Part shown: positions 1 through 64,000 of the stretch, in pieces
Layout: the number at the start of each line of letters is the position of its first letter
Numbering within the stretch: position 1 is the first letter of the stretch
Assembly: GCA_964644965.1 (NCBI GenBank)
Contig: CAZXYN010000005.1
Location: forward strand, 9,759 to 73,758
DNA: 64,000 nucleotides
Origin: an uncultured Candidatus Saccharibacteria bacterium
Lineage (GTDB): Bacteria > Patescibacteriota > Saccharimonadia > Saccharimonadales > JACDBH01
Direction of reading: 5' to 3'
The notes under the pieces: model-generated
What the model was told of the DNA's origin: nothing
What the model saw: only the letters and a program-made list of their open reading frames with translations
Databases searched by the model: none
Made by a program: the position numbers and the translations under genes

Positions 1-261
1 TCTGCCTCACGCGGCGAGGTGCGTACAATCGTGCTGGCACTAAAGATATTTGAGCAAACTCAGATAGAAAACATAACCAGCACTAAACCACTGTTCCTAC
101 TAGACGACGTATTTAGCGAGCTTGATGGAGCGCGCAGACGTCATCTAACTGAGTTTCTAAAGAGTCACCAAGTTTTTATTACTACCACCGACGCCGACGT
201 TGTTGTCCAGCATTTTTCCGACAAAAATAAAGTAATAGCCCTCACCCGCCCTGAGAACTGA
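1..261 (+). CDS. recF: RecF C-terminal fragment (5' end outside window)
   Basis: Frame 1 open from nt 1; SASRGEVRT...LFLLDDVFSELD matches ABC/SMC signature followed by Walker B/D-loop typical of RecF C-terminus; stop at 259-261. Confidence 0.7.
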   Translation, partial: SASRGEVRTIVLALKIFEQTQIENITSTKPLFLLDDVFSELDGARRRHLTEFLKSHQVFITTTDADVVVQHFSDKNKVIALTRPEN

Positions 262-271
262 GAGCGGATTT

Positions 272-985
272 CTACAATTGGGTAGGTAGCGTAGGGGGCT
301 CGATCACAGTGTATCTGATAGTATAGTCGTCCGGGTTTATTCCAGCCCCGGATATATAATCAGTCACCCTCTTTCCATATTGTGCAATAATCTCATTTTT
401 ATCCCTGCCTAAATCTTCTCTAGTTACATATAAATCAACATCCAGGAATAAAATAGATTCACCCATGTCATCCGTGCCAAAAGTATACTTTATAAAAAAT
501 CTATCACCTTGGTGTGGCAGGATATTGAGGATTGGGTTGTCAAATCTCCCTCTGTCTGCAACATATGCCTCCAGCTCTTTTTGGGTACCGCTGAGTCTTT
601 CGAACTGTATATAACCAGCTGTGAAACTAACCCTCACTTCGTCGATAATCTCTTGATCCAAGGAAACAACGTTTTTAACAACGAAACTATAAGCCGTATC
701 CTTTTCTAGTCGCCGCAGGGTTAAGAAAAGATAGGGTCCTTCTGCAAAAGTTCTACTTACAATAAAATCACCTTCAATATTCTTAGCATAATCTATGGAC
801 GTATCCAGATCTTCACTAAACTCTAATCGAACTGTACTGGTAGACGTAGCAACCACTTGATTAGTATCAGGTGTTGATCTAACCAGCCTGAACTCATGGT
901 TCTGTCCGAAAAAGAACCAAACAGCTCCTATGACAGCAATCACTATCAATACCAGAATAGTTTTCCTTACATTGTTCGTGCTCAT
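272..985 (-). CDS. hypothetical N-terminally membrane-anchored protein, last gene of T4SS-like operon
   Basis: 237-aa ORF; N-terminal hydrophobic helix ILVLIVIAVIGAVWFFF then soluble domain; 4-nt start/stop overlap with upstream hydrolase gene (982-985). Confidence 0.6.
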   Translation of the reverse strand: MSTNNVRKTILVLIVIAVIGAVWFFFGQNHEFRLVRSTPDTNQVVATSTSTVRLEFSEDLDTSIDYAKNIEGDFIVSRTFAEGPYLFLTLRRLEKDTAYSFVVKNVVSLDQEIIDEVRVSFTAGYIQFERLSGTQKELEAYVADRGRFDNPILNILPHQGDRFFIKYTFGTDDMGESILFLDVDLYVTREDLGRDKNEIIAQYGKRVTDYISGAGINPDDYTIRYTVIEPPTLPTQL

Positions 986-2091
986 GGAATCCTCACAAAT
1001 CCGGTGAGTGCAGGAAGCTCGGCACTATACGAGGCTTTTTTTATGGTGTTGCTCTCGTTTCCGCCGATTGATGTGTATGTGTTGGTATTGCTCTCGTAGC
1101 TCACAACTATGTTTACGTGTGATGGGAAGGGCATCAGACCTTCTTTATAGACGGCTATATCGCCAGGTTGTGGCACAAAACCGGCCTCGCCTTTTGGATG
1201 GAACCAACCTCGTTCATCACCATAGGCCATAATTCCCGACGCTGTTGAGATAGTACCGCCTTCGAAGCCAGCGCCTGCCGTTTCAAAAACCCAGCTGACA
1301 AAAAATGCGCACCACTCTGCTCTCACGCCATTTGTGTACTTTAGGTAGGATTCATTTTCTTCTTTTGCACCCAAAGCTAGCTCCCCCTCAGCTATCTGTA
1401 TAACTTTACTAGCGGTACCACCTGCTATACAACCAGAACTACTCACTGTATTTATCCCTGGAGCCTCGCCCCCAACCTTCTCGATCCAAATACTAAATTC
1501 CGGCGCATTATGGTATGAGAGCGTTATGTCACTGCCCACGCCATTTGATATTGACTCGATTAGTTTCTCCGCATATTGCCGAGGGGTTATAGTATTTCTT
1601 CCCGGTATTATATCAAGCAATGACTCGTTTGTTATGGCAGCCGGTAGGAAATGGCTAACCGCAAGTTTAAATAAATCATTATTCATAGACCTGAATTTTT
1701 GAGTATATTCTATGTAAGCTACGGCATCTTGAACCGCTTCCGGAGCATCTGCAGCTCTTGCATAGTTTCCTGCAGGACCGTATAAACTAGCTCTCGCTCT
1801 CCAAGTTGAGTCAATATACTGGTATTTGCCTGATGCACTACTAGCACCAGATTTGGCAGTTGGGTTACCGCTACTCTCCTGATAGGCTAAGACTTGCAAG
1901 AATCGATCAATACTGCCATTAGCAATACCTATATCATTACATACCGCGCTCGGCTGTGCGTCAAAATAATACACACCTGAGTCAAAAAGCTTTCGCTGGT
2001 CTGGCGACAATCCTATTGCTGGCGCTGTTGGTATAACTAGCATAGCTAACATCACTACCACAGAAGCAACTTTACTTTTCCAATCAATCAT
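982..2091 (-). CDS. secreted peptidoglycan hydrolase, transglycosylase-like N-domain plus C-terminal CHAP amidase/peptidase domain (VirB1/PrgK-like role)
   Basis: 369 aa; signal/anchor VVVMLAMLVIPTAPAIG; AYQESSGNP...GKYQYIDSTW resembles lytic transglycosylase/Rpf-like motif; EWCAFFVSWVF (Cys) and PSHVNIVVS (His) resemble CHAP catalytic pair. Confidence 0.8.
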   Translation of the reverse strand: MIDWKSKVASVVVMLAMLVIPTAPAIGLSPDQRKLFDSGVYYFDAQPSAVCNDIGIANGSIDRFLQVLAYQESSGNPTAKSGASSASGKYQYIDSTWRARASLYGPAGNYARAADAPEAVQDAVAYIEYTQKFRSMNNDLFKLAVSHFLPAAITNESLLDIIPGRNTITPRQYAEKLIESISNGVGSDITLSYHNAPEFSIWIEKVGGEAPGINTVSSSGCIAGGTASKVIQIAEGELALGAKEENESYLKYTNGVRAEWCAFFVSWVFETAGAGFEGGTISTASGIMAYGDERGWFHPKGEAGFVPQPGDIAVYKEGLMPFPSHVNIVVSYESNTNTYTSIGGNESNTIKKASYSAELPALTGFVRIP

Positions 2092-5019
2092 CTAATTACC
2101 TGTTGTTGACCAGTGCCAATTCTCTGAGGGCAGGTTTTTTAAGCCATAGCTAGCGGCGTTAGCAACCAACCAATCCCAACAAACCCTTGTGGACGGTCTT
2201 TCTCTTAAGTTAATAAAGCCAATACCATTACAAATTAAGTCTATAGCTAAACCTCTCTCGTGAAAAGATGTGCCTGGTTTGGCTGTTGGCGGGCTACAGC
2301 TGTTGGCGGACATCTCATATATGGCGTAGTTGCTTGTACCACAGTTTTGTCGCCGTAATGCAATCTGTCTTGCGGGGTCGCGCCAACCTCCACCGGTAAA
2401 AGTAATCCCACTAGCTTTTGCGTCATTTACTAGTCTCTCAATAGTGCCAGCAATACAATTATGAACCAATATACCTTGCACATCAGTTATCTCTTCTCTA
2501 CCAACTGGCGCTGATGGGCATTGACTCGTATCAAGGGATCCGGATGTATTAGTGTTTGCCGGTTGAGTGCCAAGACCAAGTTCAGTACACGCCTGCGCAT
2601 TATCATCATAGCAGTCCATCGTTCTGGCTATAGAGTCGTCCATAACGAAAAGAGCAGTTCGGATCCAATCGGGACTTAGATCGCCACAATTAGCCCCATT
2701 ATACTCGTTAGACAAAGGGTTTATCTCTTTGTCTAAAAGCGTTGTCCGTAACTGGCTTCCTTCACCCACTATTTCTACACCGAAACAATTCTTTACCCTG
2801 TCTTCGTCTATGCTACCTCTGTTATCAATAACCCACTTTACGTTTTCAGGGGAGTCATAGTTTGGATCATCGACAATGCTAGCAGGCATTGATACCAACG
2901 GGAATCCCCAGTCGTAAGTCGCTGATTGAGCATGGGCACTAGGCGATGCAATGGATAAGAGGTTGGATACTGTGCTAATAGGAGACTTTAATAGACCGGG
3001 GACTATTGAGCCGAAACTATTGCCAACACCAACGAGTCCGTGGCTCAGGGCCGGACGCATTGTGGCCATTGCGAGAGACCGTTTTTCCTGGGGGTTGAAT
3101 AATCTGTCGAACAAGTCCTTTTGTCTGAACTCCGCAATTTCTTGCTCGTTGATCTGGTTTAGTAGTGCCGTCTCGTCGCCGCTACTTAAAGGTACCCCAC
3201 CCATCGCAGCAGCATTTATATTGCTAGACATTCTAGCTGCATACGCGAGGCAGTTTCCGTATGCCTCTGCGTTTAATACCTCGATATCTTCTGGTTTGTC
3301 GCTTTCACCCGAATCAAACTCCACACCACATACGTCGGTAACCCTGCCCCTTACCTGTCCCTCTACAACTTCACCGAGAATCCTACTTGCTGCATAAGAG
3401 ATGGTACCGGCCAGGACGGCCTGTGCAGCTACCCTGCCCACGGCTCCGGCTGTTGTGGTTCCACCGGTAACTACGCCCCCTACAACCCCTGCAACAGTAA
3501 GCGTAGCACCGGCCGCAAGGCCGACAACTCTAGCGACTGGATTGCACGCAAAATCAGAGACACCATCAGCAACATCAGCAGCAGTAGCCCCGTCGTATCC
3601 AAGAGCACTCACTAGGCCTGAAATGCTGCTGCCGGTTGTAGTGAAAGCAGATCTGGCACCAATATCTATATCCGTACCAACACCCGATCCTCCGTTCGTC
3701 AATGCGTTGACAGACTTCGCACCCCATACGCTACGTCCATCAGCATCTCTAAAGTCAGCTATCACGTCCCCTGCTAACTGGGCGGTGAGATTCTGTCCCG
3801 ACTGGAATTGTGATGCCGCACTTTGGGTTTGGATTGATCTTATCATGGCGGGTGTGACTATAGTTGCATAGTAGACACCTGGTACTATGCCCGCAATATC
3901 TTTGACCGTGCACATAACTCCCTGAATTGCAACTGCAGCCCCAGCCGTTTTCATTAGTCCTGACCCGGCCTTGCTTCTCAGGTCGCTGCGTGCACTGGAT
4001 CTTCTCTGGTCAACCTCAACACTCTTTCTGGATCTCTCTGCATCAGCCTGCTTCCTTTCGCGCCTTGCTAGCACGGCATTATCTATGCGTCGCCCAACCG
4101 ATTCGCTAGCTCGGGATACAGGGTGAAATAGACTCGGTAATCTCAATGTTTTGCTAAACAATCTTTTGTTCATTGATACGGCAACTTTAGGATTAAGCCT
4201 TACGGTCGCCCTTCCACCACCAGCGTGGTGTGCTAAACCTTTTTTGATATTGTCAAGTTCGCTACCCTTAAAGTCCGACAACCTAAAGCTAAGGGATGTG
4301 TCGGTGTTGCCGATAGTGCCCACGCGGACTTTTTCTGCATCAATTCCAAATGCCCTGGCTATGTTTAGGCGGGTGTGTGTTGGCGTAGGGCCTCTGAGGG
4401 GGGAGTTAGCAGGTGGGTCAAACGTGACCGTTACTCTAGAGTTTCCCGTTACTCGTCCTGTTGTCTCTGTAAGCTTTATACCATGCTGCTGATCTAGTCT
4501 ATCCAGCATTCCGCCAAATACCCTATTTTGAACTGTTCCCAGGCGCGAACGTGACAGCATAACCCTATCATCGGCGTTCTTAAACAGGGATCGGTAAAGC
4601 ATCCTGTTTATACGTCTGTTTATGATATTTGTGTGAGCGCTTTCGTGTTTACCCAAAGCAGCATCAAGTTGGAATACTTGCATTGGACCCGTCGTCAAGA
4701 TTGTGAGTGCTCCAAGGCCTCCGCCGATAACAGTTCCTACGATACTACCAATAACTACCTGTTTTTTAGTTACGCGGGAGCGGCTCTTTTTCTTCTTTTC
4801 ATCATCACGGAACGGGATTTCATCATCAGAATCTCCTGTCTTTTCATCCAGTTTGGCACGTTCGGCCATATCATCGGTGACGGCACGGTCTTCCATAGCC
4901 TGCTCCTCGGCAGGGTTAATACCAGTGATCTGATTTAGATCACCCGTTCTTTTATCAAGCTTATCAGCTTCAATTTCCTCTGGTCGAGTTTTGGTTTGTT
5001 GGTCGTCGTAGACTGCCAT
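2092..5019 (-). CDS. large membrane protein with C-terminal M15/VanY-type D-Ala-D-Ala peptidase domain, T4SS-associated
   Basis: 975 aa; acidic N-terminus, TM VVIGSIVGTVIGGGLGALTILTTG, Gly/Ala/Val-rich hydrophobic segment mid-protein; C-terminus has SFHERGLAID (SxHxxGxAxD) and ENWHWS motifs of VanY/M15 peptidases; directly abuts neighbouring genes. Confidence 0.8.
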   Translation of the reverse strand: MAVYDDQQTKTRPEEIEADKLDKRTGDLNQITGINPAEEQAMEDRAVTDDMAERAKLDEKTGDSDDEIPFRDDEKKKKSRSRVTKKQVVIGSIVGTVIGGGLGALTILTTGPMQVFQLDAALGKHESAHTNIINRRINRMLYRSLFKNADDRVMLSRSRLGTVQNRVFGGMLDRLDQQHGIKLTETTGRVTGNSRVTVTFDPPANSPLRGPTPTHTRLNIARAFGIDAEKVRVGTIGNTDTSLSFRLSDFKGSELDNIKKGLAHHAGGGRATVRLNPKVAVSMNKRLFSKTLRLPSLFHPVSRASESVGRRIDNAVLARRERKQADAERSRKSVEVDQRRSSARSDLRSKAGSGLMKTAGAAVAIQGVMCTVKDIAGIVPGVYYATIVTPAMIRSIQTQSAASQFQSGQNLTAQLAGDVIADFRDADGRSVWGAKSVNALTNGGSGVGTDIDIGARSAFTTTGSSISGLVSALGYDGATAADVADGVSDFACNPVARVVGLAAGATLTVAGVVGGVVTGGTTTAGAVGRVAAQAVLAGTISYAASRILGEVVEGQVRGRVTDVCGVEFDSGESDKPEDIEVLNAEAYGNCLAYAARMSSNINAAAMGGVPLSSGDETALLNQINEQEIAEFRQKDLFDRLFNPQEKRSLAMATMRPALSHGLVGVGNSFGSIVPGLLKSPISTVSNLLSIASPSAHAQSATYDWGFPLVSMPASIVDDPNYDSPENVKWVIDNRGSIDEDRVKNCFGVEIVGEGSQLRTTLLDKEINPLSNEYNGANCGDLSPDWIRTALFVMDDSIARTMDCYDDNAQACTELGLGTQPANTNTSGSLDTSQCPSAPVGREEITDVQGILVHNCIAGTIERLVNDAKASGITFTGGGWRDPARQIALRRQNCGTSNYAIYEMSANSCSPPTAKPGTSFHERGLAIDLICNGIGFINLRERPSTRVCWDWLVANAASYGLKNLPSENWHWSTTGN

Positions 5020-5025
5020 TGTTCC

Positions 5026-6951
5026 CTACATGCCCGGTGCGAGCCGGTTATCTAGGTCTATTGTACCTTGTCCTTGGTCAATTTCGCCACCCTGTTCGAT
5101 TGCCTGCACCTGAGCCGGATCAGTCGTAATTAGACCCTGTTCGGTCTGGCTGGCAATAATTTGAATATGCACGTGATTTTGACCGGCAAAGAACAGCCCT
5201 TGCCCAACTGGGAATTGACTCAAGCGTTTCTTCTCTTCCGAAGTAAGCTTAAAGGTGTCGCTGAGCACATCAACCGCCGAACTCGACTGCTTAAGCAGAA
5301 TCTGCATACTGGCATTAGCGACAATCGCTCGACCCATGCGGGAGCCCATGAAATCTTCAACATCCTGGGTAATGGTGGTGATACCTAGGTTATATTTGCG
5401 GGCACGTTTAGCTAGGCTAAACAAGAAGTTAGCCGAATCTTCGTACTTCATAAGTTGCCAAGCTTCGTCCACCACCAAAATTCGGCGTTTGCGGTCACTC
5501 TTGGTCTTGTTCCAGATGTAATTTAGCACAATATACATAGCTACAGGTCGGAGTTCGTCCTCTAGGTCGCGAATATTGAACACGACCATCGGGTTATCGA
5601 TGTTTATGTTGCTTTGCTGCGAGAAAATACCAGCAAATGTACCGCTAGTGTACTTGCGTAATCTTTGAGCCAGCTGAGGACCGGTGCCGCCCATGTGTAG
5701 TAGTACATCGTACAGATCAGCAACGGTTGGCGCTGGCGATTGGTGGGTCAGCGGATCATCGGTAATTCCTGCACGTTTGTAAGTTTCAATCAGTGCAGCG
5801 TCTAGGTCAGACTCTTCGACAGGACTTAGCGCTGGCGCAATCATGCCGCCACCCTGCGCGGCACCGGCCATCTGTGCCTGCGCACCACCCATCATCAGAC
5901 GCAGCAGACCGTGCAAGGTTATCAAGTTGCTACGCAGCGCATCACCAGCGTCATCGCCATCTATGACTTGTGGCAAATCGAACGGATTGATACGGGTTGG
6001 CGAGTTGAGGCTGAGCTTTACATAAGCTCCGCCGACAGCCTCGGCCATGCGCTGGTATTCGTTTTCTGGATCGATGATAAATATCTCGGTGCCAAACATC
6101 AGGCTGCGCAGAGCCTCAAGCTTAACAGTAAAGCTCTTACCAGCACCAGACTTAGCAAAAACCACAGAGTTGCCGTTCTCTAGACTAAAACGATCAAATA
6201 TCACCAGCCCAGAGTTGTGCATATTGATGCCGTACATAATGCCGTTGTCTTGGCTGAGATCTGCCGATGTAAACGGAAATGTCGTGCTCAGTGCGCCGGT
6301 GTTCATGTTGCGACGAATCTGTAGCTGGTCGGTAAACTGCGGAATGGTGCTGTTGAGCCCCTGCTCTTGCTGGGCGCTGGCGACCTTGCTGTAGACCAGC
6401 TGCTGGCCAAGCATTGACTCTACCTTGTGGGTCACGAACTCCAACTCTTCCTGACTGTTGCCGTAGATGGTGAAATACAGACCAAATCGGAAGAATCTTT
6501 CCTCGCCCACCTGCAATTTGTCGCGCATTTCCTCGGCATCCATAATCGCCGCTTGTTTACCTGGGTCGCGGACACGACCCTTCTCGGAATCAATCTGAAT
6601 ACCGGCTTCCAGCTGAGTCACCTTCTTGCGTAGGTTTTCTAGTACAACCTGGCTCTCTACAGGGTAGATAAACATGCTGAGATCCATGACCTCATCTAGA
6701 TTAACCATACTACCAAGCCAGCCAGTAAACACTTGGCGCGGGTAGCCGTAGACGTAGAGGGTGCGAGCGTAGCGGGTACCAATACGGAAGAATCCACTCT
6801 GGAATTCGATTGAGCTCGGTGCAACAAAATCACGTAGCGCCGTGACGCCCTTTTGGAAAGCAGCGTGAACCTCTTGTTCCTCACGCTGTCTCTGGGCCTG
6901 AGCCAGCGCTACAGGATCGGCTTGCGGTTTTTGTTTTCCAAATGCCATCAT
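5026..6951 (-). CDS. virB4: VirB4/TrsE/PrgJ-class type IV secretion ATPase
   Basis: 641 aa; Walker A FAKSGAGKSFT, Walker B RILVVDEAWQLM; N-terminal FRIGTRYARTLYVYGYPRQVFTGWL typical of Gram-positive VirB4 homologues; GGAGG RBS upstream of ATG. Confidence 0.9.
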   Translation of the reverse strand: MMAFGKQKPQADPVALAQAQRQREEQEVHAAFQKGVTALRDFVAPSSIEFQSGFFRIGTRYARTLYVYGYPRQVFTGWLGSMVNLDEVMDLSMFIYPVESQVVLENLRKKVTQLEAGIQIDSEKGRVRDPGKQAAIMDAEEMRDKLQVGEERFFRFGLYFTIYGNSQEELEFVTHKVESMLGQQLVYSKVASAQQEQGLNSTIPQFTDQLQIRRNMNTGALSTTFPFTSADLSQDNGIMYGINMHNSGLVIFDRFSLENGNSVVFAKSGAGKSFTVKLEALRSLMFGTEIFIIDPENEYQRMAEAVGGAYVKLSLNSPTRINPFDLPQVIDGDDAGDALRSNLITLHGLLRLMMGGAQAQMAGAAQGGGMIAPALSPVEESDLDAALIETYKRAGITDDPLTHQSPAPTVADLYDVLLHMGGTGPQLAQRLRKYTSGTFAGIFSQQSNINIDNPMVVFNIRDLEDELRPVAMYIVLNYIWNKTKSDRKRRILVVDEAWQLMKYEDSANFLFSLAKRARKYNLGITTITQDVEDFMGSRMGRAIVANASMQILLKQSSSAVDVLSDTFKLTSEEKKRLSQFPVGQGLFFAGQNHVHIQIIASQTEQGLITTDPAQVQAIEQGGEIDQGQGTIDLDNRLAPGM

Positions 6952-7060
6952 AGGCCTCCTTCAGAGGCAATTATCAATTCACAATTATCAATTTTCATTA
7001 AATTTTCATTTACCAATTCGCATTCGGCCACGAATCGTCTGACAAATGTAGAACTACCTA

Positions 7061-7978
7061 TCATTGTAGTTCCCTCTCTAGATTTGGCTGCGGCGCAACA
7101 CCTTCGCCCTTGGTTACAACCGGGGCTGTCAGGTCGCCAAAGTTCTTCATCTGCTGGCGAGTAGCGGTATCTGGGTTGTAAGCATCGTAGAATAGCTCAA
7201 TAAGTTCCTGGGTATCTAGCGGTAGCCCTTGTACGCCACACTGCAGCATACCAGACAGCACCGCCTGGACTCGGTTTTTGAGCTCGGTCTTGGCGGCTTC
7301 TAGGTCTGCTTCGTTGATAGTGACGTGTTTTTCGTCACTTTGTTTAAACGACCCCATTAGATTGTTTATGAAACTTTTGCTGGCCTCTACAGCCTTCTGA
7401 GCTTCAAGCCCGACTGGAATAAACGGAATAACAATATAAAACCGCTTATCCATGATATTGGTCTGCTGAGCTATATTACTCATGAAGAAGATGTAATCTT
7501 CCATCAGTAGCGCCAGCAGCATGTTGTCGTGCTCGGAGCGTATCTTGTCGAGCTTCTCGATATAGGGGCGGATGTCCACCTTCTGTGAACGCACAAGGAT
7601 CTGGATTGGGAAATACAAAGAGTTTAGAAATCCCTGGTAGCTGTACTCTACGCCTTCTTGTTCCTGGGGATTCATCAGGTCAAAGTTCACGCTCTTCATC
7701 ATCAGCACAGACCGGAACGAACCGTCATTCATGATTACAATACCGTCGCGAATCTCAGCAATTTGCAAGGTGTTTTGGGTACTGTTTGGGTTGGTTGCTT
7801 GAGCGGACTGTATCTGCGGGCTCTGGGTTTGCGGCGGCATACCTGGTTGCATCTGGGGCGGTGCTTGACCGTACTGCTGGGCTGGAGTGATTGGCGCTGG
7901 CTGTGCGGGTACACTACCAGGCTGTGCGCCGGGATTAGGAGCTGCGTACGGATTCTGATTATCTGGATTCACTAGCAA
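7061..7978 (-). CDS. hypothetical T4SS-operon protein, Pro/Gln-rich N-terminus; C-terminal part resembles by eye the non-ATPase N-domain of conjugative VirB4-like proteins
   Basis: 305 aa; segment IAEIRDGIVIMNDGSFRSVLMMKSVNFDLMNPQEQEGVEYSYQGFLNSLYFPIQILVRSQKVDIRPYIEKL follows the pattern seen at N-termini of Gram-positive VirB4 homologues; no Walker motifs. Confidence 0.55.
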   Translation of the reverse strand: MLVNPDNQNPYAAPNPGAQPGSVPAQPAPITPAQQYGQAPPQMQPGMPPQTQSPQIQSAQATNPNSTQNTLQIAEIRDGIVIMNDGSFRSVLMMKSVNFDLMNPQEQEGVEYSYQGFLNSLYFPIQILVRSQKVDIRPYIEKLDKIRSEHDNMLLALLMEDYIFFMSNIAQQTNIMDKRFYIVIPFIPVGLEAQKAVEASKSFINNLMGSFKQSDEKHVTINEADLEAAKTELKNRVQAVLSGMLQCGVQGLPLDTQELIELFYDAYNPDTATRQQMKNFGDLTAPVVTKGEGVAPQPNLERELQ

Positions 7979-8112
7979 AGCCCCCAGCCTAGAGGTGAGT
8001 CATGCAGTATAGTTCTGTAAGAAATTGATTTCATAGGTAATCCCACTCTTCGAGTACAAACCAAAATGTCATTTCCAATTATAGGCGATTTCACCTTTAT
8101 AGTACAGGGTAA

Positions 8113-8548
8113 GAAACGTTAGCAATTTTCATTTTTCAATTCTCAATTTACAATCAACTGACAATGACCAATTATCAAAAGAAGTTTGACCTGGAGGAAA
8201 GAACTGCAAAGTTTGGCGAAGATGTGATAAATTTGTGCAAAAATCTGCCTAAAAACGAAATAACACGCCCACTAATCAATCAGATAATTCGTTCGGCAAC
8301 CAGTATCGGCGCAAACTACATGGAAGCCAACGGGGCTAGTAGCAAGAAGGACTTCAGGAATAAAGTATATATTTGTAAAAAAGAAGCTCAAGAAACCAGG
8401 CACTGGCTCAGGATGCTCGCCACCGCTCTACCGGAAGATAAAGAGGCTTTTCGTATTCTCTGGCAGGAGGCTCACGAGTTAGTCCTGATATTTCAGAAAA
8501 TCACCTCAACTCTAAATGAAAATTGAAAACTGAAACGTTTGAAAATTG
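8113..8548 (+). mobile_element. four-helix-bundle (IVS-protein) cassette with imperfect inverted repeats, inserted antisense in the T4SS operon
   Basis: Upstream CAATTTTCA (8123-8131) and TTTTCAATT (8133-8141) are complementary to downstream TGAAAATTG (8540-8548) and AATTGAAAA (8521-8529); GAAACGTT occurs at 8113-8120 and 8532-8539. Confidence 0.4.
8164..8526 (+). CDS. four-helix-bundle protein (23S rRNA intervening-sequence protein family)
   Basis: 120 aa; SATSIGANYMEANGASSKKDFRNKVYICKKEAQETRHWLRML matches the hallmark IxANIAEG...F...A.gS..E family pattern; only plus-strand gene within the minus-strand operon. Confidence 0.85.
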   Translation: MTNYQKKFDLEERTAKFGEDVINLCKNLPKNEITRPLINQIIRSATSIGANYMEANGASSKKDFRNKVYICKKEAQETRHWLRMLATALPEDKEAFRILWQEAHELVLIFQKITSTLNEN

Positions 8549-8552
8549 TCTT

Positions 8553-9665
8553 CTAGTGTAATGATACGACGACTTCGCCATCATCGTTCGGCTTGTTCAT
8601 TTTTTGAGCCTGCCGTGCGATAGTGGCAACGTCCAAATCATCATTGCTTGCAAGTCCAATTATAGCAGGGTTAACAGGGTTTTGTCTGTCTGTTTGCTGA
8701 TTGTTGCCTTGGGTTACTGCTGGTGCGGCCTGGGGCAAAGGTTTGCCCTGTTCGTCATGAAGCGGCTGCAGCACGCGTACGTGGTCTGACACGTGGGCTT
8801 TTTCTTTCTCGTGCTCTTCTACCAATTTGTGAGCAAAGGCCTTTTCTTCCTCGGTTACCTCTACAGACTGAGTGGAGTCATCGGTGCCAGGCGCTACGAC
8901 TTGCTGGTTAGCAAACGTCGCGTAGTTTTGCGGCAGAGGCATCTGTGGGGTCTGCGGCTGATTCATGAACCAATAGTCTTGTGCTGTTTGTGGCTTCTGG
9001 CCACCGCCCGACACTTGATCTCTAATCTGCTGCTTGTGGCTGCTAGAGGATTGTTTGATTAGCTGGTCGAGGTGCTGCGCGGTTGAGTTGGTGCTAGGAT
9101 CGAGCATGTCGTCAGATGGCAGCACATCTACACTGGACACATCCTGGGGTAAGCTGCTCGGGTCTACCAACCTATCAGAGTTTGCTGCCAAATACCCAGG
9201 CTGAGCAAACATATTGGCGTTGACGTTCTTCACCGCCCAGCCACGGCTGTCGACGGTGTTGGCTAGAGCTTGCAGACGGCTTTTTACTTCGTCTTGGTTA
9301 AAGTTCTTGGTAAAAACTTCTTGCACTCGCTTTGGTGCGGTTATGGTGACTAGGTCGCTGACACCGTCTTGGTTCCAGATTCGGGTACGAGATTTGAACA
9401 AAAACCGCAGCCGCGCCAGCAGCCAGATGTCATTTGGCTGATCACGCCCAATTGGCGCCGCTAGGAACCCTAGCACCAGCATAGGAACTAGCATCGGAGC
9501 TACAAAAACCACCTTCACAGGCAGCGGTATGCCAGTGACTATAACTCGAAAACAAATAAAACCCATCACAATCGCAACCGCCGCAAAGATAAACTGCTTG
9601 AGCGTAAACGGCCCAAATAGCTTGTCCTCTGCCTCTATATCTTGTAATACTTTATATGTCGCCAT
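8553..9665 (-). CDS. PrgI/VirB3-like T4SS membrane protein with long Gln/Pro-rich C-terminal extension
   Basis: 370 aa; N-terminus YKVLQDIEAEDKLFGPFTLKQFIFAAVAIVMGFICF followed by second TM (PrgI-family pattern). Confidence 0.7.
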   Translation of the reverse strand: MATYKVLQDIEAEDKLFGPFTLKQFIFAAVAIVMGFICFRVIVTGIPLPVKVVFVAPMLVPMLVLGFLAAPIGRDQPNDIWLLARLRFLFKSRTRIWNQDGVSDLVTITAPKRVQEVFTKNFNQDEVKSRLQALANTVDSRGWAVKNVNANMFAQPGYLAANSDRLVDPSSLPQDVSSVDVLPSDDMLDPSTNSTAQHLDQLIKQSSSSHKQQIRDQVSGGGQKPQTAQDYWFMNQPQTPQMPLPQNYATFANQQVVAPGTDDSTQSVEVTEEEKAFAHKLVEEHEKEKAHVSDHVRVLQPLHDEQGKPLPQAAPAVTQGNNQQTDRQNPVNPAIIGLASNDDLDVATIARQAQKMNKPNDDGEVVVSLH

Positions 9666-9739
9666 CTTTGTCTAAATTATAGATTATTTATCTGCTTACA
9701 AAAAGTGAGGTTTGCATGTTGTCTTTCAAGAATGCAGAA

Positions 9740-12700
9740 CTACTCAGGAAGATTAGGATCATTCGGATTGCGAGCTCGTGGGTTTAATCTTTCCCATCTT
9801 TGGGCTATTTGAGGGTCTCTTTCTATGCGGCCTCTAACGCTTGTTGGGTCAGAGGGGCCTGCAGCTCCAGGTCTCAGCCCTCCTGTCCTAATAAGGTCAG
9901 TGCTGTTCATGAGTTCATTAATCACCTCTTGGTTGTCGTCACTAGCATAAGACTTGGACTGGTTTAGTTGTTCTATTTGGGCTGCAGTTCTTAACATCTC
10001 ATCAGTAGCGTTATCTCTGTCTGTCTGAGACAACGTTTGGTCTTGTGATCTCCTGTGTTGTTCAGTAAGATGTGACCCAAGGGAACTTGCAAGGTTTCTA
10101 ACTTCCGGAGTTTTGCCTCTTAGTAAAGTGACTGGATCTTGAGCTCTTGAGGCTTGTACAGTTGCTCTATCATACGCAAGGGATGTGGGTCTTTGAGTAG
10201 GGCTCAACTCTTCGTGCACAAGACTCTGCAGGTTGCCAAATCCTGGAGCCAAATCACCACGCCCAACCTTCTTTGTCTCCGCATTTGCAAAACCAGCAAG
10301 TGCGCTTGCGGTAGATAGATTACCTCCAGATGCCCTAGCAAGTGTGCGTGACATATGCCCGACATCCCTGTAGCCAGTACCTGTAGATACCAGCTGTTGG
10401 GCAGCTGCAATAGCCGCTGCGCGTCCACCTAGTCCAGTTGCCTGCCAGGCTGCAATCGATCTGTCGGCTTCTGTCGCATTTACCCCATCAGCAATAAGTG
10501 CAGCACGGGCTTCCTTAGCGTTCATATCTTGCAATAGGATTCCTGCATGCAAAGCATTATCGTCTTGATTAACACCATTCCAGGCAGGATTCTTCATGAT
10601 TTGCTCCATGCTATTTAGCCGAGCCATCTGATCCATGCGAGCTTTGCCCTTTTTGCCCATTCCAAACACACCCTTACCACCACCTACTCCAGCACCCAGT
10701 CTTGTACCTGCGCCACGTGTAATCATATTCCTCTGACCAAATCCCGTACCGGTGCCAGTCTTGAATTCATTCCAGCGCTTGGCGCGAGATTCTTGACGAC
10801 CCTTCTTGAGCCTATCTAGCACACCACGCTCACTGTCATTGACCATACCAGCGATATTGCCAAACACACCACCAACCCACTTGAACATAAACGGTATAAA
10901 GAAGAACGGCATAATAAACGCACCAATAACAAGAACAACCTTCACTACGGAGTTGGTGGCCGCGAGTCCGGCGACGTTTGCAAACACTTCCCCAACCCCT
11001 AGCAAAAGCATAATCACCGGAAACAGCAGCAGCAGCCTAGAGAACGTCTTCCACCAAGTCTTCCACATGGCATCATTACCTGGGAAAATCCAGGCCAGGA
11101 TTGCGAGCGGAGCCACTAGGAACAGGGCAAGCAAAATAATTTGGCGAGCAATAAGGAGCAAGAAAATGCCGCCTAGCACGAGCGCAGCCGAAAAGAGCGT
11201 GCTCATAATCACGCCAACGCTAGCAATACTTACAAAGAGTCCTGCCGCAGCGATTACTCCCAGTCCAGCGACACGTGCCTGATCTCCAACACTTGCCCCA
11301 TCACCTGCCTGCAGCACCTGTGCATTCACCAAGGCTGCTCTAAGTGGTGCACCCTGGGTGCCAACATCAAACGGTCCTGTTATTAGTCCGCGTATACCCA
11401 CTCCAATAACATTCGTAATCTCTACAAGGAACAGGCAGATATACCAAGACAAAGTAATAAATATCACCGCTATCACCATGCGCGGCAATGCCTTCTTGAT
11501 TGTGTAAGCACTGAATATTTCAAACCCAAGCGCAGTCCCAATTACCATGACAAGCATTATCGGCACAAGGATTGCGTAGGCAATATTTCGTATCTGAGTC
11601 CAAGAAGCTTTCAATTTTTGCCCTGCACTCGGGTCGCCATTTTCTTCGGGCGCTTGGTCAAAATAACTACTTTTTATAAACAACAGGTCTCTGATTTGCT
11701 CATCGAGGAACGCAACTATATTGTCCAAAAGCTCTGCTACTGGACACAAAATCCAACTCAAACCACCGCCGTTGGATGAACATTCATCAATTTCTTCGTC
11801 TCCACCACCCGTTATATTCTCTCCGGCCTGGGTTGTTGAGACTCCGTCGGTATTTTCAGAACCTGCTACCGTTACAGCGAGCACATTACTAGAGCCCTCT
11901 TTTCTTATTTGTAAATCTCTAGTACCAGATCCTATTGACGCAACTTCTGTCGGGGTAGAAGTTATGTATAGATTTCCATTACAGTTTTCGGTTCTGAATT
12001 GATTGCGCCCTGCACACCAAGAGAACGTACGAGTGCCCTGCTCTCCTTGAGACACGTGCTGGATGAGTGTTTCTTCACCAGCGCCAACCACCCCGTAAGT
12101 TATATTGAACTTATCAAGCCCACCGATAATGGCACCCACCTTATAGCCAGTGGCACCACTCGGTATACTATGCCCACAGCGCCATTCAAGAGGGTTACCA
12201 TAAAGCAGGAAGTTGCCGTTTGTTAAGCCATCACACTCAGCACTTGTTCTATCTTCCTCAAATCCTATTATGTAGTCTATATCGCTAATAAGCCCCTGTA
12301 GGTCGGAGCGAGTAATTTTTTTATCCTTTCCATTAAAAGTATCGTTTAGTTCGTCATCCAGTCTACCGCTGAATCCTTTAACCCGACTTTCATCGGAGGT
12401 ATCATCCCCACTTACAAATCGGTAATCAAAGTTACCGTCACCTGTATTCGAATCTATAAGGTAGCCATCAAGAAGGTTCTTGAACTCATCATTTGCAAAT
12501 ACATACCTTGCATTTGCTCCAGAGGGTGAATCGCAATTGCCCGACCCACTATAACTTACTTGTATTGCGGCGCGGTTAACAAAACTAATATTCAGCCAGC
12601 CCGACGGACGTCGAGTATCGTGATTATAGGGGGGCACACAGAGCTGGTTGGGTTCGGTTGCGTGTACAGCTTCGGACGAAGGATTCACGACCGCTAGTGC

Positions 12701-12778
12701 TGCAGCAGCGAGAAATGAAACAGCAATAACAAGTAATGTGCGCCATAAGCTAGCTAACTGCTTATGTTTTGGACTCAT
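9740..12778 (-). CDS. VirB6/TrbL/PrgH-like polytopic T4SS membrane protein with large N-terminal extracytoplasmic and C-terminal cytoplasmic domains
   Basis: 1012 aa; signal/anchor LLVIAVSFLAAAALAVV, Cys-containing about 330-aa domain, then multiple hydrophobic helices around aa 390-640, then about 370-aa hydrophilic tail. Confidence 0.7.
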   Translation of the reverse strand: MSPKHKQLASLWRTLLVIAVSFLAAAALAVVNPSSEAVHATEPNQLCVPPYNHDTRRPSGWLNISFVNRAAIQVSYSGSGNCDSPSGANARYVFANDEFKNLLDGYLIDSNTGDGNFDYRFVSGDDTSDESRVKGFSGRLDDELNDTFNGKDKKITRSDLQGLISDIDYIIGFEEDRTSAECDGLTNGNFLLYGNPLEWRCGHSIPSGATGYKVGAIIGGLDKFNITYGVVGAGEETLIQHVSQGEQGTRTFSWCAGRNQFRTENCNGNLYITSTPTEVASIGSGTRDLQIRKEGSSNVLAVTVAGSENTDGVSTTQAGENITGGGDEEIDECSSNGGGLSWILCPVAELLDNIVAFLDEQIRDLLFIKSSYFDQAPEENGDPSAGQKLKASWTQIRNIAYAILVPIMLVMVIGTALGFEIFSAYTIKKALPRMVIAVIFITLSWYICLFLVEITNVIGVGIRGLITGPFDVGTQGAPLRAALVNAQVLQAGDGASVGDQARVAGLGVIAAAGLFVSIASVGVIMSTLFSAALVLGGIFLLLIARQIILLALFLVAPLAILAWIFPGNDAMWKTWWKTFSRLLLLFPVIMLLLGVGEVFANVAGLAATNSVVKVVLVIGAFIMPFFFIPFMFKWVGGVFGNIAGMVNDSERGVLDRLKKGRQESRAKRWNEFKTGTGTGFGQRNMITRGAGTRLGAGVGGGKGVFGMGKKGKARMDQMARLNSMEQIMKNPAWNGVNQDDNALHAGILLQDMNAKEARAALIADGVNATEADRSIAAWQATGLGGRAAAIAAAQQLVSTGTGYRDVGHMSRTLARASGGNLSTASALAGFANAETKKVGRGDLAPGFGNLQSLVHEELSPTQRPTSLAYDRATVQASRAQDPVTLLRGKTPEVRNLASSLGSHLTEQHRRSQDQTLSQTDRDNATDEMLRTAAQIEQLNQSKSYASDDNQEVINELMNSTDLIRTGGLRPGAAGPSDPTSVRGRIERDPQIAQRWERLNPRARNPNDPNLPE

Positions 12779-12839
12779 GTATCAAAATATAGCAGTAAAC
12801 GCAATAAAATAACAGGGTTAATATTTACATTAACAGAGG

Positions 12840-13946
12840 TTAATTCGTAATACTTGGTTCGTTGCTCACGATTCGCCAGCTCATTTCCTGAATACTGCCA
12901 GAATCTTTGTTCAGAATGAGACGGGTGAACTCAAGATAAGCTTGACCAGCATTGGATGGCTTGCCAAGCGTCGTGTCTTTAGCTTGGCTGAGAATATCTG
13001 CATTATTGATATCATCACCGCTATAAAACGAGAATACGCCCATGTAACCAGTACAGCTAACCGTATTGCCGTTATCAACACATTCCTCCACTCTTACATA
13101 ATCTTCTGTTGCATAGAATCGTTCAAGCGATCGCATGCGCTCTTCGGCGCCTTCATAATCAAAGTCTTCGCTAGATTCGCCCCCCATTACACGAGCGAGA
13201 GCATCAGTGTCTCGTAAATTGAGTGCAGCTAGAATGTCTTCGCCTACTTCTGTGAGTAAGCTTTCCGGAGCGCTACTCTCGAAGTAGTAATTTCCCTCAG
13301 AAACGGTGTCGGAATAGCCATGATTCGTAAGCTCAGACAACAGCAACGATTCGCTATCGTTCAAAAATGGGTAGCTTCCTTTTCGCGGCTCAACCTCTGA
13401 GCTGTCTTCAGGATTTTCCTCGGCTACTGGTTCGTCAACTTCTACTGGGTTGCTCGGGTCTTCTACAACTTCATCAGTAGTGTTTTCTGCCGGGACAGGA
13501 GCTGCTTCGGGAGTGTTATCTCCACTACCAGCCAGGCCTTTTGCGACAAAAGCTGCGCCACCAGCCAGTACGACTGCCGCAGTGAACGCGCCAATCTTCT
13601 TGCCTAGTGACATTTTCTTCTTGTCTTCTGGATTGCGAGGATCTTCTTCAATTTTTAGAGGGGTAATAAGACCCTTTTCGTGGGCTACACCAAGATGAGT
13701 GTCAAATTCTTTAACAGGTTTTTCAAGTCCAAGATTGCCCGAGTGAGGGATGCTATCTGTCTTCGTATACTCAGCTTCGACGACACCACCATCAGCAGGG
13801 CCGTACAGAGATGCTTGGTCTTGCTCAGCAGTATTGGCTTCATTAGCATCCGGGAATAGCTGCTGTTGGTTGATTTCGTCGTGGTTTATGTCTGTCATAG
13901 AATTTGTCCTTATAATTTCTAACGAACTGCCTGTATTATACCACAT
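12840..13946 (-). CDS. hypothetical single-pass membrane protein, first gene of T4SS-like operon
   Basis: 368 aa; TM IGAFTAAVVLAGGAAFVAKGLAG, acidic Pro/Glu-rich linker, C-terminal globular part; alternative start MTDINH at 13898. Confidence 0.6.
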   Translation of the reverse strand: MWYNTGSSLEIIRTNSMTDINHDEINQQQLFPDANEANTAEQDQASLYGPADGGVVEAEYTKTDSIPHSGNLGLEKPVKEFDTHLGVAHEKGLITPLKIEEDPRNPEDKKKMSLGKKIGAFTAAVVLAGGAAFVAKGLAGSGDNTPEAAPVPAENTTDEVVEDPSNPVEVDEPVAEENPEDSSEVEPRKGSYPFLNDSESLLLSELTNHGYSDTVSEGNYYFESSAPESLLTEVGEDILAALNLRDTDALARVMGGESSEDFDYEGAEERMRSLERFYATEDYVRVEECVDNGNTVSCTGYMGVFSFYSGDDINNADILSQAKDTTLGKPSNAGQAYLEFTRLILNKDSGSIQEMSWRIVSNEPSITN

Positions 13947-14043
13947 GAAAACGCTTGTGTCTAGTACCCAGAACCATTTTGCGACTGTTCACCCCTGTGA
14001 AAATTTCTAAAAAAGTCCAAAAACCCACAAAGACTATACAAAC

Positions 14044-14072
14044 TTGTCTTTTGCCACCGAAGAGTTTATAGT
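14044..14072 (+). promoter_or_regulatory. candidate sigma70-type promoter of pilin array
   Basis: TTGTCT (14044-14049), 17-nt spacer, TATAGT (14067-14072); only 8 nt before ATG 14081, implying a near-leaderless transcript. Confidence 0.35.
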
Positions 14073-14080
14073 TAGACCAA

Positions 14081-14608
14081 ATGCGTATGATAAAAAACAA
14101 AAAGCTATCATATTTTGCGCTCATTCCCCTGTTTGTTCTGATATTGGGGGTATTTTCAGTCTCGCAAACAGCGAACGCTCAAACACCAGAGCAGCAATGC
14201 CAATCATTATTGAACGATCCAGCCGACCCGGGGAATATAGGTTACAATGAGTGTGTAAATCAGATACGCGCAGCCCAGAACGGTATTCCGTCTGAAAACA
14301 CAGGAAGTTCATCAAGCGATAGCTGGACGGGTTCTGCAACAGATGCAAATTGCGAAGAAAGCATCAGTGCCCAGGATTGTGGCATCACATGGTATTTAGT
14401 GGTGGCTATTAATATCTTGTCGGCACTGGCTGGAATTGCCATTGCCATCTCTATCGCCTACGGGGGTATTGAGTACTCTATGTCTGGTAGCGATCCGCAG
14501 AAAGTCAGCGCTGCTAAGGATCGTATCCGCAATGCGATCATTGCCCTAATCTTCTTCATATTCGGGTTTGCCATCCTAAATTACCTCATACCGGGAGGTT
14601 TGCTATAG
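14081..14608 (+). CDS. VirB2/TrbC-like T4SS pilin paralog 1
   Basis: 175 aa; signal peptide ending ANA-Q; two C-terminal TM helices with loop YGGIEYSMSGSDPQKVSAAKDRIRNAIIALI shared with the five downstream paralogs. Confidence 0.75.
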   Translation: MRMIKNKKLSYFALIPLFVLILGVFSVSQTANAQTPEQQCQSLLNDPADPGNIGYNECVNQIRAAQNGIPSENTGSSSSDSWTGSATDANCEESISAQDCGITWYLVVAINILSALAGIAIAISIAYGGIEYSMSGSDPQKVSAAKDRIRNAIIALIFFIFGFAILNYLIPGGLL

Positions 14609-14610
14609 CT

Positions 14611-15126
14611 ATGAAAAAATCACTCCTCTTTATTGGTTTTATGACGGTTTTTAGTCTCATGTTGGTGCAAACAGCCTCAATGCCCTCTAGTTTCGTGGGC
14701 TCAAGTACCGTCTCGGCTCAAGCTCCTAGCGTCGAGGATGCAGACGGTGATGGTGATAATTGCACAGAGCGTATCCTGGGTCTTCCGGTTTGGTGGGCGT
14801 ACCTTGATGTTGGCGAGGTAAGAAACAGCGAGGGCGAAGTCATAGATGAATGTGGAGTAAAGGGTCCTGCCTACTCTGATGGTAGTATGAAGTGGGAAAG
14901 TGCAGCGGGTCTCATCGCCCTAGCCATATTCGAAATACTCCTTCGGCTTGGAGCGGTTGTGGCGGTTGGGTATGTCATATACGGTGGCTTCCGCTTCATT
15001 ACATCCCAGGGGGAACCTGAAAATGCTGCTTCTGCCCGTAGCACAGTTATAAATGCCGTTATTGGACTGGTTATAGCCATGGCATCAGCTAGTATAGTCA
15101 GCTTCCTAGCTAATAGGTTAACCTAA
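14611..15126 (+). CDS. VirB2/TrbC-like T4SS pilin paralog 2
   Basis: 171 aa; signal peptide; C-terminal YGGFRFITSQGEPENAASARSTVINAVIGLVIA two-helix motif. Confidence 0.75.
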   Translation: MKKSLLFIGFMTVFSLMLVQTASMPSSFVGSSTVSAQAPSVEDADGDGDNCTERILGLPVWWAYLDVGEVRNSEGEVIDECGVKGPAYSDGSMKWESAAGLIALAIFEILLRLGAVVAVGYVIYGGFRFITSQGEPENAASARSTVINAVIGLVIAMASASIVSFLANRLT

Positions 15127-15160
15127 GGATGTATAAAAGTAAGGTGTAAAATAAGATAGT

Positions 15161-15454
15161 ATGCAGAACTTATTAATCAGAGCAGCACAGGTTTTAGATC
15201 CCGATAATCTGGAAGGTGTCCCCAAGGGTAATTTAGACCCAATTACTCTAACGGATGCGCTTCAATGGGTCTTCGGTGTGTTCGCGGCTGTTGCGGTGCT
15301 GGTTATTGCTATCGCTGCCTTTCGAATAGTTATATCAAGGGGTAATCCACAAGACGTTTCTAAGTCACGAGACACAATTATCTATGCAGCTGTTGGCCTA
15401 GCAATAAGTTTGATGGCGTTTACTATCGTAACCTTTGTTGTGGAGCGTGTGTAA
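15161..15454 (+). CDS. VirB2/TrbC-like T4SS pilin paralog 3 (no obvious signal peptide)
   Basis: 97 aa; two TM helices; FRIVISRGNPQDVSKSRDTIIYAAVGLAIS motif. Confidence 0.7.
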   Translation: MQNLLIRAAQVLDPDNLEGVPKGNLDPITLTDALQWVFGVFAAVAVLVIAIAAFRIVISRGNPQDVSKSRDTIIYAAVGLAISLMAFTIVTFVVERV

Positions 15455-15840
15455 TGAGGAGACTACTTAGCCTGCTACTCATCAGTTCGTTCCTGGCAAT
15501 CCCTTTTCTTGCTGTTTCACCTGTCCATGCACAATTTGATCCGTTCGCAGATATTTGTGATCCTTCTACAGCCGATGCCGCTGCCTGTAGTACGAATGGC
15601 AAAGATGACCCACTGTCTGGTAGTGACGGTCTGATTATGAAGGCTGTGATGATACTGTCGTATGCGACAGGAGCGGCTGCTGTAATAATGGTAATCCTGG
15701 GCGGCCTGAAGTTTATTACCGCCAACGGCGATGCCAATAGTGTGTCCAGTGCCCGAAACACCGTGCTTTACGCACTCATAGGTATAGTAGTATTCGCTGC
15801 ATCACAATTAATCGTAAGATTCGTAATAAGTAGTCTATAG
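15454..15840 (+). CDS. VirB2/TrbC-like T4SS pilin paralog 4
   Basis: 128 aa; signal peptide ending VHA-Q; LGGLKFITANGDANSVSSARNTVLYALIGIVV motif; 1-nt stop/start overlap with paralog 3. Confidence 0.75.
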   Translation: MRRLLSLLLISSFLAIPFLAVSPVHAQFDPFADICDPSTADAAACSTNGKDDPLSGSDGLIMKAVMILSYATGAAAVIMVILGGLKFITANGDANSVSSARNTVLYALIGIVVFAASQLIVRFVISSL

Positions 15841-15845
15841 GAGAT

Positions 15846-16253
15846 ATGAATATGCAAAAAAGATTGAAACTAGCTGCCTTGAGCCTGATGATGGCGATAG
15901 GTTTGCTTGTGCCTGCGCTTGCCTCGGCTCCGGTCTCTGCACAGGTATCTGAAGATTCAAAGCAGGCAGCTTGTGATGGGCTAGGACTCGGCGCCGACGA
16001 AGGTGGCTGTAACGGCACGGCTGGTACGTCTGTCTCTAGCCTGCTGGCTGATGTAATCAATATTTTGTCATGGATTGTAGGTATCGTGGCAGTAATTATG
16101 ATAATTATCGGTGGGTTCAAATACGTCCTGTCTAACGGCGATAGCGCTGGCATAAACAGCGCCAAGAACACCATTATATATTCACTAATCGGGCTTGTGG
16201 TCGCTGCGCTTGCGCAGATAATGGTGCAGTTTGTCCTGGATAGGGTCACTTGA
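15846..16253 (+). CDS. VirB2/TrbC-like T4SS pilin paralog 5
   Basis: 135 aa; signal peptide ending SAQ; IGGFKYVLSNGDSAGINSAKNTIIYSLIGLVV motif. Confidence 0.75.
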   Translation: MNMQKRLKLAALSLMMAIGLLVPALASAPVSAQVSEDSKQAACDGLGLGADEGGCNGTAGTSVSSLLADVINILSWIVGIVAVIMIIIGGFKYVLSNGDSAGINSAKNTIIYSLIGLVVAALAQIMVQFVLDRVT

Positions 16254-16339
16254 GGCTACGAGTGGTTACGCTTGTAACAGGGCGTATCTAGTGATATAAC
16301 TAATGCTAAAGCAATAAAGTAAATGAGGAATAACAAAAG

Positions 16340-16762
16340 ATGATAAAGAAAATAAAACAATTTGCCTTAATTCTAGCACTGAGCGCTGGTCTTTTCATGC
16401 CAGTGGCGCTAGTTGGTGTTACGAGTGCTCAGGCAAACATTCAGGGTAGTCTGTGTGATGGAACAGAGTTCGCCCCTGCTCCAGTTGATGGCAGCAGCGG
16501 TAGTTGTGATACAGCTGGAAGCACAGGAAGTGTCCAGAGTGCTATTAGTACAGCAGTTGACCTACTGTCATGGGTAGTTGGTATCGTATCTGTAATCATG
16601 ATTATTGTCGGTGGTTTCCGCTACATCACCTCTGGTGGTGCGAGCGACAAAGTTACTGGTGCCAAGAACACCATTATCTATGCAATCATCGGTCTAGTCA
16701 TTGTGGCGCTTGCCCAGTTCATCGTGAACTTTGTACTCAACCAGACGGTTAACATAACCTAA
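16340..16762 (+). CDS. VirB2/TrbC-like T4SS pilin paralog 6
   Basis: 140 aa; signal peptide ending AQA-N; VGGFRYITSGGASDKVTGAKNTIIYAIIGLVI motif, closest to paralog 5. Confidence 0.75.
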   Translation: MIKKIKQFALILALSAGLFMPVALVGVTSAQANIQGSLCDGTEFAPAPVDGSSGSCDTAGSTGSVQSAISTAVDLLSWVVGIVSVIMIIVGGFRYITSGGASDKVTGAKNTIIYAIIGLVIVALAQFIVNFVLNQTVNIT

Positions 16763-16847
16763 GGTAGAGCAATAAATTTGTGTTAAGCCCCGGTTCCTCA
16801 CTGGGGTTTTTCTTTGCCCTTAGCTCCCGCCCCTTCTAGGGACAATC

Positions 16848-16880
16848 AAAAACCCGCTCGGTTTCAAGAGCGGGTTTTTT
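16848..16880. terminator. bidirectional rho-independent terminator
   Basis: AAAAACCCGCTC-ggtttcaa-GAGCGGGTTTTTT: 8-9 bp GC-rich stem with A-run upstream and T-run downstream, between convergent pilin array and hsp20. Confidence 0.7.
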
Positions 16881-16931
16881 GTCGAGGTTTCTAAGGTTTA
16901 GAGAACTTCGATTTTCTTGACCGTGTCCTGT

Positions 16932-17019
16932 CTAGTAGTAGAGCTTCGTGTAATTTTGCTCTTAAGCAAAATAAAACACCCCAGTTTCCTGGGGGTGTTC
17001 ACGAAGCCTCACTACCGGG
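16932..17019 (-). repeat. hairpin repeat element, copy 1 (GTAGTGAG/TCTACTAC family)
   Basis: Arms CTAGTAGTAGAGCTTCGTG (16932-16950) and CACGAAGCCTCACTACCGGG (17000-17019) are inverted repeats enclosing two internal hairpins (TTTTGCT/AGCAAAA; AACACCCCAG/CTGGGGGTGTT followed by T-run on minus strand); 11 nt downstream of hsp20 stop. Confidence 0.75.
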
Positions 17020-17029
17020 CTTGTTTGAT

Positions 17030-17515
17030 CTAGAGGACCTCAATCTTTTTAACGGTGTCCTGCTTGACCTTAGCAAAGCTGATGGTGAGTACACCGTCTT
17101 TGAGCATTGCTTCGATCTCTTCTTCCTTAACAGGTACTGGTAGCGCGATAGATCGGCTAAATTCACCCCAGTAACATTCCTGAACGAAGTAGTTTTCTAC
17201 GTCGTCTTCGTTTCCAGCGCTCAATGTGCCACGTACAGACAATGTGTTGTCTGAGATGCTGACATCAAGGTCGTTCTTGTTCACACCTGCGGTGCGAGCC
17301 TTCACAACCAGCTTGTCGCGTGTTTCGTACACATCAACTGCTAGCTGGCCAGGAACTGGTTCTTCGTCGTCCCAGTCGTTGGCGCTTGGGCTACTAACGC
17401 CTTGATCGTCACTAACTGGTTCGTCTGCAGAAGTTGGCATATCGTCGTCGCCAAGGAAAGCAGCAGTCAGTTCGTCTTCCATCAAGAGGTCATCATCCTG
17501 ATTCCGTCTTGCCAT
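17030..17515 (-). CDS. Hsp20/alpha-crystallin small heat-shock protein
   Basis: 161 aa; acidic N-terminus then LAVDVYETRDKLVVKARTAGVNKNDLDVSISDNTLSVRG...GVLTISFAK alpha-crystallin domain pattern. Confidence 0.85.
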   Translation of the reverse strand: MARRNQDDDLLMEDELTAAFLGDDDMPTSADEPVSDDQGVSSPSANDWDDEEPVPGQLAVDVYETRDKLVVKARTAGVNKNDLDVSISDNTLSVRGTLSAGNEDDVENYFVQECYWGEFSRSIALPVPVKEEEIEAMLKDGVLTISFAKVKQDTVKKIEVL

Positions 17516-17717
17516 AAGGTTTGTCTCCCCTCCACTTAACTCTTGTTACACTTGATCCGAAAACATTTGATTTTTTATCTTGCTACTAGTATAGCTAGAG
17601 ATGCAACAGCGTGCAAAGGTTTTGTAACCTTATTTACAACATAATATATACAACAATAGCTTTTGTCTGATATAAAAAGATAAAAATATAGTTCAGTTGG
17701 TGGGAGACAGGTGTCTC

Positions 17718-18392
17718 ATGCGTTTGATCGAACAATTTTTCAGAATCGTCGCACCATCCAACTGTTTGATGTGTCGTACCGAAGGTAGCTTACTGTGCGC
17801 CTGGTGTATTGAAGATGCTTTGCCGCAGCATCAGCCTCGTTGCTATCGCTGCAACGCATTGACCTCAGAGAGTTCAATCTGTGCAAACTGCAAGCGAAAA
17901 ACAGCTCTCAGAAGTCTGTGGATACGTACCGAATACTCTGATACAGCCAAGAACCTGGTTCATATGATGAAATTTAAGTACTCAGGCGAAGCAGCTGACA
18001 TTCTGGCCACCGAACTGGTGAACACAATCCCTGCCCTGTCGCCAGAAACAATCGTTGTAGCAGTACCTACAATCACATCGCATGTACGTCAGCGCGGATT
18101 TGACCACACCAAACGCATTGTTGCACGGATTTCTGCCATGACCCCATATTCTAGTCAGCAAGTGCTTGTTCGGATGGGTCAGCATCGCCAGGTTGGTTCT
18201 AGTCGAAAGCAGCGTTTGACCGAAGTAACTAATAGTTTTCGGGTCAAAAGCCCATTTGTGGTCAAAAATTGCCCCGTTGTGCTGGTAGATGACGTGCTGA
18301 CCACTGGTGCAACGCTTGAGGCAGCAGCCAAGGCTCTACGACAAGCTGGCGCTTCGCGGGTAGACGCGGTGGTTTTCGCCCGCGCCCGGTAG
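17718..18392 (+). CDS. comF: ComF-family phosphoribosyltransferase-domain protein
   Basis: N-terminal Cys pairs (CLMCRT...CAWC, CYRC...CANC) and C-terminal PRTase motif VVLVDDVLTTGATL; ATG 17718 chosen, TTG 17697/GTG 17700 are in-frame alternatives. Confidence 0.8.
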   Translation: MRLIEQFFRIVAPSNCLMCRTEGSLLCAWCIEDALPQHQPRCYRCNALTSESSICANCKRKTALRSLWIRTEYSDTAKNLVHMMKFKYSGEAADILATELVNTIPALSPETIVVAVPTITSHVRQRGFDHTKRIVARISAMTPYSSQQVLVRMGQHRQVGSSRKQRLTEVTNSFRVKSPFVVKNCPVVLVDDVLTTGATLEAAAKALRQAGASRVDAVVFARAR

Positions 18393-18458
18393 TAGACTTT
18401 CGTGCTGCCAGCAAAAGCTGGCTATTGGATGGGAGGTTCACGAAAGCTCACTACTGGG
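18385..18458. repeat. hairpin repeat element, copy 2 (GTAGTGAG/TCTACTAC family)
   Basis: Arms CCCGGTAGTAGACTTTCGTG (18385-18404) and CACGAAAGCTCACTACTGGG (18439-18458); internal hairpin GCCAGC-aaaa-GCTGGC; left arm contains the comF stop codon TAG 18390-18392. Confidence 0.75.
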
Positions 18459-18669
18459 CCGCGCCAAATAGTCTTTTATTAACAGAGATAAACTGTTATA
18501 ATTCGTATCTGTTAACAACTGAATTGCAGCTAATAACCAAAATTCCAAACCAAGTCGCCTAGGCGACTGTTCGGGATTTTGAGAGGAGGAAGCTTGCTGA
18601 GATTTCTAATGTTGCCGGATAAACTTGTTTTGTCGGCGGCAAGGAAATCGCAGCATTGCATTCCGACGA

Positions 18670-18762
18670 GGAGAGGTACCCAAGTGGCTGAAGGGGACGG
18701 TTTGCTAAATCGTTAGTGGGGCGAGAGTTCCAGCGAGGGTTCGAATCCCTCTCTCTCCGCCA
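18670..18762 (+). tRNA. tRNA-Ser (anticodon GCU), CCA encoded
   Basis: Hand-folded: acceptor GGAGAGG/TCTCTCC, anticodon stem ACGGT/ATCGT with loop TTGCTAA, long variable arm, T-arm GAGGG-TTCGAAT-CCCTC, 3' GCCA. Confidence 0.85.
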
Positions 18763-18927
18763 ATACGAATATTTAATAGCTCGTACGCTTTTAAATATTC
18801 GTATATGGTTCGGCAGATAGGGGTGAGAACGGGAAGTTCGGGGGACTTCCCCGCACCTTGCCCGTGCTATGCCAGTGGCATAGCTAAGGGGCTGGCTGGC
18901 AAAAGTAAGTTTTTTTGCCGCCAGAGG

Positions 18928-18949
18928 CGAATCCCTCTCTCTCCGCCAA
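18928..18949 (+). repeat. 22-bp echo of tRNA-Ser 3' end
   Basis: CGAATCCCTCTCTCTCCGCCAA is identical to 18742-18763 (T-loop through CCA+A of tRNA-Ser GCU; the first 21 bp, through CCA, also match tRNA-Ser GGA at 46074-46094). Confidence 0.85.
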
Positions 18950-18956
18950 GATTCTT

Positions 18957-19316
18957 TTACAATCTATATTTTCCTTGAGGACGAATAGAGCGTCTGCCGT
19001 CTAAGCATTCAGGGATAAGGTATTCCCTACCGTCTGAAGTAAGTACATATAGCCAGTCATATGCATTTTGCTTGGTTTTCTTGATAACGTAGCCTTGAGA
19101 ATTGCTGTGTATTCTTCTAAGCTCAACATCTTTACCACTGTTATACCTGACTTGTACACGGTAAATGGTTTCGTCTTTGTCTACTAGTAGGTCGTACGCA
19201 GCTGACTCTGTTATTGGCAGGGCTAGATCGTAACCCATCCTAGTGAAGGTTGCTATTGATTGCGCGACAGCTATGTCGCCTTTGCGTTGTGTGGTTCTCA
19301 TAAGGAAAGTATACAC
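18957..19316 (-). CDS. small PD-(D/E)XK-type endonuclease (group I intron-associated endonuclease-like family)
   Basis: 119 aa; KGDIAVAQSIATFTRMGYDLALPITESAAYDLLVDKDETIYRVQVRY follows the G..AE..V...G..V..P..D..YDL...RVQVK pattern of small PD-(D/E)XK nucleases; sits between two tRNA-Ser genes. Confidence 0.6.
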   Translation of the reverse strand: MYTFLMRTTQRKGDIAVAQSIATFTRMGYDLALPITESAAYDLLVDKDETIYRVQVRYNSGKDVELRRIHSNSQGYVIKKTKQNAYDWLYVLTSDGREYLIPECLDGRRSIRPQGKYRL

Positions 19317-19338
19317 GGTAGGGCATACCGTTCAATAA

Positions 19339-19428
19339 GGAGAGATGCTCGAGTGGTTTAAGAGAACAGTCTTGAAAACTGTCGTGCCGGAAACGGTACC
19401 GTGGGTTCGAATCCCACTCTCTCCGCCA
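19339..19428 (+). tRNA. tRNA-Ser (anticodon UGA), CCA encoded
   Basis: Acceptor GGAGAGA/TCTCTCC, anticodon stem ACAGT/ACTGT with loop CTTGAAA, long variable arm, T-arm GTGGG-TTCGAAT-CCCAC, GCCA. Confidence 0.85.
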
Positions 19429-19491
19429 AGGAATGCCGCCTGTCATAGGCGGTATTTTGTTTACCCCTGCCCCTTGCGGTACAATAACCAT

Positions 19492-20199
19492 ATGCAAGAT
19501 GGGAATCAGAATGAACCCGGATGGGTGTTTAAGCCTGGTGATGAGCCAAATACTCAGCCCGCAGCCCCTGCTGAATTGCCGCCTACCCCAGAGGTAGAGC
19601 CGGTTACCCCTAAGCCTGTGGAAGTAGAGACACCGCCAGCTCCTGCTACACCAGAAGCTGTCCAACAACAACCTGCGCAGCCAGCACCCTCAGAAATGCC
19701 AACGGAAGAAGAGTCACAACAAGCTCCGACGGAGAACGCTGCTCATGTTGAATGGACGGCATCAGAGTACATCGCTCATCAGAAGAATGCTGGCTGGTTT
19801 GCTCTGCTGGCTCTTGCAACTCTGGGTGTTGCAGCAGTTGTTTTCTTGGTCACCGGCGGAGATTTGATTGCAACTGTCGTGATTGGCCTGCTTGGCGTGT
19901 CGCTAGGTATCTTTGCTGCCCGTCAGCCAAAGGTGCTTAATTATGCTATCGACAGTTCCGGAATTCACATTGGTCAGAAATTTTATCCTTACGGCTCGTT
20001 CAAATCCTTCTCTGTTGTGCATGATCAAGCGATGGGCTATATCTCGCTAGCACCTCTGCGCAGATTTATGCCGCCGCTCAGTGTGCACTACGATCCAAAC
20101 GACGAAAACAAAATTGCCCAGACTCTAGCCGAGTACCTCCCTTATGACGACCACAAGCCAGATATGACAGATACAATCACGAGGAAAATCAGGTTTTAA
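19492..20199 (+). CDS. hypothetical two-TM membrane protein with Pro-rich N-terminus
   Basis: ATG 19492 chosen because the longer ORF (19345) overlaps tRNA-Ser; hydrophobic segments WFALLALATLGVAAVVFLV and LIATVVIGLLGVSLGIFAA. Confidence 0.65.
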   Translation: MQDGNQNEPGWVFKPGDEPNTQPAAPAELPPTPEVEPVTPKPVEVETPPAPATPEAVQQQPAQPAPSEMPTEEESQQAPTENAAHVEWTASEYIAHQKNAGWFALLALATLGVAAVVFLVTGGDLIATVVIGLLGVSLGIFAARQPKVLNYAIDSSGIHIGQKFYPYGSFKSFSVVHDQAMGYISLAPLRRFMPPLSVHYDPNDENKIAQTLAEYLPYDDHKPDMTDTITRKIRF

Positions 20200-20200
20200 A

Positions 20201-20638
20201 TTGGATCAGCAGACTCCAGTGCAAGCTGCACCTACAAATAATTCTAATATGACGCTAGAACAGCTAGCGGCATCTCAGCCAGCTGCCCCAGTCGCTGTGC
20301 CCCAGAAGAAAATAATTGGCCGCCCAGACATGTTTAGTAAGTTCTTGGTACTAGAAGGTTTCACTCACTGGTTTTTTCGGCTTGGCTTTGCCAGTATTTT
20401 CCTAGTAAATGCTGTTTATGCGACTCTCGATCCAGAAAGTTTTACGGTATTGCTTGAGAAGAATCCAGTAGCGAGCGCCATTGGATTCACTGATTTGATG
20501 CTCAAGTTTGCGCTTGTGAATGATCTGCTGCTTGCGATATTTATAATCGGTGGCTGGCGCAAACAATGGGTTTACGCCTGGGCCGGAGCTTGGCTGTTGC
20601 TAGTGGCAGGTCTCAAGATGATGAACCTATTCTTCTAA
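20201..20638 (+). CDS. hypothetical membrane protein (DoxX-like appearance, weak)
   Basis: 145-aa ORF with at least three hydrophobic helices; start uncertain (TTG 20201; ATG 20249 or 20330 in frame). Confidence 0.55.
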   Translation: MDQQTPVQAAPTNNSNMTLEQLAASQPAAPVAVPQKKIIGRPDMFSKFLVLEGFTHWFFRLGFASIFLVNAVYATLDPESFTVLLEKNPVASAIGFTDLMLKFALVNDLLLAIFIIGGWRKQWVYAWAGAWLLLVAGLKMMNLFF

Positions 20639-20678
20639 TAATAAAAAACCCGTTCACATAGCGAACGGATTCTATATT

Positions 20679-20755
20679 TGGTACACCCGGCAGGATTCGA
20701 ACCTACGACCTCCTGTACCGCAAACAGACGCTCTATCCAGCTGAGCTACGGGTGC
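20679..20755 (-). tRNA. tRNA-Arg (anticodon read as GCG), CCA encoded
   Basis: Reverse complement GCACCCGTAGCTCAGCTGGATAGAGCG-TCTGT-TTGCGGT-ACAGG-AGGTC-GTAGGTTCGAATCCTGC-CGGGTGT-ACCA; acceptor/D-arm closely resemble bacterial tRNA-Arg. Confidence 0.75.
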
Positions 20756-20857
20756 ATGTGATTTTCTTGTTGAAAGTGCAATATTGTACACTGATGCCTT
20801 GATGAATTCTCTGGATACAGCGTGAATACTGTCTAAATAGTTTGGCTTTGCCAAAAC

Positions 20858-20876
20858 CCAGCTGAGCTACGGGTGC
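20858..20876 (-). repeat. 19-bp echo of tRNA-Arg 5' end
   Basis: CCAGCTGAGCTACGGGTGC identical to 20737-20755 (acceptor 5' strand plus D-arm of the tRNA on minus strand), 102 bp upstream of the gene. Confidence 0.85.
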
Positions 20877-20995
20877 GCAACAGGGGTTAATACTACCATA
20901 GTTTTCGAGATTTGACCAGACTAAATCAGTTAAGAAGACCTGCTCCGTCCAAGAGCAGGTCTTCCAAGGGTCTCTAGATTAAGGGCTACAGCAAA

Positions 20996-21652
20996 CTACC
21001 GTCTAGAGTGCTGCTTTTGTGGGCTACGACGTGACTCTCGGGAGTTATCGTCTCTGGAATTCCATCTATCTCGTCGATCAGATTGACGTTCCTTTCTATC
21101 TTCCCAGCGGTCAAACTTTTTCTCCCATTTGGCACGCCATGCAGCTACTGCCTGTTCACCACGCTTGCTACAGTCGTGTTTCTTGTCTGATGCATCCTTG
21201 ATACGGACAATTTCACCGTCGCTGGCTCGGACATAAATCCTCCAACCGTCGGCAAACACGACCTTGTAGACTTTTTCGGCATCAAGTTTCTTGAGTTTGA
21301 CTTTTGCCATAACAACTTCACTGTCTGGGTGCTCTGTCTGAGCGATAATTACCGCTTCGGCTAACGCCACTGCAGTGGGTTCGGCCGGTACTTCCGGCTC
21401 CTCTACCACAGGCTCCTCGTCCTCTTCGATGACCTCAGGAGTTTCTACAACCGGAACCACAACTTCTTCTACAATTGGCTCCTCGGTAGTCTCTTCCTCG
21501 ACCACCTCGACGGTTTCTACGGTTTCAACTGTCTCAGTTTCTGTTGGAATCTCATCTTCTTGCGCGTAGGCACGAATTGCTAGCGGTGTTGCTAATACAC
21601 TTGCGAATAATGCAATAACAAACACGTTTTTAAACTTACTAATTTTTACCAT
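20996..21652 (-). CDS. secreted acidic-repeat protein with PepSY-like C-terminal domain
   Basis: ATG 21652 gives signal peptide MVKISKFKNVFVIALFASVLATPLAIRAYA; Glu/Val/Pro-rich repeats; VYKVVFADGWRIYVRASDGEIVRIKD resembles PepSY; basic Arg/Asp/Ser tail; divergent from ECF sigma gene. Confidence 0.6.
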   Translation of the reverse strand: MVKISKFKNVFVIALFASVLATPLAIRAYAQEDEIPTETETVETVETVEVVEEETTEEPIVEEVVVPVVETPEVIEEDEEPVVEEPEVPAEPTAVALAEAVIIAQTEHPDSEVVMAKVKLKKLDAEKVYKVVFADGWRIYVRASDGEIVRIKDASDKKHDCSKRGEQAVAAWRAKWEKKFDRWEDRKERQSDRRDRWNSRDDNSRESRRSPQKQHSRR

Positions 21653-21804
21653 GGTTACCTTCCTGCTTACGTTTGTGTGCGACATATGTAACGAAACGCC
21701 TGCAAAAACGTTACATATTACGGAAAGTTGCCTAAAGAAAAAAGCCGGCAAACACCAATATGCGATAATGTTTAACAATGCTTTCGAAACGGAGGTTTAC
21801 CCGA

Positions 21805-22260
21805 ATGTACAATGCATACGCCGACGACATCTACCGGTTTCTGTTCGTGCATGTACGCGACAAAGAGACCGCAGAGGATCTGACGGCCGATACATTCGCA
21901 AAGGCTTGGAAGCACATAGATAAGTATGATTTTCGTCACCCACGGGGCTGGCTTTACGCAATTGCTAGGAATACGCTGACCGATTATTGGCGCAAGAAAA
22001 AGCCTGTGCAGCTCGATGAATCAATAGAGATTATTGATGACAAACCTTCTCACGAGGAAATTATGGACAAAAAACTAGAACTAAAACGCGCCGCCAAGGC
22101 ACTGACTACCCTACCGAGTGACATGAAATCAGTCGTTTCGTTGCGATTCTTGCAAGGGTATTCTGTACGTCAAACGGCCGAAGCCCTGGATTTAAGCGAG
22201 GCCAATGTCCGCGTCATGCAGTACCGCGCGCTCAAGAAAATGCGAAAGGAGTTGTCATGA
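21805..22260 (+). CDS. ECF-type sigma-70 family RNA polymerase sigma factor
   Basis: Region 2-like YRFLFVHVRDKETAEDLTADTFAKAW and region 4 HTH VRQTAEALDLSEANVRVMQYRALKKMR; GGAGG 9 nt upstream of ATG 21805 (ATG 21778 alternative). Confidence 0.85.
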   Translation: MYNAYADDIYRFLFVHVRDKETAEDLTADTFAKAWKHIDKYDFRHPRGWLYAIARNTLTDYWRKKKPVQLDESIEIIDDKPSHEEIMDKKLELKRAAKALTTLPSDMKSVVSLRFLQGYSVRQTAEALDLSEANVRVMQYRALKKMRKELS

Positions 22261-22829
22261 AAAAATCAGAATTAGAACGACAACTTCGAAAAACCGGCGC
22301 CAACACCAGTGAATCCCAGCAGCTTGCCGATCTGGCGGCCGACCTAAGTACTATTAAGACAAAGGGTTTGTCTGACAAGACCCGCCAGCAAATTATGAGT
22401 AATATTGACCGCAAACCACGGATTGTCTATCCGCTTCGTTGGGCGATGGGTGGTGTGGCTATGGTGTTTGTAGCTGCGGCAATCGCGGTTCTTGCCCTGC
22501 CAAACCGACCTGCCCAAGAAACAATGCAGAGCGCCGATGATCATACGACTCAGCTACTAGATCAAGAAGATTTAACCGATAAGCAGACAGAAATCGAGCA
22601 GCTCATGCAGCAACAAGCCCCATTAGAACAGATAGAAGAGGCCGAAAAGCAGTATGAAAACGCTGTTGACCAGAATTGGCAGCGTTATCGCAGCCAAGAT
22701 GATAAGAGTCAGGACGAATACTGGAACTGGCGCAACAACAATAATTATCGGGATTATCGCGATGGATACGTGAATAGCTGGTTCGACAGAAGAGACGAAG
22801 ACAGTGGTGACAGCCGCCGAAGACGCTAA
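22257..22829 (+). CDS. putative anti-sigma factor (single-pass membrane protein)
   Basis: ATGA overlap with sigma gene; one TM WAMGGVAMVFVAAAIAVLAL; position-based inference only. Confidence 0.5.
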   Translation: MKKSELERQLRKTGANTSESQQLADLAADLSTIKTKGLSDKTRQQIMSNIDRKPRIVYPLRWAMGGVAMVFVAAAIAVLALPNRPAQETMQSADDHTTQLLDQEDLTDKQTEIEQLMQQQAPLEQIEEAEKQYENAVDQNWQRYRSQDDKSQDEYWNWRNNNNYRDYRDGYVNSWFDRRDEDSGDSRRRR

Positions 22830-22869
22830 TGCTTGCTTCTGAACCCTGGGGTATCTACAATTTAGGATA

Positions 22870-23199
22870 ATGGAAAGAAGTGTATTCTATACCCCACCAG
22901 AAAATACGGTAGAAGAAGCTGACCACGCAACAGAGCTTATTAGAAAAATGACTGCAGGTGAAGAGTTGTGGTGGCCTGGCATGGATACTGATAGCGGACG
23001 TACAGCCTATCTGTTTGCTAACAGGAAATGTCTGGGCTACATAAGTCACGAGTATGATACCGATATCACTGACATAGTATTGTATCCAGAAGACGCGAAC
23101 GGCGAGCCAAGAACAATTTCGTCAGAAATAATGACCGAAGAAGCCGCTGCCGAAGTGCTACGCACCGCAGCTGGACTAAAGGTCACAGATCAAGAGTAG
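22870..23199 (+). CDS. hypothetical protein
   Basis: 109-aa ORF, protein-like composition, no recognised motif. Confidence 0.5.
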   Translation: MERSVFYTPPENTVEEADHATELIRKMTAGEELWWPGMDTDSGRTAYLFANRKCLGYISHEYDTDITDIVLYPEDANGEPRTISSEIMTEEAAAEVLRTAAGLKVTDQE

Positions 23200-23224
23200 T
23201 CCACCTCTGATAAAATAAAACTAC

Positions 23225-23315
23225 GGAAGAGTGGCTGAGCTGGTTTAAGGCGCACGACTCGAAATCGTGTGTGCGGGAAATCGTACCGTGGGTTCGAATC
23301 CCACCTCTTCCGCCA
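23225..23315 (+). tRNA. tRNA-Ser (anticodon CGA), CCA encoded
   Basis: Acceptor GGAAGAG/CTCTTCC, anticodon stem CACGA/TCGTG with loop CTCGAAA, long variable arm, T-arm GTGGG-TTCGAAT-CCCAC, GCCA. Confidence 0.85.
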
Positions 23316-23323
23316 GGAAGATG

Positions 23324-23354
23324 AACCCGACCCTTGTGGTCGGGTTTGACTTTT
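23324..23354 (+). terminator. rho-independent terminator after tRNA-Ser(CGA)
   Basis: AACCCGACC-cttgt-GGTCGGGTT followed by TGACTTTT. Confidence 0.5.
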
Positions 23355-23431
23355 CTGATGAAAAGTCTGGGATGGGAACCCGGGTTCGTCGTATGCGAAG
23401 CGGAGAAGCCCAGCTTGTCTGGGCGCTATCT

Positions 23432-23446
23432 CACCTCTTCCGCCAG
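23432..23446 (+). repeat. 15-bp echo of tRNA-Ser(CGA) 3' end
   Basis: CACCTCTTCCGCCAG identical to 23302-23316. Confidence 0.8.
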
Positions 23447-23448
23447 AC

Positions 23449-24537
23449 TTAAGAGTCAGATTCGGATTTTGCTTTATCTTCTGATTCAGGAGCAGCCTTT
23501 TCTTGTTCACCATCAGGCGTAGGCTTGTCTTTCTCTGGATCTTTTGGTTGATTATAAAACTTCGCAAGCAGCACGCCGGCCAGACCGACAATCAAGAATA
23601 TTGCCGCATACCACCAGAGTAATCTAGCGACGTCCTGCCCAGCAACCTCCATGACACGTACGGCCAGGCTGACTCCTGGCTGGTTTTTATCATTATTCTC
23701 AATCAGGTTTTTGACAAACCCAGGCCCCCTGCCAATAAACAGCGCTGACAATCCTACCGCAAAGCCGCTCGAGGCCATTATCAACCCACTACGCTGTACG
23801 CCTTTGCGGCGTGTGCTGCTTAGGAAAAATATTGCTACCAGGGATACTAAACTAAGAAGACCAAAGACAATTGGCATCCATTTGCTGCGCTGGTAGGCTT
23901 CACGAAATTCCTTGGGTAGTGGATCACCCTGGTCGCCACCGTCGATGAACTCACTTGATTCAAACTGGGTGTTTTCATTGCTTTGTAGCACGTTGTTAAC
24001 TTGCTTTGTTACCTCTGCACCAGCCTGTTCAGCGGTCAACTCTGGAGGTAGACATGGAGCGACAAAAATGTCGTAATTTGCTGCCAGGATTCGAGCCTGA
24101 GCAGGTGTGCAGGTTGGAAGACTGGCTGCTCGCTGGCTGGCGATATTGCCGATTCCCTCAGCGATTCGGGAGCTTGATTCACTGATGTCTACCGTAAATG
24201 ATGGCGGTGTCACGCCGTTGTCAAGCCAGTGGTAGACACCGTCCACTAGATCTTCGACCGAAGATTGCAGCAGATCCTTGCCAATTGCGTCGTACACCAC
24301 CTGCTGCACTTCTTCGTTATTGGCTACGGCAGCAATATTTTCGTTGCCGTTCTCTGCTACTTGATCTGCAACTGTTTTGCTTAGTTCACTGTAAAAATCG
24401 CTGTCTACCAGCCAAGACTTTACTACCTCTTTGTCGTGAATGACGCTAGATAGCGAATGAGACCATGCGAGGCCAAATAGCGAGGCGCCAAGCACCACTG
24501 CAAAAAAAGATAACCCAAGCCGACGTGCAAGCTGCAT
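23449..24537 (-). CDS. hypothetical polytopic membrane protein with Lys/Glu-rich C-terminal tail
   Basis: ATG 24537 (MQLARRLGLSFFAVVLGASLF) chosen to avoid overlap with HIT gene on other strand; longer ORF to 24621 possible; TM helices at both ends. Confidence 0.6.
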   Translation of the reverse strand: MQLARRLGLSFFAVVLGASLFGLAWSHSLSSVIHDKEVVKSWLVDSDFYSELSKTVADQVAENGNENIAAVANNEEVQQVVYDAIGKDLLQSSVEDLVDGVYHWLDNGVTPPSFTVDISESSSRIAEGIGNIASQRAASLPTCTPAQARILAANYDIFVAPCLPPELTAEQAGAEVTKQVNNVLQSNENTQFESSEFIDGGDQGDPLPKEFREAYQRSKWMPIVFGLLSLVSLVAIFFLSSTRRKGVQRSGLIMASSGFAVGLSALFIGRGPGFVKNLIENNDKNQPGVSLAVRVMEVAGQDVARLLWWYAAIFLIVGLAGVLLAKFYNQPKDPEKDKPTPDGEQEKAAPESEDKAKSESDS

Positions 24538-24570
24538 AATGATTAAGTATAACCCTGCTACAATAAAATT

Positions 24571-24975
24571 ATGCAAGATTCGGTGTTTACCAAGATCATC
24601 AAGGGTGAAATTCCCTGCCACAAAGTCTATGAGGACGAAAAAACTATCGCCTTTTTAACCATCGAGCCACTAATTGAAGGCCATACATTAGTTGTTTCCA
24701 AGCTCCAGATTGACGATTTTGAGGCTCTACCTACAGAGGATTACCAGGCACTGTTCTCAACCGTTCAGAAAGTAGCTGAGCGTATTAAGCAAGTTTACGG
24801 TGTTCGCAAAGCCATTGTCAGCATCATGGGCTACGAAGTGCCACACGCTCATGTCCACATCATGCCGGCTAATGCAGAGGCCGAGTTCTACCAGGCTATC
24901 GAGCAGCGTGATAAGCTTGCCAAGGAACCAGATCATCAAAAGCTCGCAGCAGTAGCAGAAAGGCTCAAATTCTAA
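24571..24975 (+). CDS. HIT-family (HinT-like) nucleotide hydrolase
   Basis: 134 aa; FTKIIKGEIPCHKVYEDEKTIAFL and histidine triad HAHVHIMP. Confidence 0.85.
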   Translation: MQDSVFTKIIKGEIPCHKVYEDEKTIAFLTIEPLIEGHTLVVSKLQIDDFEALPTEDYQALFSTVQKVAERIKQVYGVRKAIVSIMGYEVPHAHVHIMPANAEAEFYQAIEQRDKLAKEPDHQKLAAVAERLKF

Positions 24976-24976
24976 C

Positions 24977-25141
24977 ATGAACTCGTTCTTCATAGCTTTC
25001 CTAGCATCACTAGGTGTATCAGTGTGGGTTTACACCAAGGTCTACAAATCTTCGGGCAATAACCAGAACGCCGTGATTGCGGCGGCAATCGCAGCAGTCA
25101 TAAACTTCATCTTCATAATCAGCACACTTAGCCTGTTGTAA
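24977..25141 (+). CDS. possible small two-TM membrane protein (54 aa)
   Basis: Hand-translated MNSFFIAFLASLGVSVWVYTKVYKSSGNNQNAVIAAAIAAVINFIFIISTLSLL; starts 1 nt after HIT stop; below ORF-track cut-off; no clear RBS. Confidence 0.35.
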   Translation: MNSFFIAFLASLGVSVWVYTKVYKSSGNNQNAVIAAAIAAVINFIFIISTLSLL

Positions 25142-25206
25142 AAACTAGCCAGATAATACTCATTTTGTGTAGCATTATCTGCGCCAAACAGGTATGATAG
25201 TCCCAT

Positions 25207-26040
25207 ATGGACGAGCAGAGTTTGGGTAGGCATCTGCAGTCTGCCCGTGTTGCGGCAGGACTGACGCAACAGGAATTATGCCAGCGGGCAGGAATTTCTT
25301 ATTCGACACTGGCCAAGATTGAGCGCGGTGCTATCAAGGCACCGTCGGTCTTCACGATCCAGCGGCTAGCTGAGGTGCTTGGCACCGATATGGGTACGCT
25401 GATGGGCAATTTTAAGCCACTGACCAGTCAAAAGGGTCGTAGCAAATCAGGCGTTACCTTTGTATTCTTCGACATCAATGGTTGTTTGGTTCGATTCTTC
25501 CACCATGCCTTCACCGAGCTAGCCCAGGACACCGGCATCCCGTCAGATCAAGTAGAAACAACGTTCTGGCACTACAACGATGCAGTTTGCCGCGGTGAAC
25601 TAGACATAGACGAATTCAATCGCATCATGGCCGAGCAATTCCACCACATGGTCGACTGGAAGTCCTACTACATGCGCGCCGTTGCCGCCATCCCAGAGAT
25701 GCACGAACTCGTCGCTTGGGCGACAGAAAACTACAGGGTTGGCTTATTGTCCAACATCATGCCGGGATTCATCAAGGATATGATTGGCAGCGGCCTGCTG
25801 CCAAATGTTCCATACGACGCAATTGTCGATTCTTCAGAGGTAAGAGCCATCAAGCCAGAGCCGCAAATTTATCAAATCGCCCAAGAAAAGGCCGGAGTAC
25901 CGCCCGAGGAAATTCTCTTCATAGACGATTCTCGTACCAACATCATGGCAGCCAGCCAGCTAGGCTGGAAGGTGCTGTGGTTCGATGATTTTAGGCCAGA
26001 AGAATCAGTCGCCCGTGCCCGCCAAGCTCTAGAGAAATAA
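25207..26040 (+). CDS. fusion protein: N-terminal XRE-type HTH domain plus C-terminal HAD-superfamily hydrolase
   Basis: LQSARVAAGLTQQELCQRAGISYSTLAKIERG (HTH_XRE) then FFDINGCLV (DxD-variant motif I), LLSN, KPEPQIY, FIDDSRTN (HAD motifs). Confidence 0.75.
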   Translation: MDEQSLGRHLQSARVAAGLTQQELCQRAGISYSTLAKIERGAIKAPSVFTIQRLAEVLGTDMGTLMGNFKPLTSQKGRSKSGVTFVFFDINGCLVRFFHHAFTELAQDTGIPSDQVETTFWHYNDAVCRGELDIDEFNRIMAEQFHHMVDWKSYYMRAVAAIPEMHELVAWATENYRVGLLSNIMPGFIKDMIGSGLLPNVPYDAIVDSSEVRAIKPEPQIYQIAQEKAGVPPEEILFIDDSRTNIMAASQLGWKVLWFDDFRPEESVARARQALEK

Positions 26041-26062
26041 TAATACTTACCTCAGACAAAAT

Positions 26063-26096
26063 CTACATAATTGGTCCGGCCGGACCAATTATGTAG
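26063..26096. terminator. perfect 34-bp palindrome, candidate bidirectional terminator
   Basis: CTACATAATTGGTCCGG|CCGGACCAATTATGTAG; A-run after it on plus strand and T-run (ATTTTGT) after it on minus strand; between convergent genes. Confidence 0.45.
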
Positions 26097-26257
26097 AAAA
26101 ATAGGTATGAAAATGCCCCAGCCAATTTTTGACTCTCTTAAGAGCGCAACCCCACAGAAGAGAAAATACTTCTCTGCTCTGGGGTTGCCAGAAAGGAGAT
26201 TTGGGACGAGCGTTAGCTCAAGTCTTTGTCTCCCTTCTGGGTAGCCCTTTGTTGCTT

Positions 26258-26728
26258 CTAGCGGCGTGCTAGATCTCTACGCCTTGGACCGCGTGGTCGT
26301 GCTGGTCGAGATGTATCGACGGGGACCTCCATGGAGGGTAGCTCGTCGACGACGCGGTGGAACTCCATCCAGAGCCCATCTCGAATCGGGTGACCTCCAT
26401 CGTCGAGGCTCGTGACCAACTTGATCTGCCACAGGCCGTTGTGTTGGCTCTGTGCCTCGATGTAGGACTTGCATCCGGTGGATGGTCGCCTGATGGAGAC
26501 CGCGTCGTTCGGGCCGACGATCTGCCAGGGTTCGCCGACGGCGTCCGGGTGGGTGTAGATCGTCTTCCCTTCTGCAAGGTAGAACATGAATCCGTCGGAC
26601 TCCTGGACGACGAGTTCGCCTTCGCTCACCGGGAACGATGGCTTGATGGCGGGTTGAAGTGCCATCAGGACATGATCCCAGTTCATGTAGGTGGTCTCGA
26701 TCAGTTGAATCTTGGCTATGAGGCTCAC
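26258..26728 (-). CDS. hypothetical protein in GC-rich island, Arg-rich C-terminus
   Basis: 156 aa; GTG start with AGGGAG RBS 6 nt upstream; balanced composition versus antisense-looking overlapping ORFs; no motif recognised. Confidence 0.6.
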   Translation of the reverse strand: MSLIAKIQLIETTYMNWDHVLMALQPAIKPSFPVSEGELVVQESDGFMFYLAEGKTIYTHPDAVGEPWQIVGPNDAVSIRRPSTGCKSYIEAQSQHNGLWQIKLVTSLDDGGHPIRDGLWMEFHRVVDELPSMEVPVDTSRPARPRGPRRRDLARR

Positions 26729-26956
26729 GATACTCCCTTATGTGGAAATGGACAGAATGTGCAGGGTTTCAGTCTATGACTGAAAGCAAACACCAGTGGT
26801 GCTTAGTTCCAGCCATAGACAACAAGCAAGCTAGCCTCTACTGCAATCTAATGCAGGAGGCAAAACAAAAGGCTTATTAAATTTCATACTGAACCAAAGG
26901 CACAGCACCATATAATAATAGCACATTAACAGGTAAAAGTCAATGAATTTGGGCAT

Positions 26957-29527
26957 CTACAACTCCTTGGAAGCTTCGGCAAAAGAGTCTATCTCAGCAT
27001 TTACCTGTTGCAAGCGTAGCTCGCTGTCGGTGAGCTGTTGCCTAGTTTCGGCCACTAGTTCCTTCGGTGCGCTCTTCACATATGATTTATTGGCGAGCCG
27101 TACCTTTAGTCTCTCTACAGATAGAGCCTCGGCAGTTTGCTGTTCTTGGAGCTTGGTCAGATAATTGCGGGCGGTTTCGTGATCGACAGCAATCCAGCAG
27201 TCTTCGCTCGTCTGCGTCAGATGGAGCCCAGTGCCATCACGTACGTGTGAGACGTTCTCGAGCCGCGCAAGCTGCTTTACCAGCTCGCCATGATGCTGGA
27301 GCAGTACGGACTCTTTGTAGTACAGCTGCGGCTTGGCAATACCTAGGTTTTTTACGATTGACCGAGCCTCTACCACTAACTCCTTGATAGCTTCAAACAC
27401 AGCTGTTTCATCCTTGATACTAGTCTCTTGCTTTGGCCAGGCACTGGAAATCAGCAAGCTGTCTTTCTCCCACTTCAGGGTTTGCCAGATAGCCTCTGTC
27501 ACAAACGGCGCGAACGGATGGGTAATCTTCAGCAGTGTCTCTAGTCCGTAGGCCAGAATGCCATGATTTGGCTTGCCCTTGCTGGCCTCGATGTACCAGT
27601 CAGCAAAATCATCCCACAGCGTGTGATAAACAGTGTCGTAGGCTTCTGAGAAACGGTAGTTCTCGATATCGGCAGACACTTTTTCAACTGACTGTTGTAA
27701 TTTGGACAATATCCAGTGATCGGCAGGTGTTTCAGGATGAGGCTTGTGTCTACGGTCGCGTACCCCCTCGGGGCTGTCGCCAATCACGCCTTCGACAAAT
27801 CTAGCTACGTTCCACAGCTTGTTACAGAAATTACGTCCAGCATCAATCTTGCCAGGTGCGTAGGCAGCGCTAAATCCAGCACTGCGCCCAGATATGATTC
27901 CCATGCGTAGGGCATCGGAGCCGTGGCTTGCAATGACTTCGTTCGGGTCAATTACGTTGCCGAGAGATTTGCTCATCTTGCGGCCGTCTTCGCTCCTGAC
28001 CATGCCGTGCAGATAAACGGTCTTGAAAGGCACTTCACCAGTTACGTACAGCCCGAGCACAATCATGCGTGCCACCCACTGGTATAAGATGTCGATGCCG
28101 GTTTCCATCAGATCAGTCGGGTAATATTTATTGAAATCACCTTCTGGGTAGTCCAGCGTTACGTACGGCCACTGACCGCTAGAGAACCAAGTATCAAACA
28201 CATCTGAATCACGGCGGTAAGTTTTGCCTTCTACCTCTATAGTTTCGGAGGCTACTCGTTCGTCAAAAATCCAGTCGTCACTGTCCTCAACATTCTGAAA
28301 CGCCGGAATCGGGATACCCCAGGCGATTTGCCGTGAAATATTCCAGTCTTTGACGCTCTCTAGATACAAAATCGTCTGATCGCGCTTGCTTGCCGGGTAG
28401 AATGTCACCCGGTCGTCCTTTAGCGCCTTGATAGCCGGACCTGCCAGTTTTTTCATATCAATAAACCACTGATCCATCAGCATTGGCTCAATCACGGTGC
28501 CGCATTTGTAGCACTTCCCTACTCTGTTGCTGTAGTTCTCGTCTACCTTTTCGAGCAGACCCTTTTCCTTGAGTGCTTTGGCAACTGCTTTGCGAGCTTC
28601 TGCCACTGGCATACCGGCAAAATCCCCTGCCCTATGGTTCATTGTGCCGTCGTGATTGATGACCCGGATTGCCTCTAGATTGTGTCGCTGAGCAACCTCC
28701 CAGTCGTTGAAGTCATGAGCTGGGGTAATCTTCACCGCCCCTGTTCCGAACTTGGGATCTACATATTCGTCGGCAACAACACGTACCTCAAACGGGCCGT
28801 TTAGACCTTCGGCGGTAATTGTCTTGCCCACTAAATCTTTGTAACGTTCGTCGTCTGGATGAACAGCCACCGCCGTATCACCAAACTTTGTCTCTGGACG
28901 GGTGGTTGCTAGCGTAAATGGGCCGTATTTTAGGTAATACAGCGGGCTGGTCTGGTCTTCGTGTACTACTTCGATATCGGCAAAGCTTGTACGGTGGAAG
29001 GTACAGTAATTTACTAGGCGTTCGCCCCTGTAAATCAGCTTGTCATCCCACATCTTTTTGAACGTACTGTAGGCAGTTTTGACCACTTTTTCGTCTAGTG
29101 TGAAGGTGAACCGGCTCCAATCTACGGATGCACCCAAGGATCGCAGTTGCTTTTCAAAATTACCTTTGTTTCCTTGTACAAAATCATAAATCTGGCCGTA
29201 AAGCTCCTCGCGGCTGAAATCAAACCGACTCTTGCCTTCCCTAGCCAAGTGCTTTTCGTAGACAACCTGTGTCTCAAACCCAGCATGATCCGCCCCTGGT
29301 AAAAACAGTGTAGACTTGCCCTGCATACGGTGATAGCGGACCGCGATATCCTGCAACGAATAGTTGAGAGAGTGACCAATATGCAGATTGGCATTAGCGT
29401 TTGGCGGCGGCATGATAGTAGTAAATGTGTCGCCATTTTCTTTTGGCTCAAAGGCGCCACTTTTTTCCCACAAATCGTAGATTGTAGACTCGTATTCGGC
29501 TGGTTCGTATACCTTAGGTAAATTCAT
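26957..29527 (-). CDS. valS: valine--tRNA ligase
   Basis: PPPNANANLHIGH (HIGH), RKMSKSLGN (KMSKS), C-terminal coiled-coil; ATG 29527 (MNLPKVYEP) preferred over 29572. Confidence 0.95.
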   Translation of the reverse strand: MNLPKVYEPAEYESTIYDLWEKSGAFEPKENGDTFTTIMPPPNANANLHIGHSLNYSLQDIAVRYHRMQGKSTLFLPGADHAGFETQVVYEKHLAREGKSRFDFSREELYGQIYDFVQGNKGNFEKQLRSLGASVDWSRFTFTLDEKVVKTAYSTFKKMWDDKLIYRGERLVNYCTFHRTSFADIEVVHEDQTSPLYYLKYGPFTLATTRPETKFGDTAVAVHPDDERYKDLVGKTITAEGLNGPFEVRVVADEYVDPKFGTGAVKITPAHDFNDWEVAQRHNLEAIRVINHDGTMNHRAGDFAGMPVAEARKAVAKALKEKGLLEKVDENYSNRVGKCYKCGTVIEPMLMDQWFIDMKKLAGPAIKALKDDRVTFYPASKRDQTILYLESVKDWNISRQIAWGIPIPAFQNVEDSDDWIFDERVASETIEVEGKTYRRDSDVFDTWFSSGQWPYVTLDYPEGDFNKYYPTDLMETGIDILYQWVARMIVLGLYVTGEVPFKTVYLHGMVRSEDGRKMSKSLGNVIDPNEVIASHGSDALRMGIISGRSAGFSAAYAPGKIDAGRNFCNKLWNVARFVEGVIGDSPEGVRDRRHKPHPETPADHWILSKLQQSVEKVSADIENYRFSEAYDTVYHTLWDDFADWYIEASKGKPNHGILAYGLETLLKITHPFAPFVTEAIWQTLKWEKDSLLISSAWPKQETSIKDETAVFEAIKELVVEARSIVKNLGIAKPQLYYKESVLLQHHGELVKQLARLENVSHVRDGTGLHLTQTSEDCWIAVDHETARNYLTKLQEQQTAEALSVERLKVRLANKSYVKSAPKELVAETRQQLTDSELRLQQVNAEIDSFAEASKEL

Positions 29528-29842
29528 CAAGTGTTCCTGTGCCCAAGCGTCCTGGCTACGAGCAGAGCTCATAGCTCTGACGCTTGTTTTGGCGAATTAC
29601 TGCGTTGCCTGTTGCGACTACTCCCTTCACCGTACCTCAGTACGGCTCGGTCCGTTGCTCACAGGCGCCTTGTACTTCATCCAAACACAGGACACTTGTC
29701 GCTTATTTGTACTTTTAGAGTATATCACCTCTGTTAATATTAGCCTACCTTTCCCTGAAAGCGCCCTTCCAGAGTCTTCACATGAAAAAAGACGCACAAA
29801 ATAGCACGCCTTTTCACACGAAAAGATTCAGCTTTTGCTGTA

Positions 29843-30006
29843 ACCGTTTCTTGTGAACACCACACTCTGTTTTGTCGGGACAGACGGTTGATAATTGGTG
29901 TCTCGGGAGAAGCATTTCGTGAGTAAGGCATATCTGTAAGATATGTTGAATGAGCGAAATCTTCTCGCGGGCGCCAAGTGCGGGCGTCTGCCGATAACAC
30001 AGAGTG
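29843..30006. repeat. 164-bp long imperfect palindrome with perfect 18-bp termini
   Basis: GTGAACACCACACTCTGT (29843-29860) and ACAGAGTGTGGTGTTCAC (29989-30006); inner complementary blocks TCGG, CAGACG, GAGAAG, ATTTCG, CATATCT on both arms. Confidence 0.8.
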
Positions 30007-30101
30007 TGGTGTTCACCTAAAAGTGCGATCCCAGCTCCTGGGACAAACGAGAGTTTTTATTTTCCCTTCCATGGTAAACCCGCAGAAAAGCATATGCAAT
30101 A

Positions 30102-30130
30102 TTGACAAATATTGCCTCTTATGCTAAAAT
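30102..30130 (+). promoter_or_regulatory. sigma70-type promoter
   Basis: TTGACA (30102-30107), 17-nt spacer, TAAAAT (30125-30130), 23 nt upstream of ATG 30154. Confidence 0.65.
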
Positions 30131-30153
30131 GTATCTGTTAATCAAAAATAAAC

Positions 30154-30834
30154 ATGTCAGAAGCACCTCACGCACATGCTCCAATAGATGTAGACAAGCT
30201 GTCTCCAATGAACAGTTCTGACTTACTATTTGAACACCCAGCTACGCCAAACAAAATTGTTAGATTCAGTAGTGAGTTTGGCTTTGGCGAAGAAGGTGAG
30301 GCTCAGATTGCCGCCACTCTTGAAGGACTAAAAACAGTGCAGGGATTATATTCTGAACTTGAGTCTGCCTATAGTATCAAAACCGCAGGATTCTACCCAT
30401 CAGTAACCCAAACAAACAGGGGTGGGGCAGAAACAATGATTGTCAGCAACCGTGTAGAGGGTAGGGGTTTTACCTCGAATGATATGCTGCCGGACGATAT
30501 TAAACCCGCCGCGGCAAAGCTTTTTGATAACTTATCAGCCTACATCAGTAGCAAGCGTACTCAAAACCAACCATTTCTGAGTGATATCTTTGGTATCGAA
30601 CAGTATGTATACGATGAAAAACAGCAGGACTTTGTCCTGGTAGACACTGATCCGTACTATGGTGAAAATGCCGGTAATGACACCAAATATGCCTGGTCAC
30701 TCCATGAGCTCGCTACCTGGGCAGGGCAGGTGCTTGACCCTGAAGCTATAAAAAATTGGCAAGAAAAGATGGTAGAGAACGATAGTTCAGAGCAGCTCCC
30801 CATGATCATAGCTCGTATAGCCAGTATGAACTAA
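30154..30834 (+). CDS. hypothetical protein
   Basis: 226-aa ORF downstream of consensus promoter; no motif recognised with confidence. Confidence 0.6.
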   Translation: MSEAPHAHAPIDVDKLSPMNSSDLLFEHPATPNKIVRFSSEFGFGEEGEAQIAATLEGLKTVQGLYSELESAYSIKTAGFYPSVTQTNRGGAETMIVSNRVEGRGFTSNDMLPDDIKPAAAKLFDNLSAYISSKRTQNQPFLSDIFGIEQYVYDEKQQDFVLVDTDPYYGENAGNDTKYAWSLHELATWAGQVLDPEAIKNWQEKMVENDSSEQLPMIIARIASMN

Positions 30835-31944
30835 CTACATCGAAAGATTCGGTTGGATTTCTAGAGAGTAGGGGTCAGCCGTTGGCTGGCCAAGTTGGGT
30901 CTTGAATGCGCCCAGAGCGGCAATCATCGCACCGTTATCAGTACAGAGTCTAGGGTCCTGATACCTGATTTCTATTGGTAATCGCTCAGCTAACTGCCTG
31001 CGTAGCTCAGGGCTGGCAGCTACACCGCCAGCGATTACAACTGAGGCAGGGGAGAACTCTTCATAGGCGGTAATTGTCTTATCGACGACTGTTTCTATGG
31101 CTACACGTTGGAATACCGCAGCAATGTCGGCCTTCTGAGCCTCAGAGAGCCTTCCTGCCAAGTTTTTGGACGGAAACGTGTAATCTGCTCCTATCATGGC
31201 CTGAGCTTGCCGTAGGACGGCTGTTTTTAAGCCCGAGAAGCTAAAGTCGTACTTTCCGTCCATTCTAGCCTTTGGTAGAGAGAAGGCTTTTGGGTCGCCC
31301 TCGAGCGCCTTTTTACCGACAGACGGGCCGCCGGGGTAGGGCAGGCCGATGATTTTGGCGACTTTATCAAAAGCTTCGCCAACTGCGTCATCTTGCGTCT
31401 GGCCGAGCAGAGTGTAATCAAAATGATTGCGGAACAGGGCAAGCTGGCTGTGCCCGCCGCTGACAATCAGTGCCAAAATTGGGAATTTTGGTGCAGTAGA
31501 CGGTAGACGGTAGACGGTAGACAGGGTAGGGGATGCGGCAGTAATAAAGTTGGCGTAGACGTGGCCCTCTACATGATTAATCCCATAGAGTGGCTTGTTT
31601 TTGGTTATCGCTAGCGTGCGCGCTGTCATAACGCCAACCAATAGGGAGCCGCCTAGTCCAGCACCATACGTCACCGCTACGGCGTCAATCTGATCCCAGG
31701 GATCAGATTTGGTAGATGGATGAGCTTCAGATATTGCCTCATCTATGACGGGGATAATCGATTCAATATGGCTGCGGGCGGCTATTTCTGGCACCACACC
31801 ACCATACTGTACGTGCAGATTAGCAGAGGAGGCTACGACATTAGATAGCAGGGTAAGTTGATTATCGTCATCAATCTCGACCACCGCAGCAGCAGTCTCA
31901 TCACAGCTCGACTCTATACCCAATATCCTGAGAGGTTTTGTCAT
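30835..31944 (-). CDS. tsaD: tRNA N6-adenosine threonylcarbamoyltransferase
   Basis: ILGIESSCDETAAAVV, HVEGHVYA, LIVSGGHSQL motifs; ATG 31944 (MTKPLRILGIESS) preferred over 32019. Confidence 0.9.
   Translation of the reverse strand: MTKPLRILGIESSCDETAAAVVEIDDDNQLTLLSNVVASSANLHVQYGGVVPEIAARSHIESIIPVIDEAISEAHPSTKSDPWDQIDAVAVTYGAGLGGSLLVGVMTARTLAITKNKPLYGINHVEGHVYANFITAASPTLSTVYRLPSTAPKFPILALIVSGGHSQLALFRNHFDYTLLGQTQDDAVGEAFDKVAKIIGLPYPGGPSVGKKALEGDPKAFSLPKARMDGKYDFSFSGLKTAVLRQAQAMIGADYTFPSKNLAGRLSEAQKADIAAVFQRVAIETVVDKTITAYEEFSPASVVIAGGVAASPELRRQLAERLPIEIRYQDPRLCTDNGAMIAALGAFKTQLGQPTADPYSLEIQPNLSM
31497..31524. repeat. tandem heptamer (TAGACGG)x3 plus TAGACAG inside tsaD
   Basis: Read directly; encodes LSTVYRLPST in a loop that is longer than in the E. 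coli TsaD sequence as recalled. Confidence 0.85.
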
Positions 31945-32094
31945 TAGTATTAGCTTAACAGATAACTGCATGGTACTTATTTGAAAAAAACACAAAAAAA
32001 GGCTACAAGTTATTGACAAAAAGCTTATGTTTTGCTATAATGGTGCTATTACAACATAAAAACACAAAAATTATCAAAGCAAGGAATTAATCAC

Positions 32095-33675
32095 ATGAGT
32101 ACAATCGAACAACTACCACAACGCCAACCACGACAAGAACAGCCAGAAGAGGCTGTAGCTATCGACACTGCCGCTATCAATGCAGAGCAGATAGCCGCAC
32201 AAGCACAGGCAGATCAGCTCGAAACTGAAATGAACGGTGCATATTCTAGCCTTGGCAATCGCCATACATATGCAGTAGATGCAGAAACTGGCAAAAAGCA
32301 GGTTGTAAAGCGCGAAGAGGCACTCAATAAAGCCGACGAGCTTAACGGTATGCGCAGTGTCGCTGCAGGTGATACCAATGGCAAATCTTGGGCTGAGATG
32401 TCTGATGGCGAACAGCTTGCCAAGGCAAAACTCGATGGTTACAAGGATGCGTATATTGACCGAAAATCCGACACTCTCATTCAGGGCAAAAAGACTAAAG
32501 CTCCAAAAACATCAGAAGAAATCGATCAAATCCAGGATAAGAAACAAGCTCGCATAGACGCACGCGCTATCCGAAATGGCAAAGATACTACAGAACCAAG
32601 CCAGGAAGCTGACCAAGCAGAGGAAACACGTGAGACATTTACTGCTCGTGAGCTACTAAACACCTGGGTTAAGGCAATTGACTCTGATGACAAAGAGACA
32701 GCAGCACATGTTGCTGATGAGATAGAGGACATGACTGGTGTTGTCACAGAAGAAGACATGTCCAATGCAGAACACCGTGCTGAGTTAGAAGCAGCCCCAG
32801 CCAAGCTGGCTGCAGTCTTGCGACAGAAAAGTGCCGCTGGATTAGAAACAGAGGCCAAGAAAGCCAAGCCAAGCGAAGAATTCGATTCGCTAATCAAGGC
32901 CTGGGCACTTGCCGAGAAGAATAACGACGCTGAAGGCGCTCAGCTTGCTCAAGATAAATTACAGCAAATAATCACTGCAGGCCAAGAAAATGGTCTCATC
33001 TCAGAAGACAAAATTGCTGATCTTATCAAGGAAATGAACATAGCCAAAGAGGCACATCTAAAGATGCTGCGAACCGAAGACAAGCCAGCTCAGAAGCTCT
33101 ATGACTATGAAGAAATGGTTAAAGAGCCAGTTGTTGAAACGACTACCGTAGAAGCAGTTGACGTAGAATCTGAGGAAGAAGTTGCTAAAGAGGCAGGCAT
33201 GATTGCCGCTATCAAGGCACGATTTACTTCTATCAAGGAAAAAGTTGGTGAAAGACTAACCACTCGAAAACAGAAGATAGCTGTAGCCGCAGGTGCAGTA
33301 GCACTAGTTGCTGGCGGAATGTTCGGAGCATATCTAATGAACACCAATGACGGTGGTTCTAGCGAAGGTGATGCTCCACTCAGTGAATTGTTTGAAAACG
33401 ATGATATTGAGGCTGGAGCAAGCTCAACTAGTGAAGTAGCCAATCCTGCAAACCAGAACATTGATGTATCTCAGTACAGCTGGGATGTTGCTAATCAGTT
33501 AAGTCCTGGTAATGAAGGTAGTGTCATACAGGGAGCGGTTGATCGCTATAACGAAGCTCATGGCACTGGTTTTGCCTTGACTCCGCATAACGGCTCGACC
33601 TGGATCATGGATGGTGCCCGTGCAATCAGCCCTGCCGAGATGGCCGAGCTAAACAACTTGATGCAAGCTGCCTAA
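32095..33675 (+). CDS. hypothetical Glu/Lys/Ala-rich protein with one TM helix and C-terminal globular domain
   Basis: 526 aa; long charged helical-looking region, TM IAVAAGAVALVAGGMFGAYLM near aa 400. Confidence 0.6.
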   Translation: MSTIEQLPQRQPRQEQPEEAVAIDTAAINAEQIAAQAQADQLETEMNGAYSSLGNRHTYAVDAETGKKQVVKREEALNKADELNGMRSVAAGDTNGKSWAEMSDGEQLAKAKLDGYKDAYIDRKSDTLIQGKKTKAPKTSEEIDQIQDKKQARIDARAIRNGKDTTEPSQEADQAEETRETFTARELLNTWVKAIDSDDKETAAHVADEIEDMTGVVTEEDMSNAEHRAELEAAPAKLAAVLRQKSAAGLETEAKKAKPSEEFDSLIKAWALAEKNNDAEGAQLAQDKLQQIITAGQENGLISEDKIADLIKEMNIAKEAHLKMLRTEDKPAQKLYDYEEMVKEPVVETTTVEAVDVESEEEVAKEAGMIAAIKARFTSIKEKVGERLTTRKQKIAVAAGAVALVAGGMFGAYLMNTNDGGSSEGDAPLSELFENDDIEAGASSTSEVANPANQNIDVSQYSWDVANQLSPGNEGSVIQGAVDRYNEAHGTGFALTPHNGSTWIMDGARAISPAEMAELNNLMQAA

Positions 33676-33694
33676 TCTAGAGATTTAGGAACAA

Positions 33695-33726
33695 ACAGAC
33701 CCTGATACCTAGGGTCTGTTTTTTGT
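33695..33726 (+). terminator. rho-independent terminator
   Basis: ACAGACCCT-gatacct-AGGGTCTGT followed by TTTTTTG. Confidence 0.75.
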
Positions 33727-33744
33727 TTGCCGTATACTGTTGGC

Positions 33745-35055
33745 ATGAATATTAGGAAGACGGTGAAGAAGTTTATACCTAAGGGGTTATTCCCGTTGAT
33801 TGAGCCGTATGGCCACAAGGCTGAGGCGGTGCTGTTTCACGGTCTGAACGGTTTTCCGGCTCGGCGAATGAAAGTTATCGGTGTGACCGGGACAAACGGC
33901 AAGACGACGACCAGCTTCATGATTCACCGCATGCTAACAGAGGCAGGCTATAAAGTGGGGCTGATGAGCACGGTGGCTTACGGTATTGGTGACGAAATAC
34001 ATCCACAGGTGCACCACATGACTAATGTGGCAGTGCCGGAGCTAGTACGCCGACTAAAATGGATGCGTGACCAAGGGGTAGAATGGCTAGTGCTGGAGAC
34101 GACAAGCCACGCGCTGGCGCAGAACCGCGTGTGGGGCGTGCCGTATTCTATCGCCGTCATGACCAATGTGACGCATGAGCACCTGGATATGCATGGTACG
34201 TTTGAGCGTTATCGTGATGCCAAGCGGCGGCTGTTCCAGATAACAAACCGCAACAAAAAGGGCATGCAGGTGGGAATTATCAATGCTGAGGACCCAAGCG
34301 CTACGCTGTTTAAACGCGATATCAAAAACGCCATAACCTATGGTATCGACAAGGGTGAAATGCAAGCGCGCGACGTCAAATTGACACCAGATGGCTCTAA
34401 ATACACGGTGTTTTATAAGGGCAAAGAACTGAAGATTGAGTGTTTTATACCGGGCAAGTTTAATGTATCTAACAGCTTGGCGGCGGCGGCTGTCGGTGGC
34501 GTGGTGGGGCTGAGCGGCGAGCAGATAGAGCAGGGGATTGCGGCGCTAAAGCGGGTCGAAGGGCGGATGGATCCGATTGATGAGGGGCAGAGCTACAGTG
34601 TAATTGTGGATTTTGCTCATACGCCGGATAGTTTCGAGAAGTTATTCAAAGATCTGCGGCCAGTGGTGAAGGGCAAGCTGATTGTGATGTTTGGCAGTGC
34701 TGGGAGGCGCGACGAGGCCAAGCGGGCTATCCAGGGTGAGTTAGCTGGGAAGTATGCCGATGAGGTCGTGGTGACCGAAGAGGATGATCGTGATATCGAT
34801 GGCCAGGAAATTATGAATATGATTGCCGAGGGGGCTGAAAAGGCTGGCAAAGTGCGCGATAAGAATTTGTTTTTGGTACATGATCGTACACAGGCTATAG
34901 AATTTGCGGTTTCACGTGCATCGGCTAAAGACGACACGGTGTTGCTACTAGGAAAAGGTCACGAGAAGACCATAGAGCGAGCTGATGGTGAGCATGATTG
35001 GGACGAAATTTCCGTTGTGCGCAAGGCACTACGGAAATTGGAATCTGGAAGTTAG
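33745..35055 (+). CDS. murE: Mur ligase family protein (MurE-like, short N-terminus)
   Basis: GVTGTNGKTTT P-loop, HEHLDMHGTFERYRDAKRRLF, DFAHTPDS, C-terminal VVTEEDDRD; TTG 33727 alternative start. Confidence 0.75.
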   Translation: MNIRKTVKKFIPKGLFPLIEPYGHKAEAVLFHGLNGFPARRMKVIGVTGTNGKTTTSFMIHRMLTEAGYKVGLMSTVAYGIGDEIHPQVHHMTNVAVPELVRRLKWMRDQGVEWLVLETTSHALAQNRVWGVPYSIAVMTNVTHEHLDMHGTFERYRDAKRRLFQITNRNKKGMQVGIINAEDPSATLFKRDIKNAITYGIDKGEMQARDVKLTPDGSKYTVFYKGKELKIECFIPGKFNVSNSLAAAAVGGVVGLSGEQIEQGIAALKRVEGRMDPIDEGQSYSVIVDFAHTPDSFEKLFKDLRPVVKGKLIVMFGSAGRRDEAKRAIQGELAGKYADEVVVTEEDDRDIDGQEIMNMIAEGAEKAGKVRDKNLFLVHDRTQAIEFAVSRASAKDDTVLLLGKGHEKTIERADGEHDWDEISVVRKALRKLESGS

Positions 35056-35464
35056 AATCTGGAATCTGGAATGGAAGACATAAAATCATTCAAAAACCTA
35101 AGGGTCTGGCAGGCAAGTTATGAACTTGGTCTTGCCGTCTATCGCCATACAAAGCATTTTCCCAAGGAAGAACAGTTCGCGTTAATATCACAGATGAGGC
35201 GAGCAGTTGTATCTGTGTCTTCCAATATCGCTGAAGGTTATGGCCGCCGGCAGCCCAAAGACAAAGAGCATTTCTATACGATGGCTTGTGGCTCCCTGTA
35301 TGAATTGCAAAGCCAGCTGGAGTTTTCAAAAGGGCTTGGTTATCTAACAGATGTGCAGCACTCAGAATTATCTGAGCAAGCTGTTTCTTGTGCCAAGCAG
35401 CTCAACGCATTATTGAGCAGGCATCGGAGCTGAAATATTCTAAATTCTAACTTCCAGATTCCAA
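35038..35464 (+). mobile_element. four-helix-bundle (IVS-protein) cassette bounded by perfect 21-bp terminal inverted repeats
   Basis: TTGGAATCTGGAAGTTAGAAT (35038-35058) and its exact reverse complement ATTCTAACTTCCAGATTCCAA (35444-35464); left repeat contains the murE-like stop codon (35053-35055). Confidence 0.7.
35071..35433 (+). CDS. four-helix-bundle protein (23S rRNA intervening-sequence protein family)
   Basis: 120 aa; VSSNIAEGYGRRQPKDKEHFYTMACGSLYELQSQL family pattern. Confidence 0.85.
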   Translation: MEDIKSFKNLRVWQASYELGLAVYRHTKHFPKEEQFALISQMRRAVVSVSSNIAEGYGRRQPKDKEHFYTMACGSLYELQSQLEFSKGLGYLTDVQHSELSEQAVSCAKQLNALLSRHRS

Positions 35465-35467
35465 CTT

Positions 35468-36382
35468 CTATACGTTGTCGAGTGTGAGTGTGGTGCAGCG
35501 GATGTAGCCGCCGCCTTTGCCGAGCTCTTGGATGATAGGGGTGACGACCTTCAGACCCTTGTCCTGCAGATGCTGCTTGAGCTGGGGGGCGAAGGCGCTC
35601 ATGATGACGGTGTGGCCGGTGCTGATGAGATTGCAGGCAAAGGCCTTTTTGGCTTCGCGCGTGTTGACTTCTATTTTTTCCATCGGAAGCTCGCGTATGC
35701 GAGCCCGTGATCGGCGGGTGAAAGCAGCAGGGCACCAGGCTATCAGGCCGTCCTGTGTGTCGGTGTGCGGTCGGATGACTGCTAGGGCTAGATCGATGTC
35801 GTAGTAGTAGCTGTCTGGCCAGCCAGAGGCTTTGTTTATCACTGGTAGGCCAAGGCCAGAGAGGCTGCGCTTGGGCTTGGTTTGGAGGCTAATAACTTCG
35901 TAGCCGAGGGTGTCAGCTAGAAACTTATGGGCTTGCTCGTCGGTGCGGTAGACAGAGCCTGCGAACAGGTAGTTACCACAGGGTAGGGCATCGCCCTGGC
36001 CGCTGAAGCGAAGGTTGTCAGGCACCGTGAAAATTTCGAAGCCCAGTTTTTTTAGCTGCTCCTGTGCATAGTCTTCTTCGCCTTTTCGGGCATTGGGCAG
36101 ACGGGACATGACGGCTTTGTTGCCGCGGGTCAGCGCCCAGTTGGCGGTGTAAACACCGTCTTGACAACCAGCTGGCGGGTCAACTTGGACTACTTCGACG
36201 CGTGCTGCCCCTAGTGCGTCAGCGATACTTTGGTGCTCGGCGCGGGCCTTCTGGGCGTCGATTTTAATGCTGCTGTCCATGTGGGCATTGATGGCTTGGT
36301 CATCGCTGAAATATTCGGTACCCGACATCAGGACGCGCGCGTTGAACAAGGGGGTTCTAGGATTATCCATGCTGGTAGCCAT
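35468..36382 (-). CDS. amidinotransferase-fold enzyme (DDAH/arginine deiminase-like)
   Basis: 304 aa; C-terminal GGGYIRCTTLTL with catalytic-type Cys; overall guanidino-modifying enzyme look; exact substrate not assignable. Confidence 0.6.
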   Translation of the reverse strand: MATSMDNPRTPLFNARVLMSGTEYFSDDQAINAHMDSSIKIDAQKARAEHQSIADALGAARVEVVQVDPPAGCQDGVYTANWALTRGNKAVMSRLPNARKGEEDYAQEQLKKLGFEIFTVPDNLRFSGQGDALPCGNYLFAGSVYRTDEQAHKFLADTLGYEVISLQTKPKRSLSGLGLPVINKASGWPDSYYYDIDLALAVIRPHTDTQDGLIAWCPAAFTRRSRARIRELPMEKIEVNTREAKKAFACNLISTGHTVIMSAFAPQLKQHLQDKGLKVVTPIIQELGKGGGYIRCTTLTLDNV

Positions 36383-36595
36383 AGTAGCATGCGGGCATAA
36401 AAAAACCGCCTGCTGGCGGATGAATTCATGTGAGGTTGGGGGAAGGGCTTGGTTTTGGTGGGGAGGGAGTTAGATCGTAAGAATATTCCTACAAAATCTC
36501 ACCTGGGTTAAAGCCAAGCCCTAAAGTTGCCCGGCCTGGGTTCTGGAAGGCGTCGTTGCCCTCCGAGAACCCTGCCGGATCGGTTCCTAGCGGTA

Positions 36596-37000
36596 CTAGT
36601 CCACGTACGAGAAGATGCTTCCCTCGGTAGTGGAGTTGTTCTTGGCGAAGTCGTTGCGGATGCCCGAGTAGTAGCCAGCTACTGCAGTATCCCAATCGTC
36701 AATCATGGAATCGCTGAGGTTGTTGGCCATGGCCTGCACCTGCTGGAGAAAACTGTGTCCGATCTGCGTGCACTGCTCCTCGGTCTTGACCGCGTCACTG
36801 AGCTGGAGCAGTGCGTACCGTTCGTAGACCCAGATCTCGACGATGTCGCTGAGACCGTCCTTGCCCTTGAAGAGCCGCTCGAACTCGTTCTTGGCATACT
36901 CCGAGTAGATCGGTGCGTTGGTCCACAAGCGCATGTAGCAAGGGTTGCCAATCTCGATCGACTCGATGCCGAAGGAACCGATGTTTGTTTCAAACTCCAT
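36596..37000 (-). CDS. hypothetical protein in GC-rich island
   Basis: 134 aa, ATG start, balanced composition; competing plus-strand ORF 36527-37015 looks like antisense of GC-rich coding; no clear RBS. Confidence 0.5.
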   Translation of the reverse strand: MEFETNIGSFGIESIEIGNPCYMRLWTNAPIYSEYAKNEFERLFKGKDGLSDIVEIWVYERYALLQLSDAVKTEEQCTQIGHSFLQQVQAMANNLSDSMIDDWDTAVAGYYSGIRNDFAKNNSTTEGSIFSYVD

Positions 37001-37150
37001 CTAACTGATACCTGACTTTCGTGTAGGGGTGAGTGATGGGTGTGCTTCCATAGAATATGGATTACGTGTTAGGATACTCCTCTCGGTATATTTTGGCAAG
37101 AATAAAATTGCTAAAAATGAAACAATGTTCTAAAATATGTCATACGAACT

Positions 37151-37735
37151 ATGAATACCCCTGAATTTCAGCCCAATGAAAGCGACCTCGAGCTTATAGC
37201 AAGCCAGGAAGCAGAAAGTCGTTCACGCCTACTACAGAGTGTGACGTCTACTTTTCGTGACGCTGAGCGCTTGGATCAGGCAAACTCTGATGCTTATATC
37301 CAGCGCAGCTTGGTAGAAGCACCCGTGCCTACATACATAGCTAGACTTGATGCAAAAGACGAGAGTATTGTCCAGACACTAACGGGACAAAAAATGTCCA
37401 GAGAAAAGATATTTGTCTACATACCTCAAGAAGATAGATCAAGTGAATGGTTTACACGAGCATGGTTTAAAAGAAGGGGTCCTGATGGGGTAGAAGGAAT
37501 GTTTCAGCTAGATCAGCACGGCTATGCTCCCTACGAAAGTCATTATGATATTGAGCAAAAGCTTGCACAGGTGGAACAAGAGGTAGAAGACGAGACTGGT
37601 GAAACCGACTTGCTTCTTATTGGCGATAGATTAGTCATTGATGCAATGAAAGCAAAGATACGATCACGCCGAGAAATGGAAAATCTTCTTCGTCAACTGC
37701 GCGAAGATTTCAATATCGTGCCGTTTTACTCCTAG
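37151..37735 (+). CDS. hypothetical protein
   Basis: 194-aa ORF, no recognised motif. Confidence 0.55.
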   Translation: MNTPEFQPNESDLELIASQEAESRSRLLQSVTSTFRDAERLDQANSDAYIQRSLVEAPVPTYIARLDAKDESIVQTLTGQKMSREKIFVYIPQEDRSSEWFTRAWFKRRGPDGVEGMFQLDQHGYAPYESHYDIEQKLAQVEQEVEDETGETDLLLIGDRLVIDAMKAKIRSRREMENLLRQLREDFNIVPFYS

Positions 37736-37760
37736 TAAAACAACGAACTTGACGAAGTAA

Positions 37761-37787
37761 TTGGCACTCGGGTATCATGAGTGCTGA
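37761..37787 (+). promoter_or_regulatory. CIRCE-like HrcA operator upstream of groES
   Basis: TTGGCACTC-N9-GAGTGCTGA versus consensus TTAGCACTC-N9-GAGTGCTAA (16/18); overlaps candidate promoter TTGACG (37749-37754) / TATCAT (37773-37778). Confidence 0.65.
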
Positions 37788-37910
37788 AACGTTGATTGTC
37801 TGCTGTGCAGCGGATTGCGAGAATAATCAACGTCACACGATAATTTAAATCACGAATTTTGCGACCGTGGTAGGTTCGACGGCGTGAAAGTTCTGAAAAG
37901 AGGAGTTTTT

Positions 37911-38186
37911 ATGAGTGTACCTATTACCCCTCTGCGGGATTACGTTGTTTGCATCCGCGAGCAAAAAAAAGAGCTTAAGACCAAAAGCGGTCTGTTAATC
38001 GCGCCAACCGTATCTGACGAAGACTCTACGCTGAAGGTTGTAGCTGTAGGCAAAGATGTAAAGCAGCTTAAAGTTGGTGACCGGATTATTGCCAAAAATT
38101 ATGCTCAGACAGAGGCCAAGCTAGAGTTTGGCGGTGAACAATATCAGCTGATCAAAGAAGAAGATGTTCTAGCGACTGTGCGCTAG
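37911..38186 (+). CDS. groES: co-chaperonin GroES
   Basis: ITPLRDYVV...KSGLLIAP...VVAVGKDV...GDRIIAK; GAGGAG RBS before ATG 37911. Confidence 0.9.
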   Translation: MSVPITPLRDYVVCIREQKKELKTKSGLLIAPTVSDEDSTLKVVAVGKDVKQLKVGDRIIAKNYAQTEAKLEFGGEQYQLIKEEDVLATVR

Positions 38187-38316
38187 TAACTGCCAATTTA
38201 CCAGTTACCATTCCTCAATTATTTTACCAATTACCAATTTTTCAGAAATGGCCAATAGAAAATAATTTGGAAAATCAGCAAATGATAAATGATAATTTCA
38301 ACAAAGGGAGTAAATG

Positions 38317-39963
38317 ATGAGTAAAAAAGTATTTTATGAAGAAGATGCCCGCCGACGCGTACTCGAGGGCGCCAAGATTTTGTACGATGCAGTCAAAACA
38401 ACCATGGGGCCAAAGGGTCGCAATGTTGTAATTAGCAAGGGTTACGGAGGCCCAACTGTCACGCACGATGGTGTGACAGTGGCAAAAGGTGTCGAAATTG
38501 CCGATGTAGATGACGAAACACTAGGCTACAAAGTCGGTGCAGAGCTTATCAAGCAAGCCGCCAACAAAATGAATGATGTCGCTGGCGACGGCACAACCAC
38601 AGTCACAGTGCTGACTTATCACATTCTGAACGAAGCCAACAAGCTGATTGCTGCTGGCCATAATCCAATGCAACTCCGCAAGGGGCTCGAAGCAGCCGCT
38701 CACGATGTAATCAAGGCACTGGACAAGCAACGCGAGAATATCGCTGGTGATTCTAAGCGTGTGGCAGAAGTAGCCACGATCTCTGCTGGTGACGCCGAAA
38801 TCGGTAAGCTAATTGCTGACGTAATCGGCAAGGTTGGCAAAGAAGGCGTTGTGACCGTAGAGGAAGGCCAGGGGCTTGATCTGGAGAGCGAAGTTGTCGA
38901 GGGCTTTACCTTTGACCGCGGATTCCAGAGCGCTTACATGGTAACTGACACAGCTCGTATGGAAGCGGTGCTAGAAAAGCCACATATCGTGGTAACAGAT
39001 AAGAGAATCGGTTCGTTGCAAGAATTCCTGCCAGTGCTCGAAAAAATTGCCCAGACTGGCAAAAAGGAAGTTGTAATCATCGCCGAAGATATTGAAGGTG
39101 ACGCCCTGGCAACACTAGTGCTGAACAAGCTCAAGGGCGTGTTGAACGTGGTGACTATCAAGGCGCCATCGTTTGGTGATCGCCGCAAAGATATTCTGCA
39201 GGACATCGCGATTCTAACTGGTGGTAGTTACATCGACAGCGAGCAACAGTTTGACACAGTCGAGCTAGGCGATATTGGTACGGCTCGCAAGGTGATTGTC
39301 ACTAAGGACGAGACGACAATTATTGAAGGTGCTGGATCAGTTGCCGAGCTCAAAAACCGTATTTCTCAGATTTCTACCCAAATCAAGAATGCTTCTAGTG
39401 AGTATGACCGTGAAAATTACGAGAAGCGCCGTGCAGCCCTAAACGGCAAGGTGGCTGTCATCAAAGTGGGCGGTGCTACCGAGACCGAAATCGAAGAGAA
39501 AAAGTATCGTGTAGACGACGCCGTGGCTGCTGTGAAGGCTGCGCTAGACGAAGGAATCGTAGCCGGTGGTGGAGTGACGCTAATCAATGTGTCTACTTCT
39601 ATCGTTGATAGCTCTAAGGACGATGCTACAGTCAGTGCCGGCAAGACAATTCTAGCGAATGCGCTGGAGCAACCTTTTAGAATTCTACTGACAAACGCTG
39701 GCCTCAATGCTGACGAATGGCTGCCTCAGGTCAAAAAAGGCAAGCCGGGCCAGGGTGTAAACGTCAATAATCCAACCAAGCTAGTTGATTTGAAGTCTGC
39801 TGGTGTTGTTGATCCAGCCCGCGTGACCAAAGAAGCTGTCCAGAATGCGGTATCGATTGCTGGTACGGCTATCACCATGGGCGCGCTTGTTGTAGATGTG
39901 CCAGAGCCAAAATCTGCTGCAGCCCCTGATATGGGTGGTATGGCGGGAGGGATGGGCTTCTAG
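38317..39963 (+). CDS. groEL: chaperonin GroEL
   Basis: MSKKVFYEEDARR...TMGPKGRNVV...AGDGTTTVTVL...C-terminal GGMAGGMGF; AGGGAG RBS; ATG 38314 alternative. Confidence 0.95.
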   Translation: MSKKVFYEEDARRRVLEGAKILYDAVKTTMGPKGRNVVISKGYGGPTVTHDGVTVAKGVEIADVDDETLGYKVGAELIKQAANKMNDVAGDGTTTVTVLTYHILNEANKLIAAGHNPMQLRKGLEAAAHDVIKALDKQRENIAGDSKRVAEVATISAGDAEIGKLIADVIGKVGKEGVVTVEEGQGLDLESEVVEGFTFDRGFQSAYMVTDTARMEAVLEKPHIVVTDKRIGSLQEFLPVLEKIAQTGKKEVVIIAEDIEGDALATLVLNKLKGVLNVVTIKAPSFGDRRKDILQDIAILTGGSYIDSEQQFDTVELGDIGTARKVIVTKDETTIIEGAGSVAELKNRISQISTQIKNASSEYDRENYEKRRAALNGKVAVIKVGGATETEIEEKKYRVDDAVAAVKAALDEGIVAGGGVTLINVSTSIVDSSKDDATVSAGKTILANALEQPFRILLTNAGLNADEWLPQVKKGKPGQGVNVNNPTKLVDLKSAGVVDPARVTKEAVQNAVSIAGTAITMGALVVDVPEPKSAAAPDMGGMAGGMGF

Positions 39964-39995
39964 GAAGCCCAAAGTTTCTACATATTGGCGGCCTG

Positions 39996-40077
39996 CCCAG
40001 TAGTGAGCCTTCGTGTCCATCCGCCAAAGGCGGATGCATGGTTCGCCTGGCGAACCGCACGAAGATCTACTACTGGG
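39996..40077 (+). repeat. hairpin repeat element, copy 3 (GTAGTGAG/TCTACTAC family)
   Basis: Arms CCCAGTAGTGAGCCTTCGTG (39996-40015) and CACGAAGATCTACTACTGGG (40058-40077); two internal hairpins TCCGCC-aaa-GGCGGA and GGTTCGCC-tg-GCGAACC; 33 nt after groEL stop. Confidence 0.8.
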
Positions 40078-40100
40078 TATGATGGGCATGTAAGGCTTTT

Positions 40101-40169
40101 TTGAGAGGGGGTATCCCCCTCTCAACGCGCCGGGAAGCGAATGAATCGCTTCATCGGGCTGCTCTCCCC
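40101..40169 (+). repeat. 69-bp two-hairpin intergenic repeat, copy 1
   Basis: TTGAGAGGGGGTATCCCCCTCTCAACGCGCCGGGAAGCGAATGAATCGCTTCATCGGGCTGCTCTCCCC; about 90 percent identical to 45785-45853. Confidence 0.8.
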
Positions 40170-40260
40170 ATGGCCTGTGCAGGCTAGGGGTTATTTTTTC
40201 AGGCGAGATTGTTGCGAGCATTGCCAAAATATAGTAAAATCAGTCAAAAGGGAGACGTTC

Positions 40261-40821
40261 ATGGCACTGTTTAACCGCAATAAAGACAAATCAGCACTAC
40301 CAGAAATCGACAAATACTACGACGGCGAACGACGTGATCGTTCGGGTCTTGCGTGGCTTCTTGCCATGGTGTCGGTTATTATCGTAACCTTGCTTATAAT
40401 CGGGCTTTTTCTCTTGGGTCGGTGGGCATATCGTTCATTTATCAGTGACAACAACAGTGGCGATACTACAAGTGAACAGCAGGATGGCAATGAAGATGCT
40501 CCTAGTTTTGACGGTGGTGGCAGCTCAGATGACGGTTCGGACAGTGAAGCGAATGATGGTGAGACTGATGAGCCAGATGATTCTGAAGGTTCCGCTGACG
40601 ATTCCTCAGACGGCAGCTCATCTACAGACGGTGAAGAAGGTAGCGTAGATGCACCAGTTCGCACTGACACACCAAGCGACTCAACAGCTCAAGTCCCTGC
40701 AACAGGTGATGACCCACTACCAAACACTGGTCCAGCTGGAATTGCTACAGTATTTATGGGTGTATCGACACTCGCCGGTGGTGTTCATTACATCGTTGAG
40801 CGCAAGCGCTCCAAGCAATAA
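40261..40821 (+). CDS. LPXTG-type sortase-anchored surface protein, Asp/Ser/Gly-rich
   Basis: ATG 40261 with GGGAG RBS; N-terminal TM/signal LAWLLAMVSVIIVTLLIIGLFLL; C-terminal LPNTG + hydrophobic helix + RKRSKQ. Confidence 0.75.
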   Translation: MALFNRNKDKSALPEIDKYYDGERRDRSGLAWLLAMVSVIIVTLLIIGLFLLGRWAYRSFISDNNSGDTTSEQQDGNEDAPSFDGGGSSDDGSDSEANDGETDEPDDSEGSADDSSDGSSSTDGEEGSVDAPVRTDTPSDSTAQVPATGDDPLPNTGPAGIATVFMGVSTLAGGVHYIVERKRSKQ

Positions 40822-40927
40822 ATAGTAGCTAGGAATTTGGGTTTAGAAACCATAAATCAGAGCCTGTTGGCAACTGATTTCTGTCTACTGTTTTCTACCT
40901 ACTAATGTCTAACCTCAAAAAGACCAA

Positions 40928-41647
40928 CTAGTCGGTCTTTTTCTGCGTGAAGTAGTTTATTTCGTTGACGATGTCGAGTAGTGCCTGGGCCCGGGTCTTT
41001 TCATCGGTAATTTCCTGTGCGGCTTCGTAGGCAGGCTTGACCAAGGTGTGATCGTCGGTTGCCTGCATCATCATCATGGTGGTATGGAAACGCTCTTCTG
41101 GTGATTGGTCTAGGTGTCCGACGAGCGGTGACAAGTCCTGTAGAGCTTTGCTGCGGATTTCCGATAGGTCGTCATTGCCACTACCGGCATTATCATCTAA
41201 TCTCACATCGACAGGCAGTGGATGAGTGCTTGGTACGCTGCTAGCGTCCTGGTAAGTCTCTTCTGGTGCAGATTCTTCTACAGGTACGGGTGCTTGAGAT
41301 TGCTCTGGTGCAGGTGGTTCTTCTAGCTGGGGCTCGGGTTCGGTAGGTTGCTCTGGCGCTGTTTCTTCGTGCTGGTGCTCGCTGGTGTCATCCCAATTGT
41401 TCTGGGCTACAGGGGCGTCAGTCATGATATAGCCACCGTTGTCCTCTGTAGGCTGGTCGCTGACTGGTGGTACGCTCTGGTCGTTGTAAGCAGGAGCTAC
41501 CGGGCTAGCGCTATCGTGTTGTACAGGTAGTACGCCGTCAATTGAGCTTGGCGGTGGCGTGGGTGCCTGAACAGGACTAGCATCTTGGACAGGTTGGTCC
41601 TGATAAGCTTGATCGACCGGTTGTTGTTTACTACCAAATAGCCCCAC
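40928..41647 (-). CDS. hypothetical Pro/Gln/Glu-rich protein
   Basis: 239-aa ORF, low-complexity N-terminal two-thirds, helical-looking C-terminus. Confidence 0.5.
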   Translation of the reverse strand: MGLFGSKQQPVDQAYQDQPVQDASPVQAPTPPPSSIDGVLPVQHDSASPVAPAYNDQSVPPVSDQPTEDNGGYIMTDAPVAQNNWDDTSEHQHEETAPEQPTEPEPQLEEPPAPEQSQAPVPVEESAPEETYQDASSVPSTHPLPVDVRLDDNAGSGNDDLSEIRSKALQDLSPLVGHLDQSPEERFHTTMMMMQATDDHTLVKPAYEAAQEITDEKTRAQALLDIVNEINYFTQKKTD

Positions 41648-41737
41648 CGCATTGCTCCCTTATAGAGATTTTTAAGAACTGACAATTTCCTCTACAATAG
41701 CATAAGCAGATTAAATTGAGTAGAGGATGGAGCCAGG

Positions 41738-42763
41738 ATGTTAGACGATCTCAAATACATTCACGAAAAGGATACTCAGGACGCGTTAGGAATAGCCGAA
41801 AAACAGTGGCAGCAGCTTGAACAGAATTATGACATTCCAAAGCTTGATTTCTCGCTAGAAAACATCGTGGTTGGTGGCATGGGCGGCTCGGCCTTGGCGG
41901 CGCTAGTTAGCACCTCTTGGCCAGGCTACACAGTTCCATTTGAGATTATGCGTGACTATGAGATACCTGGCTACGTATCAGAGCAGACGTTGTTTGTCGC
42001 TTCTAGCTACTCTGGCAACACCGAAGAAACACTCGAAGCTATCGGTAAGGCAGAGGCCAAAAAAGCCAATATTGTAGTGGTCGCTAGCGGTGGCAAATTA
42101 GCTGACATTGCCCGCGAAAAGGGCTACCCGTTGGCCGAAATCCCTGGTGGTATGCAGCCACGTTACGCTATGCTCTATAACTTCAAGGCTATTATGACGA
42201 TTCTCGAGCAGGCTGGAATAATCGAGTCTGTCGGCAAAGAATTAGACGGCGCAAAAGAGTTTATCAAACAATCAGTTAGCGACTGGCGAGCAGATGTCAA
42301 AACTGATCAGAATATCGCCAAGCAACTTGCCCTTGAGTTATCGGGCGCTACACCAGTTATATACGCTGGTCCAAAGTTTTTCCCAGCCGCCTACAAATGG
42401 AAAATTAGCTTCAATGAAAACGCCAAGAACGTCGCCTGGTGTAATCAGTTTCCGGAGTTCAATCATAACGAATTTTTGGGTTGGACATCGCATCCTATCG
42501 ACAAGCCGTACAAAGTTATTGAGCTAGCGAGTAGCCTAGAACACGAGCGAACACAGAAGCGATTTGAGGTTACTAACAAGCTCCTCAGCGGCCGCTGGCC
42601 AAACCCCCATGTCGTAGAGGCAAAAGGGGACAATCTTCTCGATCAGCTGCTGTATCTAGTTGCACTAGGGGATTTTGTGTCAATTTACTTGGCGCTACTC
42701 AACGGATTGAACCCAACCCCTGTCGATTTAATCGAAAAATTCAAAGCTGAGCTGAACGACTAG
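41738..42763 (+). CDS. bifunctional phosphoglucose/phosphomannose isomerase (SIS domain)
   Basis: 341 aa; GGMGGSALAA, SYSGNTEETL, C-terminal LNGLNPTPVDLIEKFK pattern of PGI/PMI family. Confidence 0.7.
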   Translation: MLDDLKYIHEKDTQDALGIAEKQWQQLEQNYDIPKLDFSLENIVVGGMGGSALAALVSTSWPGYTVPFEIMRDYEIPGYVSEQTLFVASSYSGNTEETLEAIGKAEAKKANIVVVASGGKLADIAREKGYPLAEIPGGMQPRYAMLYNFKAIMTILEQAGIIESVGKELDGAKEFIKQSVSDWRADVKTDQNIAKQLALELSGATPVIYAGPKFFPAAYKWKISFNENAKNVAWCNQFPEFNHNEFLGWTSHPIDKPYKVIELASSLEHERTQKRFEVTNKLLSGRWPNPHVVEAKGDNLLDQLLYLVALGDFVSIYLALLNGLNPTPVDLIEKFKAELND

Positions 42764-42822
42764 GCTACATTGACAAAATACTCAGTTATATGCATAATGT
42801 GTAAAAATTGAAGTCATAGCCC

Positions 42823-43596
42823 GTGAGTAACCCAGAAGAATTTCCAGAGTTTTCAGATGAAGCAATTGAGTATTTATTAAATGCGCCCCAGTCCGAGGCT
42901 GAGTACGATCCAATCCAAGTACTTGAGCAGGATTATAAGTGGCGAATTGCAGAGGTTATGCAAGTGCTGAGTGAACACGCTCTCGTACCAGAAGGCCTAG
43001 ATACAGATTCGCTTGGACATGTTGAGCTTATGGCTCTCGCAAACAACAGGGATTTTGGGTTGAGACGATTTGCAAATCGAACGATTAACCTTATATCAGC
43101 CACTGAAGTGGCGGTAGAGCCGGCGGTTGGCGAAGATGATTACCTGACGAGGACTAATTTGCTTGAAGGATATCTTGGCTCAATCGCATCCGAAAATGAC
43201 TCAAGGCTGGATTGGGGACGGGCAGCAAAAGATCTATTTGGTCATGCACTCTCTTTTCCTGAGGATGAGATGCTCGATATCTATATGAGTTCACTGGCAT
43301 TTTCCTATGAGCAATCAGTTGATAACAAACTTACTACTCATCCAGTTCTGGCCCAAGAAAAGGTGTCGATAAGACAACTCCTTGCAGAGGCTGGCTCTAA
43401 TAATGATGAAACAGATGCCATTGTCCGGGGTATTTTGTACCTTTCGGTCTCTGAATTACTTAAGGCAGATGGCGAACGGCTTACTGACGATGAGGCATAT
43501 GCACAAATCACTGCAGGCAAAAAAATAGAAATTGATCAGCAGCTTGTCGTGGGGCTTCTTCGTAGAGCCCGAAAAAACCTAGATAGAAAAAATTAG
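42823..43596 (+). CDS. hypothetical protein
   Basis: 257-aa ORF (GTG start), no recognised motif. Confidence 0.5.
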   Translation: MSNPEEFPEFSDEAIEYLLNAPQSEAEYDPIQVLEQDYKWRIAEVMQVLSEHALVPEGLDTDSLGHVELMALANNRDFGLRRFANRTINLISATEVAVEPAVGEDDYLTRTNLLEGYLGSIASENDSRLDWGRAAKDLFGHALSFPEDEMLDIYMSSLAFSYEQSVDNKLTTHPVLAQEKVSIRQLLAEAGSNNDETDAIVRGILYLSVSELLKADGERLTDDEAYAQITAGKKIEIDQQLVVGLLRRARKNLDRKN

Positions 43597-43597
43597 G

Positions 43598-44839
43598 CTA
43601 TTCGTAGCGGAGAGATTCAATAGGGTCTTGGCTGGCGGCTTTTACGGCTGGGGCGGTGCCAAACACTACACCAACTACGGCCGACACGCCCACAGCAAGT
43701 ACGACAATTTGCCAGGTGATAACCGGTTCTAGATCACTGACGAGCCTGACAACAATATTTCCAAAAACGGCTACGCCAACACCGATTATGCCGCCTACCA
43801 GGCTCAGCACTGCGGCTTCTGTTAAGAACTGGCTATAAATTTGGCGGTTGGTTGCGCCCAAGCTCTTACGCACACCAATCTCGCGGGTTCGTTCGGTAAC
43901 GCTGACGAACATGATATTCATGATGCCGATACCGCCAACCAGCAGGGAAATAGCGGCGATACCTGCAATAAAGGCCGATGCGCTCGTCACTGCGTAGCGA
44001 GCGACTTGGTCTGTCTCGCTGGCTTGTAGCACTGTGAAATCTTCTTGCTGGCCGTGGTTTTTGAGTAACTGGGTACGGGTAGCTGCGGCAAGTTGACTAG
44101 GGGTTACGCCGCTCTGTGGTAGGATTAGGAATTGATAAATACTCGGGTCGGTTTCTAGAAGTGCTTTAGCGGTTGGGTAAGAAATAAACACCGCCTTATT
44201 AAGATCAGTCACAGCGCTAATTGGATTGGTACGGAATTCGTCGAATATACCACCAACTACAAAGTCTTGGCCACGAATCGTAATGAGTTTGCCCAAGGGT
44301 ACATTCTCGCCAAATAGCTCCTCGGCAACCCGTTTGCCAATGACAACCGAGTTGCGTCCAGAATTAGCGTCGCTAAAGAATCCGCCGTACAGAACCTTTT
44401 GTCCAAGTATTGTCGGTAGATCGCTAGTTGTAGCGATAATTGTGGCTTCCCGGTAAGGCTCTTCGTCGAAGTTGGTTGGTAGTCCAGAAACAGTACTCAG
44501 CGGCACGACTGTGCCGACTTCTGAGAGCTTCTTGATAGATTCGTAATCAGCGGGGGTAAGGGTGTTGCTACCGAGTGCAGCTAGATAATTCACGCCCGTA
44601 ATGTTGCCGTCTTCGTCGCGGTGAGCAATTGCACCGGACTGGACGGTGACCAGCTGGTCGTTGCTGGCGGTGCTGCTGTTCACAATCTGGCGACGTATGC
44701 CCTCGCCTAGTGATACAGTCAGAATGACCGACGACACGCCGATTATAATACCAACCATTGTTAGCAGGCTGCGAGTCTTATTGCTGCGGATCGACGATAG
44801 CGCCATGCGGGCGTTTTCGTTAAAAAGTAAGGCAGGCAT
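43598..44839 (-). CDS. MacB/FtsX-type ABC transporter permease
   Basis: 413 aa; N-terminal TM, large periplasmic-type domain, C-terminal three TM with ERTREIGVRKSLGA motif. Confidence 0.85.
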   Translation of the reverse strand: MPALLFNENARMALSSIRSNKTRSLLTMVGIIIGVSSVILTVSLGEGIRRQIVNSSTASNDQLVTVQSGAIAHRDEDGNITGVNYLAALGSNTLTPADYESIKKLSEVGTVVPLSTVSGLPTNFDEEPYREATIIATTSDLPTILGQKVLYGGFFSDANSGRNSVVIGKRVAEELFGENVPLGKLITIRGQDFVVGGIFDEFRTNPISAVTDLNKAVFISYPTAKALLETDPSIYQFLILPQSGVTPSQLAAATRTQLLKNHGQQEDFTVLQASETDQVARYAVTSASAFIAGIAAISLLVGGIGIMNIMFVSVTERTREIGVRKSLGATNRQIYSQFLTEAAVLSLVGGIIGVGVAVFGNIVVRLVSDLEPVITWQIVVLAVGVSAVVGVVFGTAPAVKAASQDPIESLRYE

Positions 44840-45729
44840 TATTTGGCTTCCTTCTTTTTGCGCGGTTTGGTAGTTTTCTTGGTTTTCTTAGGTTTTTTGG
44901 ATTCCTTGGTGATGCGCTGGCGAATAGGCACTGGCTTGGATGGAATCTCGTGCAGGAAGGCAGAGATACTCTCTAATTGCTCATCTTCCTCTGTTCGTTC
45001 CAGTTCCTCGCCACCGCTGCGGGCGCGGATCGGGACTTCGCCTAGGCGCTTTTGTTCGTCGTGTACAATTGCGCCATCGAGCATATAGAGTACGCGGGTA
45101 GCGTAGCGGGTGAGCTCCGGATTATGAGTCACCATCAGGATGGTGCTGCCTGTGGTATGTAGTTCTGCCAACAGTTCCATGACCACTCGGCTACTATGGC
45201 TATCTAGGTTACCAGTTGGTTCGTCGGCAATTATTAGGCTAGGACTATTTACTAGTGCGCGGGCAATAGCAACCCGTTGTGTCTGGCCGCCAGACAAGGC
45301 TTTAGGATAAAAATACTCGCGGTCTTGCAGTCCAACGCGCTCTAGTGCGGCCGAAGCTTGCTTGAGTCGTTTGGTCTGCGAAGTGCCCTTGTAGGCGAGG
45401 GGTAGAGCAACGTTTTCTAATGCGTTAAGACGCGGCAGCAGATTGAATGACTGAAAAATAAAACCAATATGATCGCGGCGGGCACGCGCCAGACGGGTTT
45501 GGCGTAAACGCGAGACAACGCGGCCACTGAGCTGGTAGGTACCGTGAGTCGGCCGGTCGAGCAGACCAATTACATTGAGCAAGGACGATTTGCCAGAGCC
45601 ACTAGGCCCCATGATTGCCACAAACTCGCCTTTTTCCACCGTTAAACTGACCTCGTCGAGGGCGACGGTCGTAGCGTTTCCAAATCCGTAGAGTTTGGAA
45701 ACCTCTTTTAGATCAATTACGGTTGCCAT
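44839..45729 (-). CDS. ABC transporter ATP-binding protein (MacB/LolD-like) with Lys-rich C-terminal extension
   Basis: Walker [10 protein letters not shown], signature [15 protein letters not shown], Walker [13 protein letters not shown]; tail [19 protein letters not shown]. Confidence 0.9.
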
Positions 45730-45784
45730 GCTACCTTATAGTGTACCGAAGAAGCACATCTGTCGGCAAGGTGTAAAAAACAAC

Positions 45785-45853
45785 TTGAGAGGGGAACATC
45801 CCCTCTCAACGCGCCGAGAAGCGAATAAATCGCTTCGTCGGGCTGCTCTCCCC
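45785..45853 (+). repeat. 69-bp two-hairpin intergenic repeat, copy 2
   Basis: TTGAGAGGGGAACATCCCCTCTCAACGCGCCGAGAAGCGAATAAATCGCTTCGTCGGGCTGCTCTCCCC. Confidence 0.8.
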
Positions 45854-46002
45854 TGAGCTCAAGTGTAAAAAATACTCTTTTCGGCTATAATGAATCGGCA
45901 AACAAGGAGAGGTGCAGGAGTGGTTGACGCCAGTCAATCCCTTTAGCGGATTGACAAGGTAGCGAACTGTTAAAATAAAACAGTTCGCGTTACTGGCGCT
46001 AT

Positions 46003-46094
46003 GGAGAGGTGTCCGAGTGGTTTAAGGAGCACGCTTGGAAAGCGTGTATGTGAGGCAACTTGCATCGAGGGTTCGAATCCCTCTCTCTCCGCCA
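46003..46094 (+). tRNA. tRNA-Ser (anticodon GGA), CCA encoded
   Basis: Acceptor GGAGAGG/TCTCTCC, anticodon stem CACGC/GCGTG with loop TTGGAAA, long variable arm, T-arm GAGGG-TTCGAAT-CCCTC, GCCA. Confidence 0.85.
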
Positions 46095-46113
46095 TAAGTA
46101 GTACAATGTAGTT

Positions 46114-46548
46114 ATGAATATGTTTAAGGGAAGTAAGGCTACAACCGTTGAGGAATATCTCAACAATGTGCCGCTTGAGCGTCAGGAAATTATCAATTAT
46201 CTGCATCAGTTCATTCAGGATGCGGTGCCGAATCTAGAGCCGTATTTTGCATTCAACATGATTGGCTACGGCAAGTTTCATTACAAAGATTATAAAAAAC
46301 GCTATGCCGAGTGGCCGATCATCGCACTGGCAAATCAGAAGAACTACGTCAGTGTGTATGTCTGTGCAGTCAAAGACGGTGAGTATATTGCCGAACAGTA
46401 CAAAGAATCCTTGGGCAAAGTCAGTGTCGGCAAAAGCTGCATTAGATTTAACAAGCTAGAAAAAATTAACCTAGATGTATTAAAAGAAGTCCTAGAGCTC
46501 GCGGCCGAAAATCCTGGACTCGTCTACGCAGGGGAGCACAAAAGCTAA
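46114..46548 (+). CDS. DUF1801 (YdhG-like) domain protein
   Basis: 144 aa; VEEYLNNVP...IGYGKFHYK...GKSCIRFNKLEKINLDVLKEVL pattern. Confidence 0.55.
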   Translation: MNMFKGSKATTVEEYLNNVPLERQEIINYLHQFIQDAVPNLEPYFAFNMIGYGKFHYKDYKKRYAEWPIIALANQKNYVSVYVCAVKDGEYIAEQYKESLGKVSVGKSCIRFNKLEKINLDVLKEVLELAAENPGLVYAGEHKS

Positions 46549-46550
46549 CC

Positions 46551-47264
46551 ATGTCAGACACTGTAGGAGGGCTCGGCACAATACTTGGTATCTGGGCGCA
46601 CCCAGACGATGAGCTGTTCAATATGGGTGGCATCATGGCCATGGCGGCCCAAAACGGACAAAAAGTAATCTGTGTAACGGCCACTCGCGGCGAGGCTGGT
46701 GTTCAGGACGAATCACGCTGGCCAGCCGGCGACTTGGGCGAAATTCGTACCCGTGAGCTGGAGGCAGCATATGAGATATTAGGCGTGTCTGGTCACGAAT
46801 GGTTGGACTATCCAGACGGCGGTTGTGCAGATGTTGACGAGGGCGAAGCCGTTCAGCGACTTACCGAAATTATCAAAAAATATCAGCCAGACACGGTGCT
46901 AACATTTGAGCCAAATGGTATGACAGGGCATGACGATCACAAGGCAGTCTCGCGTTGGAGTAGTCTGGCACTAGACTTGAGCGGTCATACTGCACAGCTG
47001 TATCACAGCGCTCTGACGTCCGCGCAGTACCAGGCATTTGGCTCGGCAGACAAGACTTTGAATGTATTCTTTAACATTGATCAGCCGACTATTTGCGAGC
47101 AATCAGACTGCGACATTTATGTAGAACTTAGCGACGAGCTATACCAGCTCAAGCTTGATTCACTGGCTGCCATGCCGTCGCAGATGGAACGTATGCTAAG
47201 CGAATACCAATCAACGCTTCGCCCAGCTCTAGGAGTCGAGGCGTTTAAAGGGGTGAATAAATGA
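46551..47264 (+). CDS. PIG-L/LmbE-family N-acetylglucosaminyl deacetylase
   Basis: 237 aa; ILGIWAHPDDELFNMGG and HDDH motifs. Confidence 0.8.
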   Translation: MSDTVGGLGTILGIWAHPDDELFNMGGIMAMAAQNGQKVICVTATRGEAGVQDESRWPAGDLGEIRTRELEAAYEILGVSGHEWLDYPDGGCADVDEGEAVQRLTEIIKKYQPDTVLTFEPNGMTGHDDHKAVSRWSSLALDLSGHTAQLYHSALTSAQYQAFGSADKTLNVFFNIDQPTICEQSDCDIYVELSDELYQLKLDSLAAMPSQMERMLSEYQSTLRPALGVEAFKGVNK

Positions 47265-47629
47265 AGCAGAAAATAAATCCAACACTGTGGCTGCGTGCTG
47301 AAGGCCTGGCGCTACTAGTTGCCTCGGTCTGGTATTTTTACGGAATTGGTGGCAATTGGCTGCTGTTTGCGGCGCTGTTGCTGGCAGTGGACATATCAAT
47401 GATTGGCTACGTTAAATCAACCCGGCTTGGTGCAATAACCTACAACGTAGGACACTCTTTGGTACTGCCAATAATACTACTGATTTTTTGGCATGACGGT
47501 GGATTGGTAACGCAGCTAGCAATCATCTGGATTGCTCACATTGGCATGGATAGATTGTTCGGTTACGGACTCAAATATGGTGATGACTTCAAACACACCC
47601 ACCTCGGTAGAATTGGCGGAGCCAAATAG
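47261..47629 (+). CDS. DUF4260-like small membrane protein
   Basis: 122 aa, four hydrophobic segments, HIGMDRLFGYGLKY near C-terminus; ATGA overlap with upstream gene. Confidence 0.5.
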   Translation: MKQKINPTLWLRAEGLALLVASVWYFYGIGGNWLLFAALLLAVDISMIGYVKSTRLGAITYNVGHSLVLPIILLIFWHDGGLVTQLAIIWIAHIGMDRLFGYGLKYGDDFKHTHLGRIGGAK

Positions 47630-47632
47630 GCT

Positions 47633-48166
47633 CTAGAGTGCTTGCAGCACGCTGTTGATTACATCCTTGGCTTTGTCGCCAATTGGTGTGCCATCAATCT
47701 CAATCTCTTGCGTGAAGCGTAGATTGCCCTCGGGCTCAATCAGCTGTGGCTTTAGAAATTCGAACATGGTGTGCAGGTTCTTAATAGAACGGGCACCGCC
47801 GACCCAGCCGTAGCCTATCATCGCTATCGGTTTGTCTTGCCACTCTTTGTATAGCCAATCAATGGCGTTTTTGAGTACAGCTGGCGTGCTGTGGTTGTAC
47901 TCGGGTGTCAGGATTAGCACCTTGTCAGCGGCGGTCACGAGCTGGCTGAACTTCTGGGCATTCTCATCGGTTGGCTTGTAGTCTTCGTGCGAAGGTGTTA
48001 GTTCACTATCAAAGAAAGCCATCGGTAGTTCCTTGAGGTCAGCTAAGCTAATTTCGAGCTCCGGGTAGTTTTGTAATTCTGCCTGGACTTGGTCCAGGAT
48101 TTTGTCGGCAATGCGGCCTTTGCGCACGCTACCAGTGACAATAAGAACTTTTGTCATAAAATCCAA
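47633..48166 (-). CDS. NADPH-dependent FMN reductase family protein
   Basis: VLIVTGSVRKGR, LTPEYNHSTPAVLKNAIDW motifs. Confidence 0.8.
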   Translation of the reverse strand: MDFMTKVLIVTGSVRKGRIADKILDQVQAELQNYPELEISLADLKELPMAFFDSELTPSHEDYKPTDENAQKFSQLVTAADKVLILTPEYNHSTPAVLKNAIDWLYKEWQDKPIAMIGYGWVGGARSIKNLHTMFEFLKPQLIEPEGNLRFTQEIEIDGTPIGDKAKDVINSVLQAL

Positions 48167-48181
48167 TCTGTTATTTAGTTT

Positions 48182-48454
48182 CTAGAGTTTCTTTGGGTCA
48201 ATACCGGCGCTTAGAAGCAAGGTAGAGTTGAGATGATAGATTTTCTCTGTACCATCTTTGCGTTCAACCAAAATCCCAGCATCGACAAGCTTGCCAAAAT
48301 GATGACTCATGGCTGGCTGTGATAGGGAAGACACCGTACTGACCTCTGAACAGCTCTTGCTATCATTGTGATCGCGCACTAGGGCCCTAACAATATCTAG
48401 CCGAGTCTTATCAGAAAGTGCTTTGAAAATATTTAGAGTATCTACTGCAGGCAT
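48182..48454 (-). CDS. ArsR/SmtB-family HTH transcriptional regulator
   Basis: FKALSDKTRLDIVRAL...SQPAMSHHFGKLVDAGIL. Confidence 0.8.
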   Translation of the reverse strand: MPAVDTLNIFKALSDKTRLDIVRALVRDHNDSKSCSEVSTVSSLSQPAMSHHFGKLVDAGILVERKDGTEKIYHLNSTLLLSAGIDPKKL

Positions 48455-48580
48455 ACTCCGTATTATACACTAATCTAAATATTTAAATATGTAAATACTT
48501 AAATATATATTGCCAGACGCTGACTTCTGTAAATAATCAGGTGATAACATCAAAATAGCGTATAATACCACCAGATATGG

Positions 48581-48903
48581 ATCATGTAGTGAGCCCTTGA
48601 TGAGCATTATGTTCTACGTATATATACTTCAATCAGAAGATAAAAAGCGACTTTATATTGGTAAGACCCAAAATCTTAATAGACGGGTTAAAAAACATAA
48701 TGCCGAACAAAATGCATCTAACAAAGCTTATACGCCTTGGACTTTGATTTTCTACGAGGCATACACTAACTATGATGATGCAACTAGACGTGAAAAATAT
48801 CTTAAAACTACTCAAGGACACCAGGCTATCAGAAGAATGCTCAGCAAACATTTAGAGAAGTATAATGAGATGCATTTTGAGCATCAAGGATCTACTACGT
48901 GAT
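48581..48903 (+). mobile_element. GIY-YIG gene cassette with short terminal inverted repeats, copy 1
   Basis: Left ATCATGTAGTGAG (48581-48593), right TCTACTACGTGAT (48891-48903); paralogous to 61193-61514 at DNA and protein level including non-coding left end. Confidence 0.6.
48609..48902 (+). CDS. GIY-YIG nuclease superfamily protein (UPF0213-like)
   Basis: MFYVYILQSEDKKRLYIGKTQNLNRRVKKHN...REKYLKT; start set by alignment with paralog at 61220. Confidence 0.85.
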   Translation: MFYVYILQSEDKKRLYIGKTQNLNRRVKKHNAEQNASNKAYTPWTLIFYEAYTNYDDATRREKYLKTTQGHQAIRRMLSKHLEKYNEMHFEHQGSTT

Positions 48904-50557
48904 GGAACAGATGAGAGAGTTGATCGCTAACCGAATAAGCCAGCTGTACGGCCAAGAAGTGCCAATAGTGTTTACGCGTCCGGACGAACAGTTCGGCGAT
49001 TTTTCGACCAATGTTGCCATGCAGCTTGCTAGTAAGGTTGGCTCTAATCCGCGAGAGATTGCCCAATCTATTATCGACAATCTGTCTCACGACGATATTG
49101 CCAAGGCCGAAGTCGCTGGTCCAGGATTTATCAACCTGACTCTAAGCGACCAAGCACTTACAGACCTAATAGCTGCTGAACCCACCAAAATTTTTGCCGA
49201 AGAATCAGTTGTGATTGAGACCAATAACCCGAATCCGTTCAAGGCCATGCACATTGGTCATGCCTTTAACGCAATCGTGGCTGATACGCTTGCCAATCTG
49301 ATAGAAGCGGCCGGTGCACACACCTACCGCGTCAGCTATCATGGTGATGTTGGTCTTCATGTTGGCAAGAGTATGTATAGTTTGCTGCGCTACGTAGACG
49401 GCGAGCCAAACAAGCTGCTAGACGTTCCAGAGGAAGAGCGCAATAGCTTCATGTCGCGGATGTATGCCGAGGGTTCTGCTGCTTATAAAGAGGACGGTTC
49501 GCTGGACAGCGGAGCCAGGGCAGAGATTGATGAGCTTGCCAGGCAATCATTTACCCGCGAGGATGCTACCTATGCTGCTGTCTATGAAATTTGTAGAGAT
49601 TGGAGCTTTGAACAGATTGATACAAATGTTGCGCGGCTAGGTAACAAGCCAGTGGAGCGTAGGTTCCTAGAGAGTGATGCCGAGCATAGAGGCGTAGAAA
49701 TTGTCAAAAAGAATACCCCAGCTGTGTTCAAAGAAAGCGATGGTGCATTAATATTCGAGGGTAGTAAACATGGCACGTTCGACAATGCTTTTGTTAGCGC
49801 ACGCGGTACAGGGCTGTATGCTTCGCGTGATCTTGGTTTAATCCAGCTCAAGAATGAACAGTATCACCCAGATAAGAGTTATATCGTCACAGCAGAGGAG
49901 CAGCGGGATTATTTCAAGGGAGTAATTGCGGCTGCTGAATTATGCATGCCTGATCAAAAGGGCGTCACCATCAACATCCCAACCGGCACAGTCAAGCTAA
50001 CAACTGGCAAGATGAGCTCGCGTGATGGCGACGTGGTAGAGATTGGCTGGTTGTTTGACCAAGTAGCTAGCGCCATCAAAGAGCGCGGTGGTTCGGCCAG
50101 TGATCAAGACATTGCCGGCGCACTGCGCTATCAGTTCTTGCAGGTGCGGATTGGTAGTGACGTGGTGTTTGACATCGAAAATTCGGTTAGTATTCACGGC
50201 AACTCCGGACCGTATTTACAGTACGCACACGCAAGGGCTCGCAGTATTTTGCGCAAGGCGCAAGAAGTTGAAAGTGAAAAGTTGAAAGTCGAAAGTTTGC
50301 AAAAGGCCGAACGCAGTCTGGTCCGAAAAATCGGCGAGTACAACGAGGTTGTAGGGAGAGCAGCTGACGAGCTAATGCCGCATCACATCTGTCATTATCT
50401 GCATGAGCTGTCTCAGAATTTTAATTCGTTCTACGAACACAACCGAGTAATTGGTGACGCGCGCGAGGGTACTCGTCTAAAAATCGTAGAGCTTTATGCA
50501 GACACACTAAAGCGCGGTCTAGAGCTACTAGGTATTAACGCCCCAGAACAAATGTAG
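48899..50557 (+). CDS. argS: arginine--tRNA ligase
   Basis: 552 aa; HIGH-type MHIGHAFN, anticodon-binding C-terminus ending in M; start GTGATG overlaps GIY-YIG stop. Confidence 0.95.
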   Translation: MMEQMRELIANRISQLYGQEVPIVFTRPDEQFGDFSTNVAMQLASKVGSNPREIAQSIIDNLSHDDIAKAEVAGPGFINLTLSDQALTDLIAAEPTKIFAEESVVIETNNPNPFKAMHIGHAFNAIVADTLANLIEAAGAHTYRVSYHGDVGLHVGKSMYSLLRYVDGEPNKLLDVPEEERNSFMSRMYAEGSAAYKEDGSLDSGARAEIDELARQSFTREDATYAAVYEICRDWSFEQIDTNVARLGNKPVERRFLESDAEHRGVEIVKKNTPAVFKESDGALIFEGSKHGTFDNAFVSARGTGLYASRDLGLIQLKNEQYHPDKSYIVTAEEQRDYFKGVIAAAELCMPDQKGVTINIPTGTVKLTTGKMSSRDGDVVEIGWLFDQVASAIKERGGSASDQDIAGALRYQFLQVRIGSDVVFDIENSVSIHGNSGPYLQYAHARARSILRKAQEVESEKLKVESLQKAERSLVRKIGEYNEVVGRAADELMPHHICHYLHELSQNFNSFYEHNRVIGDAREGTRLKIVELYADTLKRGLELLGINAPEQM

Positions 50558-50569
50558 AAGGAGAAACTA

Positions 50570-51001
50570 ATGACTAAAACTAAACCAACACCAAATAACG
50601 ATCGTGAAAAGAAAATTGCCGCCGCCGCGCGCGCCAAAGCGCTGCGCGAAAGAGCGGCCAATGCACCAGGTAGCAAGCATGTCAGTGGATTTATGAATTT
50701 TGTCCGTGAGCAGGGAGTTGTTGGCTTAGCGGTAGGTTTGGCAATCGGTACTGCTGCTACAGTGTTGGTCAAATCAATTGTTGATAATATCGTCACTCCG
50801 ATTATTGGCTATTTGCTACCTGGTACGGGCAGTCTCACCACTAAGTCGAGTTGTCTCAACTACGTTAATGGTGAGTGCACCAATGTCATGGCCTGGGGTG
50901 TAGTGGTGAGTAACTTCATTAGTTTCATTGCTATAGCGCTACTAATCTATTTTGTGGTCAAAGGCCTCAAGCTAGATCGCCTGGACAAAAAGAAAGACTA
51001 G
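50570..51001 (+). CDS. mscL: large-conductance mechanosensitive channel
   Basis: FMNFVREQGVVGLAVGLAIGTAATVLVKSIVDNIVTPIIG; second TM and charged tail. Confidence 0.85.
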   Translation: MTKTKPTPNNDREKKIAAAARAKALRERAANAPGSKHVSGFMNFVREQGVVGLAVGLAIGTAATVLVKSIVDNIVTPIIGYLLPGTGSLTTKSSCLNYVNGECTNVMAWGVVVSNFISFIAIALLIYFVVKGLKLDRLDKKKD

Positions 51002-51057
51002 TACCTCCCTGGCAGGGTGTATACTAGAGGCATATAAAAAATAGGAGCTCAAAGCTT

Positions 51058-51324
51058 ATGTACATCGTAAAGTTTCTAAAGAGAAAAGATGCGGCAACGC
51101 TGATAGTTGGTATCATCCTAGCCGTAATTATCGCCGGTATTCTACCAGCGGTCACCAGTGACCTAGCAACTTACCTAGCAGGTATCGAGACTGCTCAGGC
51201 AACCGAGTGGCGCGAGAACGTGATTCGTCCGCTTATAAGTGCTGGTCTGCAGATTGTAGTACTCGAAGCAATCCTTCGGGTTGTTGTCTATGTACGACCA
51301 TACTTCGTTCGCAAGAAGCGCTAA
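51058..51324 (+). CDS. hypothetical small membrane protein
   Basis: 88 aa, two hydrophobic helices, basic tail. Confidence 0.5.
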   Translation: MYIVKFLKRKDAATLIVGIILAVIIAGILPAVTSDLATYLAGIETAQATEWRENVIRPLISAGLQIVVLEAILRVVVYVRPYFVRKKR

Positions 51325-51347
51325 ATAATAAAAATTAGCCACCAGAT

Positions 51348-51382
51348 ATCGCCCGGAAACTAGTCTTTTCGGGCGATTTTTA
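51348..51382 (+). terminator. rho-independent terminator
   Basis: ATCGCCCG-gaaactagtctttt-CGGGCGAT followed by TTTTT. Confidence 0.65.
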
Positions 51383-51399
51383 TGTCGTATACTAGAAGT

Positions 51400-51786
51400 A
51401 TGCAGCAGGGAACACATCTTACCGATGAACAGATACGAGTCCTAAAGCACGGTGATACCGAGGCACCTTTTAGCGGTGCGTTCCTGCATAACATAGAGCA
51501 GGGTATATATATTTGTGCCCAGTGCGATGCGGTTTTATTCGATTCCAAGACAAAATTCGACAGTGGCTCTGGCTGGCCGAGCTTTTACAATGTGGCTGAC
51601 AAGGGCAATGTAGCGCTAGTCGAATATTCCAGCCACGGTATGCAGCGTATTGAGGTCAAGTGTGCAAACTGCAACGGTCACCTGGGGCATGTGTTTCATG
51701 ATGCGCCAGATCAGCCAACGGGCATGCGGTTTTGCATTAATTCATTAGCCCTTAACTTCAGGAAAGAAGGCGGCGATGAAAGTTAA
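51400..51786 (+). CDS. msrB: peptide-methionine (R)-S-oxide reductase
   Basis: CAQCDAVLF, GSGWPSF, CANCNGHLGHVF, RFCINS; ATG 51400 preferred because ATG 51382 lies in the terminator T-run. Confidence 0.9.
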   Translation: MQQGTHLTDEQIRVLKHGDTEAPFSGAFLHNIEQGIYICAQCDAVLFDSKTKFDSGSGWPSFYNVADKGNVALVEYSSHGMQRIEVKCANCNGHLGHVFHDAPDQPTGMRFCINSLALNFRKEGGDES

Positions 51787-52165
51787 CATATCTGCAGACG
51801 GTATTGGACTGGAGCTTCATGGAAAGGAGCAGTTTTGGGCAGTGCGGGCAAAAATTAACGTGCCTACAAAGACGATTAAAGACATTCGGTTCGAGCCAAA
51901 GTTCCAAGATTGGCGCAAATGGCAGGTCCGCATGCCGGGTACTCACGCACCAAAGCTATTGCTAGCAGGTTCATACTGGACAGAGCTTGGCTGGGACTTC
52001 TTGTATATTAAGAAGCCGAATAATTTTATAAATCCTAGGGTAGACGACGTGTTGGTGATAGAAACCGATCAGAACCGCTATACTAGGGTCATTATTAGCA
52101 GCGACGAAAAAGAGGCCAAGAAAGTTATAGCCTGGTGGAAGAAACAGAAGAAACCCAAGAAGTGA
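51776..52165 (+). CDS. hypothetical protein with Lys-rich tail
   Basis: 129-aa ORF overlapping msrB stop by 11 nt. Confidence 0.5.
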   Translation: MKVNISADGIGLELHGKEQFWAVRAKINVPTKTIKDIRFEPKFQDWRKWQVRMPGTHAPKLLLAGSYWTELGWDFLYIKKPNNFINPRVDDVLVIETDQNRYTRVIISSDEKEAKKVIAWWKKQKKPKK

Positions 52166-53385
52166 ATAAGCCATTCTACAAAAGGCGTCCATCTAAGCGG
52201 ACGCTTGTTCTTCTTGGTCTTGGCGGGATTATTATAGTGATTATTCTGTTACTGCTATTTCTGTTTGTACAAACCTCAGATGCACCGGGTCCAGAAGAGA
52301 ATAAATCTGCAGAGTCTAGCCAACAAACAGAGCCAAAGACCTCGATTACTATGTTGGCCACAGGTGACTGGATTGCTCATGATGTAATCAACGAGGTTGC
52401 AGGCAGCAGCGGTGAGTTTAATTACGCCAGTATGACCGAACCAATGCGGCCATATTTTGAACAGACAGACATAAATTTTTGTAATCTGGCGACACCCGCT
52501 GGCGGCGTTCAGCATGGAATTAGCGGATACCCGGTGTTCAATGCGCCGCTAGAGTGGAACCGCGATATGCATGGCCTAGGTTGTAACCTAATTAACACCG
52601 GCACGAACCACACCAATGACAAGGGTCAAGCAGTGATCACATCAGAACTCAATGACTGGGACGGCAAAGAAAATGTGCTCGCTCATGCTGGTGCTAACCG
52701 TAGCATAGACGAGATGAATACAGTTCGATACTTTGAGCGTGATGGTGTAAAGTTTGCGTTCTTGTCCTACAGTACGTACTCCAACTCGCCAAACCCCGAG
52801 GTCTACAGCCTGACTCGCTTTACCGAACCGCTAGTCACAACCCAGATGACAGAAGCACGGGCAAATGCCGATGTGGTGATTGTTAGCATGCGCTGGGGCA
52901 CAGAATATTCATCTGGAATAAGTGCTGCTCAGGAGCTCGCTGCACAGAAACTAGCAGGGCTTGGTGCTGATATCGTGCTTGGTCATGGTCAGCATGTGCT
53001 GGGCCCAGTAAAACAGCTGCCACGGGCTGACGGTGGTGAAACAACCGTCTGGTATGGACTAGGCAATTTCCTGAATGCACAGCTAGAGACAGAGGCGCTA
53101 ACTGGCTGTGTGGCGACTTTTGATATTGATATTGCCAGCAAAAAGGTCAGTGGTTCTGGCTGTCTGCCGTTTTACCAACACTATGAATGGACGGCTGCAG
53201 ACAAAGCCGCCGGGCGTTTGTTGACACGAGGTAACTTCCTGATCATGCCGCTATATAATGCAGCCGAATACCTGGCGCGACCGGACGCTCACCTAGAAAC
53301 GACAGTCGAAGAGCAGATGAATCGCATCAGTGGCATAGTGAACACCTACACCGAGATCCCATTGCGAAACGCCGACGATCTATAA
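52135..53385 (+). CDS. CapA-family (PGA_cap metallophosphatase-like) membrane-anchored protein
   Basis: TM LVLLGLGGIIIVIILLLLFLFV; MLATGDWIAHD, NLATP, NTGTNHTNDKG, GHGQHVLGP motifs; start uncertain (GTG 52135 or GTG 52162). Confidence 0.7.
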   Translation: MEETEETQEVNKPFYKRRPSKRTLVLLGLGGIIIVIILLLLFLFVQTSDAPGPEENKSAESSQQTEPKTSITMLATGDWIAHDVINEVAGSSGEFNYASMTEPMRPYFEQTDINFCNLATPAGGVQHGISGYPVFNAPLEWNRDMHGLGCNLINTGTNHTNDKGQAVITSELNDWDGKENVLAHAGANRSIDEMNTVRYFERDGVKFAFLSYSTYSNSPNPEVYSLTRFTEPLVTTQMTEARANADVVIVSMRWGTEYSSGISAAQELAAQKLAGLGADIVLGHGQHVLGPVKQLPRADGGETTVWYGLGNFLNAQLETEALTGCVATFDIDIASKKVSGSGCLPFYQHYEWTAADKAAGRLLTRGNFLIMPLYNAAEYLARPDAHLETTVEEQMNRISGIVNTYTEIPLRNADDL

Positions 53386-53533
53386 TTGACAAATCTACGC
53401 GTACAAGGCGTACAAGGTTCGACCTTGTACAAACTTGTACAAAAGTGAACACCTACACCGTCGTACAAGGTCGAACCTTGTACAGAGAACCTTGTACAGA
53501 GAAATCCCGGTAAGAAACGCCGACGATTTATAA
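53386..53533. repeat. GTACAAGG/CCTTGTAC palindromic mini-repeats plus diverged duplicate of the capA-like 3' end
   Basis: GTGAACACCTACACCG (53338-53353) recurs at 53445-53460; ATCCC..GAAACGCCGACGAT.TATAA recurs at 53504-53533; two hairpins GTACAAGG-ttcga-CCTTGTAC and GTACAAGG-tcgaa-CCTTGTAC; tandem AACCTTGTACAGAG x2. Confidence 0.85.
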
Positions 53534-53579
53534 CAAGGCGCTTCTCAGTTTCTAAATGATAAGCTAAAGTAAAAGCAAC

Positions 53580-54371
53580 ATGGAGATAAAATCTGCGGCT
53601 TCTGAAGCGAAGAGGAAGTATGTCACCGAAGTAAATACTTTAATTGGTGATATAAAAAAGGCCGTTAAAAATGGCAAAGTTTCGGAAAATGATCAGATAG
53701 ACTTGCAGGTCCGGCTTGATACGATCGCAGATCTGTATCAGGAAGATGAATCTATCGGTAAAAGTGCATACAAAATGTACTATGCCCAGGCAGTGTTACA
53801 TTCTTATAGCGGCAAACTCTCACTGGCAAACCAATTCCTAGAGTCAGCTGAGCAGAAAAACGGCGAAAACTTCGTAGCCGGTGATGAGCTTCGGCAATTT
53901 TTTGGTTTGTCAGACGATGGATCGCCAACTAGTCAAGCCCACGGATCCAAGAAAAAGGTAGCTTCTTCGAACAAAAGAATCGTGAATTATATTGTGGATA
54001 TTGGATTTTGCTATTTGTTAATGGTACCGGTTGCTATTATTACTGCTGCCTTGGATTCGGCTAGCCCAGGGTTATTTTTTGACCCATATACAGGCGCGGC
54101 GAACCTCGGGGTATATCTGATCGCCTTTATCGTAATGATTCATTATTTTGTAACTCTTGAAGCTTCATTTGGCTGGACGATTGGAAAACTAATCACGAAA
54201 ACCAGGGTTATAAGTGAAAAGGGTTCGGGGCGGGGTACATGGCAAATCTACAAGCGTTCTTTTGCAAGGTTTATTCCTTTTGAAGTTTTCTCATTCATAG
54301 GCAGCAATCCCGTGGGTTGGCACGACAGACTCTCTGGCACGCGGGTCGTAGATAAGCCAAAAAAATTATAG
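53580..54371 (+). CDS. RDD-family membrane protein with N-terminal soluble domain
   Basis: C-terminal half has three TM helices and WHDRLSGTRVV ending typical of RDD domains. Confidence 0.65.
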   Translation: MEIKSAASEAKRKYVTEVNTLIGDIKKAVKNGKVSENDQIDLQVRLDTIADLYQEDESIGKSAYKMYYAQAVLHSYSGKLSLANQFLESAEQKNGENFVAGDELRQFFGLSDDGSPTSQAHGSKKKVASSNKRIVNYIVDIGFCYLLMVPVAIITAALDSASPGLFFDPYTGAANLGVYLIAFIVMIHYFVTLEASFGWTIGKLITKTRVISEKGSGRGTWQIYKRSFARFIPFEVFSFIGSNPVGWHDRLSGTRVVDKPKKL

Positions 54372-54378
54372 TATCAAC

Positions 54379-55752
54379 ATGAACTTGCCAGCAAAAAAGC
54401 ACAATCGGGCAGAACCAAGCTACAGCCTGAAGGCGGTAACGCCGATCCGTCCTGTTTTTTCACTAAGACTCGTATCGTCAACAAATGCAAGGAAACATAT
54501 CTTTACTAGAAAAAGACTTGCTCTGGCAGGTGTCATCGCCTTTGCTGTGGTGTTCTTCGGTACATGGATTAGCGGGCATGCCAGTTATGTCGTAGATGCC
54601 TATCCGGTTGTGGAGCTTTCGGAGAAAACCACCACTCTACACTGTAATTACAGCGGACAAGAAATCTCAGTCGATCTTAGATTGCATGGCAATGTAAATA
54701 ATTACTATCATAACCGCGCCGATAAAACAGCAGCGATAAAAAGCGGTGACTACAAACGGTTCATATATGAAAATGCTAGGGACGATACCATAGATGACCT
54801 CGCCGACAAGATTCGGGCAGAAGCAAGAGTGCGTAGTCTGAGTGATGACCAGCTTCTCGAACTAGCTGGCTGTTTTATTCAAAACATTCCGTACGATGAT
54901 GTAAAAGCGAGTGCCGTACTTGCTGGCGGAGCCATATCTGACAAAGATCTGAGCCAGCATCCGTATGAAACACTGTATAAAAACAGTGGTATTTGTACGG
55001 ACAAGACATATCTTGGCAGTTTGCTCTTGCAAAAGCTCGGCTATAGTACGGGTATTTACCTCTTTCCAGAAGATGAGCACATGGCTCTAGCCGTGTCAGT
55101 ACCAGCCCCATACACTTCCTTTGGCTCAAAGTACACGATATTTGAGCTCACAAATACTGGATTTGCCCCTGGGGAATTGCCAACCGGAATTGATGATAAT
55201 GATGGACGGCCTTCCGTATCAATCAATACATTAAACGAACTTTCATTGTCGCAGGATCCAACCCAGGTCAATTATCAACAGTCAAATTATATCGATGCGC
55301 CGACACTCGTGATTGATGTAAATGAAGGTAAGAGCTATAACAGGATCGCCGCCGTAAAAAACCTTAAATACAAAATATCAAATGGACTCTCAGAGCTCGA
55401 ATCAAAAACCGCAACCCTAAACAGTGCCTACAATGAATTAGTTTACCGCGATAATGCCCAAGAGAGTGCCTACAGCTATTATCTGAGCTTGCCAAGCACA
55501 ACATACGAATGTGGCTATCAGTATAACTACAGTTATTCGTACAGCCTGTATAGCTACTCGTCGCCGTATACGTATGAATGCGGCTACGTACCAAACAAAA
55601 GCAAAGATTATGCATATGATACATATAGCTTCAGGCTGTCTAGCTACAATAGCTATGTGTATTACTATAATGCTTTACTTGATAGCTACAATGCTGAGCT
55701 GAGCACAGTGCAGGCAGACATTAATTCATACAAGGCGTTTGACTACAACTAA
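54379..55752 (+). CDS. hypothetical membrane-anchored protein, possible transglutaminase-like cysteine protease core, Tyr/Ser-rich C-terminus
   Basis: TM LALAGVIAFAVVFFGTWI; GICTDKTYLGSLLLQKLGY...EDEHMALAV suggests Cys/His arrangement; tail YQYNYSYSYSLYSYSSPYTYECGY. Confidence 0.45.
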   Translation: MNLPAKKHNRAEPSYSLKAVTPIRPVFSLRLVSSTNARKHIFTRKRLALAGVIAFAVVFFGTWISGHASYVVDAYPVVELSEKTTTLHCNYSGQEISVDLRLHGNVNNYYHNRADKTAAIKSGDYKRFIYENARDDTIDDLADKIRAEARVRSLSDDQLLELAGCFIQNIPYDDVKASAVLAGGAISDKDLSQHPYETLYKNSGICTDKTYLGSLLLQKLGYSTGIYLFPEDEHMALAVSVPAPYTSFGSKYTIFELTNTGFAPGELPTGIDDNDGRPSVSINTLNELSLSQDPTQVNYQQSNYIDAPTLVIDVNEGKSYNRIAAVKNLKYKISNGLSELESKTATLNSAYNELVYRDNAQESAYSYYLSLPSTTYECGYQYNYSYSYSLYSYSSPYTYECGYVPNKSKDYAYDTYSFRLSSYNSYVYYYNALLDSYNAELSTVQADINSYKAFDYN

Positions 55753-56546
55753 GGGAAGGGGACGGGGTCTAAGCCAAAGAATTCTTCCATGGTTTGACCA
55801 CTGTTTTTGAGCTCTGTTGCTAGCTCTGTGCCGACGTAGCGCATATGCCACGGCTCGTACTGATAACCAGTGATATTTTCTTTGCCGTTAGGGTAGCGGA
55901 TGATAAATCCATATTTGTGCGCGTGTTCGGCTAACCATTTACCTTCGGGTGTGTCCTCGAAACAGATCTCTAGGTGGCAGGTACCACTGGTGCTGGTGGC
56001 GTCAAAGGACAGGCCAGTCTGATGTTCGCTGGTGCCCGGACGGGCGCTGTAGCGGTCGGCTGCGATCTGGCCGTCTTGAGCAACGTAACTGTTGTAAAAC
56101 TGGCGCTGTAGGGCCTCTGAGCGGTAACCGCTACCGAATACCAGGGTAACTCCATCGGCTGCAGCGGAACTGAACATCCTGATTAGGTCTGGCTCTATAA
56201 TCTGATGAGCATTCATTTGCTGGTTGCTTGCTCCTAGGCGCAAACGTACACCGGGCACAACTAAGTCTGGTGGCACATAGCCGTCTGGCAGCGGACGTTG
56301 TCGATTGACGACCCACCACAGACTACCCGGCTCGTCTACCGAGTATTGTTGCTTGTCAAAGCCTGTCTGGACAGGCTGTTGCTCGGTGTCTTTGCTATCA
56401 GGGGGTTGGTTTTCTAGCTGCTGTTCTGTGGCGTTACTACTATTGAAGACATCACTGAACTTCATTAACCCAAAAATACCAGCGCCAATCAATAGAATAA
56501 TACCGAGAGGAATCAGAAATTTCTTTTGCATAGATATATTGTACAA
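55749..56546 (-). CDS. M15B/VanY-type D-alanyl-D-alanine carboxypeptidase
   Basis: N-terminal anchor; GYRSEALQ, TSEHQTGLSFD, YEPWHMRYVG motifs. Confidence 0.85.
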   Translation of the reverse strand: MYNISMQKKFLIPLGIILLIGAGIFGLMKFSDVFNSSNATEQQLENQPPDSKDTEQQPVQTGFDKQQYSVDEPGSLWWVVNRQRPLPDGYVPPDLVVPGVRLRLGASNQQMNAHQIIEPDLIRMFSSAAADGVTLVFGSGYRSEALQRQFYNSYVAQDGQIAADRYSARPGTSEHQTGLSFDATSTSGTCHLEICFEDTPEGKWLAEHAHKYGFIIRYPNGKENITGYQYEPWHMRYVGTELATELKNSGQTMEEFFGLDPVPFP

Positions 56547-57112
56547 TGGTGGTAATGAGTATTACTAAGGTAATTCCAACCAAGTTGCTTTGGATGGATC
56601 TAGAATTTACTGGCTTTGAGTACAGTAAGGATGTGATTCTGGAGGTATCGGTCGAAGTTACGGACTTCGATTTCAATACACTGGAATCGTATGAAGCGCG
56701 TATCAAAAACGATCCAAAAGTTCTGGTAGAGCGCATGAAACTTAACACTTTTTGGCAAGATCACCCAGAGAACAGAGATAATTTCCTGAATCATAACGAC
56801 GAAGGCAAATCGTCTGCCACTGTAGAAAAAGAGCTGGTCGCGTTTGTTGAGCAACATTTTGGTTCTGAGCCAGCTGTGCTGTCAGGCAACTCTATTCATT
56901 CTGATCGCGGTATTATCAAAGCCAAGTGGCCAGCCCTGGATTTACGTCTGCACTACCGTATGCTTGATGTTACTAGTCTAAAAATCATTATGCAGGGCAA
57001 GTATGGTGTGGAATACGAAAAACAGAACACGCACCGAGCCTATGATGATATTCAGGAATCAATTGCTGAGCTTCAGTATTATTTGGATTATCTACAGAAG
57101 TCTAATACTTAA
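56546..57112 (+). CDS. orn: oligoribonuclease
   Basis: LLWMDLEFTG (Exo I), NSIHSDRGI, HRAYDDIQESIAEL (Exo III DEDDh). Confidence 0.85.
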   Translation: MVVMSITKVIPTKLLWMDLEFTGFEYSKDVILEVSVEVTDFDFNTLESYEARIKNDPKVLVERMKLNTFWQDHPENRDNFLNHNDEGKSSATVEKELVAFVEQHFGSEPAVLSGNSIHSDRGIIKAKWPALDLRLHYRMLDVTSLKIIMQGKYGVEYEKQNTHRAYDDIQESIAELQYYLDYLQKSNT

Positions 57113-57148
57113 TAAGAAATATTTGATATTTGAGGGGTTAGCAGCTTT

Positions 57149-57190
57149 CTAATAAAATAAACCGCCGTTAGGGGCGGTTTATTTTATTAG
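57149..57190. terminator. bidirectional terminator, 18-bp perfect inverted arms
   Basis: CTAATAAAATAAACCGCC-gttagg-GGCGGTTTATTTTATTAG between convergent orn and surface-protein genes. Confidence 0.7.
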
Positions 57191-57221
57191 ATATCAAGTA
57201 TCAGATATATGGCGGTAGCCA

Positions 57222-60200
57222 TTATTTTTCTTCTGCACGGCGTGAAGTCATGTAGAAGATTGTTCCTAAGATGACAACTACGATCGGTATCCACCAGTAC
57301 CAGCAGATGCCCAAGATCTTTGAACAGCCAGTGCTGTCAGATTCTTCGCTTTCATCACCAGCTGCGAGTGTCTGGGCCTCATTGAGCTCTGCTTGAGCTT
57401 CGTCGCGGTTCATATCGTCTTCACTGACATTTGGATCAGTGTTTTCAGTTTCAGCTGCAAGCACAGCACTGTTACTTTGGGCGGATGCATTGCGCGCCGT
57501 AGGGGCTGGGTTACTACCGTCACTGTTGGTAGGTGTGTTAGTGACTCCAAGTGTTTGAGGGGCAGGATTGTTAAAACCACCAGTTCCGCCAAAGTTGTTC
57601 TGGATGGCGACAGGGAGAACGCTTGCAAATGTTGGCCAGCTTGGTGATCCTTCATCAAGAGGGCTAATTTCTACACTTTCGGTTACTGACTGACCCGCGC
57701 TGTTAGTGCCAGTAACGGTTACTACAGCCTTTATGGGCATGAGACTTGCTGGGTTCCATAGATATGTGCCCAGATTCCAATATTGCTCAGTGTAAGTACC
57801 TGGGGAGGTAATGAACGGTGTGCTTAGTTGACTGGTGCCGCTACCAATGAGTGCGAGAAGTTCATCATTATGGGTGTTGGACACAAATGGGGTAGAGTCA
57901 CCATCGTGGTATAAGTCGACGGTTACACCAGTAACAGTTTGAAAGTCAGAAACCCGGAAGCCGACATTAATTCCCTTATAGTCTGTGCCACTATGAGTGT
58001 TGAAGTTCTCGCCAAGTACAGTCGGTTGCGGATTGTTAACGGTGAATTTTACAAGCTTGAATCGGAGCTCGTTGCCTGCATGATCTTTTGCGTATCCACG
58101 GACGGTGTAGATTCCATTAGGAAGGCTGCTTACATCAATATTATCCAGAGCTACATCAAAGGAGTTAGTCCTGATTGGCAGACCGCTATGAGGTGTATTT
58201 AGTCGTGTAGGGGAGCCGTTGCCTAGTTCGATTAGTTTAGTTGTGTTAGTTTCATCGTAGATGTTGGCAGCTACAATCTCTAGGCCTGAGGCGTTGTCTG
58301 TAGCTTCCAAGTTAAAGCTGAGCTTTCCTTCGCTGCTTATCGTCACATTCGTAATGTCAATTTCAGGTTTAGTGTAGTCGATAATGAACTGCACAGATGA
58401 ATCGGTTATTGACAACCAGCTGGTCATATCACTAGCGTTGGCTCTGATGGTGTAGACACCGTCTGATAGACCCATAGTGCTTATATTGCAAGTATGAGTG
58501 TAGGCGTTTGTGTTAAGGGAGGCTACATTTATTGAACAATTCTTTATGAGTGTTGTATTCGTCTCGTTGTAGACATGTCCAGTAACCTGGTTTAACCGTA
58601 GGTTATCAGCGGCAGTTACTGAAAGAACTGTCGGGTTGATACTGTTGTGTAGTGTGTTGACAGTGATTGTGGGGCGTACATTGTCTACAGTGAAGTTTGT
58701 TCGCCAGCCAATATGACTGTTGCCCGCAGTATCATATGGGCGGAAGTTAAAGTAGTTGCCCTCAAAAGTCTGGTTTATGGGACTACCATCTGAATATGTA
58801 GAAGGTAGTGTGAATACAAATTCATATGTATCGCCACTAACATGGGTCATGTTCCCAGCTGTAATTTGCTTGCCAGTGTACGGCCAGTCACGTACCCAGA
58901 GCTGTATCTTATCAATACCACTTGCAGCATCTACTGCATCAACTGTGATTCTTACAATGTCACCTGGTCTTGCAAATTTCTTAGCAACTCCATTTACATA
59001 CATCACAATATTAGAAAGGCTAGGTGCAGTGTTGTCCACGGTGATATTTTGAGCTTTTGCGGAGCGGCCGTTACCGGCGTTATCTGCAACGTCGATACCG
59101 AGAGCGTAGACACCGTTATAAAGCGTAGTATCTATTTGAGCCTCGTAGATGTCTGTTTCGCCAGCTACAAGATGCATCTGTACTGCTCCGAACTGATTTG
59201 GATTCGCCCCATCAACAAATTTTACCCATACATAGTTGAGTCCAGAACCTTCTTCGATAATTCGTGCTTGAATAGTCACAAGACCCGAAACCGTGCTGCT
59301 TGCAACAGGGGTTATGAATTCTATAACTGGTTGAGTGTTGTCGATGGTAAAGTATTTGAAAGATTTATCACCGGAAGTATTGCCAGCTGCATCTTGAACG
59401 CTGCCTACGCGTAGTACGTATTTGCCGTCAGGTAGAGTTGTCGTGTCGATCGTGAAAGTGCCCGTACCGCTGGAAAGGTTAACTTTTTGACCCTTCTTAT
59501 CGCTTTGGTTAGGGACACCGTATAGTTCAACCCATATATCCTTATTCTTGGTAGGATCAAGAGGGTTATCATCAGTAATCGTCACCTCAAAAGATTGCGT
59601 ACCAGACAGAGTCAGGGGAGCATCTGGAGTAATTGATATGGTCGGCTTGGTAGTATCAGGAACTTCAACAATGCTGAAGGTACGCGTTAGTCGGTTGCCT
59701 TGGGTGGGATTAAAAACAAAACAGTAATCACCAATGTTAGTAAACGAAGCTGTATCAACAGAAGCGGTAAATACCCCCCCCAACCAACTACTAGAGTTAC
59801 TAAAGCCATCTACATTACCAGCCACTGTGCCACTTCCAGCAGAGCATGTGTTATAACGGACAGCCCATTGTACACCACCGACTTGAGCTTCAAAGCTCCA
59901 GACTTCAAGCTCAAGAGACTCTCCTTTATAAACTGTTTTATTTACAGAAGGCTTAACTATTTGTTCAAGCAAACTTAGATAAGTTGGCCAACTTGACCCA
60001 CCTTCGTTAAGTGATGTTAGCTCAACAGACTCAGTACCATTTGTACCCGTAACCGTAACAATTGCCTTGGTCGGCTTGGTGTCAACTGTCCAGTCAAAGC
60101 TACCCAGATTCCAATATTCTTCGACGTATGTACCGTTCTGAATAATGAAAGGAGTGCTCAAGGTTGTTGCGCCGCCGTTTATCAAGCTAAGCAGGGTTGC

Positions 60201-61082
60201 ATTGTGAGTGTTGGTCACCAGCAAATCATCGTTTTTATACAACGAAACACTGACGGATGAAACTTCGCCAAAATCAGCAATGTTAAAGCCAACATTGATG
60301 CCCTTGTAGCCACTGTCATTGTGAGTATTAAAGTTCTCACCATTAACGATAGGTACAGCATCTTGCTCGAAGTTATAAGTAGCTTCTGTAGTGACTACTT
60401 TGTCAACTAGTGCTGCCATGCCAGGATTGCCAGTACCCATGTTCAGTGTAAAACCGGTAACTATTGCGTTCGGTATGCTCACAAGAACCTCACTAAGTGG
60501 GTGCGTGTAGTTTACCGCCTCAGCAGGCTTAGCACCGTTGAACCAAAACCTTGAGCTTGCGGTGAGGTTCCATGTATTCCAGTTGTTATAATCTTCGCTG
60601 CCGGTGTCATTATAGGTAGGTTCAAACCAAGCCCAAAAAGTGTCGGACTGGTCATTTAGATTGCCGTCTTTATCGATCGCGAGTACATAGGCAGGAGCTG
60701 CGGTCGCCGCACCAGCTAATCGCTTGGTGGAGTAACTTAGATTTATGTCTGAAGCAAGCACAGGGGTAGATGATGAGGCGAGGGCTCGGTCTAGCTGAAT
60801 ATATTCACTACCATTAATTGTTTCCAACTTGAGTGCACCATTACCAAGGGGCGCCGTCGGATCACTCTCGAAAGTGTAACCTGGTGTTGCAGTTCCATAC
60901 TTGACCCATCCATTCAGGTTTGTGGGAGTTACTATTTCTGTTGCAGGTGCAGCTGCGACTGGTTTTGATAGCAAGAACGGTAGGGCGACGCCCATGCTGT
61001 TTGCTAGGATCGCTGCTGACGCAATAACAGAGGTTAAATTTTTACGAAAGCGTGATAACTTTTGCCCGTAGACGTACTTCAC
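57222..61082 (-). CDS. giant surface protein with signal peptide, tandem Ig-like domains, duplicated terminal domain and C-terminal membrane anchor (adhesin candidate)
   Basis: 1286 aa; signal ending PVAAAPA; at least five domain boundaries with D[NYT]T.P motif (PDTTKPTISI, IDNTQPVIEF, VDNTAPSLSN, VDNVRPTITV, IDYTKPEIDI); C-terminal TM WWIPIVVVILGTIFYM + RRAEEK. Confidence 0.8.
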   Translation of the reverse strand: MKYVYGQKLSRFRKNLTSVIASAAILANSMGVALPFLLSKPVAAAPATEIVTPTNLNGWVKYGTATPGYTFESDPTAPLGNGALKLETINGSEYIQLDRALASSSTPVLASDINLSYSTKRLAGAATAAPAYVLAIDKDGNLNDQSDTFWAWFEPTYNDTGSEDYNNWNTWNLTASSRFWFNGAKPAEAVNYTHPLSEVLVSIPNAIVTGFTLNMGTGNPGMAALVDKVVTTEATYNFEQDAVPIVNGENFNTHNDSGYKGINVGFNIADFGEVSSVSVSLYKNDDLLVTNTHNATLLSLINGGATTLSTPFIIQNGTYVEEYWNLGSFDWTVDTKPTKAIVTVTGTNGTESVELTSLNEGGSSWPTYLSLLEQIVKPSVNKTVYKGESLELEVWSFEAQVGGVQWAVRYNTCSAGSGTVAGNVDGFSNSSSWLGGVFTASVDTASFTNIGDYCFVFNPTQGNRLTRTFSIVEVPDTTKPTISITPDAPLTLSGTQSFEVTITDDNPLDPTKNKDIWVELYGVPNQSDKKGQKVNLSSGTGTFTIDTTTLPDGKYVLRVGSVQDAAGNTSGDKSFKYFTIDNTQPVIEFITPVASSTVSGLVTIQARIIEEGSGLNYVWVKFVDGANPNQFGAVQMHLVAGETDIYEAQIDTTLYNGVYALGIDVADNAGNGRSAKAQNITVDNTAPSLSNIVMYVNGVAKKFARPGDIVRITVDAVDAASGIDKIQLWVRDWPYTGKQITAGNMTHVSGDTYEFVFTLPSTYSDGSPINQTFEGNYFNFRPYDTAGNSHIGWRTNFTVDNVRPTITVNTLHNSINPTVLSVTAADNLRLNQVTGHVYNETNTTLIKNCSINVASLNTNAYTHTCNISTMGLSDGVYTIRANASDMTSWLSITDSSVQFIIDYTKPEIDITNVTISSEGKLSFNLEATDNASGLEIVAANIYDETNTTKLIELGNGSPTRLNTPHSGLPIRTNSFDVALDNIDVSSLPNGIYTVRGYAKDHAGNELRFKLVKFTVNNPQPTVLGENFNTHSGTDYKGINVGFRVSDFQTVTGVTVDLYHDGDSTPFVSNTHNDELLALIGSGTSQLSTPFITSPGTYTEQYWNLGTYLWNPASLMPIKAVVTVTGTNSAGQSVTESVEISPLDEGSPSWPTFASVLPVAIQNNFGGTGGFNNPAPQTLGVTNTPTNSDGSNPAPTARNASAQSNSAVLAAETENTDPNVSEDDMNRDEAQAELNEAQTLAAGDESEESDSTGCSKILGICWYWWIPIVVVILGTIFYMTSRRAEEK

Positions 61083-61192
61083 CTGAAACTCCTATTCAGT
61101 TACTCGAATTACCTAAAATTATACACCCGTGGTACTAAAAAGTCTAATTGTCAAACCTATGAATAAATTATCTGTATAATAGGGAGCAATGA

Positions 61193-61514
61193 ATCATGTA
61201 GTGAGGTTCTGATTGCATTATGTTCTATGTCTATATTCTTCATTCAGATGTAAGGCAGAGACTTTACATTGGGAAGACAAATAATCTCAAGCGTCGAGTT
61301 AAAGAACATAATGACGGTCAAAATTTATCTACGAAAGCCTACAGACCCTGGACTCTGGCGTTTTATGAAGCTTACATTAATGCTGATGATGCAAGTCGTC
61401 GGGAAAAGTATCTGAAAACAACTCAGGGTCGGCAAACAATACGAAAGATGCTACGCTCTCACTTGGAAAACTACAAAAGTATAAATTTTGAGTATCAGGA
61501 CTCTACTACATGAT
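61193..61514 (+). mobile_element. GIY-YIG gene cassette with short terminal inverted repeats, copy 2
   Basis: Left ATCATGTAGTGAG (61193-61205), right CTCTACTACATGAT (61501-61514); 10-bp perfect core ATCATGTAGT/ACTACATGAT. Confidence 0.6.
61220..61513 (+). CDS. GIY-YIG nuclease superfamily protein (UPF0213-like), paralog
   Basis: MFYVYILHSDVRQRLYIGKTNNLKRRVKEHN...REKYLKT; roughly two-thirds identical by eye to 48609-48902 product. Confidence 0.85.
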   Translation: MFYVYILHSDVRQRLYIGKTNNLKRRVKEHNDGQNLSTKAYRPWTLAFYEAYINADDASRREKYLKTTQGRQTIRKMLRSHLENYKSINFEYQDSTT

Positions 61515-61884
61515 GAACCACAAAGCTGTAGAAGAATATATATTGACCATGCCAAATTCGTGGCTGGATTACCCATTTGGTAAAGAGGCAGCAGTATACA
61601 AAGTTCGAAGTTCTAAGGACAAAGGACAAAGTGAGGGTAAGATGTTTGCGCTGATTGCCGAAGGATCTAAGCCTGTACGAATCAGCCTGAAATGTGATCC
61701 GCAACTCGCCAAATTACTTCGTGAAAAGTACGAGACAGTCATGGAAGGCTACCATCTGAACAAGAAACACTGGAATACAATCCTGCTGACAGGGCAGCTG
61801 CCGTGGGAAGAGGTTCAAGGACTTATTTTGCATAGCTACATCTTGGTCACAGAGGGTAGCGACACTCACCAACCTACTGCGTAA
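61510..61884 (+). CDS. MmcQ/YjbR-family protein
   Basis: YPFGKEAAVYKV...KMFALI...ISLKCDPQLAKLLREKY...GYHLNKKHWNTI. Confidence 0.75.
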   Translation: MMNHKAVEEYILTMPNSWLDYPFGKEAAVYKVRSSKDKGQSEGKMFALIAEGSKPVRISLKCDPQLAKLLREKYETVMEGYHLNKKHWNTILLTGQLPWEEVQGLILHSYILVTEGSDTHQPTA

Positions 61885-61918
61885 TTTGGTATACTAGCGA
61901 TATTACATAGGAGTGAAC

Positions 61919-62257
61919 ATGCAAAAAGATAGCAAGCCGACAAAGTCGGTCGAAGAAAAATATTGTAGTTCTTGTGGGGAGATAATAAAAAAAGAAGCCG
62001 AAATATGTCCTAAGTGCGGGGTTAGGCAAATGAGCCCTAAGTCTGGAATGGTAAAAAGTAAGATAGTAGCCGGTCTACTAGCGTTGCTATTGGGCGGAAT
62101 TGGAATTCACAAGTTCTATTTGGGGAAGCCAATAGGAATACTCTACTTGTTCTTTTTCTGGACATTTATTCCAGCCATCGTTGCTCTCGTAGAAGGGATT
62201 ATTTATCTGACATTCTCCGGAACTGACGAAGAGTTCACCGAAAAATACGCAAAATAG
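61919..62257 (+). CDS. zinc-ribbon plus TM2-domain membrane protein
   Basis: CSSCGEIIKKEAEICPKCG then GLLALLLGGIGIHKFYLGK...FIPAIVALVEGIIYL; AGGAG RBS before ATG 61919. Confidence 0.75.
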   Translation: MQKDSKPTKSVEEKYCSSCGEIIKKEAEICPKCGVRQMSPKSGMVKSKIVAGLLALLLGGIGIHKFYLGKPIGILYLFFFWTFIPAIVALVEGIIYLTFSGTDEEFTEKYAK

Positions 62258-62264
62258 AACCAGC

Positions 62265-63140
62265 CTACTGCGTAAGGGCGGCGTAGATTGTGGCGGCGAA
62301 GTCGGCGATTGGGGCTGAGGCGCCGGAGCCCTGGCCAAGTATTGCTACCGCAAACTCACGGCCGTCGGGAAGTGTCATTATGCCGATATCGTGGTAGTTG
62401 ATATCTTCGTTCCAGCCGACTTTGGTTTCCCATTTGGCCTCTGGTGCACCAGTTTGTAGACCACGTTTGAACTTGGCATCTTGGGTAAGCATGGCGTCGC
62501 GCAAGAACGCAGTGTTTTCTTCGTTCAAATCACGACCTTCGGCAATATACTGTGAAATCAGAGCACTATCATGAGCGGTGGTTCGGATGCCGTTAAAGTA
62601 GGTGCCGGTCATCCCCATGGCCGCAACCCGCTGATTCAGCGTTGTTTGGCCCATGTCGGCCATCATTGCCTCACCACACGGGCTGTGTGACTCGCGGATC
62701 ATCTTGTCGACGCATTCTTTACGGGTAAAGCCTTGCAATAGTATCTCGTCAGGATTCATAACACCGTTCTGTATATCAAGCAGGGCAAGGTAGGCAACGT
62801 AAATTTTATACAAACTAGCTGCGAACAGCTCGCGGTCTGGCTGGACACTACCAATCACAGAGCCAGACTGCAAATCATAGACAACGATACTGTAGCTGGC
62901 CGCTTGGGCAGCTTCCCAAGCTGTCACAGTCTGTTGAAGATCTATCGGCTGGTAGGCTGGCTCCTCGGGCTCATCTCTGGTTGCAGTATCTGATTCGGCT
63001 GATGGCGCTGGTGCTTCAGCTCTGCTATTAAAAAACAGATACAAACCAAGCAAAACGGCAAGTAACAGAACGCCTGCGATCACAAACCGGCGCTTTTTTG
63101 GTGCGGGTCGCTTTGTCCGCCTACCAGAAACATAACTCAT
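62265..63140 (-). CDS. membrane-anchored serine hydrolase (class A beta-lactamase-like fold)
   Basis: N-terminal TM; ASLYK (SxxK) motif; overall size and layout of beta-lactamase-related proteins. Confidence 0.5.
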   Translation of the reverse strand: MSYVSGRRTKRPAPKKRRFVIAGVLLLAVLLGLYLFFNSRAEAPAPSAESDTATRDEPEEPAYQPIDLQQTVTAWEAAQAASYSIVVYDLQSGSVIGSVQPDRELFAASLYKIYVAYLALLDIQNGVMNPDEILLQGFTRKECVDKMIRESHSPCGEAMMADMGQTTLNQRVAAMGMTGTYFNGIRTTAHDSALISQYIAEGRDLNEENTAFLRDAMLTQDAKFKRGLQTGAPEAKWETKVGWNEDINYHDIGIMTLPDGREFAVAILGQGSGASAPIADFAATIYAALTQ

Positions 63141-63181
63141 ATGTATAAGTATACCTGCTAGCTTGGTATACTAGAAACAAG

Positions 63182-64000
63182 ATGAAGAGGTATCAGCTTG
63201 ATCATACTGTCAAAACTGACGGCAACAAGCGGCGCAAGTTTGTACTGCTTGGGGTTGCAGGGCTCGCTGTACTTGTACTTGGTGGCTGGTTTATTTATAG
63301 AATTGTTGCGCCAACAAACGAAGAAAAGGCAGTCAGCCAGCTGCAGTTTGATCAAAGCGTAACAGAGGCTGAAAAGCAGGCAATAAGCGACGCAGTTGCC
63401 GCCAACCCAGAAGCGTTGAGTAACAGCGTGGATGTCAGTGTTAGTACAGGCCTTGAAGCCGAAAGCACCGAGTCTGTACTAGCAGCCTACGTGCCGGTGA
63501 CGCATGTTTATTCTGCGAGGCAAGACATTACAAGCTCAGAGCTAGGTTCTGTCACTACATACGTACCAGAGGGTACTGATGAAATGGTCAAGAATGCTAT
63601 TGCCGCTTCGGTCGGGATAGACGCGACTACCATAAAAACAATACCAGAAGAATTAAATGACACATCGGTAGCGTTCATACCGGCCGATCAACTGAGTTTC
63701 GAAGTTAAGCTACTCAGCCTAGACAACGCCTATTATCTAGACAGCTTTAAGTCTGGTGCAATCTTTCGACAGGCAGAGTTTGGCGGTGATGATGCCGAGG
63801 CACTGGCAGAAATCAGTCTGAACCAACTTGCTGGCAAAGATGAGACATTAAAGGTCAATATGACAGGGGTCACGGCATTAACCAGGCTAATGATGCGCAA
63901 GCTTGCAAGCGTCGGCGATGCGACCTATTTCAGCGAAAAAATCGGCGATTTTATGGCTGATGCCGATATCACACACGTGTCTAACGAAGTCTCGTTCCGG
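63182..64000 (+). CDS. CapA-family (PGA_cap) protein, N-terminal part (3' end outside window)
   Basis: Hand-translated open frame from ATG 63182 to window end with no stop; TM FVLLGVAGLAVLVLGGWFIY; LKVNMTGVTALTR...DITHVSNEVSF matches CapA N-terminal motifs; absent from ORF track because no stop codon in window. Confidence 0.7.
   Translation, partial: MKRYQLDHTVKTDGNKRRKFVLLGVAGLAVLVLGGWFIYRIVAPTNEEKAVSQLQFDQSVTEAEKQAISDAVAANPEALSNSVDVSVSTGLEAESTESVLAAYVPVTHVYSARQDITSSELGSVTTYVPEGTDEMVKNAIAASVGIDATTIKTIPEELNDTSVAFIPADQLSFEVKLLSLDNAYYLDSFKSGAIFRQAEFGGDDAEALAEISLNQLAGKDETLKVNMTGVTALTRLMMRKLASVGDATYFSEKIGDFMADADITHVSNEVSFR

Follow-up and report, generated by a model that had tools for sequence, protein, structure and literature searches.

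How does a small GIY-YIG nuclease gene, bracketed by an imperfect inverted repeat, come to end inside the start of argS, and why does a similar arrangement precede a second gene nearby? We have addressed this question in the window, i.e. the whole stretch of 64,000 nucleotides that was analysed. An earlier reading, made from the sequence alone, had proposed a discrete transposed or homing unit that lands exactly at gene starts; the features on which it was built (the repeats, a TATAAT box 14 nt before the left repeat, and the overlap of the nuclease stop TGA with GTGATG) have all been found in place. Our comparison with related genomes leaves us in almost no doubt that a very small mobile DNA element, of 319-320 bp, has inserted at both loci, and the empty sites, the defined ends and the further copies described below bear out the idea of a discrete unit that moves and settles at gene starts. 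The explanation as a whole, i.e. a mobile element that carries a GIY-YIG nuclease, folds into a conserved structure and inserts at start codons, together with the steps that we propose for its movement and expression, is one that we hold with moderate confidence.

Empty sites and the ends of the element

The insertions are defined by comparison with loci that lack them: argS occurs in the same gene order without the cassette at three loci (L082, L083 and L084), and the same holds for the yjbR-like gene of the second locus (L085-L087). The empty argS sites read TATAAT-N7-9-ATGGAACAG, an empty ...AGATATGGAACAG... corresponding to a filled ...AGATATGGA[element]ATGGAACAG, and the empty yjbR-like site in L087 reads TATAATaagaggcaATGAATCATAAA. 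The inserted DNA measures 319-320 bp, is located just 3' of the host -10 box, and is accompanied by a 5-bp (or 4-bp) duplication that includes the host ATG; the exact ends of the element are thereby defined with an ambiguity of 1 nt. The flanking direct repeats match at a mean of 4.07 of 5 positions, versus 2.57 ± 0.16 in mismatched pairings (maximum 3.03 in 1000), and duplications other than ATG also occur, namely CCGCG at the first miniature copy of the window and GGAGG at locus L013. A conserved leader of ancestral origin, considered as another source of the arrangement, is ruled out by the empty sites.

The same comparison corrects two claims of the sequence-only reading. The right repeat had been thought to provide the argS start codon. 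As TATAAT-N7-9-ATGGAACAG is what the empty sites show, the ATG at 48902 belongs to the host and was duplicated with the target, and the element's own contribution at the argS start is limited to the in-frame GTG at 48899. The host gene keeps its start because the insertion duplicates the start codon. The cassette had also been thought to drive the gene, but the TATAAT is the host argS promoter; because it is already present at the empty sites, the element has no promoter of its own and does not drive argS. Start sites are easily mis-called beside these elements, GTG 48899 and ATG 61510 being artefacts of the insertion.

Table 1. Features of the ORF-bearing and ORF-less copies of the element, in window coordinates.
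Feature	Position	Strand	Remarks
Element copy A	48582-48901	+	320 bp; ends from empty-site comparison; 1-nt shift possible with a 4-bp duplication (TGGA)
Host argS -10 box TATAAT	48561-48566	+	10 nt before left ATG; same relative place in empty sites L082, L083, L084
Left target-site duplication copy ATGGA, copy A	48577-48581	+	original argS ATG plus 2 nt
Right target-site duplication copy ATGGA, copy A	48902-48906	+	working argS start; argS 48902-50557
7-codon mini-ORF MDHVVSP*, copy A	48577-48600	+	opens at left ATG, crosses left arm; read from sequence
GIY-YIG nuclease ORF, copy A	48609-48902	+	97 aa; Pfam PF01541, E = 8e-19
P1 left arm, copy A (ATCATGTAGTGAGCCCTTGAT)	48581-48601	+	covariation and folds
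P1 right arm, copy A (ATCAAGGATCTACTACGTGAT)	48883-48903	+	overlaps first two bases of argS ATG
P2 5' strand, copy A (GCATTATGTT)	48604-48613	+	holds GIY-YIG start codon; pairs with 48694-48703
P2 3' strand, copy A (AACATAATGC)	48694-48703	+	codons of invariant K/E-H-N motif
P3 5' strand, copy A (CAAAATGCATCT)	48708-48719	+	pairs with 48868-48879
P3 3' strand, copy A (AGATGCATTTTG)	48868-48879	+	compensatory variants
Element copy B	61194-61512	+	319 bp; upstream of YjbR-family gene
Host -10 box TATAAT, yjbR-like gene	61175-61180	+	conserved at empty sites L085-L087
Left target-site duplication copy ATGAA, copy B	61189-61193	+	opens mini-ORF MNHVVRF* (61189-61212)
Right target-site duplication copy ATGAA, copy B	61513-61517	+	native start of yjbR-like gene (61513-61884); empty sites L085, L086, L087
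GIY-YIG ORF, copy B	61220-61513	+
P1 arms, copy B	61193-61213 with 61494-61514	+
P2, copy B	61216-61225 with 61304-61313	+
P3, copy B	61318-61328 with 61481-61491	+
Miniature copy 1	18385-18458		74 bp; direct repeat CCGCG 18380-18384 / 18459-18463; DNA fold z = -5.9, -5.2
Miniature copy 2	39996-40077		82 bp; P1 around two hairpins; DNA fold z = -7.8, -8.5

Copies of the element in the window

The window holds two ORF-bearing copies, referred to as copy A and copy B, and two ORF-less copies (Table 1). Copy A is located upstream of argS, whose product has the Pfam domains Arg_tRNA_synt_N, tRNA-synt_1d and DALR_1. Its mini-ORF ends in a TGA that is situated 8 nt before the GIY-YIG ATG at 48609 and overlaps an in-frame ATG at 48600 (TGATG), a possible alternative start of the nuclease (MSIMFYV...); at the other end, the nuclease stop TGA (48900-48902) overlaps GTGATG, and argS follows. 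Copy B is the second arrangement that had been pointed out at about 61193-61514, and its protein is 70% identical to that of copy A. The alignment of the two cassettes shows that their likeness runs past the ORF on the 5' side, from ATGRATCATG about 28 nt before the ORF to ACTACRTGATG, and halts at defined ends. Because the two copies are only 70% identical, there is no sign of very recent movement in this genome.

The ORF-less copies are built on the same plan, with lengths between about 35 nt and 135 nt, and are present in many genomes; at locus L040, two of them lie 2.6 kb apart and are about 88% identical. In the window, miniature copy 1 is located at the 3' end of a 231-aa ORF (17697-18392), whose new stop is supplied by the GTAG of the element (...ARAR* replaces ...ARAK*), while miniature copy 2 lies between the stop of a 549-aa ORF (39963) and a terminator-like hairpin, with no clear duplication.

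The GIY-YIG protein

The sole ORF of the element encodes the GIY-YIG nuclease, and no transposase of the DDE, HUH/Y1, serine or tyrosine class is encoded. The proteins of the two copies match PF01541 with bit scores of 68.1 and 63.2 (cut-off 22.6), and the invariant alignment columns (Y3, Y5, Y16, G18, R26, H30, N31 and E50) include the catalytic Tyr, Arg, His and Glu, all of which are intact. The AF2 model of the 97-aa protein (pLDDT 86.9) has the order beta-beta-alpha-beta-alpha; in a search of the PDB, the top matches are all GIY-YIG domains and the nearest solved folds are those of UPF0213 and Slx1, to which the likeness is modest (E = 1.5e-6; TM 0.5-0.64). Neither Pfam nor the AF2 model indicates a second domain, and NCBIfam returns weak, sub-threshold matches only. 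A group I intron context, prompted by weak TIGR01453 matches, was rejected, with nothing intron-like at either locus.

The conserved fold

The inverted pair of the sequence-only reading, i.e. the left 13-mer ATCATGTAGTGAG at 48581-48593 and its partner TCTACTACGTGAT(G) at 48891-48903(4), is real and imperfect, but its length is 21-22 bp and not 13 bp. Taken alone, the 13-mers are weak evidence (3 matches in the window with at most 2 mismatches, versus 1.3 expected). The terminal inverted repeats form a helix, P1, with the core GTAGTGA...TCTACTAC, in which a tandem G.T/A.C mismatch is always kept and GTAG is paired with CTAC at every locus. The same pairing is seen at about 58 of 82 homologous loci from Patescibacteria, with covariation far above that of the controls: among 51 distinct loci, 88% of cells are paired and 13 of the 22 pairs change on both sides, and the covariation score is 0.489, versus 0.224 in shuffles (0 of 500 reach 0.489) and at most 0.173 in slid registers. 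P1 is also present in the minimum-energy folds. Its right arm encodes a conserved protein tail, ..QGSTT*, for which the confidence of the structural model is low.

Two further helices are located inside P1. P2 joins the start codon of the nuclease to the codons of its E-H-N motif; its 3' strand has GAACATAAT in 48 of 58 loci, and its outer pair covaries between GC, CG and AU. P2 is otherwise nearly invariant, which leaves its covariation support thin, and codon preference in AT-rich genomes could be partly responsible. P3 pairs the codons after the E-H-N motif with the 3' end of the ORF; in 38 loci it comprises 8 bp or more of perfect helix at the corresponding place, with compensatory variants, and it is missing in about 20 of the 58. 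Together, P1, P2 and P3 make up a three-way junction.

The pair beside the core differs by type of locus: type-1 loci have T.G in 9 cases and C.A in 2, whereas in type-2 loci there are 11 cases of C.A and 1 of T.G. The hairpin therefore has a strand polarity of its own, independent of the direction of transcription, which favours a structure at the level of DNA. A kink-turn or box C/D motif was considered for the TGATGA of copy A and rejected, this sequence being unconserved in the other loci.

Distribution and target sites

The element is widespread in Patescibacteria, with copies at other genes in many genomes, and its host genes number in the dozens and are unrelated. In about 48 of 58 loci, the right arm is followed after 1-6 nt by the start of a long ORF, and about 10 of the 58 are located away from an ATG. 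Most copies have entered the start codon of a gene whose -10 box precedes it by 6-10 nt, a kind of start that is shared by about one third of the genes of the window; of 47 loci, 33 have a -10-like TANNNT at a distance of 4-13 nt before the left ATG, versus a background of 17%. Judged from this -10 spacing, the target genes probably give rise to leaderless or near-leaderless mRNAs. The mini-ORF of 7 codons is the commonest arrangement (19 of 44 loci); a left ATG in frame with the nuclease ORF was considered as the general rule and rejected, being found in just 3 of 47 loci.

The argS start is also occupied in L001, where the element shares 90.3% DNA identity with copy A, with third-position changes at 21 of 97 codons. 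The argS genes themselves are 64-67% identical and the flanks 50-67%, with the upstream flank unalignable. The contrast between element (90%) and argS (about 65%) points to horizontal spread. A search of viral contigs has found no relatives, and a metagenome scan with the pattern TCATGTAGTGAGNNNNTGAT has returned 101 matches, of which only 4 are real elements; multi-copy elements of this type probably break metagenome assemblies.

Proposed mechanism and alternative explanations

After insertion, one copy of the ATG stays beside the host promoter and opens a mini-ORF of about 7 codons through the left arm, and the other remains the start of the host gene, directly after the right arm. In the mechanism that we propose, the GIY-YIG protein would recognise the folded hairpin or junction in single-stranded DNA, nick its base and mobilise the element, by analogy with the Ssn nucleases. 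On such a nuclease-driven single-strand mechanism our judgement is evenly divided. To our knowledge, no GIY-YIG enzyme carries out strand transfer and none is a known transposase, and a duplication of 4-5 bp is not the usual product of hairpin-guided ("peel and paste") movement of a single strand. The preference for start codons may arise from single-stranded DNA exposed in the open promoter complex, from selection for sites that are both harmless and expressed, or from both. Expression could follow a translational relay, from the host promoter to the mini-ORF, the GIY-YIG gene and finally the host gene, via the TGATG stop/start overlaps; we would place equal trust in this relay and in its absence. 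For argS in particular, the coupling of its expression with that of the nuclease through the stop/start overlap, which had been suggested earlier, is plausible from the arrangement of the codons.

Taken to its full extent, the proposal would describe a new class of autonomous DNA transposon, the smallest known (about 320 bp), whose sole protein, a GIY-YIG enzyme, acts on the element folded into a single-stranded three-way junction; the element would integrate selectively at +1 to +5 of leaderless genes because this DNA is single-stranded in the open promoter complex, take over promoter and start codon of the host, and hand ribosomes on to the host gene via the mini-ORF and then the nuclease ORF. 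We put this forward tentatively and with more doubt than belief. If the nuclease does move the element, Ssn-type single-strand nucleases, for which such a role has so far been hypothesis only, would be tied to real transposition, and GIY-YIG would join the short list of transposase chemistries. The element is also of extreme compactness, its coding sequence doubling as a structural scaffold, and inserts by an unusual strategy that is harmless yet expressed: it enters at the start codon, of which a second copy arises, and relies on the promoter of the host. A family of small nucleases specified by hairpins, with many natural specificities, could serve work on single-stranded DNA.

The alternative that survives best, which we regard as unlikely, is that the hairpins are REP/MITE-like repeats moved by another enzyme (a RAYT-type tyrosine transposase or host functions), with the GIY-YIG gene being merely carried along or having entered the hairpin loop at a later stage. 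The abundance of ORF-less copies and the lack of known GIY-YIG transposases would fit this explanation, as would the GTAG of the arms, which is the tag of RAYT-associated REPs (PMC3733652), although in the present element GTAG is paired inside the stem and there is no unpaired tag. Against it, codons of the ORF form P2 and P3 with compensatory changes, and gene and fold have therefore co-evolved; the layout with the ORF in the loop is retained across very distant Patescibacteria; and Ssn offers a direct precedent for a small GIY-YIG enzyme with specificity for hairpin repeats.

A free-standing homing endonuclease gene, which would cut empty alleles of the same site and be copied in by recombination, without transposition, is in our estimation quite improbable. 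The presence/absence polymorphism, and the reuse of the argS start in two genomes (ArgS proteins 67.5% identical, elements 90%) and of a dnaG-like start in several, are what homing would predict; the dozens of unrelated host genes, the duplications that differ in sequence from gene to gene, the terminal inverted repeats and the miniature copies are not, and the protein differs from I-TevI and the Seg enzymes in being devoid of a DNA-binding domain. Homing to favoured sites may nevertheless occur in addition to transposition.

There is little chance, in our view, that the fold acts mainly as RNA, i.e. as a structured 5' leader through which the host transcript is regulated or processed (e.g. 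by cleavage at P1 or occlusion of the start codon), with mobility being secondary. The element always has the orientation of the host gene and follows its promoter, conservation extends to the 7-codon mini-ORF and to the stop/start overlaps, and the RNA fold (z = -3.2) buries the start codons of both host gene and nuclease in P1 and P2; yet the wobble-pair polarity and the order of the core mismatch flip relative to transcription in one third of the loci, miniature copies occur at the 3' ends of genes and in either orientation, the Rfam scan of 48300-49100 has given chance-level matches only (E of 2.8 or more), and the empty sites show that the host genes do well without the element. A domesticated system of the Ssn type, in which nuclease and hairpin repeats serve the host (e.g. 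by restricting incoming single-stranded DNA) and mobility is lost, has such a role shown in Neisseria and a domesticated NTS-ssnA-NTS unit proposed there (PMC11893778) as its model, and both ORFs of copies A and B are intact at 70% identity, but it is hardly credible in view of several diverged ORF copies per genome region instead of one, insertion polymorphism between close relatives, an element far less diverged than its host, and decayed copies such as the frameshifted ORF of L036.

Comparison with known systems

The closest known system to the mobile element described here is SsnA of Neisseria meningitidis with its NTS/SRM hairpin repeats (Chenal et al. 2025, PMC11893778). The Ssn enzymes, which belong to CDD cd10448, are single-domain GIY-YIG nucleases that bind a hairpin in single-stranded DNA, their only substrate, and cut beside it, even when the halves of the hairpin are on separate strands; mobility has never been shown for them, and target-site duplications, empty sites and start-codon targeting are unreported there (PMC11893778). 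The two systems share a single-domain protein of about 94-100 aa (97 aa here; the Ssn range is also given as about 94-150 aa), a gene bracketed by hairpin-forming sequences, and a cognate hairpin with further, gene-free copies in the genome, as in the two ORF-less copies of the window and many at other loci; the split-hairpin geometry that Ssn tolerates is also the geometry of our element. They differ in that the gene is located here inside one split hairpin, and in Ssn between two complete hairpins; in that the paired GTAGTGA/TCTACTAC core takes the place of the CGTC-tagged SRM, whose pattern (HGTCWY...RNCYNB) has 0 matches on both strands of the 64-kb window, with 0.17 expected; in the three-way junction, built partly from coding sequence; and in the duplications, empty sites and start-codon targeting shown here.

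The REP/BIME-RAYT (TnpA_REP) and IS200/IS605 systems resemble the element in the short palindromic repeats that flank one small nuclease gene, in an action thought to be on single-stranded hairpins, in the GTAG motif, and in non-autonomous copies that outnumber the gene, whereas the enzyme here is GIY-YIG and not an HUH/Y1 transposase. The GTAG tag of REP/RAYT palindromes is unpaired and located at the palindrome end (PMC3733652), in contrast to the base-paired GTAG of the element. IS200/IS605 insertion leaves no target duplication, as opposed to the 4-5 bp seen here, and IS200 is about twice as large as the element. The T4 Seg proteins and I-TevI share the GIY-YIG catalytic domain, the intergenic or gene-boundary position, the presence/absence polymorphism and the reuse of the same site in diverged genomes; the element differs from them in lacking a DNA-binding domain (97 aa in total) and in its inverted-repeat ends, duplications, miniature derivatives and many unrelated targets.

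Correia elements of Neisseria and the Rickettsia palindromic elements are likewise small and palindromic with short duplications, are co-transcribed with their neighbours, and can alter gene ends with function preserved (cf. ARAK* to ARAR* at miniature copy 1), but have no coding capacity and rely on unrelated transposases; we know of no bacterial MITE of this kind that targets start codons. Among GIY-YIG proteins, Slx1 is a nuclease of branched DNA, in keeping with a substrate in the shape of a junction, but needs Slx4 and extra domains, and the UPF0213 (YhbQ-like) proteins differ in being encoded by single-copy host genes with no known repeats. Introns and tRNA/tmRNA genes accompany only a different subfamily.

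Insertion of the element at two gene starts

The gene that follows the GTGATG at 48899 is identified as argS by three ArgRS domains (Pfam), and the TGA of the small GIY-YIG ORF that precedes it shares bases with this GTGATG; the repeats, the TATAAT box, the ORF and the overlap are all present at the positions reported in the sequence-only reading. The second cassette of that reading is equally present, next to a YjbR-family gene, its protein being 70% identical to that of the copy at argS (copies B and A, respectively); no third ORF-bearing copy occurs within the 64-kb window. When loci A and B are aligned with their flanks, the likeness begins at ATGRATCATGTAGTGAG, passing the 5' boundary of the ORF by about 28 nt, and stops at ACTACRTGATG.

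Features of the element copies in the window
Feature	Position	Strand	Basis or context
GIY-YIG ORF, 97 aa	48609-48902	+	Pfam GIY-YIG, E = 8e-19
Left repeat, locus A: ATCATGTAGTGAG	48581-48593	+	sequence
Right repeat, locus A: TCTACTACGTGAT	48891-48903	+	sequence
TATAAT box, locus A	48561-48566	+	sequence
Second element copy	~61193-61514	+	upstream of YjbR-family gene
Miniature copy 1	18385-18458 (with repeat to 18463)		arm signature; direct repeat CCGCG on both sides
Miniature copy 2	39996-40077		follows the stop of a 549-aa ORF and precedes a terminator-like hairpin

We have retrieved ArgS orthologues and read their contigs, and argS without the cassette, as the sequence-only reading had proposed to seek, was found in three contigs from other genomes (L082, L083 and L084). 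The gene order of L082 is that of the window (DUF1801, PIG-L, FMN reductase, ArsR, argS, MscL) with the GIY-YIG gene absent, and its junction reads gcgTATAATataacagatATGGAACAGATACGG, L083 and L084 being alike; the filled site in the window reads gcgTATAATaccaccagatATGGA[TCATGTAGTGAG...TCTACTACGTG]ATGGAACAGATGAGA, the inner bracket enclosing the element. The comparison of these junctions reveals a 320-bp insertion (48582-48901) with ATGGA duplicated, or possibly the 4-bp TGGA, since the ends of the element are ambiguous by one base. Locus B, which reads TATAATagggagcaATGAA[TCATGTAG...CTACATG]ATGAACCACAAA in the window and TATAATaagaggcaATGAATCATAAA at the yjbR-like empty site of contig L087, is likewise an insertion with a target duplication that holds the host start codon.

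The finding is real, and the idea of a discrete mobile unit landing at gene starts is right, given the insertion, the duplication and the empty sites; two origins need correction, as the empty sites identify both the TATAAT box and the argS ATG, the latter attributed to the right repeat in the sequence-only reading, as host sequence. Just upstream of the host start, the element adds no more than one in-frame codon, GTG at locus A and ATG at locus B. Mechanical ORF calling lengthens argS by one codon (GTG 48899) and the yjbR-like gene likewise (ATG 61510); both codons are part of the right end of the element, the native starts per the empty sites being 48902 and 61513, respectively.

At the start of contig CAZXJN010000007.1 (L081, positions 1-60), the sequence upstream of argS is TATAATAG-TCTACGTG-ATAGAACAA, an apparent remnant of the right end of the element (TCTAC..GTG) joined to a -10 box; with ATA in place of the ATG, the GTG derived from the element serves as the called start of argS. 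This arrangement may be a deletion footprint, on a contig that ends 30 nt upstream.

Conserved folded structure

The nuclease has hundreds of close protein relatives, nearly all from Patescibacteria, and a family profile search has returned 17,651 cluster representatives at E <= 1e-3 and 3,934 at E <= 1e-10. Eighty genomic loci were fetched, and of 82 copies, about 58 have the ORF between arms that pair over 21-22 bp. The helix of the arms, P1, consists of an outer stem of 4-6 bp, GTAGT/ACTAC, tandem G.T and A.C oppositions, and an inner stem of 9-10 bp, whose sequence varies by lineage with its complementarity kept. Across 51 distinct arm pairs, 88% of the P1 cells are paired, and both partners vary in 13 of the 22 pairs. 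The arms covary with a score of 0.489, compared with 0.224 for shuffles, none of 500 attaining the observed value, and with no more than 0.173 when the register is slid.

Two inner helices involve codons of the nuclease. In P2, the nuclease start region (ATTATGTTC with 2-4 upstream bases) is paired with the invariant E-H-N codons, GAACATAAT being used in 48 of 58 loci and the outermost pair being GC in 35 sequences, CG in 10 and AU in 3. In P3, the codons right after E-H-N are paired with the 3' end of the ORF, leaving 4-5 nt up to the right arm. Of 58 loci, 38 have a perfect helix of 8 bp or more, its length matched by 0 of 200 shuffles in nearly all of the 38, and compensatory variants occur (e.g. 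CAAAATGCATCT/AGATGCATTTTG, TCAAAATTTAT/ATAAATTTTGA, GTTAAATTTTTC/GAAAAATTTAAC). Together, P1, P2 and P3, with linkers of 4-6 nt, form a three-way junction; the minimum-energy fold of copy A includes P1 (z = -4.2 as DNA, -3.2 as RNA), and the Rfam families have given no match to the element.

The nuclease ends in a conserved tail, ..FEYQGSTT, whose codons lie in the 3' strand of P3 and the right arm. Since this tail is the least confident part (pLDDT below 60) of an otherwise good structure model (87 overall), its conservation probably reflects a constraint imposed by the nucleic acid. The nearest solved folds of the nuclease are UPF0213 and Slx1, the latter a branched-DNA nuclease.

Individual loci depart from this layout: the ORF is frameshifted in a decayed copy (L036, 3000-3290), a small hairpin of the same type is nested in the 3' end of the ORF (L050, ~3270-3303), and an extra hairpin displaces the right arm (L014, 2979-3357).

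Miniature copies

Copies without the ORF, 35-135 nt long, were detected in many loci by a scan for the arm signature, two of them in the window; the short ones have P1 around two hairpins, in the layout of the full element, with z of -5 to -12. A 231-aa ORF (17697-18392) has miniature copy 1 at its 3' end, where the copy replaces the last codon: the GTAG provides a new stop, the protein ending in ARAR* instead of ARAK*, and the old ARAK* end is readable downstream. Locus L040 holds two miniature copies of ~120 nt, 2.6 kb apart and ~88% identical, with the similarity beginning at the left arm and not extending into the left flank.

In the same locus, a 123-nt miniature copy adjoins a full element (2800-3300) and the second stands beside a plain ~35-nt hairpin (CCGGTAGTAGTCCGCCAACTGGCGGATCACTACTAGG; 5460-5630), a clustering that resembles that of REP sequences.

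Target sites

A long ORF begins at an ATG 1-6 nt past the right arm in about 48 of 58 loci, and an ATG is located just outside the left arm in 47 of 58. The flanking direct repeat has on average 4.07 of 5 matches; when the pairings are mismatched, the average is 2.57 +/- 0.16 and the highest of 1000 is 3.03. The register of the repeat varies by subfamily (TATG, ATGA or ATGRA) and the duplicated bases after the ATG vary by gene (GA, AA, AAGT, CG), while four further metagenome copies all have ATGGA on both sides.

Of 47 loci, 33 have a -10-like TANNNT 4-13 nt before the left ATG, versus 17% for ATGs in general; the box is often TGnTAnAAT, and most commonly the spacing is 6-7 nt. About 20 of 62 gene starts in the window have such a box 4-13 nt upstream and are probably leaderless, and a Shine-Dalgarno-like motif precedes about 18 of the 62. 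Judging from the -10 spacing, the genes that the element occupies are likely to be of the leaderless class.

Exceptions occur: the element is intergenic in a few loci, the duplicated target is the Shine-Dalgarno GGAGG in L013, and in L011 and L015 (~2960-3300) the gene upstream (...IEFAK*) has the element at its 3' end, together with the 8-nt direct repeat GTTYGCCA. In these two loci the native sequence, CCAAGTAG, resembles the left end of the element itself, which hints that likeness to the terminus may be involved in target choice.

Horizontal spread

The element in the window and that of L001, which is also filled at argS, have 90.3% DNA identity, their differences falling 5, 5 and 21 on codon positions 1, 2 and 3. 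For argS, the identity is 64-67% at the DNA level and 67.5% at the protein level, and the upstream flanks are unrelated. The nuclease is likewise always more similar than the host protein at the dnaG-like site; the element is thus younger than the split of its hosts, and the same site has been reached more than once. A search of viral contigs gave no relatives.

Proposed mechanism

The loci are of two types, distinguished by the order of the mismatches (type 1, 39 loci; type 2, 19), the top strand of type 1 corresponding to the bottom strand of type 2. At the pair adjoining the core, type 1 has T.G in 9 loci and C.A in 2, and type 2 has C.A in 11 and T.G in 1; as this bias flips with the type, the hairpin has a strand polarity of its own, independent of the direction of transcription, which speaks for a reading of the conserved asymmetry in DNA and not in mRNA.

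The insertion with its ends and duplication, the fold, the miniature copies and the spread are established by the comparisons above, and what the enzyme does, how targets are chosen and how the genes are expressed are inferred from them. By analogy with the Ssn nucleases, the enzyme would recognise the folded junction in single-stranded DNA and nick at the junction base, a model that does not by itself account for the 4-5 bp duplication. Target choice could depend on the stretch from +1 to +5 that is exposed as single-stranded DNA in an open promoter complex, or, alternatively or additionally, on selection for harmless, transcribed sites.

Expression may proceed as a relay, in which the left ATG would open a mini-ORF, followed by the nuclease and then by the host gene. 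The mini-ORF most commonly has seven codons (19 of 44 loci), and a distance of 7-8 nt most often separates its stop from the nuclease ATG. Copy A has two TGATG overlaps, one between the TGA of the mini-ORF and an in-frame ATG and one between the TGA of the nuclease and the argS ATG; in other lineages, 14-24 nt lie between the nuclease stop and the host ATG. Since the nuclease start is buried in P2 and the first bases of the host ATG in P1, ribosomes arriving from upstream may be needed to unfold each in turn, freeing the nuclease start and then the host ATG.

Relation to known systems

We place the element with the small GIY-YIG nucleases that have hairpin repeats. The Ssn proteins, single-domain GIY-YIG proteins of ~94 aa whose genes are bracketed by a hairpin repeat, bind this repeat in single-stranded DNA and cut beside it, even when the halves of the hairpin are on separate strands (PMC11893778); they are the closest characterised proteins in function. 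Both the Ssn/NTS and the REP/RAYT systems share with the element a common logic, i.e. one small nuclease gene and many hairpin repeats. However, the Ssn SRM repeat pattern has 0 matches in the 64-kb window, which places the element outside the Ssn repeat definition, and the GTAG of RAYT-associated REPs is an unpaired tag (PMC3733652), whereas that of the element is paired. Homing endonucleases have a DNA-binding domain that the element lacks, and lack its inverted repeats, duplications and miniature derivatives. Its enzyme falls in none of the recognised transposase classes, and the part of the literature that was covered describes neither a GIY-YIG gene nested in a split hairpin, nor target duplications for such units, nor start-codon targeting; there is a substantial chance that the element is a new class of transposon.

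A subfamily of the small GIY-YIG protein is devoid of the GTAGT arms (L024, L030, L058, L059, L064, L075, L079 and L080); its ORF (at ~3001, or 1542 in L079) follows tRNA or tmRNA genes at a distance of 80-150 nt, its flanks contain other local hairpins, and L064 also has a group I intron (1023-1235, minus strand).

Follow-up and report, generated by a model that had tools for sequence, protein, structure and literature searches.

The closest described system to the locus reported here is, by analogy, the Ssn family of nucleases with their NTS/SRM hairpin repeats, although homology of our protein to SsnA remains unestablished. Members of the Ssn family (cd10448) are GIY-YIG nucleases of ~94 aa which act on single-stranded DNA (ssDNA), and their genes are flanked by cognate hairpin repeats present in many dispersed copies (PMC11893778). 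The authors of that study noted an IS-like NTS-ssnA-NTS layout, while mobility was not shown (Chenal et al. 2025, Nat Commun; PMC11893778).

Here we analyze a 64,000-nucleotide stretch of DNA from an uncultured Candidatus Saccharibacteria bacterium (GCA_964644965.1, contig CAZXYN010000005.1, positions 9,759 to 73,758), referred to below as the window, which contains two related cassettes with a small GIY-YIG nuclease gene. As in Ssn, the protein has a single GIY-YIG domain and about 94-97 aa, its gene is bracketed by its own cognate inverted repeat, this repeat is directional, and extra ORF-less copies of it are scattered in the genome. Unlike the Ssn gene, which lies between two complete hairpins, the cassette gene lies inside one split hairpin (arm-gene-arm). 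The cassette repeat is also unrelated in sequence (CCNNGTAGT followed by GA or AG and then A...), its stem contains a near-invariant tandem mismatch, two further helices are found within the coding sequence, and the cassette has 4-bp target duplications, empty sites and a placement at host start codons. The SRM pattern HGTCWYN(0-2)YYVSBRHN(0-5)WNVSBRGN(0-2)RNCYNB gave 0 matches on both strands of the window and of nine loci, three of them from Patescibacteria (L005, L016 and L020). No earlier description of this architecture was found in the literature searched; only the Ssn paper and a paper on rRNA insertions in CPR bacteria surfaced.

The cassettes also share features with IS200/IS605 elements and REP/RAYT systems, namely a very small size, folded ssDNA ends as the likely substrate, a short (4-5 nt) target preference and ORF-less hairpin derivatives that multiply. 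The enzymes of those systems, however, are HUH Y1 transposases, whereas the cassette enzyme is a GIY-YIG protein and therefore no covalent intermediate is expected. Furthermore, the cassette ends are true terminal inverted repeats (TIRs) that pair with each other, and a 4-bp duplication is made where IS200/IS605 elements make none, so the criteria for IS200/IS605 (HUH Y1, subterminal hairpins, no TIR, no duplication) are not met. Of the criteria for a classical TIR insertion sequence, the TIR and the fixed-length duplication are met and the transposase is not: a DDE, serine or tyrosine transposase is absent from the cassette, which has room for 97 codons only. Integron attC sites resemble the cassette in their imperfect inverted repeats, where conserved unpaired bases set strand polarity, and MITEs resemble it in being short non-autonomous derivatives with target duplications. 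Unlike either, the cassette has no integrase or DDE transposase, and its gene is within the folded site, not beside it.

Structure of the cassette at the yjbR site

The first cassette, about 320 bp in length, spans positions 61194-61513 of the window and contains the small GIY-YIG nuclease gene as its only gene (features are on the forward strand unless stated otherwise). Its left arm (61194-61213) is part of the closing stem in MFE and centroid folds, RNA and DNA alike, and consists of an outer part TCAT+GTAGT (61194-61202), a mismatch dinucleotide GA (61203-61204) and nine inner nucleotides GGTTCTGAT (61205-61213). The right arm (61494-61513), recognized by inverted-repeat pairing with the left arm, consists of the inner part ATCAGGACT (61494-61502), the mismatch dinucleotide CT (61503-61504) and the outer part ACTAC+ATGA (61505-61513), the final base of which is the A of the yjbR ATG. 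The arms are bordered by two copies of TGAA (61190-61193 and 61514-61517), assigned as a 4-bp target duplication by the sequence itself, empty-site junctions and 4-mer duplication statistics and, for the left copy, also mini-ORF statistics.

A first-pass annotation made from the sequence alone had proposed a left end ATCATGTAGTGAG at 61193-61205 and a right end CTCTACTACATGAT at 61501-61514, and both were confirmed by reading the sequence. Its description of the inverted repeat as a perfect 10-bp core was only partly correct: the true repeat is about 21 nt, and the two ends (61194-61213 and 61494-61513) are inverted and imperfect over 20-21 nt, with a 2-nt internal mismatch. The proposal that the two GIY-YIG copies share non-coding ends held. 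The 64-kb window contains the exact 13-mer ATCATGTAGTGAG at two positions only, 61193 and 48581. In the formal alignment of the 61-kb and 48.6-kb copies, similarity begins at ATG[G/A]ATCATGTAGTGAG, continues as ....TGAT..GCATTATG into the ORF and ends directly after ..CTACTAC[A/G]TGATG. Because this alignment covers the non-coding leader upstream of the nuclease ATG, the shared ends of the two copies are real and far above chance; a lack of nucleotide similarity outside the coding region would have refuted the proposal, and such similarity was found. The further step, that shared non-coding ends indicate a cassette instead of simple paralogy, is supported by the empty sites and family-wide ends described below, and additionally by flanking 4-bp repeats above chance and by an element far better conserved than the host flank.

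Two other claims of that annotation failed. A TATAAT at 61175-61180 had been taken as a feature of the cassette. We assign it as the -10 box of the host yjbR promoter, outside the cassette, since insert-free orthologous loci carry TATAAT too, 6-11 nt 5' of the yjbR ATG (L085, L086 and L087). The TATAAT likeness between the 61-kb and 48.6-kb copies is therefore that of two host promoters, with cassette sequence not involved. The downstream gene had been read as starting at ATGATG with a 4-nt overlap. This host gene, yjbR/mmcQ-like (61513-61884; Pfam YjbR, E=5e-25), starts at the second ATG, 61513 (MNHKAVEEY), as supported by the orthologue N-termini MNHK, MDHK and MQHK, and shares 1 nt with the GIY-YIG stop (TGATG); the argS site is alike. 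The original yjbR ATG, made up of A61189 and the left TGAA, now opens a mini-ORF of 8 codons at 61189-61212 (seven sense codons, MNHVVRF, and a stop).

Empty sites and target duplications

Just as in the window, yjbR in one insert-free locus, L085, follows a large Big-domain surface protein that is encoded on the opposite strand. The empty site of L085 reads ...gtctaattgtcaaa..TATAATagaaggacagaATGCAACACAAAGTCGTAGAAGAATAT, while the occupied site in the window reads ...gtctaattgtcaaa..TATAATagggagcaA[TGAA] TCATGTAGTGAGG...ACTACATGA [TGAA]CCACAAAGCTGTAGAAGAATAT. Two additional loci, L086 and L087, are insert-free at yjbR and read TATAAT-N-ATGGATCATAAA... Comparison of the window with these empty sites defines the insert as 61194-61513, between the duplicated TGAA, and sets the yjbR start at 61513. 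This segment was inserted within the first few codons of yjbR and is flanked by a 4-bp target duplication; the cassette sits downstream of the host -10 box, and the host ATG is retained at both sides.

The sister cassette (48582-48902) is located at argS, with TGGA as its target duplication (48578-48581 and 48903-48906). The orthologous site is occupied in L088 and insert-free in L082, which has identical synteny (Flavodoxin_2, HTH_20, argS, mscL) and reads aatagcgTATAATataacagatATGGAACAGAT; the window reads aatagcgTATAATaccaccagatA[TGGA]TCATG...CGTGA[TGGA]ACAGAT at this site. L081, L083 and L084 are likewise insert-free at argS. A 5-bp duplication (ATGAA) fits the window copies equally well, as does a 2-bp duplication combined with a 10-bp perfect TIR; we rejected both because the family-wide data favour 4 bp.

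A cassette family in Patescibacteria

Homologues of the nuclease were found nearly all in Patescibacteria/Saccharibacteria. We fetched 80 genome and 80 metagenome loci; the metagenome scan returned mainly distant members instead of the close subfamily. A pair-finder that looked for an ORF between arms of the form NNNN-GTAGT-[GA or AG]-9 nt identified 72 elements. The arms of these elements are complementary at the outer nine and inner nine positions, and the inner arm sequence varies freely among loci, yet it always complements the partner arm. GA on one arm is combined with AG on the other in 71 of the 72, corresponding to a tandem G·T + A·C mismatch, and GA can be on either arm with respect to the ORF (33 vs 26).

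Identical 4-mers directly outside the arms are present in 51/72 elements against a permutation mean of 9.8 (maximum 19), and a control shifted 4 nt outward gave identical 4-mers in 3/71. These flanking 4-mers are TATG (19), TGGA (14), TGAA (5), ATGA (5), TTGA (2) and others. ATG occurs at both junctions in 52 of the 72 elements, a long co-oriented ORF is found 0-6 nt past the right end in 54 of the 72, and a -10-like TAnnnT lies 4-10 nt upstream of the left ATG in 20 of the 27 scanned loci having such an ATG, from which we infer that the mRNAs of these host genes have no leader or hardly any. The host genes are mutually unrelated and many are essential; they include DnaG, RmuC, BipA, AlaRS (twice), ArgRS (twice), MurC, RecO and TsaE in addition to an EngB-like GTPase, a ComM-like protein, glycosyltransferases and radical-SAM enzymes. 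As the elements were found through intact ORFs, the association with start codons is partly an ascertainment effect.

These cassettes probably represent a widespread, hitherto undescribed family of compact (~300-320 bp) IS-like elements of Patescibacteria. Rfam, run on the entire window with both gathering and E<=5 thresholds, gave no match on the arms or on the ORF-less copies.

ORF-less miniature copies

The window also contains three copies without an ORF. S3 (39996-40077) has the same arms with the GA/AG mismatch and two small hairpins (ssDNA fold z=-9.3), S2 (18385-18458, reverse strand) has the same arms with the opposite mismatch polarity, and S1 (16931-17019, reverse strand) has a degenerate outer arm and the opposite polarity (ssDNA fold z=-7.5). 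As ssDNA, S1 and S3 form a closing stem and two hairpins, i.e. a three-way junction. A scan for ORF-less copies yielded 18 matches, 16 in related loci and two (S2 and S3) in the window. The GA/AG mismatch rule is kept in 17 of these 18 copies, and nine of the 17 have identical flanking 4-mers. None of the ORF-less copies in the window is located at an ATG. These miniatures share the architecture of the cassette.

A three-way junction with two helices in the coding sequence

Both MFE and centroid folds of 61189-61525, computed as RNA and as DNA, contain a closing stem and two internal long-range helices, and the same helices, P1, P2 and P3, emerged from an unbiased column-pair scan of an alignment of 67 elements. 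P1 is the left arm paired with the right arm. P2, detected by helix scan and covariation, pairs CATTATGTTCT (61216-61226), which includes the GIY-YIG start codon, with AGAACATAATG (61303-61313), which encodes K-E-H-N; in the column-pair scan it is seen as GATTATGTTCT (nuclease start codon) with AGAACATAATC (E-H-N codons). P3 pairs CAAAATTTAT (61319-61328; Q-N-L-S codons) with ATAAATTTTG (61481-61490; I-N-F-E codons), and is seen in the scan as TTAAATTTTT (L-N-F-S codons) with AAAAATTTAA (C-terminal codons). Nine of the ten P3 pairs show both-sided change, and a compensatory change of TT to GC distinguishes the window copies (CAAAATTTATCT/ATAAATTTTG vs CAAAATGCATCT/AGATGCATTTTG in the 48.6-kb copy).

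In alignment A3, 95.3% of cells are paired and 26 pairs show both-sided change, against 37-48% and 9-15, respectively, in slid controls; both-sided change affects 318 cells vs 19-68 in the controls, and the covariation score is 0.356 vs 0.097 or less. The effect extends to the protein. In a set of 61 subfamily proteins, residue 90 can be predicted from residue 36, with L paired with N/S in 10/10 cases, V with H in 15/19, A with H in 17/19 and T with Y in 9/9, and codon complementarity in P3 requires just this (L with N, A or V with H, and T with Y). Covariation joins the arms and the two helices within the coding sequence into a three-way junction whose tandem G·T/A·C mismatch is nearly invariant. 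A ribozyme or intron (hammerhead CUGAUGA-like core, bulge-helix-bulge, group I intron) was also considered and dropped by inspection, because the junction linkers are unconserved and there is too little RNA.

Nuclease gene and protein

The nuclease gene of the 61-kb cassette (61220-61513) encodes 97 aa and was identified by Pfam (PF01541, E=2.8e-17), an AF2 model and a fold search; its sister at 48609-48902, also of 97 aa, matches Pfam GIY-YIG with E=8.3e-19. The two ORFs share 70% protein identity and about 72% DNA identity. Membership of the 61-kb protein in the GIY-YIG superfamily is met with 63.2 bits against a cut-off of 22.6 for PF01541, and the Pfam search found no domain besides GIY-YIG in the 97-aa protein. 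Among 35 homologues, no variation is seen at residues Y3, Y5, Y16, G18, R26, N31 and E50.

The AF2 model of the 61-kb protein has a pLDDT of 87.7 and a beta-beta-alpha-beta-alpha core matching GIY-YIG structures, while the last 10 residues have a pLDDT of 55. The final ~10 residues of the nuclease are translated out of P3 and the right arm, and the ORF in the Saccharibacteria subfamily is extended through these elements to a C-terminus ..FEYQGSTT followed by the stop. At the yjbR and argS loci of the window alike, the nuclease stop and the host ATG overlap as TGATG. Given a model that is confident except for these last 10 residues, the low-pLDDT tail fits read-through of a DNA element.

The predicted fold is nearest to At-HIGLE and Slx1 (Foldseek E=4.6e-4 and 8.9e-4), and also to UPF0213, and is much more distant from I-TevI (E=0.26). 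A sequence search of the PDB gave weak SLX1/UPF0213 matches only, and NCBIfam gave weak sub-threshold matches only, including one of the 61-kb protein to TIGR01453. SLX1 and At-HIGLE, the best structural matches, cut branched DNA, and the cassette folds into branched (three-way) DNA. SLX1 enzymes, however, function in cellular repair, exceed the cassette nuclease in size, have partner domains and are not encoded within their substrate. We refer to the nuclease as Ssn-like by architecture, which is an analogy without established homology to SsnA, and as SLX1-like by fold, which is a model prediction.

Movement between genomes and sites

L088 has a cassette at exactly the same argS position as the 48.6-kb copy of the window (W48). 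The two elements share 90% DNA identity, a third-codon-position identity of 0.78 and the same codon at 78% of identical residues, whereas the adjacent argS genes share only 69%, 0.43 and 45%, respectively. An element at 90% identity next to argS at 69% points to horizontal spread. In addition, the window ArgRS is closer to that of insert-free L082 (75% aa identity) than to that of occupied L088 (68%). The cassette at argS has been transferred from one genome to another and sits at the same site in both. Codon positions 1+2 of the nuclease gene have an identity of 0.95 between W48 and L088 and position 3 one of 0.78, consistent with purifying selection.

The closest relatives of the 61-kb copy (80-81% aa identity; L001 and L089) are located at dnaG, and yjbR on the contig of L001 is insert-free. 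Taken together, these patterns likely reflect horizontal spread with a strong site preference and occasional site switching (dnaG vs yjbR).

Occupancy of the same site across genomes could also come from homing or recombination instead of transposition.

Single-stranded DNA as the inferred functional form

Functional RNA helices normally bear G·U far better than A·C. Among non-invariant mismatch cells of the aligned elements, 60 are G·T and 55 are A·C, so the excess of G·U over A·C expected for an RNA-only structure is absent; about 115 mismatch cells enter this comparison, of which some may be alignment errors. SsnA binds ssDNA hairpins, and neither RNA nor double-stranded DNA (PMC11893778). 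We infer that folded ssDNA is favoured over RNA as the functional form because G·T and A·C are about equally frequent, the mismatch takes either polarity with respect to the transcribed strand, ORF-less copies occur either way and SsnA ignores RNA. This leaves room for P1 and P2 to act at the mRNA level as well.

The corresponding alternative is that the helices act in the mRNA, tuning expression of the nuclease and the host gene or processing the transcript. P1 would hide the host start codon and P2 that of the nuclease, or P1 would be an RNase III site which releases the host mRNA. In favour of this, the RNA fold of the cassette holds P1, P2 and P3 (z=-4.0), P2 covers the nuclease ATG and P1 the host ATG. 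GIY-YIG ORFs have also been reported in non-intron rRNA insertions of CPR bacteria (PMC11270868), which would need excision at the RNA level. We nevertheless consider this alternative unlikely. Besides the lack of a preference for G·U and the polarity flips, ORF-less copies are found in both orientations and in convergent or 3' intergenic regions, and an RNA function leaves the target duplications and empty sites unexplained.

Proposed mechanism and alternative explanations

The evidence for an inserted element which spreads horizontally and has a conserved folded architecture is good. The best overall explanation, which we prefer by a modest margin, is a compact nuclease cassette with inferred mobilization through ssDNA and in-line expression. 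The host mRNA would be leaderless or nearly so, and translation would proceed from the host ATG through the 7-codon mini-ORF, with re-initiation on the nuclease and, at TGATG, on yjbR. The insertion would be expressed and the host gene would not be inactivated. At the 61-kb locus the mini-ORF stops 7 nt before the nuclease ATG. Across the family, the frame opened by the left ATG ends no more than 20 nt short of the nuclease ATG (most often 7 nt), overlaps this codon or continues into it in frame in 38 of 51 elements, while in the other 13 it overlaps the nuclease gene out of frame.

The likeliest mechanism of movement, inferred only, is that the nuclease mobilizes its own cassette via ssDNA. 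The folded single strand would be the substrate of the cassette's own nuclease, the tandem mismatch would mark the active strand, and the nuclease would cut the base of the stem, with host repair or ligation finishing excision and insertion. The same nuclease may mobilize the ORF-less copies in trans. Two factors would together account for the occupancy of start codons, a preference for short targets (TGRA, TATG, ATGA) and the survival of no insertions other than those that are expressed and non-disruptive. Against self-mobilization, a GIY-YIG enzyme breaks DNA by hydrolysis without a covalent intermediate and is therefore unable to carry out strand transfer on its own. No excision product, circle or within-population polymorphism has been observed. 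Reads across an empty yjbR site would have the form TATAAT...ATGAACCAC, and those across a head-to-tail cassette junction would have ...ACTACATGA joined directly to TCATGTAGT...

A bolder reading is that these cassettes are a new class of transposon and, at ~300-320 bp, the smallest autonomous mobile elements known in bacteria. It jointly claims that an Ssn/SLX1-like nuclease acts on its own folded ssDNA, a three-way junction with a strand-marking mismatch, that the elements evolved in-line insertion at the 5' end of leaderless host genes, borrowing promoter and start codon, and that they hand translation back to the host gene, essential ones included. For this joint claim the balance is slightly on the negative side.

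Another possibility is a domesticated Ssn/repeat system, as suggested for Neisseria, which no longer moves and whose nuclease cuts incoming or replicating ssDNA at dispersed hairpins, modulating transformation and recombination; its resemblance to a cassette would then be a relic. Cutting of ssDNA beside cognate hairpins and an effect on transformation were shown in the Ssn paper (PMC11893778), dispersed ORF-less copies are found in the window, and the nuclease gene is under purifying selection. However, this is improbable in view of the recent horizontal spread into the same site, the site switching between dnaG and yjbR, the presence of two divergent copies in one small genome and the target duplications of the ORF-less copies.

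Still less probable is a free-standing homing endonuclease gene that cuts the double-stranded empty allele (e.g. TATAAT-N-ATGRA...) and is copied by recombinational repair. The cassette resembles such genes (phage T4 seg/mob, I-TevI type) in having a GIY-YIG domain, which is the classic homing endonuclease fold, in its selfish intergenic nature and in occupying the same site across divergent genomes with an element far more alike than the flanks; the weak TIGR01453 match also points in this direction. On the other hand, the 97-aa protein lacks a DNA-binding domain and its fold is nearer to SLX1/UPF0213 than to I-TevI, the flanks have no co-conversion tract beyond about 11 nt, and closely related copies are found at unrelated host genes. 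Target duplications, inverted ends and ORF-less miniatures are foreign to homing genes, and the criteria for these (nuclease and DNA-binding domain, no TIR or target duplication) are not met. Finally, ordinary paralogy with a conserved 5' leader and no insertion, to which the 70% protein identity and similar leaders would point, is practically ruled out by syntenic relatives that lack the whole unit at both loci with the host ATG context restored exactly, by a 3' end that is the reverse complement of the leader and by direct repeats flanking the unit.

Implications

The ssDNA-mobilized cassette remains our preferred reading. For biotechnological applications, the family may offer new pairs of nuclease and recognition structure for ssDNA tools. 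Genome annotation of Patescibacteria is affected as well, since gene starts may be miscalled: yjbR is given one Met too many at its start, and the mini-ORF is annotated as part of some nuclease ORFs. The cassette also represents a case of two overlapping codes, in which the demands of the DNA fold on codon choice are strong enough to make distant amino acids covary. Insertion at the start codon may be a non-disruptive strategy by which essential genes such as argS, alaS, dnaG and murC stay functional. If confirmed, these findings would turn the pairing of an Ssn-type nuclease with its hairpin into a mobile-element system and would provide the first genomic case for its mobility, with empty sites, target duplications and horizontal spread as the genomic evidence for movement.

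Miniature and decayed copies of the element

Three copies of the cassette inverted-repeat element that lack an ORF were identified in the window, at 16931-17019 (S1), 18385-18458 (S2) and 39996-40077 (S3). The GA/AG mismatch is present in every one of these miniatures, together with a pair of small hairpins inside the element, and all three are located in intergenic or 3' regions. One lies directly 3' of groEL, while the GTAGTAG core of another holds the stop codon of the upstream gene.

Tandem or clustered elements were detected in four of the loci fetched from other genomes and metagenomes (L008, ~3290-3390; L052, ~3300; L113, 418-1800; L062, 1240-1368 and 4911-5035). Among the arrangements found in this set is an ORF-carrying copy immediately followed by an ORF-less one, and several miniatures can occur on one contig. 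A decayed copy was found at alaS in a further locus (L026, 3001-3311), where the nuclease ORF carries a frameshift (64 aa). At its left junction the copy of the host start codon, the left ATG, has been replaced by AAG through mutation, with the host ATG and both arms still intact. This copy appears to represent a stage of element decay.

Other repeats in the window

A 69-nt direct repeat, 88% identical between its copies (TTGAGAGGGG..CCCCTCTCAACGCGCCGGGAAGCGAATGAATCGCTTC..), is present at 40101-40169 and 45785-45853. It includes two hairpins, and one copy is situated shortly downstream of miniature S3; no Rfam match to this repeat was obtained when the whole window was searched. The region 53347-53533 holds an inverted repeat of 30 nt whose arms (53410-53439 and 53454-53483) are 87% complementary; on either side of it stands one copy of a 39-nt direct repeat, starting at 53347 and 53495. 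Inverted repeats I1/I2 (35034-35470), 32-40 nt in length and separated by ~340-370 nt, are built of GGAATCTGGAA-type units. The last 22 nt of tRNA-Ser(GCT) (18742-18763) are repeated exactly 186 nt downstream (18928-18949; repeat family D7), a duplication which resembles that of an attachment site, as would remain after an element had integrated or been excised.

Related nucleases in other settings

Homologous nucleases with 48-50% identity were found outside Patescibacteria, in Verrucomicrobia and other MAGs (L069, L070 and L077). These are flanked by a GC-rich hairpin repeat (CCGCGTAAA...TTTACGCGG) that differs from the cassette arms, in a classical repeat-gene-repeat layout. GIY-YIG ORFs have also been described in CPR rRNA genes, within insertions that reportedly belong to neither the group I nor the group II class of introns (PMC11270868); it is possible that these insertions share the cassette type.

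Promoter spacing at the host genes

A TATAAT box is located just 6-11 nt upstream of the ATG, without Shine-Dalgarno spacing between them, at argS (48560-48580), at yjbR (61175-61191) and at their orthologues in relatives, whose loci carry no insert (L082, 2294-2312; L083-L087). This arrangement suggests, from sequence alone, that the lineage of this bacterium commonly has leaderless mRNAs.
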